Origin: Salisapilia sapeloensis CBS 127946
Lineage: Eukaryota; Protista; Oomycota
DNA: 53,163 nucleotides
Assembly (NCBI GenBank): GCA_023334545.1
Contig: JAADVB010000122.1
Span: 1 to 53,163 of the forward strand
Reading direction: 5' to 3'
Every line of letters begins with the position of its first letter. The first letter of the stretch is position 1. The translations under genes were made by a program, and so were the position numbers. This document shows, in pieces, positions 1-53,163 of this stretch. The notes under the pieces are model-generated. The model was given only the letters and a program-made list of their open reading frames with translations. It had not been told where the DNA came from and did no database searches.

Positions 1-21
1 AACAGGAATGTCAGAGCACGT

Positions 22-540
22 GATCGTTTGCCTTTGATGCAATCAGGAGGAAACGATCTTCAAGAAGACTTCAAGTCACGCCTGGTGCTCGACTGGTGCA
101 AATTCGGAAAAGCGCGCGAAACAGTCGCTTCTTTGGTGAGCCCTTCGATTTACTTGCGCTATCGAGCTCTTCGCTATTATTTCGGAACAGGCGAAATTCA
201 GGGTGGACGGTATAATTTAGCGATATATGTGACTTACACTGTACGCCGTCACACTAAAATGTCGAAGAGCTCAATAGCGGAAGTAAATCGAATGCAACTT
301 CAATCTAAATGACTTCGACGAGAAACTACGATACGCTCGACGGTATGCCCCGCCAAAGCATGACAGAGATACGTACGATAGACGTGAAAGGAATTGAAAG
401 ATGGATAGCGACGTAAGAGCAGCACGAACCGCCAAAGACTCAGACATTGATTTCTATTGTAGTTTTTGTGTGTCTACTCACATAATGCCTTTAATGCCGT
501 GCATACTACTCGAATATCTGCTCAACGAACACAGCTTATT
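22..540. repeat. Degenerate dispersed repeat, copy A (possible transposon relic)
   Basis: Collinear similarity to 14592-15010. Block 46-117 matches 14615-14686 at 62/72 nt by manual count. Further shared blocks lie near 227-370 and 478-540. Copy A carries extra sequence at about 127-226. Confidence 0.75.
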
Positions 541-1471
541 CTATTCTTGCTTACTTTTGGTTATGCTGCTAGGTTGACTCTTAGATATGCTGACAATTTA
601 CCCTTAAATAGTACCCTGATTCCTTAGCACCTTCCACTATGGCCATGACATATGGAGATTGATGGGAAAATAGACGAAAATTTCCTATTTATAAACCCTG
701 TCATACACTCTCCATAAGAGGAAGGATATATTGGTTCTCAAGCGACTCTAAAAACCCTGCATCTTTAATTTAGATTTAATTAGACCATATTATGACAGAT
801 ATACGTCTGTCAACCTAGTCGACTGTAACATGAGCGAACTAGACGCTTTGGTTTTTTTCGAGACAACGAACGTCAACTTCATTTAGAAAGCTAGTGCCAA
901 CTCTTTTATACTCTTTTGGCGCTCGCTCGCTTTGAAGATAAACTTTAGTCTTCCTCTCCTCTATATCTTCTTACTTCCAACCAGAATTTGCGCACTAGAC
1001 CTCGCATACAGTAGTGGAAACCGATGAATGCTGGAAAGCGACTGGAAAGCTATAGAGTTGAAGTTGCGAGGAGAGTATCAGTAAATTGCCATCAGACGAT
1101 GAGGGACGCTGGAAGAGTATGCTAAACAAAGTTTCCACTTGCAATTGATTCCATTGCGCAAGGTATCAATAAAGATCTCATAGCTTTCACTATACGAAAT
1201 GAAGCATGCACAGTAAAATTGGCAAGGCGCCAACTCCAACGCTATCTTTTTGGCATGCATATTCTTTCTGATTGGCTTTAAATACATAATAAAAACAAAT
1301 CATATTGAAATAAAGAAGCTTTTTCACCAATCACATAGATTTCAATGTACAATTAGAGGTCCAAAACCTCGCCAAATTGTACAGATTCAATTGAAATTGA
1401 CAACATACAAACTTTCATTTAGCCTACAGCTATCTTAAAAGCCTTCGGGAGGTATCGTCATCGATTCAATA

Positions 1472-2860
1472 ATGAAGTCGCTAGTGATCGCAGGAGGAGG
1501 CGTTGTGGGCATTGCAATCGCCCGACGTGCCGCGAAGCAAGGGATGAATGTCTTCTTGACGGAGCAGAACCTCGCTCTTGGTATGGAGACAAGCTCTCGG
1601 AACAGTGAAGTCATTCATGGTACGCTTTCTGTCATTAACGACGAAAGTATCATTTATCTTATTCTTCCTATGTAGCTGGGATTTACTACCCCAAAGATAG
1701 TTGGAAAGCGGACTTGTGTGTCCGAGGACGAAGGATGCTCTACGATTTCTGCAAAGTTTATGAAGTACCTCATGCACGATGTGGCAAAGTGATCGTCGCG
1801 CAGGAGCACCAAGTAGGTAAATAGAAAGTAGGTAGAGATAAGTATATTAAAAGTTTCGTATAGACGAATCAACTGCGTGAGCTCGCATATAAGGGAAACG
1901 AGAATGGTGTGGAAGGACTGAGGTTACTATCGAAAGCAGAGTTGCAAGAGATGGAGCCTCACGTGGATGGACAGGAAGCGTTGTACTCTCCCAACACCGG
2001 CATCGTCGATTCCCATATACTCATGCAGACGCTCCAGAGCGATGCAGAGGAGCATGGAGCGATGATAGCATTAGGCACGACTGTAGAAAGTGGCGTGTAT
2101 AACGATGAGACATCGTCCTTCGAACTGCAAGTCCGCCAAGATGGTACTGCCGACACGATCCAATGCGACTACTTTGTCAATGCCACTGGTATCTTCGCAC
2201 CGGATTTAGCACGAAAGGTCGTACATAAAGGCATGAAGCTACCTGACAAGTATCCAGTTGTACCCTCACAACTCGCGAAAGGCACCTACTTCAAATTGAA
2301 GCCAAGCTTGCGCCCCTTCAGGTATTTCTACTAGCCTCATGTCGTTTCATACGTTGCCTGAACCGAGGAACTAGTCACTTGGTGTACCCACTGCCGGAAA
2401 TTGGTGGACTGGGTGTCCACGCGACACTGGATTTAGAAGGTGCCGTTCGCTTTGGCCCTGATGTTGAGTGGGTTGACAAAGTAGATTATCGGGTACGCCA
2501 GTGCAGGTATCGTCCAGACGCTTCAATTACTTACGTCATGTTGGGTATAGCCGGATGAAGGGAAAGCTAGTATCTTTGCGGAGCGAATAAGACAGTATTG
2601 GCGAGGAATCAAGGAAGAGGACTTGACAGTCGACTATTGTGGCATTAGACCAAAGATTGAGATGGATGGGGATATGTATCATGACTTTTACATTGCGGTA
2701 TGCGGTTAATTTCGAAGGGAAGAGTGGGAACTAAGAAACGTTGTAGGATCGACGGAAACATCAAGTTCCTGGTCTCGTCCACCTGTGTGGCGTCGAGTCG
2801 CCAGGCCTGACGTCGTCACTAGCGATTGCTGATACCGTCGTAGATAAGCTTTTAAAGTAA
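1472..2860 (+). CDS. L2HGDH: L-2-hydroxyglutarate dehydrogenase-like FAD oxidoreductase (LhgO/DAO family), 6 exons, 373 aa
   Basis: Motifs: [12 protein letters not shown]-binding, [67 protein letters not shown] introns at 1620-1675, 1813-1863, 2322-2374, 2493-2550 and 2698-2746 join in frame. Confidence 0.92.
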
Positions 2861-3005
2861 ATGAACTCGTAACGCGAATGAGTTGAAGCATGCAGCCACT
2901 TGCATCCGTATGTCTTTTCGGGATCGAAATGTCGATCGCAGTGACGTAATTGCTACCGACCGCCTTCTTTATTCTTTGATCTGCGGTCAAGTACCTCCAT
3001 CCACG

Positions 3006-4284
3006 ATGATGAAGAAACGTCCTGGACCCAAGTTCTTTAGTCCCTTTCCATCTTTCCATCTAAGTCCAGATGAAGAGGGTCGATTGCGAGAATTGGGACC
3101 GACGCTGGTTCAGAATGCAGTGGAGGAGTATAATCAGTTTGTCGAATCAGGGGATAATGCATTGGATCCGGAGCATTGGCGATTCATTCGACAAGATGAG
3201 AACTTGCAAGTGCATAAACGACGGGCAAAGTGTAATCTAGATTCCTTGGCAGTTCGGCGTGCAGAGGAAGAAGCGATCAAGTCTGGTCAGGAAATTACGA
3301 CCGCAGCGATCGTGGACCTTCGATGTCTTGGCACGACCGCTGGCAATCTAGATGTAAGACGTGTCTGTATTGCAACGAAACTATGGGTACTAAATCGATG
3401 GGCAGGATGCAATGTATGGTGTCATCTCCGATACGACCGATGTGATGCGAATCAAGTCGGCTTATGGTGAAGACGGTATTACGGACTGTGCAGTCATGAG
3501 TTCGATCATCGAGCCTAGCGAAGAAGACCCATTTCACTGCATGCATATCAAATGGCGTATTAATGTAAATCCGCTGCCAGCTCGCATCTTGGCAAGGAGA
3601 GACTTTGTCTATCTCGAATATTGTGGGTTTGCTACTTTAACAAACGGCGAGCGCGTTGGGTTCCAGTTGCTGCATAGTATCGATTTCCCACAAGCACCTG
3701 CCTTAGACTGGGCAGTACGTAGCAACATGGCCGTGTGCGGTCTCTATCGGCAAAAGCGCGAGAATACCTTGGAGGTATATGCCTCTGGCATATTTGTCGC
3801 CGGTCAGAACATTCGCCACTTTTTGCCGTACGGGGCTGCTTATGCCGTTGCCATGACACTGTCAGGTCAAGTGCATGTTGCGCATATGAAAAAGCTATCG
3901 TACTTGCTCCAGCAACGATTAGCGAGTGGAGAGATGCCTAATCTATCGGAAACGGAAGCGACGCAATGTCGAATGTGTAAAAAGAAACGAAAGAGAGCAG
4001 GAACGAAAGGGTCGTGTCGCATGTGCCACTACCCTCTATGTGGTTCCTGTCGTGTCGTCAAGAAGTTGTACTTCTTGACACCTGATAAGGCTTTAGAGCA
4101 GCGGAGCGTGACACTCTGTACTGCTTGCATTACGTTTGCTTTAAATGCAGATGCTGCGAGTATCGCTCGTGAGGAAATGTCCATGTCAAGAGGAAGCAGT
4201 ACTTTGCCATATCTCCAGGACATTGGAAATGAACGTAGCAACTCGCGTTCGGGTACAGCGACTTTGTCTCGCTCCATACCGTAA
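3006..4284 (+). CDS. Oomycete START-like plus FYVE-like zinc-finger protein, 2 exons, 408 aa
   Basis: Intron 3354-3405 restores the family motif GNLDDAMYG. RDFVYLE and GERVGFQLLHSIDFP are START-like. C-terminal CxxC...CxxC...CxxC...CxxC (CRMC, CRMC, CGSC, CTAC). Confidence 0.85.
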
Positions 4285-4398
4285 GTGGGCATGTTTGTCT
4301 TGCTAAAGAGACAGGTCATTACGTGAATAGGCCAAGCATGAACAGATTGAAGTAGGTAGCATCGACGATGAAAATGGTAGTGCCTTCGAATTAACAAG

Positions 4399-6399
4399 TT
4401 ACCAAAAGTTGCATCTCTTTTCTTTCGTGCCAAAGTGGTTCATCGGATCCTTGTCCTTGCACTTGAAAGCGTCTGCAAATCCTTTGGTATTCTTCATTAA
4501 TCCGTTGACACGGAAGAGGTTGGGTACCATGACCGCGTTGGCCATTTCTGCATTGAATTGCGCCGACGTCTCTTTAATGCATAGATTCTGGGCAAAAGCA
4601 GTGTAGAATGTTTTCACATCCTCATCACTAATACCCCCATTCGCTTTCTTATAAGCACCAAAGGCAAGTTCGATGGCGCTGACGTCTGCCAGATTTTCAT
4701 CCGCCGCTCGCTTCCCATTTAGTTTCTTCCCATTGCCTTTCCCCGTGTATATTTTGGTAATGCACTCTTCCCTCTGTCGATAGTCACTAGCAGTCGTCCA
4801 GGTCCACCATCCATCTTCCAATGGCGTGCCGTCTTTATCAAAGGCTCTTCCAAGCCTATCCACGACGTGTGTGACTTCACGTGCAAACATGAAGCCCATA
4901 GTCGCATACTGATGAGCTTCCGGCATGTCCGTATCAAAGATCGGAGGCTGTAAGAAGGCTGCAGGTACTACGATACGGTGTACGTTCGGTTCATAGACCG
5001 GACTTTGATGAAGTGCCTTCATCGGCCAAGTTTCCACGTCCACGTCATCGTCCAGCCGAGCCATGTCTTCCGCAAATTTTGCATTCCATATCTTTTTCAT
5101 GTTTTCAAAATATGCATCGGGTTCTAGATCCAGATCACTCGTCCATGCATAGTCATTGCTACCGAGGATGACGTAGAGGTTGTTCATTTTTTCCGTTGCC
5201 ATGTCTTTTGCATCATCATGAAGCCACTTAGTGTTTTCAATACGAGCTTTTGCTTCCTCAATAATGTTATCCGTAATTTCTTTCGCTCGGCTCTTGATAG
5301 TGTCACTCAATGCCTCCTCTGCGAACTTTTCACCAATCCATTCGTTAAAGATTTCCATAGCCTTTGCCTTGCACATATCCTCTCGAGGTATTCGCTGCGT
5401 GTCACCTAGAAGCGCTTTACCAAGGAAATTAAATTGGACGTCGACGACGCTTTGGGAGAGGTATGCTGCAAGGGTGTGTATCAACAAGAAACCCATGTAC
5501 AGCTTCAAGTCTTTCACGTCTCTAATAGCCATGTAGAGTCCATCAAAGTAGCTTTTTCCATGGATGATGATTGTTTGTTTACGGCCCAAGTCTTTGTGTG
5601 AGTTGTCTTCGTTCACTCCTTTGACATAATACTCGAGGAGTTTATTTCTATAAAGTTGTATGATAGAAGTGCGATCCTGTTTGTCTGGGTCGGCAACTTT
5701 GTAATGTTTAAAGATGGTTGCAAGCTTTTGTTCCACATCGACAATGCGTTCGGCCATTTTCGCCGCTCGATCATCATCTTCGTCCAAGTCGCCGTCGTAC
5801 ACACGATCGACAAAGCTCTTCAAGTCAACTACCTCAGTCATGTTCATGACATACTGCTGAACTGCTCCTCGAAACGATTTGAACCAAGCTTTGACCTCAT
5901 AAGCCTCCTCTGTCATTAAAATTTTTTCTCCTGGTTGCATACGTAAGATTGTTTTACTCGAGTCTTCTGGATCTAGCTCGACTTCAGACGTCACGAAGAA
6001 CTGCGGGTATGTCTGCGACAGCTGACCGAGCACTTTGAAACAATCGAAGATATCGTCCGTATCGGCAATGAGATCTAATCCTTCTTGTAATGGACTCGTA
6101 CCGAGTGCATTAATACTCTCCATATCATTGCATGAGGCGATAAAAGCGCTGACTTTATCATCATTTTTTAAAATCCCATCAACAATTTTTTTATTTGCCT
6201 TCAAAACAGCGTTGGAAGTACGAACTTCTCCCACCTGGCCATCCTTTAACTTTGTCTTCTTTAGCCACGTACCACAAGCATGCGTGTAAAAATTTTGACA
6301 CGCTGGCGTCTCTTTTTGCGTCAAATCTTGCATGGAAGAAGGCATCTCCGCGTTGACTAGCGCCAGTAGGACAAGAGTGAAAGCCACAAAGCACTTCAT
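4399..6399 (-). CDS. Secreted peptidase M13 (neprilysin/ECE) family protein with a degenerate zinc motif, 666 aa
   Basis: Signal peptide; ACQNFYTHACGTW; IVVPAAFLQPPIFD; ENLADVSAIELAFGAY; FYTAFAQNLC; FRVNGLMKN..FADAFKC...DPMN; C-terminal C..W. The HExxH position reads REVTH. Confidence 0.9.
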   Translation of the reverse strand: MKCFVAFTLVLLALVNAEMPSSMQDLTQKETPACQNFYTHACGTWLKKTKLKDGQVGEVRTSNAVLKANKKIVDGILKNDDKVSAFIASCNDMESINALGTSPLQEGLDLIADTDDIFDCFKVLGQLSQTYPQFFVTSEVELDPEDSSKTILRMQPGEKILMTEEAYEVKAWFKSFRGAVQQYVMNMTEVVDLKSFVDRVYDGDLDEDDDRAAKMAERIVDVEQKLATIFKHYKVADPDKQDRTSIIQLYRNKLLEYYVKGVNEDNSHKDLGRKQTIIIHGKSYFDGLYMAIRDVKDLKLYMGFLLIHTLAAYLSQSVVDVQFNFLGKALLGDTQRIPREDMCKAKAMEIFNEWIGEKFAEEALSDTIKSRAKEITDNIIEEAKARIENTKWLHDDAKDMATEKMNNLYVILGSNDYAWTSDLDLEPDAYFENMKKIWNAKFAEDMARLDDDVDVETWPMKALHQSPVYEPNVHRIVVPAAFLQPPIFDTDMPEAHQYATMGFMFAREVTHVVDRLGRAFDKDGTPLEDGWWTWTTASDYRQREECITKIYTGKGNGKKLNGKRAADENLADVSAIELAFGAYKKANGGISDEDVKTFYTAFAQNLCIKETSAQFNAEMANAVMVPNLFRVNGLMKNTKGFADAFKCKDKDPMNHFGTKEKRCNFW

Positions 6400-6761
6400 T
6401 TATTCTCGGAATAAGTCGGTATGAAGAAAATGGGGTCGAATCAATCAAGTTTCCATTCCGACCGCGGATGAGATGGGGCTGGCAATTTTGAAGATGTATT
6501 GCAGTTGTTATCAGACAGCTGTTTCGTACGTGTCTAACATAAAAGGGAGGCTACTGACGTGGGTTTCGATGTGTATGACCTGTTAGCAATGGATAGGAAG
6601 ACTTCGCGGTGTCCATGTGCTAGTGTCTTGGACGGTCCATCCAGCATTTACAAGCTAACGCTTGTGCATGCTGACAGCCTTCAATAGAGAGTAGTGATTG
6701 CGAGTCAGTTCGGTCGCTGCAGATGGTGAAGTTCGAACGTGGCTCATCCAAGGTCGGAGCC

Positions 6762-6777
6762 GCTCATTTCTGCTTTT
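6762..6777 (+). promoter_or_regulatory. Oomycete Inr+FPR core promoter element
   Basis: GCTCATTTCTGCTTTT matches the consensus GCTCATTYBNNNWTTY, 16 nt upstream of ATG 6794. This supports that ATG over the TTG start in the ORF track. Confidence 0.7.
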
Positions 6778-6793
6778 TCAATCGACAAGCGAT

Positions 6794-9700
6794 ATGAGGA
6801 TCGCTGCGTGGCTACTCATTGCAATTGCAATGGCGCTCACGGCGGTGACGCAAGCACAATTGCCACCAGGATCGAATTCGGCTTGTGGCAAGGAACGTGT
6901 GCGCAAGTCATGGGATGGCATGACGGACGATGAGAAAACTTTATTCAAGCGAGCATTTTCAAGTGCTATGGGCTCTGGCGAGGTCATGCGCTTCGTCCAG
7001 ACGCACATGGAAATCCAATCGAACCAACAAGCCCATAAAACGTGCGCTTTCATTCCATGGCATCGCCGGTACGTCCTGGCTTTTGAGAACATGCTACGGT
7101 CACAAGGCGATGAGTTTACCTGCGTCACTGTTCCGTACTGGAATGCACTCGCAGACTACAAGCGGCAAGTCAGTGGCGAATGTGAGAACTTGTGGGAGTG
7201 CTCTTCCGTCGTCCGAGAGACGTGTGATGACATTGCGACCACTGAACCAAAGCCCCGAACGATGACAATCAACGGTCGGACGCGTGAAGACTTCCCTTGC
7301 TACGGGAACAGCGAGTTTACGTCCAATCTAAAGAACTATACAGATGACAATGGGGAAGAGATAAACTGTTGGATTCGCGGTGATCACGTCAAGACTCTGA
7401 TTCAAGCAGGTTCCTCGATCTCAGCTGTTGGCAAGCTGATGCAAATCAACAACCATGTCGACTTCTCGTCGCGCATGGAAGGGGCCATCCATGCGGAGAT
7501 ACATAATGCTGCCGGTGGTCTCGTATCGACCTTTGCTGCACCGCACGAACCACTCTTCTGGTTCTGGCACTCGGCCATCGACTTAATAGGTTACACCTAT
7601 CAACGCTGCCATCTCAAGCAGACTGATGACCCATTAACATCTATCTATGGCTTCTCTCAAGAGGATAACTGCAACTTCCGCGACGACCTGGTCATTCCAC
7701 CCACGAACCTCGAGAGTCAGATCATTCAGAACACTGGCAAAGACGACGCGCCAGTCCAGTGCGAAGACGATGACTTGATTGGCAAGTACTATCAACCGCT
7801 GAGTAAGGACCTGAAGGACTTTATCGACTACAACAACGGCAACTTCTTTGAGCAAGAGTACGTCTACTCGTATGAGATGGCATCTGACTTTGCCGAAGAT
7901 TTGCTCGAGAATGATGACTACTGCCAATACGTTCCGCCAGAAGAGCTGGCGAAGAGCTCCAGTGATGATTCGTCAGTGTCTGAAGACAGCTCTAGTGGTA
8001 GTGCTACTGCTTCGTCTAGTGCTAGCGCTTCCACCTCTACCTCTGCTGGTAGCTCCAATTCCGCTAGTGCTAGTGCTTCTAGCTTCACTTCTGGCTCGAC
8101 CTCGAGTGGTGATGCAGTTGAGACTCCAGACGAGACGTCTACGGATGACGACAGTGGTCCGTTTGGTGGTGACATAGTGGCTCCGTCGCTCGCGGATGAC
8201 ATCGACTTTAGTACTTTCGACAGTGCTTCTAATGGTGCTGACTCTCCTTCGATGAGTGATGCTAGTGCGAGTGCTTCTGCTGACGTAGAAACACCTGCTA
8301 GCGGATCAGCTTCGGCACCTAGCTTGGAAACGGGTAGCGAAGAGAATACTTCCTCACCTGACGTGCCCGAGACTGGTGAAGAGGAGACTCCTGCGCCTGA
8401 AGGGGATGCTATCTGGGGCAGCTTTGGTCTATCTTCTGAATTTGGCGACTTGTTCGATGGCGATGCAACGGTTCAGCCAGGTTCTGGTGATGGCGCAATG
8501 GATTCTACACCGGGCTCAATGGATAGATCAATGGGTTCTACCTCGGAAGCAGTTGGCGATAGAAGTGTACCAGCCGATGAAGGTGACTCTTCAAGCACCA
8601 TCTCTCTGCCTCCTGCCTTTGACGCCAGCGTAGGTGACGATGACGAGGGTCCGTTCGAACCGACTAATGGAGTAGACATCTCTCCATCTGATGGGTTTGA
8701 AGCTCTTGAAACGAAGAGCCCTGCACCCGAGAACCCGGAGACTGGTGAAACAGAGGATGCTCCATCAGACGGGTTCGAAGCCGCTGAAGAGGGATCCGCA
8801 GCAGCTGAGGAAGACAAGGCAAATGCAGAGGAGACTCCAGCATCTGAAGAGCCTGAGACGGATGGAGAGGAGACTCCAGTACCTAAAGAGTCTAAGGCTG
8901 ATGGAGAGGAGACTCCAGCTCCTGAAGGAGAAAGTGCGTGGGGTAGCTTTAGCATGTCAAGCTTTGGCAGTTGGTTCGGTAGCGGGGAAGCAGCAGCGTC
9001 GGACTCGGGTAATGAATCGATGGATTCGTCATCTTCCTTGGACTCACTCGATGAGTCGATGTCTGGATCACTCTGCTCGGGATCCTTTGATGACGAAGTG
9101 ACTATACCAGAAAATGAAAGCGCTTCGAGTAGCGCTTCGATGTCTACTAACTTGGAAGTCGACACACATAAGGCTGACCAAGAGCCGTCGAAGTGTGCAA
9201 GCAAAACAAAGAGACCATCTGCTGACACGACACCGACAGAGGATGCCACCTCACCGCCTCCTGAAAACGATCCAGAAACTGGCTCCGAGTCGCACTCGAA
9301 CGATGGAGACACGGCATACCCTGTGCAACCAACTGAGCCACCTACAGAGGAAGAGGATATAGCATACCCTGTGCATACGACTGTACCGCCTGCACCACCT
9401 GCACAGCCTTCGGGGGATGAAGACATGGCCTATCCTGTGCACACGGAAGCGCCAAGTACACCTGAGGAGCCGGAGAATAGCGATGAAGCTTCTACATCGT
9501 CTACGGACGGTGCGGCAGAAGGCGCTACATCAACTTCCGAGGCCTCCACGGCAAGTGCTGAAGCACCAGCTGACGACAAACCGAACTCCATCACGGCGAC
9601 ATGGGATGGTGCCAATCGGTCTGACAATGCCGAGACTGCCCCATGGGAGCAGCCTGCAGACCAGCAGGATACAGTCCAAGCGGATATGTTGTCAGTGCCT

Positions 9701-10402
9701 GAAGGCGCACCGCCTCAACTACCGAACGGACGTGATTCTCCTGCCCCGGAAACGCCAGGAAAGGTGGAGCCTACGGATGGCGCATCGACTGGCGTCATTG
9801 GACATGATGGCAAAGGAGACGTCTGGACGTCGTTCGTGGACGATGGTAAATTGGCAATCAGTGACGGTGACAAGATGAAGGACCTGATGTACGTCAAGTG
9901 GTTCTCTCTCGTGCGCAACTACTTGGACATTCTCTTCCCAGGTGACGTGGGTGAGATCTCTCGACAGCTCGAGATCATCGAGTGTCTGACGTTCAAAAAC
10001 CAATTCGGTCTCCAGAACTTCCCGAAAGACTTTGCCGAAGAGCTTGGTCTCGAGGATACGCGTACGCGATGTCAGCAGATTGTCGATGAATACGCTGAAA
10101 ATGACGATGATAATGTTGCTGTGGAAACCATGTCTTTCAACGCCGAGGACGTGAAGGTGAATGAAGACTTGACACCAGCCCCGTCGATGGACCCAGAGAT
10201 GGCATATATTAAGACACAGACGGATCCGTCGGACTCCAAGGACTCGGCGTCTGCTTCCGGTGGAAATGCAAGTAAAAGCAAAAGTGAAGCGGATGACAAA
10301 GTCTACAGCTCTACGGATGGAGACTCAGCTGGAAACCTCGCACGTGTGAGTGTCGCGAAGGTCGTTGCAGTACTAACTTCATTGACTGCACTACTACTTT
10401 AA
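6794..10402 (+). CDS. Secreted tyrosinase (type-3 copper) with a long acidic S/T/P/E/D-rich stalk and a probable GPI signal, 1202 aa
   Basis: Signal peptide MRIAAWLLIAIAMALTAVTQA; RVRKSW; CuA H...AHKTCAFIPWHRRYV; VTVPYWN; CuB IHAEIHN...PLFWFWHSAID; hydrophobic C-terminal tail VVAVLTSLTALLL. Confidence 0.9.
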   Translation: MRIAAWLLIAIAMALTAVTQAQLPPGSNSACGKERVRKSWDGMTDDEKTLFKRAFSSAMGSGEVMRFVQTHMEIQSNQQAHKTCAFIPWHRRYVLAFENMLRSQGDEFTCVTVPYWNALADYKRQVSGECENLWECSSVVRETCDDIATTEPKPRTMTINGRTREDFPCYGNSEFTSNLKNYTDDNGEEINCWIRGDHVKTLIQAGSSISAVGKLMQINNHVDFSSRMEGAIHAEIHNAAGGLVSTFAAPHEPLFWFWHSAIDLIGYTYQRCHLKQTDDPLTSIYGFSQEDNCNFRDDLVIPPTNLESQIIQNTGKDDAPVQCEDDDLIGKYYQPLSKDLKDFIDYNNGNFFEQEYVYSYEMASDFAEDLLENDDYCQYVPPEELAKSSSDDSSVSEDSSSGSATASSSASASTSTSAGSSNSASASASSFTSGSTSSGDAVETPDETSTDDDSGPFGGDIVAPSLADDIDFSTFDSASNGADSPSMSDASASASADVETPASGSASAPSLETGSEENTSSPDVPETGEEETPAPEGDAIWGSFGLSSEFGDLFDGDATVQPGSGDGAMDSTPGSMDRSMGSTSEAVGDRSVPADEGDSSSTISLPPAFDASVGDDDEGPFEPTNGVDISPSDGFEALETKSPAPENPETGETEDAPSDGFEAAEEGSAAAEEDKANAEETPASEEPETDGEETPVPKESKADGEETPAPEGESAWGSFSMSSFGSWFGSGEAAASDSGNESMDSSSSLDSLDESMSGSLCSGSFDDEVTIPENESASSSASMSTNLEVDTHKADQEPSKCASKTKRPSADTTPTEDATSPPPENDPETGSESHSNDGDTAYPVQPTEPPTEEEDIAYPVHTTVPPAPPAQPSGDEDMAYPVHTEAPSTPEEPENSDEASTSSTDGAAEGATSTSEASTASAEAPADDKPNSITATWDGANRSDNAETAPWEQPADQQDTVQADMLSVPEGAPPQLPNGRDSPAPETPGKVEPTDGASTGVIGHDGKGDVWTSFVDDGKLAISDGDKMKDLMYVKWFSLVRNYLDILFPGDVGEISRQLEIIECLTFKNQFGLQNFPKDFAEELGLEDTRTRCQQIVDEYAENDDDNVAVETMSFNAEDVKVNEDLTPAPSMDPEMAYIKTQTDPSDSKDSASASGGNASKSKSEADDKVYSSTDGDSAGNLARVSVAKVVAVLTSLTALLL

Positions 10403-10630
10403 GTAGATATCTGACTTTTACAATGCAGTAACACTAGCTACCATTAAACTCATTGACGTGCTTGTGGACATTTCATACTTCATTTGTACTTGTGATCGTT
10501 TCTTGTGCACTTCCTGTCGTATCCCATGCCTACGTGTCCGTCTTGAACGACTGCTGAAGATATGAGAAACGGATCCTCGGGGTTTCACGTCCGTCGCAAC
10601 AGTCTCTTTTTCCTTCGATCGTACAAGACG

Positions 10631-12519
10631 ATGGTGTCGGATGAACCATACGCGAGCTCGGAAGTCGATACAAGTCAAGAGAACTCGGGACAGAATGCTG
10701 TCCAGCAAGTATGTTCGAGTGCACCGGACGTTACGCCGGACACGGGCAAAGCGGATGAACTACGGACATTCGCTTTACGCACGGAGCGATGTGTATTAGA
10801 AGACTTTACGCCATTTTCAAAAAGCCACTTGTGGGCACTCATGATGTCGTTTTATGATCGCCAAGGGGTCTCGTCCTGGTCCCAAGGCATCGTGCCTCAC
10901 TTTATCACATCCAACGCGTTCATCGCGAAGCGATACAGTAAATTGCTACAAGCTTATTTCCGTGACGCATGCCAGCCAAATGCAGAGCGACCACTGGACA
11001 CCTCTGAGCCATTCTACATTGTGGAACTAGGTGCTGGGTCTGGTAAATTTAGCTTTTACCTCTTACAAGCTCTCGCTGCAGTCGAGGTATGTCACTCCTT
11101 TCTTCCTAGCTGCTTGGTAACTTACACGAGTATCTGTAGGACGTCCTCGACTTTCCTCTTGACCAGATCCGATACGTCCTGACGGACTTTACGGCCCAGA
11201 ACTTTAACTTCTGGAAGACCCATCCGGCCTTGGCGCCGTTCGTCAAGCGTGGCATCGTCGACTTTGCCATCTTTGACGCTAGTAAAGACACGACGATGTC
11301 GTTGACAATCGCGGAGAAAGAATTGGCTGTTGGACAGATGAAAAACCCTTTATGTGTCGTCGCGAACTATCTCTTTGATACCTTAAGTCATGACCTATTC
11401 CGTATTGAGCATGGCGAATTGAAGCAAGGTCTTGTAAGTGTCGGTTCTCGTGCAACGCATGAACCGGATCCACTTGACCCAGCCATCATCTCGAGACTTT
11501 CGAACGAATACAAGTACGAACGTATTGACGAGGACTTTTATGGACAAGATCAACCGCACTTGAATAGCATCCTCAAGTGGTATCACGAGTACTTTGATCC
11601 GTCGACTAGTGCCACGGTCCTCGTCCCGATTGGTGCACTGTCAGCGATCGATCGACTAAGCAAACTGTCGAATGGACGGCTGCTCGTCTTGTCTGGAGAC
11701 AAAGGGAACTCGGATCCGAGTCACTTTATCGGTGCGACGGACCCGCACTTGGCGATCCACGGCAGCTTCTCGGTCATGGTAAATTACCACGCGATTGGCA
11801 TCTACTTTGCCAGTCGCGGCGGCTTTGCCATGCACAGCGCACAGGAAGAAGCGAGCCTCAAAGTGTCTCTCTTCCTTCTTGATTCGAAAGACACTTCATC
11901 CGAAGACGTCGTAGGAGAATCAGTCGATACCTTGTTCCAATCTCGTCGTAAGGAGTACAAGTATGTCTCCCAATGCTTTGTCGATGAAGTCGAATCATTC
12001 GGACCGAACGACTTCTTCGCGCTACAAAAGTCGTTTAAGGAAGAGACACGCTCTCCATCTCTTCGAGGTGTCTTAAGTCTCCTTCAACTAAGCGGATGTG
12101 ATCCCGACATCTTTTATAAATTCCGTGACGTCCTGCTAGATCATGCACCTAGTGCATCCCCAAAGCTGAAACGAGACGTCCAACGGTGCATCCCGAAAGT
12201 CTGGATGAACTACTTTTCTCTAGACAGTGAAAAGGATGTCGCGTTTGAACTCGGTCGACTCTTGTACGGCATGCACGAGTTCGACGATGCCTTGACGTAC
12301 TATAAACTGTCGGAGGAAGAGATGGGGAAGCATCATGTCACAAGTCATAACATGGGTCTCTGCTACTACAGCAAGAAGGATCTATCTCTAGCGTATTCTT
12401 GTTTCTCGGATGCACATGCACAGAACGCTAGTTACCAAAAGGCTTTGACGTGGATGGTGCGTGTGCAGCATGAGATGGACGAAAAGGTCGAGACGAGTGG
12501 ACAGGACGTAGACAAGTAG
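10631..12519 (+). CDS. SAM-dependent methyltransferase-like protein (MidA/NDUFAF7-like fold) with C-terminal TPRs, 2 exons, about 611 aa
   Basis: Motif I VELGAGSGKF. Intron 11087-11139 joins the two listed ORFs (RYVLTDF, VVANYLFDTL). TPR-like helices ELGRLLYGMHEFDDALTYYKLS and HNMGLCYY. The start could alternatively be 10562. Confidence 0.75.
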
Positions 12520-12619
12520 AACGTCGTATGGATGAAAAGAGAGGGATGATAACGAATGAGCAGACACCTTGTATTGTTAATGAAAGCACAAGTCGTCTTT
12601 GCCCTTGTCTTCTATGGCG

Positions 12620-13943
12620 CTACTTGGTCGGGACGGACGCCACGTCGCCAGTGATCTGCCACGCAATCATCTTCCGGTCGTTGCTGACACTAAAGAACGT
12701 GTTGAGTGGACCGAGTGAGATACGACGAACGGCATCCGTGTGTCCGACGTTGAACGTATTCGACAGCACGCCCTTGTAGGCAAAGGACGGCAGCTCTTTG
12801 ATGGTGATGCCGCCATCCGACGTGCCGACGAGGAGAATGGGCGTCTGATTCGGATCCTGTGCGCCACAGAGCGACGTGACTTGGTTGTCCATCGTCTCTT
12901 GGAACATTTGCTGGAACGGTGGCGCGAGGCTCCAGACGATGACTTGTGAGTCGAGTCCGCCGCTAATGAGGAACGTCTCGCTCTGATTGACCCAGAACTC
13001 AAGATCCATGACAGCGTCCGTATGTCCATTGCCATCGACTTTGGATAACGTTTTTACACAAGTATAAGTAGACAGATCCCATAGACGGATGGTCGTATCG
13101 ACGGAAGCAGACGCGAGGCTGTAGACATGGTGTTAGTCATGTATCGAAAGGAGGTGTTTAGGGAGTAAAGTACATGGGAGTTTCGCCTAAGACAAAGGTT
13201 TTCAGACGCGTGACGCCTCGGACGTGGCCTTCGAGCTGACCTCGGCACTGGAACGTATTGGACGTCGTGTCGAGTTGCCAGTATCGGATCGTGCCGTCGC
13301 TACTGCCACTGAAGAGCGTCGCGGCGCCGTTCTTGTCGGTCGCAACGGCTAAAGACAAGACACTGGCTTTGTGTGCGAATGGCATGCTTTCACTTACTTG
13401 GAACTCGTAAGGAGGTTGTTGTGGATTCTCGAGGTTCCAACCTCGGATCCGACCGACGCCAAGCGTAGGATTACTTGGGTACTTGCCTTCAAATCCGGCG
13501 AATAAAAGAGGACCTGCAAGTACCATGGACGTCACGCCTTCCTTGTTCTCTTTCGAATAGTTCCCTCGTCCACCACGTCCACGATTGTTATTCCTATTGC
13601 TATTCGATTGACTCGTCGGTGCTTCTTCTTGGACGCTCAAGTTGGTCAATTCGTTCCATGAGACACAATCCCATAGCTTAATGTTTGCATCAGCAGCACA
13701 AGTGAAAAGCTGCTGGTTGGCACCCCACATAACAACATCTTTCACAGCTCCATTATGGCCCTTGGTCTCCCCGATCTTCTTTAAGAGGTGGACGAAGCCA
13801 CACGGTCGACCTTTTACCTGTTCAAAGTCGCAATTGCCGTCTAGATACTTTCGACATAGCTGTCCGCCTTGGTTCTGACCTCGACCGCGGCCTCGACCGC
13901 CGCCAAAGCCACCGCGACGTCCGCCACCGTGATTATAGACCAT
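12620..13943 (-). CDS. CCCH zinc finger plus WD40 repeat protein (ZFWD-like) with an RGG-rich N-terminus, 2 exons, 422 aa
   Basis: CRKYLDGNC......CGFVH zinc finger; WD repeats GHNGAVKD..IKLWD, LFSGSSDGTIRYW, GHVRGV..SASVDTTIRLWD, GHTDAV. Intron at 13119-13173. Confidence 0.85.
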
Positions 13944-14591
13944 ACTGACTATCGACTTGGTTGTTGGCCACTCAGGCTTTACGGGACGGGGGAAGTGGGC
14001 GTATTTTAATAGAATCATACCTTCGGAAGACAGTGGAGCGACATGGATCGAGAGATGGAATTCGATCGGATGTCCAGTTGGAGTGGAGTGGAACGTGGAT
14101 AAGATGGCTGGTTAGGATGAATGGAAATGGAATGTGAATGGGAGATGGATGTGGAGGAAGGATTTGTAGTCGTATTTATAGTGTTGTAGTATGAGTACTT
14201 GTGTTTAGTCGAGGTGTCCATAAGTATTATTATCTTTGTTCGGTGGTTGCGATAGTTGTCGTGCGACGGGTGTATGTCCAGAGGTTTTTGTTGCTATGTC
14301 TTGGTGTGGTCATTCAGATGCTAGGCTATTCTTATGACTATGTTGTGGTGTAGTGACGGTGGAGACATCGGAGTATTTAAAGCGTTCCTTTTCGTTTGAT
14401 TTTAAGGCCATACTCGCGTTGGATACCGATTCGGTATTATTGGGGATTCACTCTTTATAGTTCTATTCATGAAAATCGACTTGACAAACTCTGTGTTCGC
14501 TGAGAATAACCGATTTTGCTTTGCTACTTGCTATTGGAAACCTAACGAAACACTTCAACTTTCACACCTATCTAGGAGTACAAAAGCAAGC

Positions 14592-15010
14592 AATCGTTCG
14601 TCTTGGATGCAATCGGTGGAAACGATCTTCGATAAGACTACAAATCACGCCTGGTGCTCGAAATGTGCAAATTTGAAAAAGCGCGCATAGTGATGAACAA
14701 AAGAATTGGGCGACATTTGTGACTTCCACCGTGCTATGTGCCACTAAATTGGCGAAGAGCTCACTGTTGCAAGTAAATCGAATACAACTTCAACCTGGAT
14801 GACTTCCGTCGGTCAACTATGATAAGCTCGACACTAGTCCTGCCAAAACACGGCAGAGGAACGGACAATGTACGTGGATAGAGAGGAAAGAGTAGGGGGA
14901 ACAGCCAAGCACCTCGGCAGTCATTCCTAATGCAATTCCTCTAACTTCACATGTTGCCTTCAATGCCTTACACATACCCTGATTATCTGCTCAGCGAACA
15001 CAGTCTATAG
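14592..15010. repeat. Degenerate dispersed repeat, copy B
   Basis: Shares GATGCAATC-GG.GGAAACGATCTT, TCACGCCTGGTGCTCGA, GAAGAGCTCA..GTAAATCGAAT.CAACTTCAA and ATCTGCTCA.CGAACACAG with 22-540, in the same order and orientation. Confidence 0.75.
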
Positions 15011-15182
15011 TTTCCAAGACACTTCAGCTATCTGCAAATGTTTTTTATACAGTTGAGGAAAGTGTAGACAAGCTTCCATGACTCTTCTATAGCTGATAGT
15101 AATCTAGTGGAAACTTGGGCAATTATAGCTACATTAAAAGAAGAACAAAAATATAAAAGTTTACTTGTCACATGACTACATG

Positions 15183-16666
15183 CTAATCCTCGGTCAGAGT
15201 CTGTAGACTCAAGTTCGGAACGTCTGAATTCAAAAAGCCAGGTTGTTTAAACCCTGTGGATACGTTCCGACATGTATACTGTCCAAGGTTCTTCACCCAG
15301 ACAGCAAACGCTTGGAGTTGACTTGCAATCTGCTCATTCACTGTATCTACCGGACTACATGATCATAAACTCTGTCACCTCTGCACTATACTCAAAGCAA
15401 GAGAAAGAAATACCTCGGCTCATACTCGATGTAGAAGAGCATTTCCCTATCTCCATACGATTACACCTTGCTGTTGCATATATGGAAGGAAGACAAGTAC
15501 GCGCGACTGGTGGCATCCACGAGATGCTTAACGATCGACGCTGGTCGACTTTGTATCTGGAGCACACGTAGGTTCTGGAAACCAAAGACGGAAACGATTC
15601 GAAATAACGCCTGCGACTCATTTTCCATTGCCACCACCACCGTAGCTTTTTGATAACTCTTTTCTTTGTCTTCTTCTGTGTTCAACGTGTCCTCAAGTCG
15701 TATTAGATCCTTGTCAGATCGACTTAAGAGAGCATAAGTAGTTACATGCAGGTTACTATCGTTAATATCTGGAAGAAGAATGTCTAGTCCGGATGCAATT
15801 GCTATTCTTTCTCCAGCTATTGCTGCACTCTGCTTCTCTCCTGTCATTTTGAGTCTATGGCATGCATCTGCGGCGGACCACATCGGCAGACACGTAACGA
15901 CTTGTTGTGAAGTGGATTGGAAGTGAGAGATAAAGGTGGAACAAGCTAATTGGAGGTCTATGGGAAGGTAGATGGATGTAGTGATAGTAGATGAAGCACC
16001 AGGGAGAACACACAGACACAATTTGTCTTCGTATAGGAGCTCTCCGACGATCGACAAGTCGAAGCCACTGGCGATGAGTGGATCAATGGTGGAGTGGAGG
16101 ATACCAGAAGACGATTCGATAGGTACGATGGCACTATCAATCGTTTCATCTGCTAAAGCAGACAAAAGAGATGGAAAGGTATCGAAAGGGAATGGTTTAT
16201 AGCTGCGTCTGTCTGACTGTAGGACCTCCATGGCCAAGTCAGTTGCCTAAATTATAGTAAAAACAGTTACATGGCAGTCCCATCACTAGAATACATTAAC
16301 TACAGGCGTGGCTATACGTACAAATGACTGTGGATCGATAAAACCAAGGCCGAATACTTGATGATCATCAGTAAATAGCTGATCATCAGAGGAGAGTATC
16401 GAGGATTCCTTAGGGTCATCCTTCTTTGCTACATATCGTTTTTTACGTTTATCTGTGCCTGGAACTCGACGCCTACCTGCACCTGGCAGGCGTTTAGAAT
16501 CTGGATTTTGCTGCTCAATTTGCTCTTGCTTGCGCCTCCAATGACGAATGACACTTCGATCGATGCCGAATCGTTGGGCAACTTCATACATGCTCGAGGT
16601 TTCTGCAGCTTCGAGTATACGGAGCTTCTCTTGCGCCGTAAAGCTCCGGCGCTTAATCTTCGACAT
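15183..16666 (-). CDS. Fusion protein: Brinker/pogo-type HTH DNA-binding domain, degenerate prephenate dehydratase domain and ACT domain; 4 exons, 431 aa
   Basis: Exons 16666-16322, 16246-15501, 15446-15414 and 15354-15183 are all joined by GT-AG introns and stay in phase. HTH: KRRSFTAQEKLRILEAAE...VAQRFGIDRSVIRHWRRK...PGAGRR. PDT: GFIDPQSF|ATDLA, AIVPIESSSG, IVGE. ACT: QALFRIV..F...IQSRP...EMLFYIEYE...VKNLGQY. Confidence 0.82.
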
Positions 16667-17113
16667 CGCGTGTCCTGCGTAGGTGGTGTTTGATGCAGTT
16701 AGAGAGGTTGATAGGTAGCATTGTAGCCAGGTACTTGAAGTTGGGATCATATATGCTAGTAGCTGCCTAGAAACGCCGTTAGGACGACTTCTCCTGCAGT
16801 AGCTCGCCATCTGCGTCATACACATGCATTTACCATGTAGCGAATTTGTATGGACTATGTAGAATATTGTCATTTGTGGTATAGTACTAAATATAAGAGG
16901 AAGATGGGAATATGTATGTAGCATGTAATCTAACAAGCTCGAGATTTACTGCGTCTATCCGTTCTAGGAACGGCTATAAGACCTAGTTTACGTCCTGCAC
17001 TGCATCTAATGTCGTTGTATGTGCATACCATCATGCCAGTAGGGTACAACGAACATGGGTAAAAGCGAGATGCATAGCAAAAACGAGTTCTATTGTTTCG
17101 TCCTAGGAAAAGA

Positions 17114-18358
17114 TTATTTGCCAGAGTAGGCAGGTTGGTAGTGGACAAACTCTTCAGCGTACTGTCCTTCGATAGGGCAGCTCTTGGAGCAAGTGAAGAC
17201 GGCTAATGTCCCCCATTCACAGCTCTGGTTTCCAATCTCTTGCAAGTTCGACGACTGGTCTTCTTTCAAGTAATAGATGAGCTGCGGAAGTACTTGAAAC
17301 TCAAACTGTCGATTCGCACCACATCGTTCACATGCTGGCACTTTGCTAGTTTCCAACATTCCTTTTTCATGTACCCACAAGAGAGCATCGTCTTGCCATC
17401 TAGCGTACCGTAGGACCTGATCTTTCGCCAAAGCAATGCGAGTTAAGAATCTAACGTACTCCTTGTCCTGATCACCTGTGGCACCTAGCATTTCATTCAA
17501 TTCTTTTTGCGTCAGATCGATCTGAGAATCATCCGTAAACGGATTCGATGCGTCATCCTGTGTCTTTGGATGCATCTGAGCTTTTTGGAAATCAGAAATG
17601 AGTTTCGCTTCTTGGTCATCCACGGCTTCCGTCGCGTCTGGCTCTTGCTCGATCTCGAGTTCGTATTCTGGGAAGATCCACTTCGATCCGTTCGTACGGA
17701 TATCTAATTCTACAGTTTCTATCTTTTCTGCTACGTCGCTACTACAAAGCTGTTTATGTCCGTGCTTCCAATGGTCTTTCTGATGCTCCTTGCAGCAGTA
17801 GTGTACCTGCTTGCAAGCACTGCAAGTGAATTCGGATGGAAGACTGCATAATGCACATCGAGTCTTTGTGGGTAGTGTCGATGCAGAAGCTTTGAGCTCA
17901 TAGTCATGGACTTCGGATGGATAGATCGGATTCTCTTTCGGTAGCTGGTTGCGATAGATACGTGCATGGCCTTGGCTGTTGCAAGCACGATTGCGACAGC
18001 AGAAGAGATAGAGCGATCGATGGAATGCGTCCGGTTCGTCATCCAAAGGACAGTAGATTTGGAGTAAGAATGAGAGAGGAGTAGAACATTCTTTGCAACA
18101 AAAGTTAGATACGGACGGCAGTGTATGTGGCGTCAACCAGCTCGGCTGGCCGCCGACTTTGCCACCGCCCCACTGGCTCCAGTCAGCATTCTCATGGAGC
18201 ACGAGCGGTTCTTCCTCTTCTTCTTGTGGAACGACAAAGCCTAGCTCAACATCCTGGTCATTGCTATAGTCCATCTCATCCTCTTCGTCATCTTGGATAT
18301 CATCTACGACGTCAGGATGCGGCTCCGAGACCTCCTGCGTACTTGAGCTCATTGTCAT
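17114..18358 (-). CDS. PDCD2: PDCD2/TSR4-like protein (zf-MYND plus PDCD2_C), 414 aa
   Basis: GKVGGQPSWL; LLQIYCPL...FHRSLYLFCC; MYND finger CALC...CSAC...YCCKEHQKDHWK..HK; QVLRY; FEFQVLPQLI; EWGTLAVFTC. Confidence 0.9.
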   Translation of the reverse strand: MTMSSSTQEVSEPHPDVVDDIQDDEEDEMDYSNDQDVELGFVVPQEEEEEPLVLHENADWSQWGGGKVGGQPSWLTPHTLPSVSNFCCKECSTPLSFLLQIYCPLDDEPDAFHRSLYLFCCRNRACNSQGHARIYRNQLPKENPIYPSEVHDYELKASASTLPTKTRCALCSLPSEFTCSACKQVHYCCKEHQKDHWKHGHKQLCSSDVAEKIETVELDIRTNGSKWIFPEYELEIEQEPDATEAVDDQEAKLISDFQKAQMHPKTQDDASNPFTDDSQIDLTQKELNEMLGATGDQDKEYVRFLTRIALAKDQVLRYARWQDDALLWVHEKGMLETSKVPACERCGANRQFEFQVLPQLIYYLKEDQSSNLQEIGNQSCEWGTLAVFTCSKSCPIEGQYAEEFVHYQPAYSGK

Positions 18359-18449
18359 GAGGAATTATCAGATGAAGATGAATGGCTTGAAAATCTCAAT
18401 ACAAAAAGCAAGTTTAAACTGAGACGACACCAGTACTGCGTCATTTAGC

Positions 18450-19433
18450 ATGAAGAGCGTCATGCAGGTCGCGAGCAAGCACAGAGGCCAGTTGGAGGCT
18501 ATGCTTCGGCGTGATATACCTCCCTCTTCCTTAAATGAAACTACCCTGCATTGTAGAATCGATGATCTATACCTTCCGATGGTGCAATGGATTTCAGAGG
18601 TCGTTGCGTCCGTGAAAGAGAAGACTCCAGCTTCCTGTGTATGCATTGGACTCAGTGGTGTTCAAGGCAGCGGTAAGACGACCGTTTGCCGGTACTTGGA
18701 AGAAGTCATGGTGGATGACGGATACAAGTGCGCCGTGGTGTCTTTGGATGACGCGTATTTGACACGCAAGGAGCAGATCCAAGTAGCGGAAGAGAATGCT
18801 TCGAATCCACTTTTACAAGTGCGTGGGAATCCTGGGACCCACGACATGAGTTTGTTGACAGATTTTGTTCAAAAGTGTAAAAGCGGTAGTACTAGTACTT
18901 TGTCTGTTCCTCGTTATGATAAATCCATGCATCACGGACGTGGTGATCGAGTACCATCTACGGAATGGCCTGTTAAACAAGGTCCATTGGATGTTGTGCT
19001 TGTCGAAGGATGGTGCATGGGTTTCCAGGCAGTGGATGAGAGTGCTCTGTCAACTCCAAACCTGCTGCCGGTCAATACTGCTCTTCGACAGTTTGAAGAG
19101 CTGTATAAAGAGCTGGATGCCATGACGGTTTTGAAGATTGCTGACCCGCAGTGGGTGTACAAGTGGAGGGAAGAGCAAGAGGAGCAGTTGAGAGCTTCTG
19201 GTAAAAGTGCTATGACGCATGAGCAAGTTGTGGACTTTGTCGATCGGTATATGCCCTCCTATGAGACGTATCTGAGTGGATTGTACGCTCCTTTGGGAGA
19301 TAAAAAGTCTTCGGCATTGGAGCGTATCCCGAGACTGGTGCTGGAGATCGACGATTCTCGCTTGCCACTGTCAAAACAGCCGAAAGAGTTTAACTTTTCT
19401 TCAAAGACGTTGCAAGGGAATGGTACAAGTTAA
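18450..19433 (+). CDS. GLYK: D-glycerate 3-kinase (GLYK/Tda10-like P-loop kinase), 327 aa
   Basis: GLSGVQGSGKTT Walker A; SLDDAYL; NPLLQVRGNPGTHD; PRYDKS...GRGDR; VEGWCMGF; WREEQE...M...V.DFVDRYMPSY. Confidence 0.88.
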   Translation: MKSVMQVASKHRGQLEAMLRRDIPPSSLNETTLHCRIDDLYLPMVQWISEVVASVKEKTPASCVCIGLSGVQGSGKTTVCRYLEEVMVDDGYKCAVVSLDDAYLTRKEQIQVAEENASNPLLQVRGNPGTHDMSLLTDFVQKCKSGSTSTLSVPRYDKSMHHGRGDRVPSTEWPVKQGPLDVVLVEGWCMGFQAVDESALSTPNLLPVNTALRQFEELYKELDAMTVLKIADPQWVYKWREEQEEQLRASGKSAMTHEQVVDFVDRYMPSYETYLSGLYAPLGDKKSSALERIPRLVLEIDDSRLPLSKQPKEFNFSSKTLQGNGTS

Positions 19434-20296
19434 TCGGACTACAGTGCTTTGATGCGAAGAGAAGGCTAACCAAAGAAACAAGTTGGAGATCACTTGCGTT
19501 TGTCAGGGTTTGTAGATGTACTTGTTCTGAACAGAGGAATATTCGTTCCTCTTGTGTTTAGCTGTGGTCATTTCAAATGAGCTGATGGAGTAGAGGTACT
19601 ACCTATTACAGTACAGACCATTCGTGAGATATCTATAGCTGTTAATATTCCTCTGTATGTGTGTACTAGCAGGTAGAAAAACGGACAATGGATTACATTG
19701 GCGTACATCATGCCCTGCAACCAAAATAGAATGCTTTATGAGTATCATGAGGTTGGATCGATGGTATCTCTTCTAGATACCTCCGAGAGGACGATTCAAA
19801 CGAGCGACTCGTCTTGATATTTGTATCCAAATTTGGCGGGAAATGTAACTTAATCGATCTTCAAGAGATGCTTGTCAACGGAGAGCAGCATGAGTGGTAA
19901 CTTAATACTTTATTCTTCTCCCCCATTAAGTCGATGACTTATAGTAGCCTTATATCCTGCATGCAAGATGACACTGATAGTGTCACGTTTAGAATGGGAC
20001 AATGCTTGCTTGTGATGTACCTCGTGTTCATCCATTGAAGTCTGTTATAACGTGCTTTGATACATCAAGTCATGCTGTCAATACTCCATCCACCACCTCC
20101 TGCCCATGTCTACACTATCATCCTTCTCACATTTGCATGCTGTCATTAGGCTCATATCATCCCATACAGCAAGTATATACTCTTCCCTAATCTATCAATC
20201 TCCCTACCAACGCATATACGCAGCAGGAATCAGATAACAATCGACAACAAATTCAAAGACGACTTTGCATTGTCCACACCCCACACGTACGTCTGC

Positions 20297-22177
20297 CTAC
20301 GTCTGCTCCGTCTCCGTCGCCGGTTCCCCCGCCTCCTGCGTCTTTCCTCCACTCTCCTTGTCCATTTCCTCCGGGTGGAACGTCGTCATTTCATCCCAAA
20401 TCAACTTCTGCAACACTGATTTCGTCAACTCTTCATTCTCAAAGTCAAAGTCAAAGTGCTTCTCGGCCGTCGTCTCCTCCTCGAGACATCGCACGCCACT
20501 TAAATACGCATGATTCAACGCTTCATCGACCGTAATGCGCTTATTCGGGTCCATCACAAGCATTTTTTCCATCAAATCCAACGCATCCTCACTAGCATCC
20601 GTCATCAATTGCTTTAACGACTTCACTGGCTGCCCTCCACCTCGTCGATGATACTCTGCGTTCATAAACTTTCTCGCTCGAGCATTCGTTAAAAAGTAAA
20701 GCTCCGAGTCCGACGGCGCACCAAGTGCATTCATGATCAAATGGAGCTGATCGATGTAGTCTTGGCCAGGGAACAAGGGTTTCCGTAGGAGCATTTCGGC
20801 AAAGATGCAGCCGATGGACCATACGTCCACTTCACTCGTGTACTTCATGCAGCCAAGCATGATCTCCGGGGCGCGATACCACCTCGTGACGACGTACTCT
20901 GTCAGTTCCAGCGCTTCGTCTGGAAAGACGCCTCGAGCAAGTCCAAAGTCACATATTTTTAATTCGCAATTGGCATTCACGAGGACATTCGAAGGTTTCA
21001 AGTCACGATGGATGACATTCGCACTATGGACGTACTTGATTGCTGTAAGCATTTGATACATGAAGAAAGCAATGTGTTCATCCGAGAGTGCGTGCCGAGA
21101 GTAGATGACTCGATGGAGATCCGTCGACATGAGTTCCGAGACGATATACACGTCTTCAAAGTGAGATAAAGAAGGAGGAGGGATGAGATCGTGGATCCCT
21201 AGAACACACTTATGAGAGAGATGGCGCATGAGTTTAATCTCTCGGACGATCCGTTTGGCGTCCGTGAGATCATCAAAGGCCTTTGGAATGTTTTTTATAG
21301 CAAACATATTCGTCTCATCATCATTCTCCGATGGCTGAATGGTTACTGGGGTTGGTTGTGTGCCGTCCAGCTCTTCCTTTGGCGTCGAGTCTTTACGTTT
21401 CGGAAGTGTCGGATTGTCAATTTCAGACGCACTGGCGTTGGTAGAGACACGAGTGTCTTTTGCAGAGACCACGACACCATATGCGCCTGATCCGATGGTC
21501 TTTTTGTACGTGTAGTAGTTGGGTATTTCGAATTTCGTACTGGACGTGAGGAAACATTGATACCCGTCTCGATCGGACGGAAGGAACTTGGGTTTACTAC
21601 TAGCTGCGCTCTTTTTTTCCTGCTCTTTCTGTTTCTCACGGAGCTTTCGAGCAGCTTGCTGTCTCGAAGCTTCTTCCCGTCGCTCGTCTTCCAGCACCTG
21701 CTGCCCGTACTCGACGACGACGGACGTGTCGCTGCTGGAAGGCACCATCGCGTGGTTCCAACGCACGGCTTCCTCGAGCATCGTCTTCCATACCTGTAAT
21801 ACTGTCGCTGATTCTGCTTCTAACACCCATCTCTTCACTCCCCATCGCAAATCGATACGATGTGGATGCTTGGTAGAATCCACGGGTGCGAGGTAGTGTG
21901 CTGGTCCGATCGGTGTTTCTGAACAAAAGATCAAGTCGTCTTTATTAAGGTAGTAGCTGAGCGTCATGTGACGCTCTTCGAGACGTAGAATAAAGTATCG
22001 TCGGTTCCATCGCTTCAGGCGTTGCCCGCGTTTTAACAGATATCCTTCTTGTACGATATCTGCACTACGGAAGACGGCTGGTGGAGCGACTGGAGCAGAC
22101 TTGCCGTGGACTAGTCGTTGGAAGATACTCCGTTGCTTCGTGATGTACACGCCGTCCGACGTCGAGGTCGTGACCAT
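20297..22177 (-). CDS. PH-domain MAP kinase (TEY activation loop; oomycete SAK1-type), 626 aa
   Basis: PH domain QEGYLLKRG...WNRRYFIL...W...LEEA. Kinase motifs IGSGAYGVV, AIKNI, HRDLKPSN, DFGLAR, TEYVVTRWYRAPE. Confidence 0.92.
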   Translation of the reverse strand: MVTTSTSDGVYITKQRSIFQRLVHGKSAPVAPPAVFRSADIVQEGYLLKRGQRLKRWNRRYFILRLEERHMTLSYYLNKDDLIFCSETPIGPAHYLAPVDSTKHPHRIDLRWGVKRWVLEAESATVLQVWKTMLEEAVRWNHAMVPSSSDTSVVVEYGQQVLEDERREEASRQQAARKLREKQKEQEKKSAASSKPKFLPSDRDGYQCFLTSSTKFEIPNYYTYKKTIGSGAYGVVVSAKDTRVSTNASASEIDNPTLPKRKDSTPKEELDGTQPTPVTIQPSENDDETNMFAIKNIPKAFDDLTDAKRIVREIKLMRHLSHKCVLGIHDLIPPPSLSHFEDVYIVSELMSTDLHRVIYSRHALSDEHIAFFMYQMLTAIKYVHSANVIHRDLKPSNVLVNANCELKICDFGLARGVFPDEALELTEYVVTRWYRAPEIMLGCMKYTSEVDVWSIGCIFAEMLLRKPLFPGQDYIDQLHLIMNALGAPSDSELYFLTNARARKFMNAEYHRRGGGQPVKSLKQLMTDASEDALDLMEKMLVMDPNKRITVDEALNHAYLSGVRCLEEETTAEKHFDFDFENEELTKSVLQKLIWDEMTTFHPEEMDKESGGKTQEAGEPATETEQT

Positions 22178-22459
22178 CGTACTCGTGTAGGAAGGTGGGA
22201 GGAGCAAAATAAGGTTTAAAACGTACTTTTGATGGGTTCAAACGTTTTTATTGGTCGCGTTACGAACAAATTACCTTATTCCGCACCGTCTAGCACCTGC
22301 TGAACTTCCTTTTATTCCTCTTCAAATACACCTGGAAAAGAGTGTTTTTAACACAAAGACTCTGTACTTTCGACATGAATGTTGCAAAAGTTCATTTTAG
22401 ATCAAAAAGTAGCGATGCAACCTGTCGTTGTATTCCAAACTAGCCGCCAAAGTCAAAAG

Positions 22460-24679
22460 TTAGCGTCGATTGCTCATGAGGTACTCGTCTTCTCCATTCC
22501 CTTGCCTCGTACGTCGTCGGAAGGCATCGGCAAAGGATGCACTGAATGCCCATGCAAGTGCATTCAATCCACCTTGGGAGTAGAAGCACACTTCACTCAT
22601 ATACAACCACGCGTGATTGGCAAATCCACCAAACGTCATGAGCATACCTGTCAACGTCGGTATTAGATAGGCAACAGCAACGATCACGGCACAGGCATTC
22701 AAGTGCCTCGTAGCTCGTCGGTCGCTCTCCGGCTGACTACCCATAGCCCTCACCGTTCGTGTCTTATACGCTAGTTGTAACGAATGCGCCGTGGTGGATA
22801 GCACGAGCATGGACGGGATATAGAAGAGAGCTAAGCGAGCCCATGGGTGGGAGAAGCCTTGGTAGCAGACACGGCAAGGACCGAGGATGTCTGGTAGGAA
22901 GCCAATGGACCCCGTGACCATCGTCAGGATAGCCGCAACTACAGCTGAGCCCCACGCGAGGTAGTGGTATCGAGCCGTGTAGTCCATGTCGGAGGATCTG
23001 TATCCTCGTAGCGCCCTTCCGAGCTCGATGGACATGCAGCCACTAAAGACGAGGATAGCAGTGCCAGTGAACTGTTGTAGGACACGAACAAAGCCACAGA
23101 CGAAGGATGTGGGCGACTGGACACGCATGCTCGCAGTGAACCAGAGCGAGAGGTGGAAGAGGAAGCTGCAGACGCTGAGCCAGTAGAGGAGCGAGAGCGC
23201 TCGTTTCTCGAGAAACGAAGGGTGTTGCCAGAAGCATCCGACGATGAAAGCCGAGCCAAGGAGCGAGAGGCCGGAGACAAAGAGGATGACGACCGAGTGG
23301 GTATTCGTACCGTAGAGTGCGAGGTCATGGTCTAGTAGCTCGGAGCGAGGGAGGGTGCCGACGGTCGGATGCTGCCAGGAGGTCGCATCGACGTGATCAA
23401 CACCACACAAGGACGAGTGTCGAGGACAGGCGAAAGCGATTTGCTTATTCTCGACGTCGAATAACGAATAAAACTTTTTCATGAAAACGTCTCCGAGGAC
23501 CCACATGTCCTGTCCACCTGGTTGGACGAGGATGATGCACGTGAGTCCGACACACATGGAGTAGTCAGAGCCTTCTAGTGTATAGAAGTGTTTGTTCCCA
23601 AGACCGATGGTGAGCGGAGGGAAGTCTGCGCCAGAGCACATGAAGCATTGGAAACCGTACTGGACGAAACCACAGTAGCAACCTTGCGCTTGGGCGTGAT
23701 GGGCGACGCCTTCGAGGAACTCAAGGTACATGTTGCCAGGGACACCGAGGAGAGAGGTACCAGAGTCGACGAAGCCGATGCATCCGCCGACTTTGGCACA
23801 GCCAGAGAGACTGACGTCGCCGACGTGGACGCGATGGATGCCTACGCGCCAGAATGTCCATAGACCGAATTGAGGAAGGACGTTAGTAACTTGCCATTCG
23901 GCGTTGAGAGAGGACATGAGGTCATGGTCGTAGCCTCCAATGTGGAACTGCGAGCCATTCGCGTTGGGCTCTGGAGTGAGGTAAAAGGCAAAGATCGGAG
24001 AGACGGAAGGATGTTGCTCTAGTAGCTGAAAGAAAAGAGGCGGATGGGAAAAAGTAGATAGACCGTCGAACGCGAGGCCGAGGAGACCGTCCGCTTGCAT
24101 CTGCGCCATACTCTTTTCCTCCGTATCGACGACACCGACGCTAGTTTGTGTAATCTCGAACTGGTCTAGACGCACGACGTCGTCACCGAACGTACCGCTA
24201 ACTTTACCACTACCATACTGGACAGAGAAGTCGCCATTAGCGTGCTTGTTCCATGTCGACGACTGGCTCCGGTGGAAGCGATCGTCACCCGCGCACTCGT
24301 CACACTGTTTGCCTGGTACCCATAGATCCGAGGAGCCTGTATCGAAGCACACGATCGTCTTTTGAGGAGGTGTACCGATGGTAATCGGTCCGTAGAACTG
24401 GAACTCCATGAAGTTGGTGAGAGGCACGAAGCCTTGGACGTCAAGGTCCGTGACATTGTAGTGTGGCAGGAACGACGTGGTAAAGTCTGGTAGATGTACT
24501 TCATCTGTAGAAGCGAAGAGGTTGACAGTGGAAGAGGGACGACTGGTGCGGTGTGGATGCTGTAGCTCCTGAACTGGTCGCTCGACGGCGTGTGGGTGGA
24601 GAGGTACTTTGAGCACGTGAGAAGACACACATGTGCATACTAGTAGGATCGAAAGAAGTGGGCGGAAGGTGTGGCCCAT
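22460..24679 (-). CDS. Aspartic protease (pepsin A1) fused to a 7-TM GPCR-like domain (AP-GPCR), 739 aa
   Basis: Signal peptide; catalytic FDTGSSDLWV and VDSGTSLL; YGSG flap; WVLGDVFMKKFYSLFD. About 7 hydrophobic helices follow, with a GCR1/cAMP-receptor-like pattern (LSLLGSAFIV...LLYWLSVC...YSQGGLNALAW). Confidence 0.9.
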   Translation of the reverse strand: MGHTFRPLLSILLVCTCVSSHVLKVPLHPHAVERPVQELQHPHRTSRPSSTVNLFASTDEVHLPDFTTSFLPHYNVTDLDVQGFVPLTNFMEFQFYGPITIGTPPQKTIVCFDTGSSDLWVPGKQCDECAGDDRFHRSQSSTWNKHANGDFSVQYGSGKVSGTFGDDVVRLDQFEITQTSVGVVDTEEKSMAQMQADGLLGLAFDGLSTFSHPPLFFQLLEQHPSVSPIFAFYLTPEPNANGSQFHIGGYDHDLMSSLNAEWQVTNVLPQFGLWTFWRVGIHRVHVGDVSLSGCAKVGGCIGFVDSGTSLLGVPGNMYLEFLEGVAHHAQAQGCYCGFVQYGFQCFMCSGADFPPLTIGLGNKHFYTLEGSDYSMCVGLTCIILVQPGGQDMWVLGDVFMKKFYSLFDVENKQIAFACPRHSSLCGVDHVDATSWQHPTVGTLPRSELLDHDLALYGTNTHSVVILFVSGLSLLGSAFIVGCFWQHPSFLEKRALSLLYWLSVCSFLFHLSLWFTASMRVQSPTSFVCGFVRVLQQFTGTAILVFSGCMSIELGRALRGYRSSDMDYTARYHYLAWGSAVVAAILTMVTGSIGFLPDILGPCRVCYQGFSHPWARLALFYIPSMLVLSTTAHSLQLAYKTRTVRAMGSQPESDRRATRHLNACAVIVAVAYLIPTLTGMLMTFGGFANHAWLYMSEVCFYSQGGLNALAWAFSASFADAFRRRTRQGNGEDEYLMSNRR

Positions 24680-24883
24680 ATCTACCTCTGGTAGAGCAAG
24701 AGAGAGGAAGGAATGGATACCGAGATGGATCCTGCCGAGGTAGATGATGCAGGTCGAATTTCGATTCTGATGCGATAGAAAGAACAAGTAATTTGATTCC
24801 AATTTAAGAGTCGCAAGGTAGAACGCGACGGGAGTATGAATGCTACGTGATTTCGAGACACTCGTTCTCAATTCTGATTATGC

Positions 24884-25786
24884 TCAGTTGCACGATCCTT
24901 GGAAGCGATGGGTGAGCTTGTCGTGGACGATACTGTTCAGCAAGGCTTTGACTTGTTTCGTTGCTTCACCGAGTAAGGTATCGTAGATGCTCCCCTTTTT
25001 ATTCAGCACATCGACCGAGAAGTTGCTGAGCTTGCGTAGGATAGTGTCAATGAAAGACCCGGATTGGTCGATATTAAAGTCCAGTTGAGTAATTTCATCC
25101 AATCCGATTGAAATATCGGATATACTGGCAGACTTGGTGCGCGTGGTAATCTGGTTCCACATACCATCAAAGTCGTTCGAGATAAGTACGGAAAACAAGT
25201 CGTTTACGGTGAATAATTCACAGTCGGGTGTATCGGAGGAACATTCAACCATCGGGACGTGCAGAGTCGGTGTAAACCTTGCCTTCTTCGCACCAAACGC
25301 CACGGTCATGGTAATGCTGGATGATCCGCATGATGAAGATACAGTATCCCCTAGCTGCGTCCAACAAACATCATACCAGTGGTAATCCTGCTGCGTAAAG
25401 TGTAGGTTTAGTGTCACAGAACCCGATACTTGGTTATCAAATGCAACGGTCGTGGATAGTAAATCTGCGCTTTGGGCTTTCAAGTGATCTGGATGTACGG
25501 ACGATAATCCGCTGACATGCAATAGTTGCAACGTCGGAACGATGGAGAACGTATACGCGTTTAGGACTGTGAATTCTGTCTCATGGAGGGACTTGTCCTT
25601 CATGTCCAGTGGGTCGTAGTTTGCCAGTTCATACTCCAGTAACTCGGAGTCATAGGCCAAATCCAGGATAGTGTTCAGCAGCTTTAACTGCTCGTCTTTC
25701 CGTGTATAGTCCAAGTCCTGGCAACCTTGTACAGCAGTGCCGAGCACAAGTAGTACACCGATGAGAAGGCTAGTCCAGCGGCCCAT
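24884..25786 (-). CDS. Secreted 6-Cys protein of unknown function, paralog of 26269-27153, 300 aa
   Basis: Signal peptide; shared blocks with its neighbour, e.g. C..DCE.F.VNDL....DFD.....RTKSASI. Confidence 0.8.
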   Translation of the reverse strand: MGRWTSLLIGVLLVLGTAVQGCQDLDYTRKDEQLKLLNTILDLAYDSELLEYELANYDPLDMKDKSLHETEFTVLNAYTFSIVPTLQLLHVSGLSSVHPDHLKAQSADLLSTTVAFDNQVSGSVTLNLHFTQQDYHWYDVCWTQLGDTVSSSCGSSSITMTVAFGAKKARFTPTLHVPMVECSSDTPDCELFTVNDLFSVLISNDFDGMWNQITTRTKSASISDISIGLDEITQLDFNIDQSGSFIDTILRKLSNFSVDVLNKKGSIYDTLLGEATKQVKALLNSIVHDKLTHRFQGSCN

Positions 25787-26226
25787 GTTCTCCGTCGAAA
25801 AAGAATTAAAATCTGATGTCTTGCCTCAACTTTTTAGATACTAGGTAATTACTTCCCATCCCTTCCGAGTACCATCCTCGGTCATCTCCCGCAACATGTT
25901 CCTTGAATTAACTCGAAAGACATGTTGCTTGCATAACTTTAAAATAGATGCCAGACCGTCATAATCGTAACTTGACATTCATCCATCACGACTGAAATGG
26001 CTTCAGTCCGAGTCGGACGTGGCTTCCTCCCAATCCACGTAACGACAGCTGTCGTGATACATATCTATTATCGTGCCGGAAAAGACGATAGAGAAGATAC
26101 ATCTCAAGCCACGAGCCAATAACGAAGAGGAAATTTCTGATTACGCTGCAACGAATCACTCTCTTAGTCAGTCTCAATTTGAAGTGCTCTTCCAACAGAT
26201 CCTGTCATGACTGGCGCAGTACGATC

Positions 26227-26240
26227 TCATTCTAGCTTTT
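26227..26240 (+). promoter_or_regulatory. Oomycete Inr+FPR core promoter element
   Basis: TCATTCTAGCTTTT matches TCAYTYBNNNWTTY, 28 nt upstream of ATG 26269. Confidence 0.65.
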
Positions 26241-26268
26241 AGCTTCTACTCACCAAACCTTCCCAAAG

Positions 26269-27153
26269 ATGTTCAAGTCAATCATGCTCGCTGGCGCAGC
26301 CGCGCTTGCCTCGGTCTCGGCCCAAGAATGCCAACCGATGGACTTCACCACCAAGTCGGCTGACTTTGGCACGCTCAACTCGTTGATCGAGGTGGCTGCT
26401 AGCAGCGGATTGCTCACAAGCTTCATTCCGGACCCTGTCGAAGTGAAGGACAAGAAGATTGACGGCATCGACTTTAGCCTCCTCGGCCTGGACTTCACGG
26501 CCACGCCGACGATTGATGAGCTGACTATCGACGGTATCAGCGGCATTGCTCCTCGCACGCTCGATGTCATGACGGCGAACGAGCTGACGCTTGGCACGAA
26601 CTTCACCACGACGCTGACGGTCAACCTCCACCTGACGGTCACGATCAAACAGAACAACAAGCCTGCTCTGTGTTTGACGGACCCGAGCTTTGACTTCTCG
26701 AACTGCAAGCCGTCCACGATCCCGATGACCGTCGATTTCTCGGTTGTCAAGCCGGAAGCTAGCCTCGACGTCATTGCCAATGTGAACGAGTGTGCGTCTT
26801 CCGCTACTGACTGTGAAGCCTTCGACGTGAACGACTTGCTTAACGGTGCTCTTGCCGGTGACTTCGACTCGCTCCTCGGCAACATCCTGTACCGCACCAA
26901 GAGCGCTTCGATCGACAAGCTCGACTTTGACTTCGAAAAGATCGAAGAGCTTGCGTTCCACTTTGACAAGTCGCTCAACTTTGCCAAGAAGCTGTCGGAG
27001 CTCCTATACAACTTGAGCGAAGACCTTGTGAACAAGAAGGGTTTGTACTACAAGATCGCGATGCCGATCGCTGAGAAGGCTGGCAAGTCGATCTTGAACG
27101 ATGTGCTTAGCAAGGTCGAGTTCGGTAACTCGTGTGGTGCCTACTCTGCCTAA
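26269..27153 (+). CDS. Secreted 6-Cys protein of unknown function, 294 aa, with strong C-ending codon bias
   Basis: Signal peptide MFKSIMLAGAAALASVSA; six Cys placed as in the divergent neighbour; Inr/FPR element upstream. Confidence 0.85.
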   Translation: MFKSIMLAGAAALASVSAQECQPMDFTTKSADFGTLNSLIEVAASSGLLTSFIPDPVEVKDKKIDGIDFSLLGLDFTATPTIDELTIDGISGIAPRTLDVMTANELTLGTNFTTTLTVNLHLTVTIKQNNKPALCLTDPSFDFSNCKPSTIPMTVDFSVVKPEASLDVIANVNECASSATDCEAFDVNDLLNGALAGDFDSLLGNILYRTKSASIDKLDFDFEKIEELAFHFDKSLNFAKKLSELLYNLSEDLVNKKGLYYKIAMPIAEKAGKSILNDVLSKVEFGNSCGAYSA

Positions 27154-27265
27154 GTGATTGTACATCCGACCATCGTAGCAGGTCGATTTAGTCTGTAAGT
27201 CATGTAAAGCATGCAAGTTTTTGACCTTTTTTATTTGTATTGTTCATGTTACATTTCTCCTACAT

Positions 27266-28954
27266 TTAATAAGCATTTGCCCAGTCGGCAAGTCGATCTA
27301 TGGCTTCGTCTAATTCTTCAAACTCGGCACATAGCTCTTCGATCTCAGCGGGAGTAAATCCCTTAGTCGTTGTGCTGAAAATCTCCTCCACACGTTCTCT
27401 TTGATGGTCGGAGAATGACGTCTGGAAAAAGTACTCGAGCATGTGCTGGGTTTCCACTGCATCCATGTAGCCTAAGAATAGCTTCTTGTTGACACGACCA
27501 GGACGGATGAGTGCCGGATCCAGCTTCTCGGGGTGGTTCGTCGTCATGATGACGATACGACCCGGACAATCGATGACGCCGTCGAGGACATTTAATAGTC
27601 CCGACAGGTTCAAACGGTCGTTTTTCATCGACTTGGAGATCTTATCGCTTTGGCCCATCTGAACGATCGCGTTTAAGAGCCCATCTCCATCCTTGGCTTC
27701 AGCCTCCTCTTTCGTCGGAGCCGTAGACTTTGGTTTCTCGTCGACACTCACCTCGGTCATCCACGAATCCTTCTTGTCCGTCCGAGCGTTGACAACGTTC
27801 GAGGCACAGTCAATGTCTTCCATGACGAACACGACGTCTTCAAAGTCCATGCTAATCGGATAGTCCATATCTTTAACGGAGAACTCGAGGTCAAAGACAG
27901 CATCCATTAGTTCTTGGTTCGTCTTGATACGTCCGAGGTTGATGGTGACGATATGTCTTCCAGTGTACTGTGCCACGGCCTTGATGACACTCGTCTTGCC
28001 GGTACCAGGCGGCCCATGCAGCAGCAGACCGAGTTTATACGGGAAGCCTTTAATGCCGAACTTGCCTCGACGTTCGACAAAGTTGTCTAGAAGACGTACG
28101 ATGGGCTCTTTCTCCGAGAAGAAGAGGTTGTCAAACGTCTTCTCTTCGCCTAGTACATACCGCTTGTACTTGATAGAACTATTGTCATCATCTTTCTTGG
28201 AGAAGGAGAAGGTCGACGGCTCTTGGACGTAAAAGTATCGCGAAGTATCTTCTGTCCACTTGCGTCGTTCGTTCTCCTGGTACTTTTCAAACGCTTCTTG
28301 GATAAAGTCATCGATACGCTGCGTACCATCCTCAATCTTTGACCGGAAGAAAAAAGAGGTCTTGGTTTTCGTAATTGTCGAGCTTTTCTTATCTTCCTCG
28401 TTCTGGTCTTTCGGAGATTCAGACGTGTGTAGGAATTCGATACCTTCAACTAGGTGAACCCACTTGTCTGGTAGCGGAAACGATTCGACCATCAGACGTT
28501 CGATCTCGTGCGAGTTGTCCGAGACGTCACCCAAGACGGAATAATCAGAGTCAGTCTCAGCGTTGGACTCGTCTTCCGTATCCTTTGTTACCGTCTTCTT
28601 TGTCTTTTTCTGCAATTCGTACATAGCGTTCTGATTGTGCATGTTAATGACATCGGCGATGTGGATAGACAAAGCTTTCTGTAACAGCTTATTCTTCTCC
28701 CCATTGTCGTCGTACATGCGACCGTACTTGTTAAACGATTCTGAGGTTTCCACCACTCGTTCGACGTAGATTTCCGGAGGTTCCTGGAAGAAGGAAGCGA
28801 AGAATGCACCGATACTAGCTGGTGTTTGCTCCAAATGGACAAAGATCCGTTGAATAAGAAGTGGGATGCACATGCATAGTAGCGTGTCCAGCATGAAGTT
28901 TCCAGTCCGAAGGGTTTCAATCAGTCCGAATTCGAGGGACGTGGAGGAAGACAT
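27266..28954 (-). CDS. BCS1-like AAA+ ATPase, 562 aa
   Basis: LGLLLHGPPGTGKTS Walker A; VFVMEDID Walker B; LNLSGLLNVLDG; RIVIMTTNHPEKLDPALIRPGR. Confidence 0.9.
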   Translation of the reverse strand: MSSSTSLEFGLIETLRTGNFMLDTLLCMCIPLLIQRIFVHLEQTPASIGAFFASFFQEPPEIYVERVVETSESFNKYGRMYDDNGEKNKLLQKALSIHIADVINMHNQNAMYELQKKTKKTVTKDTEDESNAETDSDYSVLGDVSDNSHEIERLMVESFPLPDKWVHLVEGIEFLHTSESPKDQNEEDKKSSTITKTKTSFFFRSKIEDGTQRIDDFIQEAFEKYQENERRKWTEDTSRYFYVQEPSTFSFSKKDDDNSSIKYKRYVLGEEKTFDNLFFSEKEPIVRLLDNFVERRGKFGIKGFPYKLGLLLHGPPGTGKTSVIKAVAQYTGRHIVTINLGRIKTNQELMDAVFDLEFSVKDMDYPISMDFEDVVFVMEDIDCASNVVNARTDKKDSWMTEVSVDEKPKSTAPTKEEAEAKDGDGLLNAIVQMGQSDKISKSMKNDRLNLSGLLNVLDGVIDCPGRIVIMTTNHPEKLDPALIRPGRVNKKLFLGYMDAVETQHMLEYFFQTSFSDHQRERVEEIFSTTTKGFTPAEIEELCAEFEELDEAIDRLADWANAY

Positions 28955-28996
28955 GGTGCTTGAGAAGGTTTTTGGTTTGCTTTCTTGGTCGAAAGT

Positions 28997-29010
28997 GAAT
29001 TAAGAAGTGA
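28997..29010 (-). promoter_or_regulatory. Oomycete Inr+FPR core promoter element
   Basis: Minus-strand TCACTTCTTAATTC matches TCAYTYBNNNWTTY, 42 nt upstream of the AAA ATPase ATG. Confidence 0.65.
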
Positions 29011-30094
29011 GTGAGCTCTGGATGAAGAAAGTTGAGTGGATACACTCGAATGACTTGATACTGGTGCTCAATTTAAACTACGAGATGGGTTCATCTTCAT
29101 CTGAGCACCAGTTGTCAGCATTTCGACCAGTCATGCGCTTCTAAATCCTTGTGAGACACAAGTGAACCATCACTCACGAGGTATCCTCTACCGTTCTTAG
29201 TCACTACACCGTCCATGAATGGCTTGAAAAGATCACTTAATGAGTAATTAGAATTTGTAGTAATCGAAATCCACGATAGAATATGATTTCAGATGTGTTT
29301 ATTCTTGCCTCAGCTCTTCCTATCCACCTTGTGCGCATATGAATGAGCTTAAAGTATGCTTTTATGCTTCGAGAAAGACAAAGTCTTGTACATGCGCTAT
29401 CTATGCCGCTTCTGACGCACTTTCAATCTGCATAGAGTGTGCCTAGTCTAGTCATTTCGAGGGTTATATAGATGGATTCTCACATAGAATAGATTTGCTA
29501 CATCATTTATACTTCCTACTCACTCATCACCTTACTAGATACCTTTGACCTTGGGCAGAATCTAAACTAGTAAATTGCTATATCTTGAGACTTTGCTATC
29601 GTCTTCATAAAGCTATGTTCTCTTTTGATTTCCATCGCCTTATCCATCGGATAGTGCAACTGTGAACATGCTTGTAGAGGTGAGAAGGCACCTCACTATC
29701 CATTAAAGCTTAGGAATAGATGCGATTTTACATATCTTGCTCAGAGCAATTTCGATCCACATTCACGTACGTAGAAGTGACCAAACAGCTCGATGCCCAT
29801 GGTTCATCATTCGATATGAATTCATAAGTACTCTAAACGTATCCATAGTGACACTTTACCTCTAGAAAGATTCGGCTACCGAAGTAGCTCTAGAGATACA
29901 TAAAAGCTTGCAAACATATCTTGCGAATCACTCGATCTTTTTATATCAAATATCCATACCAAGGTGACTCCTTTGACTAGGACGAAGATGACTATTAACC
30001 ATTCTACTGTACGAATCACGTCTGAAAAGCGCAGTCGACACGCATATATTCTTTACGCTCATAGACGAAGACTACGAGTCCTCCGTAAATTCTT

Positions 30095-31370
30095 TTATCC
30101 AAACATGTTGGCTGCGTCCCAAAATTCCCAGAACTCATCTTCGACGCGACGCAAGTCGACGTCATCGAGACCGTCCAAGAACCCGAGTTCCCGGCAGAAG
30201 ACACTGTCTTCCACAACGTAGTCGATGTGGTCGTTATGTCGAACAGCCAAGTGCCCACAGTTTGGATTATGACTTACATCCTTTTCACATTGCTTCTCCT
30301 CCGTTGACGTCTTGCCAATGTGTTTGACACTGTTGTCTTGACACACGAGATGGTCACGTACGACATAGTCTCGATGATCGCCATGCATGATGGATAAGTG
30401 ACCACACGCGGGATTCCGGTCGTGCATGTCGTACTTGTGCAGACCTTTGGTGTCCAGACTGGGACAATTACTGGACGTGCAAATGCTTTCACTAGCTTCC
30501 ATCAAGTCCATGCCTTTGCTCTTACTGTGTGTTTCAGAAGTGGCTTTTGATGGGGTCATCATCGGGTCGAACGGAAGAGTAGATTGCATCGAAGGATGCC
30601 TATGGAAAGCTTCCGAAACGATCGTGTTCGTATCTTCAGAAGTCAAAGTCGATGTGTCTTGGCGACATGGGAGAGATAGAGGGGGAGCGGAGGAAAGCTC
30701 CGTCTCCAATCGCATGGTTGCGAAGCAGTGAGGTGGTGAATGGATGTGGTCTTCCGTGCAGATGAGCTGTCCGAGAGATGGGACAGTAACTACATGACCA
30801 TCGTCCGATTCGGACGAGGTACAGGAGCAGTTTTTACGACATTTCGTCTTGCGACTCGGATCATGCGTCTTCATGTGTTTCCGCAAATCGAACTTACGAG
30901 CGAATCGCCAGTCGCAGCCAGGATGCTCACACTTGTACGGTTTCAGCCCTCTATCGATTGTATAGGCATTAGTCGATAAGAAAAGATATAGAAACTTGGC
31001 GAATGGAAACCTACTGATGGATACGTTCGTGGGTGATCAAATCGGACTTGCGTGCAAATCGACGACCGCAGTTTGGATGAGAGCAAGTAAAAGGCTTCTC
31101 ACCAGTGTGCATTCGCATATGTACTTTCAAGTCCGCTTTGCGTAGAAACGTCTTGCCACATTCCTCACACGAGACTTCGAACTTGCGACTATGTGTGTTC
31201 TCGTGACGATTCCGATTGCCCTTTTGCTTAAACGTACGTCCGCATCCGTGGAATCGGCATTGGAAAAGCGATTCCGTCATGGTGTCAGCATGACTTGGTG
31301 GACACTTGGAAGTCCTCTTTTTGGACTTTTTGTCCTTGGCAACTGCGTTTGACATGGCGTTTAGTGGCAT
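30095..31370 (-). CDS. Four-finger C2H2 zinc-finger protein with two C-terminal CGH..H.DH.DY His/Cys repeats, 2 exons, about 403 aa
   Basis: Intron 30951-31014 joins ORFs 31011-31400 and 30095-30886 and restores finger 4 (YKCEHPGCDWRFARKFDLRKHMKTH). HTGEKPF linker present. The start codon is uncertain. Confidence 0.85.
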
Positions 31371-31888
31371 CGAGGGAGCTTTTAGTGGTGCCGTGACCAA
31401 GGAATACTGCGAAGTGGATGTCGAAAACTTTGTGGTCCAAAAAATACATCAATTTCGTCGTCGGAAATGGTTGTTTGTGACAAAGAGTGATAAATGGTTT
31501 GAGTACATTTAAACTCCGGTCGAGACCGATGACAGTGGGTTTGAGTAGTCTTCAGGTTGTTGCGGTTCTTGGATCGATACTTGCAAGTATTATACTTGTC
31601 CAGGTAAGCTTCTTTGCACGAGGTAGCGAGCAAAGAATCTTCATTTTTAAGCTTTCTTACTAGATACAGAAGATGTGGACTCTTGTGTTGAGTGCTGGCT
31701 GGGACGATTGAGTCTGTCATTATCACTTAATATAGCGTTGTAGTTCCGCATAACACCACGGCTCGTTTTTTTAAATTTCTACAGAGACCTTATCTTAGTA
31801 CATGATATCCTGGCCCATATACGTTAACAAGCGTCACGCCATGTAGAATAATACCAATTGCAAAGGAATCGAGCTAAAACGTCCGTGG

Positions 31889-32390
31889 CTATGCTTCCTT
31901 GCCAACACGGGATGTAAGTAGGATGCCAGCACTGACACCGAAGAACTTGTTTCGGTCACCCCGATAGGCTAGATGTACTTTGTTATGTTCAAAGTTGTAT
32001 AGTGAAGAACAAAAAGCTTCGATATCTGCTTGGATAGTCGAGTCGAACTTGTCAGCCTCTTCTATTATGATGACATCTGGACGGACGGAGCCACCCATTC
32101 CGTGTCAAGCGCATAGCCGCTTGAATATATATGTCGGTTTAAAGCCGTGAGCATTCCGCACTAGAACAGGAATCTCTTCTTTTCCCGACAACTCTTTAAA
32201 GAAGATTGCGGCGAAACGAAGAGCATCTTGCTTAGTTAGGACTGATGAGGCATTGCTTGTTAATGCGACGGAGAATTCACATGTGAATATGTATTGCTGT
32301 CTTGGGAAAGTAGGTGCTGACCAAGGATTCTTTCTTTTTGTTCTACTTGTGGAAACCTAGCATTTCAATGTCGTCATTACTGAAGATTGG
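31889..32390 (-). pseudogene. Degraded coding relic with a Walker-B-like motif (VIIIEEAD)
   Basis: The reading frame extends well upstream of the 69-aa ORF through an in-frame TGA (..FKELSGKEEIPVLVRNAHGFKPTYIFKRLCA*HGMGGSVRPDVIIIEEADK..). More stops lie further upstream and downstream. Confidence 0.35.
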
Positions 32391-32778
32391 AGTGAGAGGT
32401 GTATTATCTTTTGACTATAGGTACGCAGTATGGTTGACATACAGGCCGATTGACACAAGATAAAAACAAAATATATACATCGTTTACTCTATCTTTTCAG
32501 CATGTCTTCCTTGCATCAGGCTACTTGATCTTAATCTGAACAGTTCCGAAGTCAGAAGCTCACACCTTCCTGGCTCAGATCCTCTTCATCTTTAATGGCA
32601 AATTCCTCTACGCATCCTTTTAATTGTGTATCGACTTTAAGATTTTGACACGTCGCAGTCATCCAGCCTAGATGAATCCTCTCACTTCAATCACATTTGA
32701 AATCCACAGTTGGCATGTAGAGTTTGTGTTTTAAACGTGTTTAGAAAACAGGCGAACATATCCACCTCATTAAGCCTG

Positions 32779-33513
32779 ATGCCATCCGAGAGCTCGAGTT
32801 CGCGCTATGAAGTACCGAATGGAGACATTTGTGCTTATTTAAAAGGCTACTGGAAACGGAATTTAGAATGGAGGCATTTTGGTGGTAGTTTCAAGCACTT
32901 GCGGACGAGTAATAACATCGTATACATTGAGGAGGATGAATCGGCCGCTCGACAGCCAAATACGACGTACACTTTACTTGCATATAAGATGTATTCAAGA
33001 CTGCTTACTTTGACATGTAGATTCCTACAATGGTCTTTTGGTCGATCGATACAGCCACAAGAGCTGTCGAGTGCATATACCATCCAGGTACTTGTTTTAT
33101 CATTTAACTTGGAAATTGTATAATCAATCCTCCTACCGCTAGTTCATTCCGGACGCACAAGGCACCTTTATGGAGTGGAGCTTTGAAGGTGTGACTTGCC
33201 ATGGTGTATTCAAACCCACGACTGGAGTAGCAGTCCTGAATTTCGCCTTGAAAGAGTCCATGGTCACCATCACCTACCGTGCTGTCGACGCCAATAGTAC
33301 ATGTTCATCTCATAGTCGTATCATCTATCTACTAATCCTGTCTCTAGCCATGTCGGTATGTATCGTTGACGTCGATGGCGATCATACACCTTCCATCCAA
33401 TATGGAAATATGTATGTACTTTTATAGTTCTACCAGTTTTCCTGTATTGACATCTTCCAATACATAGGTATCGGATCGATCCTTCCAAGTACAATCGGGA
33501 CGTGGAGGAGTAG
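32779..33513 (+). CDS. Hypothetical beta-rich protein, 5 exons, 172 aa
   Basis: Introns 32967-33020, 33088-33142, 33297-33347 and 33412-33467 are all GT-AG and phase-consistent. Product: MPSESSSSRYEVPNGDICAYLKGYWKRNLEWRHFGG...QYGNMYRIDPSKYNRDVEE. Confidence 0.75.
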
Positions 33514-33548
33514 GAAAGAAAATCACGTTTCGTCACTTTTTCTTGACT

Positions 33549-34340
33549 CTACGACAGTAATCCCTGTTCTTCTTCGTCACTGCTGTCATCTCTCTTTTTC
33601 CCACGCAGTTTCTTCAATCGTTTCGCCGTCTCAGACGACTCATCTACTGTCGCATACGTCGGACCAGCAAGCATAAGTCGCGATAAACACGGAACGAGGA
33701 ATTCACATCGACAGCAACAACGATACACCCAACTCTCTCTATCCTCTTTTTCTATAATGAGCCTCGGAGGCTCGAACTCTTCCAAGAGCTCAGAGACTTC
33801 CACTTTGGCTTTTAAACGAGGCTCGTAAAGCATATCTCGAACGTCGTCGATCATGACTGGCGTTGAGTAAATATCGATCGTCCAGCGTACGATCGGTCGA
33901 GTGTCTCCGGCACCATATAGTTCGGTATATAAAGCGTAGACTTGAGGTGTGACGCCTCGATAATCTCTTGTGGCGACGAGATCGGGTCGGACGCAGAACT
34001 CGATCGGGTCGAAGAGTGTAAAGTTAGTCAATGGACCTGGCTTAGGAGTGGATGGTTCACCGTCCTTGGTGTCCATGACGTATTCCATCCATTTATTCAG
34101 CCACGAGGTTTCAACGAGAAACCAAGCTTGTCCTCCATGGAGTTTTTCAGAGTCATATTGGAGAATGAGGTCTCGTTCCTCTCGTCGACGCTCTGCTTCT
34201 CGAGTGTTTGGGATGGATGAGATGGAGGAAGAGGTCTCTGTGCCTTCTATAGTTCCTGACTCTAAGGAATATGCGTCTTCATGCTCGATGGCAGTGCCCT
34301 CATCGACGGAAGCGAGCTCTGTACCCGAAAGTTGGCGCAT
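33549..34340 (-). CDS. Stand-alone DUSP-domain protein, 263 aa
   Basis: WFLVETSWLNKWMEYV...PGPLTNFTLF...RPDLVATRDYRGV..VY....ELYG matches the DUSP domain of ubiquitin-specific proteases. No USP catalytic Cys/His boxes are visible. Confidence 0.75.
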   Translation of the reverse strand: MRQLSGTELASVDEGTAIEHEDAYSLESGTIEGTETSSSISSIPNTREAERRREERDLILQYDSEKLHGGQAWFLVETSWLNKWMEYVMDTKDGEPSTPKPGPLTNFTLFDPIEFCVRPDLVATRDYRGVTPQVYALYTELYGAGDTRPIVRWTIDIYSTPVMIDDVRDMLYEPRLKAKVEVSELLEEFEPPRLIIEKEDRESWVYRCCCRCEFLVPCLSRLMLAGPTYATVDESSETAKRLKKLRGKKRDDSSDEEEQGLLS

Positions 34341-35501
34341 TTGGCTAAATTGCGATTTATTGTGTGTTATATTGAAGAATGTGATTGGTGCATAATCGAC
34401 AATTTTGTCAAATCAGAAAATGGTTGGTGGCGGGAAGGTTGAAGCGATGATTCTTGGCGATGCAATTACCACGGCGCTGTGTTGACATGATACTTTGGAT
34501 TAAAAGAAGTATCAAGCCTACACCAGAGTTCCCTAGTCCGATATACATGCACAAAGCGATATAGTGACTAGGCTTTAAAGGTATCGACTTTGTTGTGAAA
34601 CTTCATCCCATCTCGCTATAAAAGCTTCCATCTTCGTTACACAAAATAGCACTGACGGAAGCGCTTAATCTTTTCCTGTGTCAAATTTACAATACCATAG
34701 CTGTAATCGTCTATAGTAAGCGTGCCAAGCTCAAGATTTAACTATCCTAGCGTCCGTGTACTTCTGCTTGATTGCAAATAGCTAGCTGACCAGCTGCCTC
34801 GATGTTTATATGGCCATCAGTCACGCATGCAAGTAAAAACCCAAGAAAGGGTAGTATTGAGCTTAGTGCTCTGTTGATAGCATACACAGCAATACGCTCC
34901 ATGTCCAGTATAGTAGGCATCCAATTTGAGATAGCTGGGCACCAATTCTAGGTTACTACAATCGACAAGTACGAGGTGTAGCTGATCGCAAGATGTCTAC
35001 TCGACATCTGACAATTGAATGGCGCGCACACTAACGCTGGCGATAGAACACGCAAGCGTTGAATAGATGACCAACTTGGCGAAAAACAGACATTCGTTCA
35101 AGATTGAGTGTCGTTAAGCGCATATACATTGCTTTACAAGTACTGGATACTGACCAATCATCTTGCGTCCCCCGTCTCTTCGTTTCAATCTATGCTTGGT
35201 GTGCATGACCCTTTGCTCATTCCTGTAGGCGCAACTGAGGGAGATGTAACCAGTTGTCTCAAATCAAATCGTCGGAGCTTTCCGTGCGGTCATCGCAAGA
35301 CGATTATGGCAGGGAATGATCTACTGCACCCAGCTGGAATGGAAATGAACAAATGGGAGTAGTAGAGCCAGCGCTCATGTAGTTCGAATCGTTTGTTCTC
35401 TGTTCAACCAATCTTCGCATAATCAAATATCGATTTCTTGTCGAAAGCCCAAGTGACTACCTCGACGAAGCATCCAACAACATTGCCGTAACTACGTGAC
35501 C

Positions 35502-36816
35502 ATGGTGTCGACGCAACCTTTTCGTCCAATCCGTCCAAAGAGGCATGACCAACAAGAGCCTGAGCATAGTACACTTGGGTATGAAAGACTTTCGTCGGAA
35601 GTCGAGAAGCAACGTACGAGACGGGCTCGTCGGTCTGAAATTGAAAAGAAGTCTCGACAGCGACATCAGGTATGATGACCTTTAAACGGTGAATCATCCA
35701 TCGACATAGCTATACAACTATCCGAGTTGCTAAGTTTCCCATGTACGACGTGATCTTGTCATGTAGGGATCTATACAAAGCATGCGGAAGCAATTGAGTG
35801 ATCTTGAGACGAAGTATGATCAATTGACAGGCGAGACCAATTGTCAGGAAAGCGTTGGCATGTGGGGCGAATCAAAAGAATTGTCTTCATCCTGTCCAAC
35901 ATCTCGACTTAAAGCCAAGTACTTTCATGCAGCTCGTATCGCGAATGAGCTTCGGCAGGAGCAGCATCAGCTCCGAACGATGATACATGAAAAGCAGCTC
36001 TTTAGTGACAGTATGAAGACATTTGATATGGAGCGCAGGATGGAAGGAGATAGGCTGTGGCAAGGTTCTGGCGCGGCATTGTTCACCAAATGGAAGGAAG
36101 AAGATGTGTTTGCCTATATGCGTGAAACGTACAAAGTAGTCACGGACTTTGACATGGGGACGGACTTCCAGACATCTGGTGTCCAGCTCTTTGGATGGAC
36201 AGATAAACGCAAGTTGGATCGTGACAATGCGTCACTGCAATTCCAATTTTCAAAGCAATTTCCACGTCTTACGGCAGAGAAGTTGATGCTTCAGTCGTGG
36301 AATATGTACCGAGATGAATACATTATGCAGCGTCACATCTTTTCATCTAGCGTCGAGATCAAAATGCAGGTGCTACAGGAAATTAATGATGATGTCTGTA
36401 TCGTACGTCGACAGACATGGTACGTTGCGATGAACAAGCGTTTTCAGACTGTTTATCTTCTCTATCGTATCCAGAAAGGAGACGGCTATGTGATTTGTTT
36501 CCGATCGATCCCAGCACCTGGTCTACAAGCTCAATCAGACAATGATGTTACTTGGATTGATCTCTTCCACTGGTACAGCGTTCTCTTTATAAGGTCCATT
36601 TGTATTTCTTGTATGAACTGTATGTGCATGTAACATAGGAATCACTACCAGCGTGCTCGTGATGAGAATGGAAACGTCGTTGGGTGTGAGATTGGTTATG
36701 GTGGCTCTCTCAACTCGAACGCAAACACATTTGCTTCGTTTTGGATGATAGAGATGATCAACACAGTGATGCGATGGGAAACCTATGCTGTTGGTCCGCT
36801 CTTTATAGCTACATAA
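35502..36816 (+). CDS. bZIP-like plus START-like protein (oomycete M96-like family), 3 exons, 383 aa
   Basis: Exon 1 (missed by the track) carries the basic region RTRRARRSEIEKKSRQRHQ. Intron 35670-35766 leads into the heptad MRKQLSDLETKYDQL. START-like FGWTDKR..LQFQFSKQF. Intron 36573-36638, then the C-terminal MRWE..AVGP family motif. Confidence 0.8.
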
Positions 36817-36880
36817 GACATCATTGCATTTACAATATACGAAGAAACAGCTACACACGATCTATTCACACTTTTACTTG

Positions 36881-39800
36881 TCATTTCTGAGGTTCCCAAA
36901 AGTTTCGATTGTCTTTAACGTGCGAGTTGAAAAACTTTTCGACTCGATTTGGAAGGGATAGGTATGGATCTGGAAACTTGTGGCATGCAAGTGCGACGAG
37001 TGCTTCTTCAAACTGCTCGAACGTCATCTCCATGTCTATTGGTGGCATGTCCAAACTGGAACTCGAACTACCGAGTGTATCGGAAGTAACAACTTTCTGG
37101 ACTATTGCTAGTACCTTTTCATTCGTCAATGCCAAGTCTTGAATGTTTTGATCGACAACGAGTTGGCTGAACATGGATCCAGATAGTTTTGGTCGACTAT
37201 GGGGTTTCTTAATACTGTCCGTTGCATATCGATCGAACAAGATTCGACAATCACCATTAAAGCGAACGAGTAGCCGACGAACTTTAGGATCTTCAAGCTG
37301 CTTCTTGAACAGATCGATATCACCTCGATGGGCGTATGGCTGAATAAAGTTTTCAACAAGTAGACAGAAGGTCTCGGACAACGAAAATCTGTTTCCATCG
37401 ATCGGGTACTTGCGTCTCGCAACTCGAATAAGTAGCTCGATGTATTCGGCAGGTGTCAATGCCCGGTTTTCTCGGTTCGCAGAATGTCTCGGGTCCATAC
37501 CTTTCATAATCTCATGCACTTCCGCTGTACTGACACCATTGTCCGTGACACGGCAGTCTCTTATTAGCTGACAAAACTCACCGATGGTGAGAAACTCTGG
37601 ATTTGTGTTATTATTAATGACATGCCGTCGCTTCTTTCCTTCTGCCTTGCCCCCACCTTCGTTTTCCATTCCCGTGGCGGTCTTTTTTGCTTGCCTGCCC
37701 GTTTGCTTGCTATAAAACCGATAGGTTCGAGCTAGGTCGAGGTAGCAATTCGATAAGAAACTCTGGAGCAACTTTAATTCCCAATTGACATCTTCGTATG
37801 ACATGATCAAATCCGTAAGCTTTTTGCCTGGCAACTTGGCAAAACTTTCTGTGTTCACTCCATTGCTCATAGCCTTTTGATGCAAGGTAGACATGATGCC
37901 AGGTTTTCCTTTCGCCATCTTACTCATGGATGCAAAGCACTTGCGCAGGATAATACGCATGGATTGCCACCACACAATATGATTTTCCATTGATTGAGCA
38001 TCAACAATATCGAGCTCTCGCTTTATCTCCATCGTTTGTGAAAAAACTAATTTCATCTTGGCGCTAGCTGAGTGCTCTACATTTATAGCTGCGATCGTAC
38101 CTACTGGTGGTTTGTTTGATGCCTTATTTAAGGTTTCTCGAAGTGTCTTCCACTTCATTTTCACTGCTTCAAGCCGAACTTGAATTTCATTAAGCTGTCG
38201 AGATGTTTGGTCTTCTCTACATGGTGAGAACGTTGCGAAAAGATAGCTAAGGGCTGCAAAATTTGCTTCCGCATCACCAGCGACAACGTCCTTCGATTGA
38301 ATGAGACCTACTGGTAACCACATCGCTTGACCAATCGTATTGAGCATGAGCTCCAGTTTATTTTCTGGTGGAGAATCCATTTTCATACGCTCCAGATAGC
38401 GATCCATACCGATTTCGGTGAGCTCTTCACCATTTTCACGTAACACGGAAGCTACTTCCAGCCTTGACTGCGCCATGCCTGTTGCTGTACTAGGTCGAAT
38501 CGATTTAATCCGCGTCATAGCATGATGCAAACTTTTCGTAAGCGCAATATAGACTTTGCCATCCGCAAAGCTAGAATCAAAGTCGGTGATCCGTGGTGCA
38601 CCAAGCCATGCCGGCTGATGATGTTGCACAAGTTCATTCACCCAGTGCATGAGTATTTGCTCCGCTCTGTCGACTGGTGTTTCATGAGAAGAAAAGAAAG
38701 AGTTAGGCTTTGTATTTCGAGCTGTAGGTGATGCATTTGTAGATAGCATAACGTCGGTGTTGGAAGTGTACAGTATGGGGTTTTCTGGATTTTCGATTGC
38801 CTCCTGAAGGTCCTGTGAGAACACAGTTGACGGTGTAAATCCAAGACTTTGTCGGCCATAACTAGTGGATAGCTGTTCCAATTGATTGTCCATTCCCTGC
38901 AAGATCGTGTTGGACATTAGGATTGACAAGTGTTTATAGTTTGTCACGTCATTTTGCAATGATTCCAAGTATCTCGGATCAACGGCTTGCGTTTGGAGAA
39001 AACTTATCTTGCGTTCCATGTCATGCATCCTATTTCTAAGTTCACCCATCTCTTCGTTCTTCTTTTCCAACAAGATTTTCGATGCCACTAACTGCTTTCG
39101 CAGATTCTGTATTTCATCTTCATGTACTGCATCATGGATATTTGTAGCAGCTCGTATATCAAAGACGTCTCCTTGCATTTGCAGTAACTCGTCGTGCTGA
39201 TCCACTTTCTGTCGCTCTTGCTGTCGAGCATAATAGATCGCTCCAAGAGCTCTGCATTCATATATATACTTTTTCCAATCCATGAAAATGCGCAGCATAC
39301 GCTTCTGTCGTAAGGTGCGAATGGCAAATTGGCCTCTCGTTCGACTCGCGTCTGTGCTATACTTCCAGAAAGCAAATACCCATTGGATTACCATCGCTGT
39401 TGTCCTTTCCATTCCTCTCTTGGTCGCCCGTTGAAATAGTGTCTCAATCGAATTCGTTAATGTCCTCTTGTACCTCTCTCCATCGCGCTTGCGGAAGGAG
39501 GTCAAGCATGCCATGCACATTTCAGCATATGCCCCACATCCATGGCACCGTTGTATGTAGCGTTTATAAGGCGAAACGGCTTCATCATTTAATTGACCAG
39601 TAGCATCGTCTTTAAAAGCTTGTTTGGGTGAAGACGCAGTATCGTAGCAGTTGTCATGCTCTCGAAGTAGCTGTTGTATCGCATGGTTCGACTGGAGTAG
39701 TGTCGAGGCAGTGGATGGTCTTTTACTCAAGCTCAATGGTTCTGATAAGCAATTCGAGGTCGTTTGCAGACGTTGGAGTTTAGGTATGGCAGACGATCTA

Positions 39801-39901
39801 GGACGGAGATTAACAGGAGATCCGACTGCAGTCGCTTTGCGTCGTATGTATGAGTTTTCAGAAGGAGTGCCTTGCAGTGACGAGTTGTTCCTTGCAGACA
39901 T
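36881..39901 (-). CDS. Large coiled-coil protein with a calponin-homology domain and EF-hand-like C-terminal helices, 1006 aa
   Basis: EQILMHWVN...RITDFDSSFADGKVYIAL and DVVAGDAEANFAALSYLF are CH-like. Coiled coil at about aa 225-320. LTPAEYIELLIRVA and MTFEQFEEALVALAC are EF-like. Confidence 0.7.
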   Translation of the reverse strand: MSARNNSSLQGTPSENSYIRRKATAVGSPVNLRPRSSAIPKLQRLQTTSNCLSEPLSLSKRPSTASTLLQSNHAIQQLLREHDNCYDTASSPKQAFKDDATGQLNDEAVSPYKRYIQRCHGCGAYAEMCMACLTSFRKRDGERYKRTLTNSIETLFQRATKRGMERTTAMVIQWVFAFWKYSTDASRTRGQFAIRTLRQKRMLRIFMDWKKYIYECRALGAIYYARQQERQKVDQHDELLQMQGDVFDIRAATNIHDAVHEDEIQNLRKQLVASKILLEKKNEEMGELRNRMHDMERKISFLQTQAVDPRYLESLQNDVTNYKHLSILMSNTILQGMDNQLEQLSTSYGRQSLGFTPSTVFSQDLQEAIENPENPILYTSNTDVMLSTNASPTARNTKPNSFFSSHETPVDRAEQILMHWVNELVQHHQPAWLGAPRITDFDSSFADGKVYIALTKSLHHAMTRIKSIRPSTATGMAQSRLEVASVLRENGEELTEIGMDRYLERMKMDSPPENKLELMLNTIGQAMWLPVGLIQSKDVVAGDAEANFAALSYLFATFSPCREDQTSRQLNEIQVRLEAVKMKWKTLRETLNKASNKPPVGTIAAINVEHSASAKMKLVFSQTMEIKRELDIVDAQSMENHIVWWQSMRIILRKCFASMSKMAKGKPGIMSTLHQKAMSNGVNTESFAKLPGKKLTDLIMSYEDVNWELKLLQSFLSNCYLDLARTYRFYSKQTGRQAKKTATGMENEGGGKAEGKKRRHVINNNTNPEFLTIGEFCQLIRDCRVTDNGVSTAEVHEIMKGMDPRHSANRENRALTPAEYIELLIRVARRKYPIDGNRFSLSETFCLLVENFIQPYAHRGDIDLFKKQLEDPKVRRLLVRFNGDCRILFDRYATDSIKKPHSRPKLSGSMFSQLVVDQNIQDLALTNEKVLAIVQKVVTSDTLGSSSSSLDMPPIDMEMTFEQFEEALVALACHKFPDPYLSLPNRVEKFFNSHVKDNRNFWEPQK

Positions 39902-39983
39902 GCGACTTGGATGGAAAAGTAAAGTTTATTTTTATCTTGCACATAGATAATACAAAAGTATGATTGTAGAGAATAGAAAAAGT

Positions 39984-40517
39984 TTATAATTGTTGGAGTT
40001 TCGCTAGCTGCTCGATCGAGTCTAACACGACGTTCACATGATCCGAAACTTCCCGAGCTTTTCGCTGCCATTCATCCCGTTTCCTATGACATACCAGATT
40101 ATTCATACGTCCTGTGTAGATGTACCAAATAAAATCAAGCTTATACTTGGCAAGATGCTGTAGATGTTGGTGAACGAATGTAGTCGCTTCTGCGAGTGTC
40201 ATTTCGGCATGGAATTGCAAGCCGATGTCGACGATAATCATCGATGGGTTCGGCACTTTTGCTCGGACATGGAAGCGTTGTCCTAGATCCATCAATGTAT
40301 GCAGTGGCTGCACGTCATTGCCTTTCGATTGACTGGACTGAAGCTCCTGGACGAGCGTTTGGAGGTCTTCGTATTCAGAGATTTCTTGTAGAATTTCATC
40401 ACGCTTTTGCAATGTCTGCTTGAGCTGTGGCTTTAGTACTTCATCGGCAAACTTGGCGTATTTTTGCAGCGCTTCCTGCGTCGATTGTCCGTCCTGACCG
40501 GCACCGGATGACTGCAT
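39984..40517 (-). CDS. UXT: Prefoldin alpha-like subunit UXT, 2 exons, 156 aa
   Basis: YAKFADEVLKPQL..TL..RD; LHTLMDLGQRFHVRAKV; IIVDIGLQFHAEMTLAEA. Predicted 63-nt intron at 40084-40146. Confidence 0.85.
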   Translation of the reverse strand: MQSSGAGQDGQSTQEALQKYAKFADEVLKPQLKQTLQKRDEILQEISEYEDLQTLVQELQSSQSKGNDVQPLHTLMDLGQRFHVRAKVPNPSMIIVDIGLQFHAEMTLAEATTFVHQHLQHLAKYKLDFIWYIYTGRMNNLVCHRKRDEWQRKAREVSDHVNVVLDSIEQLAKLQQL

Positions 40518-41210
40518 CGTTGTGCAAATTGTTGTGAAAGCATCTTGTTAGAAACATAAATGCTCGAGGATTTGTTTCAAGTGGTGGAAATGAGGATTAT
40601 CTTTTGGTAGACGTACCAGGTTGAACTGTTATTGTCTTTTGGTTGTAGTGTCGATGTCTGCACGTGATATGTGCATGACTAGAGTTTCAAAGTCGATAGG
40701 ATGGATTTTAAAAGATAAATGGTGGATTGAATGCACTCAACTACTGTCTGAGTTTCCACTGTTTTTTTGATGCGAGAGTAAGATATAGCCTTTAGACAAG
40801 TGATATCGAATGTCTTTCGTTTAGCAAGTAGCCGTTTGCACGCTAGGAGTATCTCAGTCGATCGCAGCAGAGTGGTGCATTAGCAATATAGGCTACACGG
40901 TAGTAAATGGTATCTGCTGAGTGCCGAGCAAGTTACCGTAAGCTGATGGCACCCGACTTGTATATACACTAGCAGCACCCACCTTCGATTTGTTTGAAAC
41001 CAATAGGCTACAATAGAGCATGAATCTTTTAAATATAATCATAATTCCTTCGTGCGTGCTGATACATTCGTCGAACGCTTGGACGCAGTTATATCTGAGT
41101 ACTCCAATCATGCGAGTCATGCTGTGAAACCGGTATGGAACGGTGTTATATTTAGCCTGGTTTGAGTGCATCAACGTGATATCGATTCAAATTCATGCAT
41201 TGAAGTGAAG

Positions 41211-44200
41211 ATGCCAGACGTACAATCGCCAAGTGTCCAGCTGGAGCGGTCTGCTTCTAGACTGCTCTACATGGCACGCAAGTCCAAGCCAAACAACTAT
41301 CTAACTTCACCAGTTTCAAAGTCGTCGTTCGAGAGGTACCGACACACTGCTTACGTTAAGCAGCCGATACCACGACCACATACGTTGCTTCAATCCAAGC
41401 TGCGTACAATTGCTGCGATATATGGTCTCGACATGTCGTTCTCACGTTTCTGTGACCCTCACTACCTCTCAGACAGTGGATCTATAAGTACGATTACAGA
41501 CAACTCTGATATGGACGAAGCAATGAAGCTAAGGGATGAGTATTTTCAAAACCAGCGCTGTCGGTATCGGAATAAATTTAAGCATGGCATGGATGCAATC
41601 TACCATCCTTCTGGAAAACCCAAGTTGGACTCTTTGATCGAAGCAGCACAAGAAAAAGCTAGCAAGCCTAACAATCTGGAAATTGCTGCGGCAGTTCTCA
41701 CGTCTGATGATAGAATTTATGCTTCGACTGCACTTGAAGCTTCGATACCGAATAGTTCATCGCAGCAATTGATTTGTGCGGAACGTGTGGCAATTCTGAA
41801 AGCTCTGCAGTCTTTGGATTATCCTGATAGTCATCTGATTGCTGTGGCGATAAGTTATCGAAAAGAGAATCAAGAAGGAGATATAAAACAAGAAGAGTTC
41901 CCATTTCCCTGTGGAGATTGTCGACAGTTGATGGCGATGTGTGGAAACTTAGCAATCTACATCACCAACCGTTTAGGCGATCGCGCTGAGACTACTTCGT
42001 ATGCTCTATTTCCTCAAGTGGAATCTTCACTTTGCAATCAAGAAAGCTGCATATCAACTAATCCACAGAGCCCAAAAGGCGAGCAAAAGACTACATCAGA
42101 TGGAAAAAGCGATACTTCAGATGCGAGAGGGTGGAACTCAAGACAAGTTGTTGCTTGGATAGGTCAAAATCAAAAGCTTCAATCCTATGCACATGTGTTT
42201 GAAAGAAATAGCGTAAATGGAGCGACTTTACTGCAATTAGAAAGCGCTGACATTGATATGCTCTTCCAAGGACAGATCGAGGTCCCAGTGAAAAAGTATT
42301 TGTTGCAATGCATCGATCGACTTCGAGATGAAGATTTGTTAAAGAACTTGGGAGCCAATTTGAAAGAATATCTTGCTTTGTTAGACCGAGATCGAGTAGG
42401 TGTTCTGGCAAGATTGAAAGCTTTATTTACTCATCTCGATACAAACAATGACGGCGTTGTCGATCGAGTAGAAATACGATCAATCTTGGAGAAACTCCCG
42501 CCATCTAGTCGGAATCTCTACACTGATCCAAATGGTCTTCGCGTAGACCTTTCAGTACTTGAATCGTACTTGGATGAAGTGGCATCCATTGATTTCCCCA
42601 CGTTCGTAAATATTATCGCAGCCCATACGAATCCAGATGATCGTCACCCTTCTCGACTGCCTTTGAAGTATTTGAACATCAAGAAGCTAGAAGTAGAGTT
42701 CGAACGAAGAGCGAAAGCAAACAAAAGCAGCACGATTAGTATCGCGGAAGCTGTTGAACTTTTGTCTAGGCTTGGTCTATACAATCGAAAACTAGGCACA
42801 CACTGCTGCCCGAACAAGCGACAGAACGTCAAGACTTTATGGTCAGAATATGGAGAATGTATCTCTCTAGAAGTTTTCGTTCTTGGCGTTGCTCAACTCT
42901 GCAATATTCACTTAGCGAAAGCAAAGATGTTGTTTCTGGAGGCATCGCCAAGGTATGTAGAAAAGTGGAAGCCGTGGCGTGTATTGTTTAGCAGCCTACG
43001 ATCTCTCTACCAGTACGAGAACCCAGTAGACATCTCAAAATGGTGTCGACATCAGCAAGAAGTGCACACTTCTTTCCTTGAAGAATCTCAGCAGGGAAGT
43101 CTGGGCGAAAAGTATTGTATATCCTACCCATTCTACATATACTTGTGCTTGAAATACAACTACGATTTTGCTCATGCCAAAGATGGAAATGGATCAAGTG
43201 AGAAGAAGGGTCTTTCTCAAGAAAGCGAGCGGTCAAGGAAACTATGCCATAACAGTAGGATCGTCAAGTTACCTTTTACAAATCACGTCCGGATGTGTCG
43301 TAGATTTGATAGAGATGATGATGAGTTTCAGGATAAAAAAGTAGTAACTAGTGAAGATGAAGTTTGCTGTAGTGGCATGAACCATCATAAAAAGCGTGCC
43401 ATGTCAAAGGAAGAAGTTAATGACGTATATGATCGATTCCTTCGTACTCAAATGCAAAGGAAGGCTGATACGTCGAGTGGTAAGTGGAAAAAGATTCATA
43501 AAATGGAGTGTAAGGGTGAAAGCGAAAGCGAAGATGATGGAAAACATGCTGATTCTGATGTCGAGTCAAAGGGATGTGAGCCTGACATGAAACAAGAAGG
43601 CTTAACTATTGCTATGGCAACACAAGCGTTAATCGAACTTGGCGTTCCATACTCTGCCGAGGTGGTAGCTAGCACCATGGATCAGAGTTTTGCGAAGAAA
43701 CTGCAGTCTATCGACGATAAAAATGGATGCGTTTGCATCATGCGCTCTGGGTTTCATCAGTTGTATGCCGAATTGGCTTCGAAACCTCGGAAGCGACGTG
43801 AAACATCAAAGGCTGGAGCAACTAGCAGCAAAGAAAAGGTGTCTTATCGTAGGCAACGTCGAGTGGTGCGTAAGAAGAAAAAAGCAGACAGTTGTGCTGG
43901 AAAATCAACTACAAAAAGAGGTAGGATATTGATAGGAAACCTGAAAGTTAAAATCGCTCATGACTTTCATGTAGATCGAAGAAAACCAAAGCACAGCAGT
44001 GAAAGCAAAACGAGTTCGTCGTCCGATTCGTACAGCTCTGATGAAGTGAAGTCTGCAGACCAACAAAAACGCTACAGATCTTACTACAAATCACATCAAA
44101 TTTCTGTCGGAGACCGTGTCAACATCCTAGGACGAGGATATGGTGTTGTCATTCGTATTTATAAAGACTATGTCGTTGCTGATGTCCGACTCGACACTGG

Positions 44201-44984
44201 CAAGTTGGTGTCCAACGTCTCACTTTCATCGATGGAACTTGAAAGACATTCTCAGTCTCAAGTCAAAACGAATACGATTCAACTACCCATCGGTACCATC
44301 GTACAAGTGCATCGACAAGGTATGCAGCTTGGAAAACGTAAGGCAAAAGTCATTCGTCATCGTATTAATGGCTGCTACGATCTACGTACGATCGATACCA
44401 CCAGTCCAGAGGTGTTATCAAACATTTCGCCATCGCAAATAACTTTCCTGTCAGACAGTCTCCAAGGTGGAAGTCTAGACTACTTACCTCGAGGTCAAGC
44501 CGTTATGGTAAAGCGAACGAATGAGTATCTACGAGGTTGTATTCATGCATGCCGTGGAAATGGCACTTATGATGTCTTACTTCGTAAAGACCGATCGACT
44601 GTATTAGAAAGTCTTCCACCAGCTTTACTCCTACTTGATGAACCGAATGCTAGTGACGATGATCTGATGGCAGATAAGAAAGGTATGAAGAAGAAGAAGC
44701 AGGCTAGTGAACGTAAAGATGACTCGGATAGTGATAGCGACGCCAAGCCAACCAGTCACTCCACCAAGTTTAAACTCGGAGACTCGGTCGAAGCTCGTTT
44801 CAATGGGGAAAAGTCGTACTATTCAGGTCGGATTACTCGTGTGGATGCTCTAAGTCGACGATATGACATCGACTATGACGATGGAGATCAAGAACGAAAC
44901 GTCGAAGAGCATTTGATTCGATTGCGTGACAGATCTGCACCAGGGAAAGATGACTATGAAGACGACGGGTTTGAAAGCGATTAA
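41211..44984 (+). CDS. Multidomain protein: cytidine deaminase-like, SAM, EF-hand and several Tudor/Agenet-like barrels, 1257 aa
   Basis: ICAERVAI and FPCGDCRQLM zinc motifs; SAM WNSRQVVAWI..YAHVFERNSVNGATLLQL; EF-hand LFTHLDTNNDGVVDRVE; Tudor FKLGDSVEARF....YYSGRI......YDIDYDDGDQE. The ORF is open from 41166. Confidence 0.8.
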   Translation: MPDVQSPSVQLERSASRLLYMARKSKPNNYLTSPVSKSSFERYRHTAYVKQPIPRPHTLLQSKLRTIAAIYGLDMSFSRFCDPHYLSDSGSISTITDNSDMDEAMKLRDEYFQNQRCRYRNKFKHGMDAIYHPSGKPKLDSLIEAAQEKASKPNNLEIAAAVLTSDDRIYASTALEASIPNSSSQQLICAERVAILKALQSLDYPDSHLIAVAISYRKENQEGDIKQEEFPFPCGDCRQLMAMCGNLAIYITNRLGDRAETTSYALFPQVESSLCNQESCISTNPQSPKGEQKTTSDGKSDTSDARGWNSRQVVAWIGQNQKLQSYAHVFERNSVNGATLLQLESADIDMLFQGQIEVPVKKYLLQCIDRLRDEDLLKNLGANLKEYLALLDRDRVGVLARLKALFTHLDTNNDGVVDRVEIRSILEKLPPSSRNLYTDPNGLRVDLSVLESYLDEVASIDFPTFVNIIAAHTNPDDRHPSRLPLKYLNIKKLEVEFERRAKANKSSTISIAEAVELLSRLGLYNRKLGTHCCPNKRQNVKTLWSEYGECISLEVFVLGVAQLCNIHLAKAKMLFLEASPRYVEKWKPWRVLFSSLRSLYQYENPVDISKWCRHQQEVHTSFLEESQQGSLGEKYCISYPFYIYLCLKYNYDFAHAKDGNGSSEKKGLSQESERSRKLCHNSRIVKLPFTNHVRMCRRFDRDDDEFQDKKVVTSEDEVCCSGMNHHKKRAMSKEEVNDVYDRFLRTQMQRKADTSSGKWKKIHKMECKGESESEDDGKHADSDVESKGCEPDMKQEGLTIAMATQALIELGVPYSAEVVASTMDQSFAKKLQSIDDKNGCVCIMRSGFHQLYAELASKPRKRRETSKAGATSSKEKVSYRRQRRVVRKKKKADSCAGKSTTKRGRILIGNLKVKIAHDFHVDRRKPKHSSESKTSSSSDSYSSDEVKSADQQKRYRSYYKSHQISVGDRVNILGRGYGVVIRIYKDYVVADVRLDTGKLVSNVSLSSMELERHSQSQVKTNTIQLPIGTIVQVHRQGMQLGKRKAKVIRHRINGCYDLRTIDTTSPEVLSNISPSQITFLSDSLQGGSLDYLPRGQAVMVKRTNEYLRGCIHACRGNGTYDVLLRKDRSTVLESLPPALLLLDEPNASDDDLMADKKGMKKKKQASERKDDSDSDSDAKPTSHSTKFKLGDSVEARFNGEKSYYSGRITRVDALSRRYDIDYDDGDQERNVEEHLIRLRDRSAPGKDDYEDDGFESD

Positions 44985-45038
44985 TGAGTAGATGGAAAGA
45001 AAAGAGACTTGCATTGTATTTCTCTGTCCTAGTTGGTC

Positions 45039-46003
45039 TTAGACAACGACGCGGTAGGTCACGTATCGCCCTGCTGTCTCACTCGGACGGATGATCTTCA
45101 CCACCTGACCTCTAGCCATTCCGTAGTATCGAGCAATCGGGTCGGACGCCTGCATTCTCGGCAATTGCGAATCCTTAATTCTGGATGACATTGACGTCAG
45201 TGTCATGCTGTAAGTCGGAATGATAGATTTGCATACCGATATCGCTTAAGCAGTGCTGCCTTTTCATCTCTACCAAGTACTCGGTGCACAGGTACGAGCG
45301 TGTGCTCTGTAATGTCGACTAAAAGTTCCGTTTCTTTAAAGTGCTCAATCTTGTATCGAGGCGCCATTTCACTTAGCGCTTGCTTGGCGAATGGTGTGAT
45401 GCCTTCTTGGACGACCAAGATGGCTTTCGTTACATTTTCATCCTTCATACGGTTACAGTAGCTAGTAAAAGATAAATGTGAGATTGATAAATAAAACATC
45501 GATAAGGATAAAAGTACTTTCGGATGGGCTTGACACCCACTTTGTTGTCCTCTGGGAAGAAGACAAAGAGGTTGTCACTCGGATCATCGATTTTCTCCAC
45601 CTATTTTATGGAAATGTATGATCATTAGACATGGATTCGAATGGTTAGAAAGGATGGAGAAGAGATACATACAAGAATTGTCATCATCTCACGAGTTGGG
45701 TTCTCACCAAACTATATGCATAGGAGCATCATGTCAGTACGTTATTATGTTTTGCATGGGTGTAATAGGAAGATATGTGGATGAGAAGGCTAGATGGACT
45801 GTACCTGTGCTTGGAAAGTCTCCGGAGTCATCACTAGTTCATTTTCACTGACGATGTATCCACTATAGACATCATACGAGCGCTTTGATTAGCTTTTATG
45901 GAAATAAAGAGAGACACACAAAGGTGTACCGGTTGTGGAGCATCTTGACAGTCGTCTTGCGGACGCGAAAGAGGCGTGAAGCGTCTGGAGAGAGGCCGGA
46001 CAT
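45039..46003 (-). CDS. RPB5: RNA polymerase I/II/III shared subunit RPB5, 6 exons
   Basis: [17 protein letters not shown]; [15 protein letters not shown]; ITPFAKQAL; [18 protein letters not shown]; [16 protein letters not shown]...[22 protein letters not shown]. Five GT-AG introns. Confidence 0.95.
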
Positions 46004-46199
46004 GCTTTAATGTGATCGCTGTCGGTTAATGGTCTTTGGGAGTCGCTGGCCACGAATTAGATGCCGATTACCAGCACGCTTTTGAGCTTCATTATATACA
46101 AAAAGCAATATAAAATGTTAATTTACTAGTAAAAGTGGAATTTTAAATGTAGTATAGGACGAATTAGCATTTGAACGGAGCAGGAAGCGTGACCACGAA

Positions 46200-48200
46200 A
46201 TGGCGAAAATGGATGGAAGCTCAATAGACCGCTTGGCATCGAGTATTCTGACGTTCTGGTTTGAAGAAAATGACCTCAAGACCAACTACCGGACCAAGTG
46301 GTTTCCTCCAGCAAGTTCGGAAGCTCAACGTAGTGTCGATGAGGCCATAAAGCAGCAATTTGGCGATTTATTGACACAAGCGGAGGATGATACATTCGAT
46401 TTAGAGGCTTGGCAGTCCAGTCCACAATCCTGTCTTGCTTGCATTCTTCTACTAGATCAGTTCTCTCGACATGTCTATCGAGACGTACCAGATCGAGATA
46501 CGTACGTCCATCGGAATGATCAGAAAGCGATATCATGTCTTGAGGTTTTTCTTGCTCACGAGTGGCATCATGCATTAACCGTCGATCGATTTGTCTTTGT
46601 TCTTATGCCATTGCGCCATTCACCCACACCTGAACGACTGTATCAAGTACTTGAGCTTGTGGAAAGTAGAGAGAGCATGCATGTCGATCAGCAGGATTTG
46701 TTAAACAGATTCCGGAAGGTCACACAGAGTCGATTGCTACATCTCAAACCATCAGAAGTAGAGCAGACTTCCATAAGCGATCAGGACATCCTAGAACGTG
46801 AATTTGTCGAGACAGATGAAGCCGACATGCCGAAGCATCCTCTTTACAAGGCGATGAATGCCTTTTTACTTCGGCATGAAGCTCGTCGTTATCCGTACTT
46901 ATCCGTGTCTCTATCCGGTGGCGTCGACTCCATGGTCATCGCGCATCTACTTCATAAACTACGTCCATTGCATAATAACTTTACGATTATTGCTGTTCAT
47001 ATTGACTATGGGAATCGACGGGAGAGTGCAGATGAATGTGACTACGTCCGTCGATGGTGTGAACGGTTTGGTATTCAGTTCTACGCTCGACGTATTGATG
47101 AAGTCAAACGTGGTGTCACGAAACGAGACGAATATGAGAAAATCGCACGAGATATACGGTACTCGACGTATGCGGACGTGATGCAAACGTACGGTGTCCC
47201 TGGGATGATCTTTGGACATCATAAGGGAGATGTGCAAGAGAATGTAATTTCGAATGCCATGAAAGGCATGAGTCTCCTCGATTTAAACGGTATGGATGAA
47301 ACGAGTAGTGTGAACAACGTGTCGATCTGGCGTCCTTTGCTGGCATTTGACAAGGATGTCATCTACGCCTTTGCACATATGTACGGCGTTCCTTATTTTA
47401 AGGACACGACACCTCAATGGAGTACGCGTGGCAAGCTTCGAAATCAGTTAGTTCCGTTACTACAAGACATGTATGGAGACGGCGTGTTGCAGAACTTGTC
47501 CAAGCTCGGGGACGAGTCGAGTCAATGCGGACAGTTGCTGCAAGATCAGATTCTATCTCCTATTCTCTCCAACGTCATTGAAACAAAAGTTGCGATTATT
47601 GTTTCTTGTACGAAATTGATGCATCAACCGATTTTAGTATGGAAGGAAGTGATTAAATCGATTTGTCACGATCGACTTGGGACCGGGATGATCCGTGAGA
47701 AACCAATGCGAGAACTCATGGGGAAAGTAGATCAGTCAAAACCATTTGTTGGCGGTGGAACGTGGGTGACGTTAAAGAAAACACATCGGAGCTATTTGAC
47801 GCAAGATCGACAACTGATGATCTTCCGAGAACATGTCTTTCCACGATTCCACTCGCACTTTACGACTGGGACGCAAGTAGAGCTAGGCAAGACGGTGTAT
47901 GGGCCATGGACAGTTGATATTCAGATCGTCGAATCGAGTCAAGTGCAGGAAGTGAATAAGCATTGGTGTATCGACGATGTTGTTGCATACGGAGGTGTCG
48001 AGTATGTGCTATCGAATGCACCGAAGCTTGTGCTAGATGGTGACGATCGACCGACGAGTTTGAAACAGATACCAAAAGTGCTGACGGATGTCATGCCTTT
48101 GGTGAATACACGAGGTACGCTTGAAAAAGAGACGGATGGCGAGAATGAACAATGGCTGCGTGTTCGTGTCGTGTATGATGAAGGAGAGGAAAGTGATTAA
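46200..48200 (+). CDS. DUF924 domain fused to a TilS/MesJ-like PP-loop ATPase (tRNA(Ile)-lysidine synthase-like), 666 aa
   Basis: DUF924: ILTFWF..KWF..DEAIKQQFG..ILLLDQFSRHVYR..FVLMPLRHS. PP-loop: VSLSGGVDSMV, AVHIDYGNR, ARDIRY, GHHKGDVQEN, IWRPLL, PYFKDTT...RGKLRNQLVPLL. Confidence 0.85.
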   Translation: MAKMDGSSIDRLASSILTFWFEENDLKTNYRTKWFPPASSEAQRSVDEAIKQQFGDLLTQAEDDTFDLEAWQSSPQSCLACILLLDQFSRHVYRDVPDRDTYVHRNDQKAISCLEVFLAHEWHHALTVDRFVFVLMPLRHSPTPERLYQVLELVESRESMHVDQQDLLNRFRKVTQSRLLHLKPSEVEQTSISDQDILEREFVETDEADMPKHPLYKAMNAFLLRHEARRYPYLSVSLSGGVDSMVIAHLLHKLRPLHNNFTIIAVHIDYGNRRESADECDYVRRWCERFGIQFYARRIDEVKRGVTKRDEYEKIARDIRYSTYADVMQTYGVPGMIFGHHKGDVQENVISNAMKGMSLLDLNGMDETSSVNNVSIWRPLLAFDKDVIYAFAHMYGVPYFKDTTPQWSTRGKLRNQLVPLLQDMYGDGVLQNLSKLGDESSQCGQLLQDQILSPILSNVIETKVAIIVSCTKLMHQPILVWKEVIKSICHDRLGTGMIREKPMRELMGKVDQSKPFVGGGTWVTLKKTHRSYLTQDRQLMIFREHVFPRFHSHFTTGTQVELGKTVYGPWTVDIQIVESSQVQEVNKHWCIDDVVAYGGVEYVLSNAPKLVLDGDDRPTSLKQIPKVLTDVMPLVNTRGTLEKETDGENEQWLRVRVVYDEGEESD

Positions 48201-48214
48201 ATGGATGGACGACG

Positions 48215-48832
48215 TTACTGAGCGCTGCCCCATTTCATCAGATGAGGCGACATGGTTCGGAATGGAATGACCCAGATAACACCTAGAACGTATAGAATCG
48301 TTGGCAAGGTAGAGACGTTCGTAGGATAAATAGATACCTGCATACGGCTTCGGCCATGCAGTAGTGGCGGAAACCATGTAAGTGTCGAATGTCGTTCCGT
48401 CCTGCATGATTTGTTTCTCGAATAGTAAGTGGAGCGGACCATCCGTCTCAATGCTATACTTTGATAGTTCCATGTACTTCTCTTGAACGCGATCCTAAAT
48501 AGATAGTTAGCTTTCGGATAGGGGTGGATGATAGTGGTAAGGTACACGAATTTCAGCTACAGGAAGGCGAGTGGGAAATGTCATGGAGAAAGCCTCTCTA
48601 GTACAGTGTTAGTTGATAGCTGAGAGGTAATGGTACCGGAGACAACTCACACTCCGGACTCTCGTCCGTGTGCAAAGCCACGGGCGTCACGTACCCAGAC
48701 ATGGGTCATCGAGTCGAGACGCTCGAATCGCTTCTCGATCCGAGTGATCTTGTCACATTGCCTTGGCGTGAAGATCCATTCGTAAGGTGGACCTGCTCGA
48801 ATCGAAGATGGAGTAGCCGTCAAATCATGCAT
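48215..48832 (-). CDS. Small protein with a ubiquitin-like domain, 4 exons, 152 aa
   Basis: Introns 48598-48650, 48495-48545 and 48283-48337 are phase-consistent and join three listed ORF fragments. FSMTFPTRLPVAEIRDRVQEKY...LHLLFEKQIMQDGTTFDTYMV resembles the ubiquitin LIF.GKQL.DG.TL.DY.I pattern. Confidence 0.7.
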
Positions 48833-50083
48833 TTTTATAAGGTTGGAAATGAACGAGCGAGCGTTTCAGGATTGCCAAAAGTGCATGCTATTTGGATGAC
48901 TATCTCTTGGAATCATATTGATCTGCGCTTAAACTAAAGTTTGACTTTTATTACCGAATAGCACAGTACAGACAGAGTAAGATCTAACATATAGATTTCT
49001 TTGGCAATAAAAGTTTTCATAGACCAGAGGCTATATGGACTAGTACATTTGCATTGTATCGTCTGTATTTTCAAATGGTAACTTGGCAATGCGAATATTC
49101 AAAATACAATATGCATGGTGCATTCAAAACTCGTTCAGCAGTTATCGCACTTCAGCTATTCACAAAGCAATAAGCCTAATGGCTCTCATGAGGGAGCAGA
49201 ACTACTGCTTCCACTTTAAATCTGCGTAGATTTAAGACAACATAACATTAAAAGATTTGAGTAAATAAAATTCATTGCTAGGTGTTAAATTTTGAATCGT
49301 ACATCTTTGCCAGTTCGACGAAACAAGAGGCAAGCTCGTGTTAGTACAACAGTTGGTAACTTCTAGCAGATTTACGAGCGTCTACCATCATGGATATGTA
49401 CTCAGATCCACGAAGTAGTACTGGTGCGACGCATGAACTAGCTTAGTATACTTTAAGATACTTTCGAGGCTTAGAGATGTCGCACGAATACTGAGTACTT
49501 TTAATTAAAACTCTGAACTTGTGCTGTAACTGCGGGGGTTTACAGAAAATTTATCCACCGTATCTTGTCTACTTAATCCAGCTCAATGCCGAGTTACCAC
49601 GACAGTCTATGTGCAGTGAGTTTGGTGCGAAAGATACCAAAGATTCGTTTCAATAGACTCCAGATAGTGGTCAATTGCTATCGAGCAGATGGTAGAACAG
49701 ATCGCTGATCAAGGACGTGTGTAGTTGGTAAAGTATCAAAGATGTGAATGCATCTTGATATTGAAGTGACTTCTCTGTCTTCTCTCGCGCATATCCAGGT
49801 GCATCCATTCTTGTGTCCATTTTGTCGGATTCTTCATCGCTTGCATTCTGCGCAAGATTGATCCCCATTCACAGTATTATCAAATATTCGAGTTGATCAT
49901 CTAAATTTTGTCTACTTCTATCGGAATGTTGCCAGATATTATTACCGATGCTTACAGTAAGCTTGTCGTGCATGACGACGCTTGCTGCTGTCACGATGCT
50001 TTTCATAATCTCAATCCAGCTGCATCATTAGTAGCTTGGACATCCGCCAATCCTGCCTAGCTACCTGTGCAAAAGAAATCCAC

Positions 50084-50135
50084 CGGACACTAATTTTGGG
50101 TTGATCCGTCGGACATTGATTTTGGGTTGATCCGT
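50084..50135. repeat. Tandem duplication of a 26-nt unit (2 copies, 2 mismatches)
   Basis: CGGACACTAATTTTGGGTTGATCCGT followed by CGGACATTGATTTTGGGTTGATCCGT, then a partial AGGAC. Confidence 0.9.
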
Positions 50136-50792
50136 AGGACTCTTCCGATCTCAATATTAGTTTATGCTTTCTTACACAATCATCCAAGTGACTAGATTTG
50201 CAGAAATGTTCGTCCGGAAGTTTCTACCGCAGAATACGGCGTATCAAGCCAAGAGACATTTATCCTGCTTTATAAGTAGCCTGGTCCAACGGAAAAACAG
50301 CATCCTTAGGTGTACTTTTCTTCCTAGTCTATTTGTATCTCACTTTAACTTTCTTTTGCTCGATTCTAATCAACTGATGTATCTAACTATATGTTTCCTG
50401 GTGGTACTTGCCATCATACACATCCTGGATATTCCAACCTGCTTTCACTAAACAATGCAACGACTACAAATGAATCCCAACAACATCTTTCGAGAATGAA
50501 TGTTTTAATTTACATAAAGAGAGTATCAGCGAACAAGTCGTTTCGATCCGACGCTTCTGATTATGTTTCTACCAGTAAACGTTGTCTCTCTGCATCCGCA
50601 TGAACACTTAAATCAAGTATACCCACCTCCACATCGTCTCTACAGACTGCTTCTGAATTAATCGACCTGTCTAAGAGCACGAAAATCAAAGACCAAAGCA
50701 CTCACGTGGTATGGCTCCAGGCATACAAACTCCAAGATATATGCGCTTTGTAAACAAAAACAGCTGCTGAACTCTTTGGTTGCCCTTTTGAC

Positions 50793-50808
50793 GCTCATTC
50801 GGCAATTT
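50793..50808 (+). promoter_or_regulatory. Oomycete Inr+FPR core promoter element
   Basis: GCTCATTCGGCAATTT is an exact match to GCTCATTYBNNNWTTY, 87 nt upstream of the ABCA ATG. Confidence 0.75.
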
Positions 50809-50895
50809 CTTCTCTAGCGCGCACATCTAGAGCTTCAACCTTAAAAGTAAAAGTGTGCGGGAAGCTTTTAAAGACTTTCTTCCGTGACGTAGAGG

Positions 50896-53163
50896 ATGGC
50901 AGGCACAAAGTCTGACTTGGCCTCACGCCGAACGACATTTGCGTTCATTCGAACGCTTTTAGGCAAAAACTGGGTACTCAAGAAACGGCATCCGATCGTC
51001 ACGTTCTTTGAAATATGTCTGCCCATGGCTTTTATTGTGCTCATGGGCGGATTGAAACACTTGACGGATGATGTGCAAGTTCCTGCGGGGTTTAGCACGG
51101 CTACGCGGACTCCGACCAACGACGAGATCGGGACGTCGTATAATTTGTTTGCGACCAACCAAACGGAATCAGTCGAATGGTACCCTGGTGGACGATTGCC
51201 TCTGTTTTACCAAACTGAGACGTCGATCCCTGGTCTATTGCTCTTTATGAATTTACTGTCTTACAAAGATGGTATTCGATTGAACGAGTTGTCCGAAGAG
51301 GATCGAGCTACTTGTCAACGAGGTATTCTCACGCAAGGTTTAGTTTCAACGGATGAGGACTCGCCATATCGCGTACCGGAAGAGTGTGGTGGTAGGGTTT
51401 CGCCATACAAGATTGGTATTGCTCCAGACAATGCCTTTACTCGCAACTACTTTTTAAAGACCGTGGAGGAATGGTATCCGCGAATCACTGTCCTCAACTC
51501 TTCGGAGATGGCCGTGACGCTTCCGTCGCTTGCCGACAGTGTCAAGTTTTTCGACTCTAATGAAGCGTTTGAAGATTATGTTTCGGGCAATAACTACGGC
51601 GAAGGTTTGGAGAACCCGAAAATTTACGGTGGTATCGTCTTCGACAACATTCCCGATGAAAATCAGATTGGCTCCTTTTCGGACATTGAGTACTCACTTC
51701 GACTCAACTCCACCCCTGGAGAGCGAGGCATACCTGGGAAGATCCCGCGTACAAACGGTGATCCTCCTCAACTTTTTAAATTCCAAAAATCGCTGAAGAA
51801 GGAGTACTACACTCGGTACGCACTGACTGGATTCATGACACTCCAAACGCTTGTCTCTCGGTTCGTAAACTGTATGCCGGAGTGGGATGCGACCAATAAA
51901 TCAACAACCGGTGAGTGTCAACAGACGGAGTCGACGGCAACGTCAAGTCCGGAAGTGGATGCAGCATTGATGGAATATCTTCAGAATGACATGATGATAT
52001 CTACAACGCTGAATCAGTTGCTCGGTCAAACCGGCATAGACGTACCGGACATATCCACATTGTTCTCGTTGCTGCCAAATACGACAACGGAGCAGTTTTT
52101 CCGACCTCTTCGTCAAGCGCCTCAGCCTTACCTTGGAGGAACTATTGCTCCGTTCCCGATTGAAGAGTACGTGAACTCGGAATTTTTCGAAAGCATTTCG
52201 AACGTATTCGCACTCGTCTTCATGCTGTCATACTTGTTTTTGGCATCTCGTATCCTCGTTGTCTTCATCCTTGAGAAGGAAACTCGTATGCGAGAGTTCA
52301 TGAAGATCCTTGGAGTACGTGAACGTGCGATCGTGGTGTCATGGTTTATCACGTACATCATTGTCATCTTCATCGCATCCGTCTTGCAAGCAATCGGAGG
52401 TCTTGCTGGCCTCTTCACGAACAGCAATTTGTTCCTGATCTTTCTCTTCTTCTTCCTCTTCGGTTTAACCGTTCTCGCGTACGGATACCTCGTCAGTACG
52501 ATCTTTAGCAAGTCGCGAACTGGTACGTACATTGGCATGGTCGTCTTCTTCATCATGTACTTTGTGTCTGCTGCCATCACTCCGGAGACGAGTCAAGGAA
52601 CGCGCATCGGTATGAGTGTCCTGTCACCCGTAGCACTTGCTCTTGGAGCAAATACGCTTTCGGACCTTGAGTCCACTGGTCAAGGTCTGAACTTTGAAAG
52701 CATGAGCTCGTTGAACGAGAACTTCCGCTTCACGTCAGCACTGTACATGTTCATCTTTGATGCTGTCCTGTACACTCTGATCGGTCTCTATTTGGAGCGT
52801 GTCATCCCGAAAGACTATGGAGTCACATTGAAGTGGTACTTCCCAGTATCACCTTCCTACTGGCGCAGTCGTCGCAATGATTCAAACGACAAGTCAGGGC
52901 AGATGAACGCAGCTTTACTGGATGGTGAGGTCGATGAGGTTCCGAATGATAGTTTTGAGCCTGTTCCGACGGAATTGAAGGAACAAGCGAGAGGAGGTGA
53001 TGCTCTTTCAGTCAAACATCTTCGCAAAGTTTTCTCTGTACCCGGTGGCGAGAAAGTGGCTGTTAAAGGCATGGATCTTGTCATGTACAAGAACCAGATC
53101 ACGTGTCTACTCGGTCACAACGGAGCAGGCAAAACCACCTTGATCTCCATGCTAACGGGTATG
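50896..53163 (+). CDS. ABCA: ABC transporter subfamily A (5' part, truncated by the window end; absent from the ORF track)
   Basis: 756 open codons: LLGKNWVLKKRHP...EICLP, Y...GF.TLQ, EKETRMREFMKILG, a TM bundle, YLERVIPKDYG...WYF, and Walker A LLGHNGAGKTTLISMLTG at the edge. Confidence 0.93.
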   Translation, partial: MAGTKSDLASRRTTFAFIRTLLGKNWVLKKRHPIVTFFEICLPMAFIVLMGGLKHLTDDVQVPAGFSTATRTPTNDEIGTSYNLFATNQTESVEWYPGGRLPLFYQTETSIPGLLLFMNLLSYKDGIRLNELSEEDRATCQRGILTQGLVSTDEDSPYRVPEECGGRVSPYKIGIAPDNAFTRNYFLKTVEEWYPRITVLNSSEMAVTLPSLADSVKFFDSNEAFEDYVSGNNYGEGLENPKIYGGIVFDNIPDENQIGSFSDIEYSLRLNSTPGERGIPGKIPRTNGDPPQLFKFQKSLKKEYYTRYALTGFMTLQTLVSRFVNCMPEWDATNKSTTGECQQTESTATSSPEVDAALMEYLQNDMMISTTLNQLLGQTGIDVPDISTLFSLLPNTTTEQFFRPLRQAPQPYLGGTIAPFPIEEYVNSEFFESISNVFALVFMLSYLFLASRILVVFILEKETRMREFMKILGVRERAIVVSWFITYIIVIFIASVLQAIGGLAGLFTNSNLFLIFLFFFLFGLTVLAYGYLVSTIFSKSRTGTYIGMVVFFIMYFVSAAITPETSQGTRIGMSVLSPVALALGANTLSDLESTGQGLNFESMSSLNENFRFTSALYMFIFDAVLYTLIGLYLERVIPKDYGVTLKWYFPVSPSYWRSRRNDSNDKSGQMNAALLDGEVDEVPNDSFEPVPTELKEQARGGDALSVKHLRKVFSVPGGEKVAVKGMDLVMYKNQITCLLGHNGAGKTTLISMLTGM

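Follow-up and report, generated by a model that had tools for sequence, protein, structure and literature searches.

The minus strand of the window, meaning the whole 53,163-nucleotide stretch of DNA analysed here, carries a single four-exon gene that gives one spliced mRNA and joins a Brinker-type helix–turn–helix (HTH) domain to a prephenate dehydratase (PDT) domain and an ACT domain. The gene is a positional ortholog within an oomycete family that includes PITG_19429 of Phytophthora infestans, and it has evolved several times faster here than the neighbouring gene PDCD2. Judging from the residues that are replaced, dehydratase activity in this lineage is probably lost or much reduced. We consider it rather likely that the protein is a DNA-binding regulator carrying an enzyme-derived module for sensing or dimerisation.

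The spliced coding sequence of 1296 nt starts at the ATG at 16666, ends in a TAG stop and encodes 431 amino acids in the order HTH, basic linker, PDT, ACT. The gene is composed as follows.

15092–16686, minus strand: transcribed span, from the ends of the spliced contigs of four RNA runs
16322–16666, minus strand: exon 1, 345 nt, 115 codons, phase 0
16247–16321, minus strand: intron 1, 75 nt, phase 0, GTACGT..TTTAG, removed in four of four RNA contigs
15501–16246, minus strand: exon 2, the greater part of PDT and the first half of ACT
15447–15500, minus strand: intron 2, 54 nt, phase 2, removed in the RNA contigs
15414–15446, minus strand: exon 3, 33 nt, coding for the ACT strand EMLFYIEYE
15355–15413, minus strand: intron 3, 59 nt, GT..AG, removed in the RNA contigs
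15183–15354, minus strand: exon 4, final helix and strand of ACT (LQAFAVWVKNLGQY), divergent C-terminal tail, stop codon

Exon 1 codes for the HTH, a basic tail, a disordered linker and the first PDT strand, GLGFIDPQSF. The RNA data are four RNA-derived runs on three samples from one study. Each run gives one contig of 1346–1407 nt spanning 15092/15145 to 16678/16686, with a depth of 20–46 across all four; the three GT..AG introns are excised exactly and the contigs are otherwise identical to the DNA. At the joint between HTH and PDT the shorter side of the contig is still at least 255 letters long. The contig ends define a 5′ UTR of about 12–20 nt and a 3′ UTR of at least 40–90 nt. Retention of intron 1 is seen in none of the RNA contigs of the four runs, rare isoforms being lost from contigs. 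Two separate genes or a chimeric assembly are ruled out by the four spliced contigs together with orthologs in which the junction lies in a single exon. The first-pass annotation, made from the letters alone, had proposed one fused gene with three introns. The fusion is borne out by the RNA contigs, by fused orthologs with a contiguous junction and by synteny; the introns are spliced in all four runs exactly at the coordinates predicted for them, and the 16322/16246 joint, for which a check against RNA had been suggested, is spanned in each. The motifs that it quoted (GFIDPQSF|ATDLA, VTTY, LPIDLQLAC, QAL, QSRP, KRKKR, LFYIEYE and VKNLGQY) are all present.

The same architecture recurs across the oomycetes. 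HTH-PDT-ACT fusions are found in Phytophthora, Pythium, Globisporangium, Peronospora, Hyaloperonospora, Peronosclerospora, Nothophytophthora and Lagenidium, and HTH plus PDT (plus ACT) was seen in Lagenidium, P. kernoviae and P. nicotianae. Further named species from eight genera match at 62–93% identity and about 100% coverage. The fusion occurs in at least 20 named oomycete species and is annotated in databases as prephenate dehydratase. The search among other oomycetes that had been advised has thus returned fused orthologs in eight genera, and a one-off fusion specific to this lineage is ruled out. In P. kernoviae and at the metagenome locus L001 the HTH/PDT junction lies inside one exon; intron 1 is absent from both and is specific to the lineage of the window. 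The P. kernoviae ortholog has one intron, which intron 2 matches in position and phase (2); in each gene it precedes the WDYIFY/EMLFY strand, and L001 carries an intron at roughly this site. In the window and in P. kernoviae the HTH-PDT gene is followed by a WD40 gene and then by a Methyltransf_28/TPR gene, in equal order and orientation. A tree of the PDT-ACT part places the window protein inside the fused clade (SH-aLRT 93), where its exact position is unsure because its branch is very long. A search for close relatives among JGI metagenome contigs found none. For protein P0044 an N-terminal BED-like zinc finger was considered and rejected, as Pfam finds nothing there.

Other PDT fusions exist in these organisms. 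In P. sojae and P. ramorum, PDT is found fused as PDT-aminotransferase and as PDT-PDH-aminotransferase (PMC2705460 supplement), and this type of architecture is seen again in proteins P0095 and P0100. The aminotransferase-fused PDTs rule out, for Phytophthora, that the HTH-PDT-ACT gene is the sole oomycete PDT, and it is therefore not needed there as the only one.

The rate of evolution sets the window gene apart from this family. Between the window and Pythium the HTH-PDT-ACT proteins are 34% identical, compared with 56% for the neighbouring PDCD2, whereas between Pythium and Phytophthora the values are 60% and 59%. PDCD2 of the window is 56% identical to Pythium versus 41% to Albugo candida. 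The terminal branch of the window protein measures 3.0, against 0.05–0.27 in the crown. Within the family the HTH is conserved best: P. kernoviae and Pythium/Lagenidium share 86–90% identity in the HTH, 67–72% in the PDT domain and 73–75% in the ACT domain. In the lineage of the window the HTH is shown to be under purifying selection by one 180-nt low-depth contig from a 97%-identical relative, in which five of five differences in the HTH are synonymous (P ∼4e-4).

The features of the encoded protein, from N- to C-terminus, are listed here.

16490–16654, minus strand: three-helix domain of Brinker/CENP-B_N/HTH_Tnp_1 type, residues 5–59 (Pfam, PDB profile, Foldseek)
16469–16492, minus strand: basic tail RLPGAGRR just past helix 3, residues 59–66, near-invariant in 22 family members
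16436–16450, minus strand: NLS-like KRKKR patch in the linker, residues 73–77, read from the sequence
15692–16354, minus strand: PDT domain (PBP type II fold), residues ∼105–300, across intron 1 (Pfam, 2qmx, alignments)
16109–16117, minus strand: E159-S160-S161 in place of near-universal E-N-S; Glu kept, Asn replaced by Ser, then a one-residue deletion
15959–15967, minus strand: L209-P210-I211 in place of near-universal S-H-P (alignments)
15734–15742, minus strand: T284-T285-Y286 in place of T-R-F/Y; catalytic Thr kept, Arg lost (alignments)
15264–15649, minus strand: ACT regulatory domain, residues ∼315–405, across introns 2 and 3 (alignments)

Pfam matches on exon 1 were judged against the curated gathering scores, and three HTH families exceed theirs: HTH_Tnp_1 (E = 1.9e-7, 31.6 bits, cut-off 24.1), CENP-B_N (E = 2.8e-6, 27.3 bits, cut-off 21.2) and BrkDBD (E = 8e-6, 26.1 bits, cut-off 23.4). 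AF2 models and structure searches were run on exon pieces of the window protein. The AF2 model of exon 1 has helices at residues 11–23, 26–33 and 37–53 with pLDDT >90, the remainder being disordered. A profile of the family HTH has the Brinker DNA-binding domain as its top match in the PDB (entry 2glo, E = 0.003). Foldseek pairs the HTH model with CENP-B (1hlv) and Brinker (2glo) at a probability of 0.96, with no match reaching E 1e-3, and its matches are exclusively DNA-bound HTH or homeodomain proteins. The original assignment to the Brinker/CENP-B/transposase type therefore stands on Pfam, AF2/Foldseek and PDB profile matches, and the proposed profile check, made with Pfam on exon pieces, finds BrkDBD above threshold and also finds PDT.

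The window HTH retains 12 of the 12 family-invariant residues as well as the RLPGAGRR tail. Its identity to Phytophthora is 52%, compared with 86–90% among crown members. The KRKKR patch is a putative NLS, and K/R-rich patches occur at similar places in the linkers of aligned orthologs. The P. infestans ortholog PITG_19429 has been catalogued as a ‘Brinker’ family transcription factor, and its N-terminal 115 amino acids bound AT-rich DNA in vitro on protein-binding microarrays (PMC11267843). The AT-rich k-mers obtained include TAATTGTA and TAATAGTA (PMC11267843 supplement); the PDT-ACT part of the protein goes unmentioned (PMC11267843). The window HTH is 43% identical to this N-terminus. DNA binding by the window protein is plausible by analogy, because the HTH of the ortholog bound specific DNA in vitro. 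The recognition helix of the window protein differs from that of PITG_19429 and the HTH is accelerated, so that target specificity, and even function, may differ. It had been stated at the outset that no description of the architecture was known. The fusion is in fact present in databases for at least 20 species and one member is listed as a Brinker transcription factor; our literature search found no paper that treats an HTH together with PDT-ACT.

Pfam recognizes the PDT domain in exon 2 (PF00800, E = 9.3e-20) with a match that begins only at profile position 20, from which it follows that the first PDT strand is supplied by exon 1. PDB entry 2qmx is the best match of the window PDT both by sequence (E = 5e-18) and by structure (E = 2.7e-15). 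The structural neighbours of the AF2 model are PDTs first, followed by PBPs and the effector domains of LysR-type regulators; by model and structure search the PDT fold is kept. Conservation was counted over 41 near-universal PDT/ACT residues. The window protein keeps 24 of these and has replaced 17, whereas the crown consensus keeps 38. Its 59% of conserved columns retained compares with 28% identity over the PDT domain as a whole.

Beside the E-N-S, S-H-P and T-R-F/Y positions listed above, Ala216 replaces the Gln/His that precedes a conserved Cys in the alignments. The N-terminal loop departs from G-x-x-G-[AS]-[FY]-S, GKEGAFS having become DPQ-SFA with the loss of both Gly residues. The TRF triad is reported to be important for catalysis in E. 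coli (PMC13217925); in the window protein its Arg, which is 97% conserved, is gone, and its Tyr is the norm in the family. TRF had been read as VTTY. This is correct as to the lost Arg, but a complete loss of the motif is ruled out, as in alignments to 2qmx and to 237 homologs the first T of VTTY falls on the catalytic Thr and the triad is T-T-Y. Besides Thr284 the window protein retains both substrate-binding Glu residues, which match Glu159 and Glu232 of E. coli; these two and four catalytic residues have been reported as important (PMC8192741).

The description of the domain as a dead PDT is in keeping with the many conserved residues replaced (17 of 41) but not with the retained Thr and both Glu. 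We can only infer that it is dead, because these three residues persist and because a PDT mutant is still complemented by GqqA, a PDT homolog whose active site is partly changed (PMC8192741). The several-fold faster evolution and the 17 replacements make it probable that dehydratase activity here is lost or much reduced. The dead-enzyme description does not extend to the family, since crown members hold essentially all catalytic motifs. The degenerate site is confined to the lineage of the window and one metagenome relative, P0019 (locus L001).

The β-α-β-β-α-β unit of the ACT domain aligns throughout, with no Pfam ACT match on the exon pieces. The GAL(V) motif reads QAL(F), where Gln is the norm among oomycete orthologs, and ESRP reads QSRP, an exchange of Glu for Gln that is specific to the lineage of the window and P0019. 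Given these deviations, the one family-wide and the other local, Phe binding is not assured. Identity to Phytophthora is 42% in the ACT domain and 28% in the PDT domain; the ACT region and the C-terminal strands are better kept, in line with the first reading of the sequence, in which the ACT motifs are nearly retained.

In the regulator that we favour, the Brinker/CENP-B-type three-helix domain with its flanking basic arms would bind DNA and the disordered K/R-rich linker would join it to a complete PDT (PBP type II fold) and ACT module. This module would supply oligomerisation, canonical PDTs being dimeric or tetrameric. It may add an allosteric switch, with an aromatic amino acid or a pathway intermediate as ligand and the ACT interface and/or the PDT cleft as candidate sites. 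In crown oomycetes, where the catalytic residues are retained, one protein may serve as enzyme and regulator at once; in the lineage of the window the module may have been kept as a sensor or scaffold after catalysis was lost or reduced. A bolder form of the proposal is a Peronosporalean one-component transcription factor in which a Phe-pathway-sensing PDT-ACT module allosterically controls the HTH, the window protein being a pseudoenzyme version that keeps the regulator. We hold this form only tentatively and rate it below even chances; if true, the pseudoenzyme would show that regulation is the selected function.

A less likely account is that the family consists primarily of feedback-regulated prephenate/arogenate dehydratase isoenzymes, with the HTH an inherited appendage and the window enzyme remodelled but working. 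The appendage might then serve in nuclear or chromatin tethering, in protein–protein contact or in nothing. Crown orthologs, with 38 of the 41 near-universal residues, look fully competent, so that the family could well be primarily enzymatic, and it is annotated accordingly in databases. The window protein has an intact PDT fold and its catalytic Thr and both Glu, and GqqA sets a precedent for PDT activity despite a changed site (PMC8192741). Against this, no other domain of the family is conserved as well as the HTH, the P. infestans version of which binds specific DNA in vitro, and an inert appendage would not stay 86–90% identical between P. kernoviae and Pythium/Lagenidium. The window protein moreover lacks Asn160, the SHP motif, Gln216, Arg285 and both Gly residues of the N-terminal loop, and Phytophthora has other PDT fusions for biosynthesis.

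Erosion of the window gene could also mean relaxed constraint, leaving an expressed relic that is heading for loss and is neither catalytic nor regulatory. The terminal branch exceeds crown lengths about ten-fold or more, acceleration affects all three domains, 17 conserved residues have changed, the C-terminal tail conserved in the family is gone and P0019 on locus L001 shows similar erosion in a second lineage. We nevertheless regard a relic as improbable: after about three substitutions per site the 431-codon frame is intact, three introns are spliced precisely in four runs at a depth of 20–46, conserved columns are kept well above the overall PDT identity, the invariant HTH residues and the RLPGAGRR tail persist, and all five HTH differences from the close relative are synonymous. 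We give similarly little credence to neofunctionalisation, in which the PDT cleft was re-tooled into a DNA-tethered new enzyme or a sensor of something other than aromatic amino acids. It would fit the clustering of substitutions in cleft motifs while the fold, Thr and Glu residues stay, the rapid evolution, and the acquisition of other activities by PDT-fold enzymes such as the GqqA acylase (PMC8192741). The changes, however, extend beyond the cleft into the ACT domain and the HTH, and P0019 carries different replacements at the same motifs, which makes erosion likelier than convergence on a new site.

Transcription factors with an enzyme-derived domain that senses small molecules directly are the rule in bacteria; to our knowledge they are rare in eukaryotes outside the nuclear receptors. 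Here, in oomycetes of at least eight genera that are pathogenic to plants and animals, a DNA-binding domain whose in vitro motif has been published is joined to a complete Phe-pathway enzyme and its allosteric ACT domain. If the PDT-ACT module gates DNA binding, aromatic amino-acid status would be linked directly to gene expression, a link relevant to nutrition in infection, and the system would be open to assay, as the motif, candidate ligands and folds are known. The window copy is a natural experiment: it shares its descent with the crown genes, its active site is eroded and its HTH remains under purifying selection.

With the PITG_19429 family the window protein shares the three-part architecture, the invariant residues of the HTH and the RLPGAGRR tail. 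It differs in being only 30–34% identical overall, while the neighbouring PDCD2 shows ordinary divergence, and in lacking the Asn of ENS, SHP, Gln216, the Arg of TRF, the pair of loop Gly residues and the C-terminal tail. The gene shares its genomic neighbourhood and one intron position with the P. kernoviae ortholog but has two extra introns. Like canonical PDT/ADT proteins (the E. coli P-protein, Chlorobium 2qmx and plant ADTs) it has the PDT fold followed by ACT, with the catalytic Thr and two Glu; unlike them it adds an N-terminal DNA-binding domain and linker and has 17 of 41 near-universal residues replaced. Among bacterial proteins, TyrR is a transcription regulator that senses aromatic amino acids via an ACT domain, and PutA and BirA are ‘trigger enzymes’, in which an enzyme and a DNA-binding domain are united. 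Their domain families are unlike those of the window protein, and we know of no PDT domain in any of the three. GqqA from Komagataeibacter europaeus (PDB entry 7am0), the second-best structural match, is likewise a PDT-ACT homolog in which the active site is partly changed, but it has no DNA-binding domain and is a proven acylase that has kept its PDT activity (PMC8192741); in view of that activity, motifs alone are insufficient to call the window PDT dead. LysR-type regulators, which belong to the bacterial one-component regulators, share the overall plan of an N-terminal HTH, a linker and an oligomerising PBP type II effector domain, and the effector domains of CynR, OxyR, CmpR, ItcR, RipR and CatM lie near the PDT model, after PDTs and PBPs. 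Their HTH is winged, whereas that of the window protein is homeodomain-like and of Brinker/CENP-B type, and the PBP-fold domain here is enzyme-derived, is accompanied by an ACT domain and belongs to a eukaryotic host. Pfam gives no match to a LysR profile in the window protein and the likeness is at the level of the PBP fold; with no homology beyond that shared fold, the resemblance to the LysR-type regulators points to convergence, an analogy rather than membership.

The HTH and PDT reading frames, listed separately in the window, are parts of one spliced gene, as the first-pass annotation had proposed. In four organism A runs (three samples, one study) a single transcript contig per run, of 1346–1407 nt, extends from 15092/15145 to 16678/16686 with the three introns removed exactly and is otherwise identical. 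The HTH/PDT joint is covered by at least 255 letters on the shorter side of the contigs in all four runs. The contigs derive from RNA, since they lack the GT..AG introns; the unspliced form is present in genomic run X5. X5 is the likely source DNA run, and its contigs total only about 23–24 Mb, pointing to a small, unannotated oomycete genome. Retention of intron 1 is seen in none of the four transcript contigs, a type of assembly that drops rare isoforms. The borders of this intron, read from the sequence, agree with those annotated earlier.

Features of the HTH-PDT-ACT gene
16666, minus strand: start ATG, the first ATG of the transcript
16666–16322, minus strand: exon 1, 345 nt (exactly 115 codons), ending in TTT before GTACGT
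16321–16247, minus strand: intron 1, 75 nt, starting with GTACGT and ending with TTTAG at 16247
15500–15447, minus strand: intron 2, 54 nt, phase 2, GT..AG
15413–15355, minus strand: intron 3, 59 nt, GT..AG
15185–15183, minus strand: stop TAG, closing a 1296 nt coding sequence for a 431-amino-acid protein

HTH_Tnp_1, CENP-B_N and BrkDBD each match residues 5–59 over the curated Pfam cut-off, and PDT (PF00800) matches exon 2 (E = 9.3e-20), which places the expected BrkDBD and PDT domains in exons 1 and 2, respectively. The PDT match begins only at profile position 20 and therefore the first PDT strand comes from exon 1. The NCBIfam prephenate dehydratase models match at E = 5e-23, far under the equivalog cut-off. 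In an AlphaFold2 model of exon 1, calculated with 22 family sequences as input, helices 11–23, 26–33 and 37–53 (pLDDT > 90) are followed by a disordered linker. Foldseek matches this model exclusively to DNA-bound homeodomain-like proteins, including CENP-B (1hlv), the Brinker DNA-binding domain (2glo), both with a probability of 0.96, the CENP-B_N domain of Dan and the IstA transposase, although for this very small domain nothing reaches E = 1e-3. The best PDB match of the family profile is Brinker 2glo (E = 0.003), which together with the Pfam matches bears out the suggested Brinker-type likeness.

The HTH is the best-conserved part of the family. In it 12 residues are invariant, helix 3 is followed by the basic tail RLPGAGRR, and all of these are retained in the window. 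Between Phytophthora kernoviae and Pythium or Lagenidium the identity is 86–90% for the HTH, 67–72% for the PDT and 73–75% for the ACT domain; between the window and Phytophthora it is 52%, 28% and 42%, respectively. The P. infestans ortholog, PITG_19429, is catalogued as 'Brinker' in a study that examined transcription factors of this species on protein-binding microarrays and that used the N-terminal 115 amino acids of this family member and obtained AT-rich k-mers, for example TAATTGTA, TAATAGTA, TATTAATA and AATAGTAC (PMC11267843). The main text of that study mentions merely an overlap in specificity with a MADS-box factor, and 'prephenate' is absent from its wording (PMC11267843). The window HTH shares 43% identity with the construct used there. 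Within the literature collection searched, PITG_19429 appears in no further paper, and none unites prephenate dehydratase, Phytophthora and helix-turn-helix. The construct agrees with the P. infestans T30-4 reference model P0182 (PITG_19429, 423 amino acids) for about the first 110 residues and thereafter with P0168, an alternative P. infestans-type Logan model of 475 amino acids. P0182 skips from ..KKPKTE directly to RFQGKEG, thus lacking the first PDT strand and some of the linker, both of which the construct and P0168 contain; judged from these sequences, P0182 is probably mis-spliced.

An exhaustive HMMER search of protein collections with exon 2 gave, without a self-match, a best identity of at most 36%; the collections contain no protein of the window genome. 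In three of the four top matches (Lagenidium, P. kernoviae with 465 amino acids and P. nicotianae) an N-terminal BrkDBD/CENP-B_N/HTH_Tnp_1 domain precedes the PDT. With the P. kernoviae protein as query, the same fusion is found as full-length orthologs (62–93% identity, ∼100% coverage), mostly labelled 'prephenate dehydratase', in many Phytophthora species, Nothophytophthora, Pythium oligandrum, [Pythium] brassicae, Globisporangium, three Peronospora species, Hyaloperonospora, Peronosclerospora and Lagenidium. This query has no match in Saprolegniales or Albugo, despite their proteomes being in the searched collection. Gene order, a shared intron and the tree support orthology of the window gene to these fused genes. 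In both the window and P. kernoviae a same-strand WD40 gene and then an opposite-strand Methyltransf_28/TPR gene follow, the sole P. kernoviae intron (70 nt, phase 2, directly before WDYIFY) matches intron 2 in position and phase, and in the tree the PDT-ACT part joins the fused clade (SH-aLRT 93). In P. kernoviae and on the JGI metagenome contig L001 a single exon spans the HTH/PDT junction, and the fusion is therefore independent of intron 1 of the window.

A C-terminal tail ending in Cys (..VEPPRWKSV.NAIAC or ..SPWHG...AAC in the alignment) is common to the crown oomycete orthologs and to the HTH-less eukaryotic relatives P0012, P0199 and P0200; the window tail (15183–15260, ..LSLQTLTED) is unrelated to it. 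The Lagenidium model P0009 (DAZ92746.1) fuses a tyrosinase with the HTH-PDT gene, implying that the two adjoin there, and a long ORF annotated as tyrosinase-bearing lies at 6698–10402 on the plus strand of the window, less than 5 kb from the HTH-PDT-ACT gene. Linkage of a phenol oxidase to a putative regulator derived from the Phe pathway may be conserved.

The state of the PDT-ACT module bears on two rival explanations, a working isoenzyme carrying an HTH appendage and a re-tooled PDT cleft. Exon 2 retains the PDT fold (AlphaFold2, mean pLDDT 80), with 2qmx (E = 2.7e-15), GqqA (7am0), 6vh5, 3mwb and 2qmw as the best structural matches. Across 237 canonical PDT homologs, 41 alignment columns reach 80% conservation or more; of these, 38 are kept in the oomycete fused consensus, 24 in the window and 18 in P0019, the HTH-PDT-ACT protein encoded on L001. 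The window changes include two in the N-terminal loop (G113Q, A119L) and, elsewhere, N160S, S209L/H210P/P211I, Q216A, T240A, R285T, E347Q (ESRP to QSRP), Y366M and D371E. The TRF triad is reportedly critical for catalysis, with GALV and ESRP as regulatory motifs (PMC13217925); in the Escherichia coli enzyme E159 and E232 are reported to bind substrate and four other residues to be catalytic (PMC8192741). The earlier claim that TRF is lost holds for its Arg (R285T) but not for its Thr, with which T284 is paired by HMMER's alignment to 2qmx and by the two MAFFT alignments. A dead PDT agrees with the change of 17 of the 41 columns, but T284, E159 and the Glu of AAIAGE are kept along with the fold. 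Dehydratase activity has likely been lost or strongly reduced in the window protein, and only likely because GqqA, a PDT homolog with a part-changed site, complements a PDT mutant despite retaining just two of the four catalytic residues (PMC8192741).

Motif erosion is specific to the window lineage and, with differing replacements (PTSTLLS, MSEMS, VSSH and VQSVQQ in the alignment), to P0019. The latter gene (L001:3020–4526, on a contig of 44.5% GC) looks like an independent second case of a degenerate HTH-PDT-ACT gene; one ORF holds its HTH and PDT, and the C-terminal end of its ACT domain comes after an intron. It has QSVQ in place of ESRP, its RLPGAGRR tail is gone, it shares only 27% identity with the window protein and its branch is also very long.

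The third rival is an expressed relic. With the neighbouring PDCD2 gene as a control for rate, the window organism is about as distant from Pythium as Phytophthora is, and sequence comparison indicates that the HTH-PDT-ACT gene has evolved several-fold faster in the window lineage (terminal branch 3.0 substitutions per site versus 0.05–0.27 in the crown). By PDCD2, Pythium and Lagenidium are nearest to the window organism.

Protein identities for PDCD2 and HTH-PDT-ACT
Window versus Pythium oligandrum: PDCD2 56%, HTH-PDT-ACT 34%
Pythium versus Phytophthora: PDCD2 59%, HTH-PDT-ACT 60%
Pythium versus Lagenidium: PDCD2 63%, HTH-PDT-ACT 65%
Window versus Saprolegnia: PDCD2 46%
Window versus Albugo: PDCD2 41%

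All three domains are accelerated, and therefore relaxation specific to the PDT cannot be read from identity alone. Simple decay is argued against by the intact, spliced ORF, by retention at the conserved columns (59% versus an overall PDT identity of 28%) and by synonymous changes in the HTH. A 180 nt contig from the 2025 organism B RNA run X7 matches the HTH coding region (16485–16664) at 97% identity, so that the sample contained a strain or close relative of the window organism. All five differences are third-position synonymous (P ≃ 4e-4 for 38 synonymous against 142 non-synonymous sites), which is thin evidence as it comes from a single low-depth contig.

Phytophthora sojae and P. ramorum have proteins in which prephenate dehydratase is joined to an aminotransferase, and others in which it is joined to an aminotransferase together with prephenate dehydrogenase (PMC2705460 supplement); the trifunctional architecture was met in two further protein matches. 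These fusions rule out HTH-PDT-ACT as the sole PDT of Phytophthora; it is therefore a separate paralog of which bulk Phe synthesis is not required. A compact-genome eukaryote (P0044, L002:6001–7299, a Logan contig of SRR23274491) has an intact PDT-ACT behind ∼135 amino acids in which no Pfam domain was found and where a Cys/His pattern, C..C...H....C, resembles a BED-type zinc finger.

The best-supported reading is that the HTH-PDT-ACT protein is a putative DNA-binding regulator, in which the PDT-ACT module would supply oligomerisation and, probably, a conformational switch under ligand control. The crown genes may encode an enzyme and a regulator in one, and the window copy is probably a regulator only. 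The architecture, at first taken to be undescribed, is visible in databases and has one member catalogued as a transcription factor, which places the window gene, as a divergent member, in a family already on record. What does appear undescribed is the two parts read together, as a eukaryotic transcription factor with a sensor derived from an enzyme; this reading is directly testable. After PDTs, the next structural matches of exon 2 are periplasmic binding proteins, along with effector domains from LysR-type regulators. Bacterial regulators that join an HTH to a periplasmic binding protein fold have the same layout as the HTH-PDT-ACT protein, reached through convergence.
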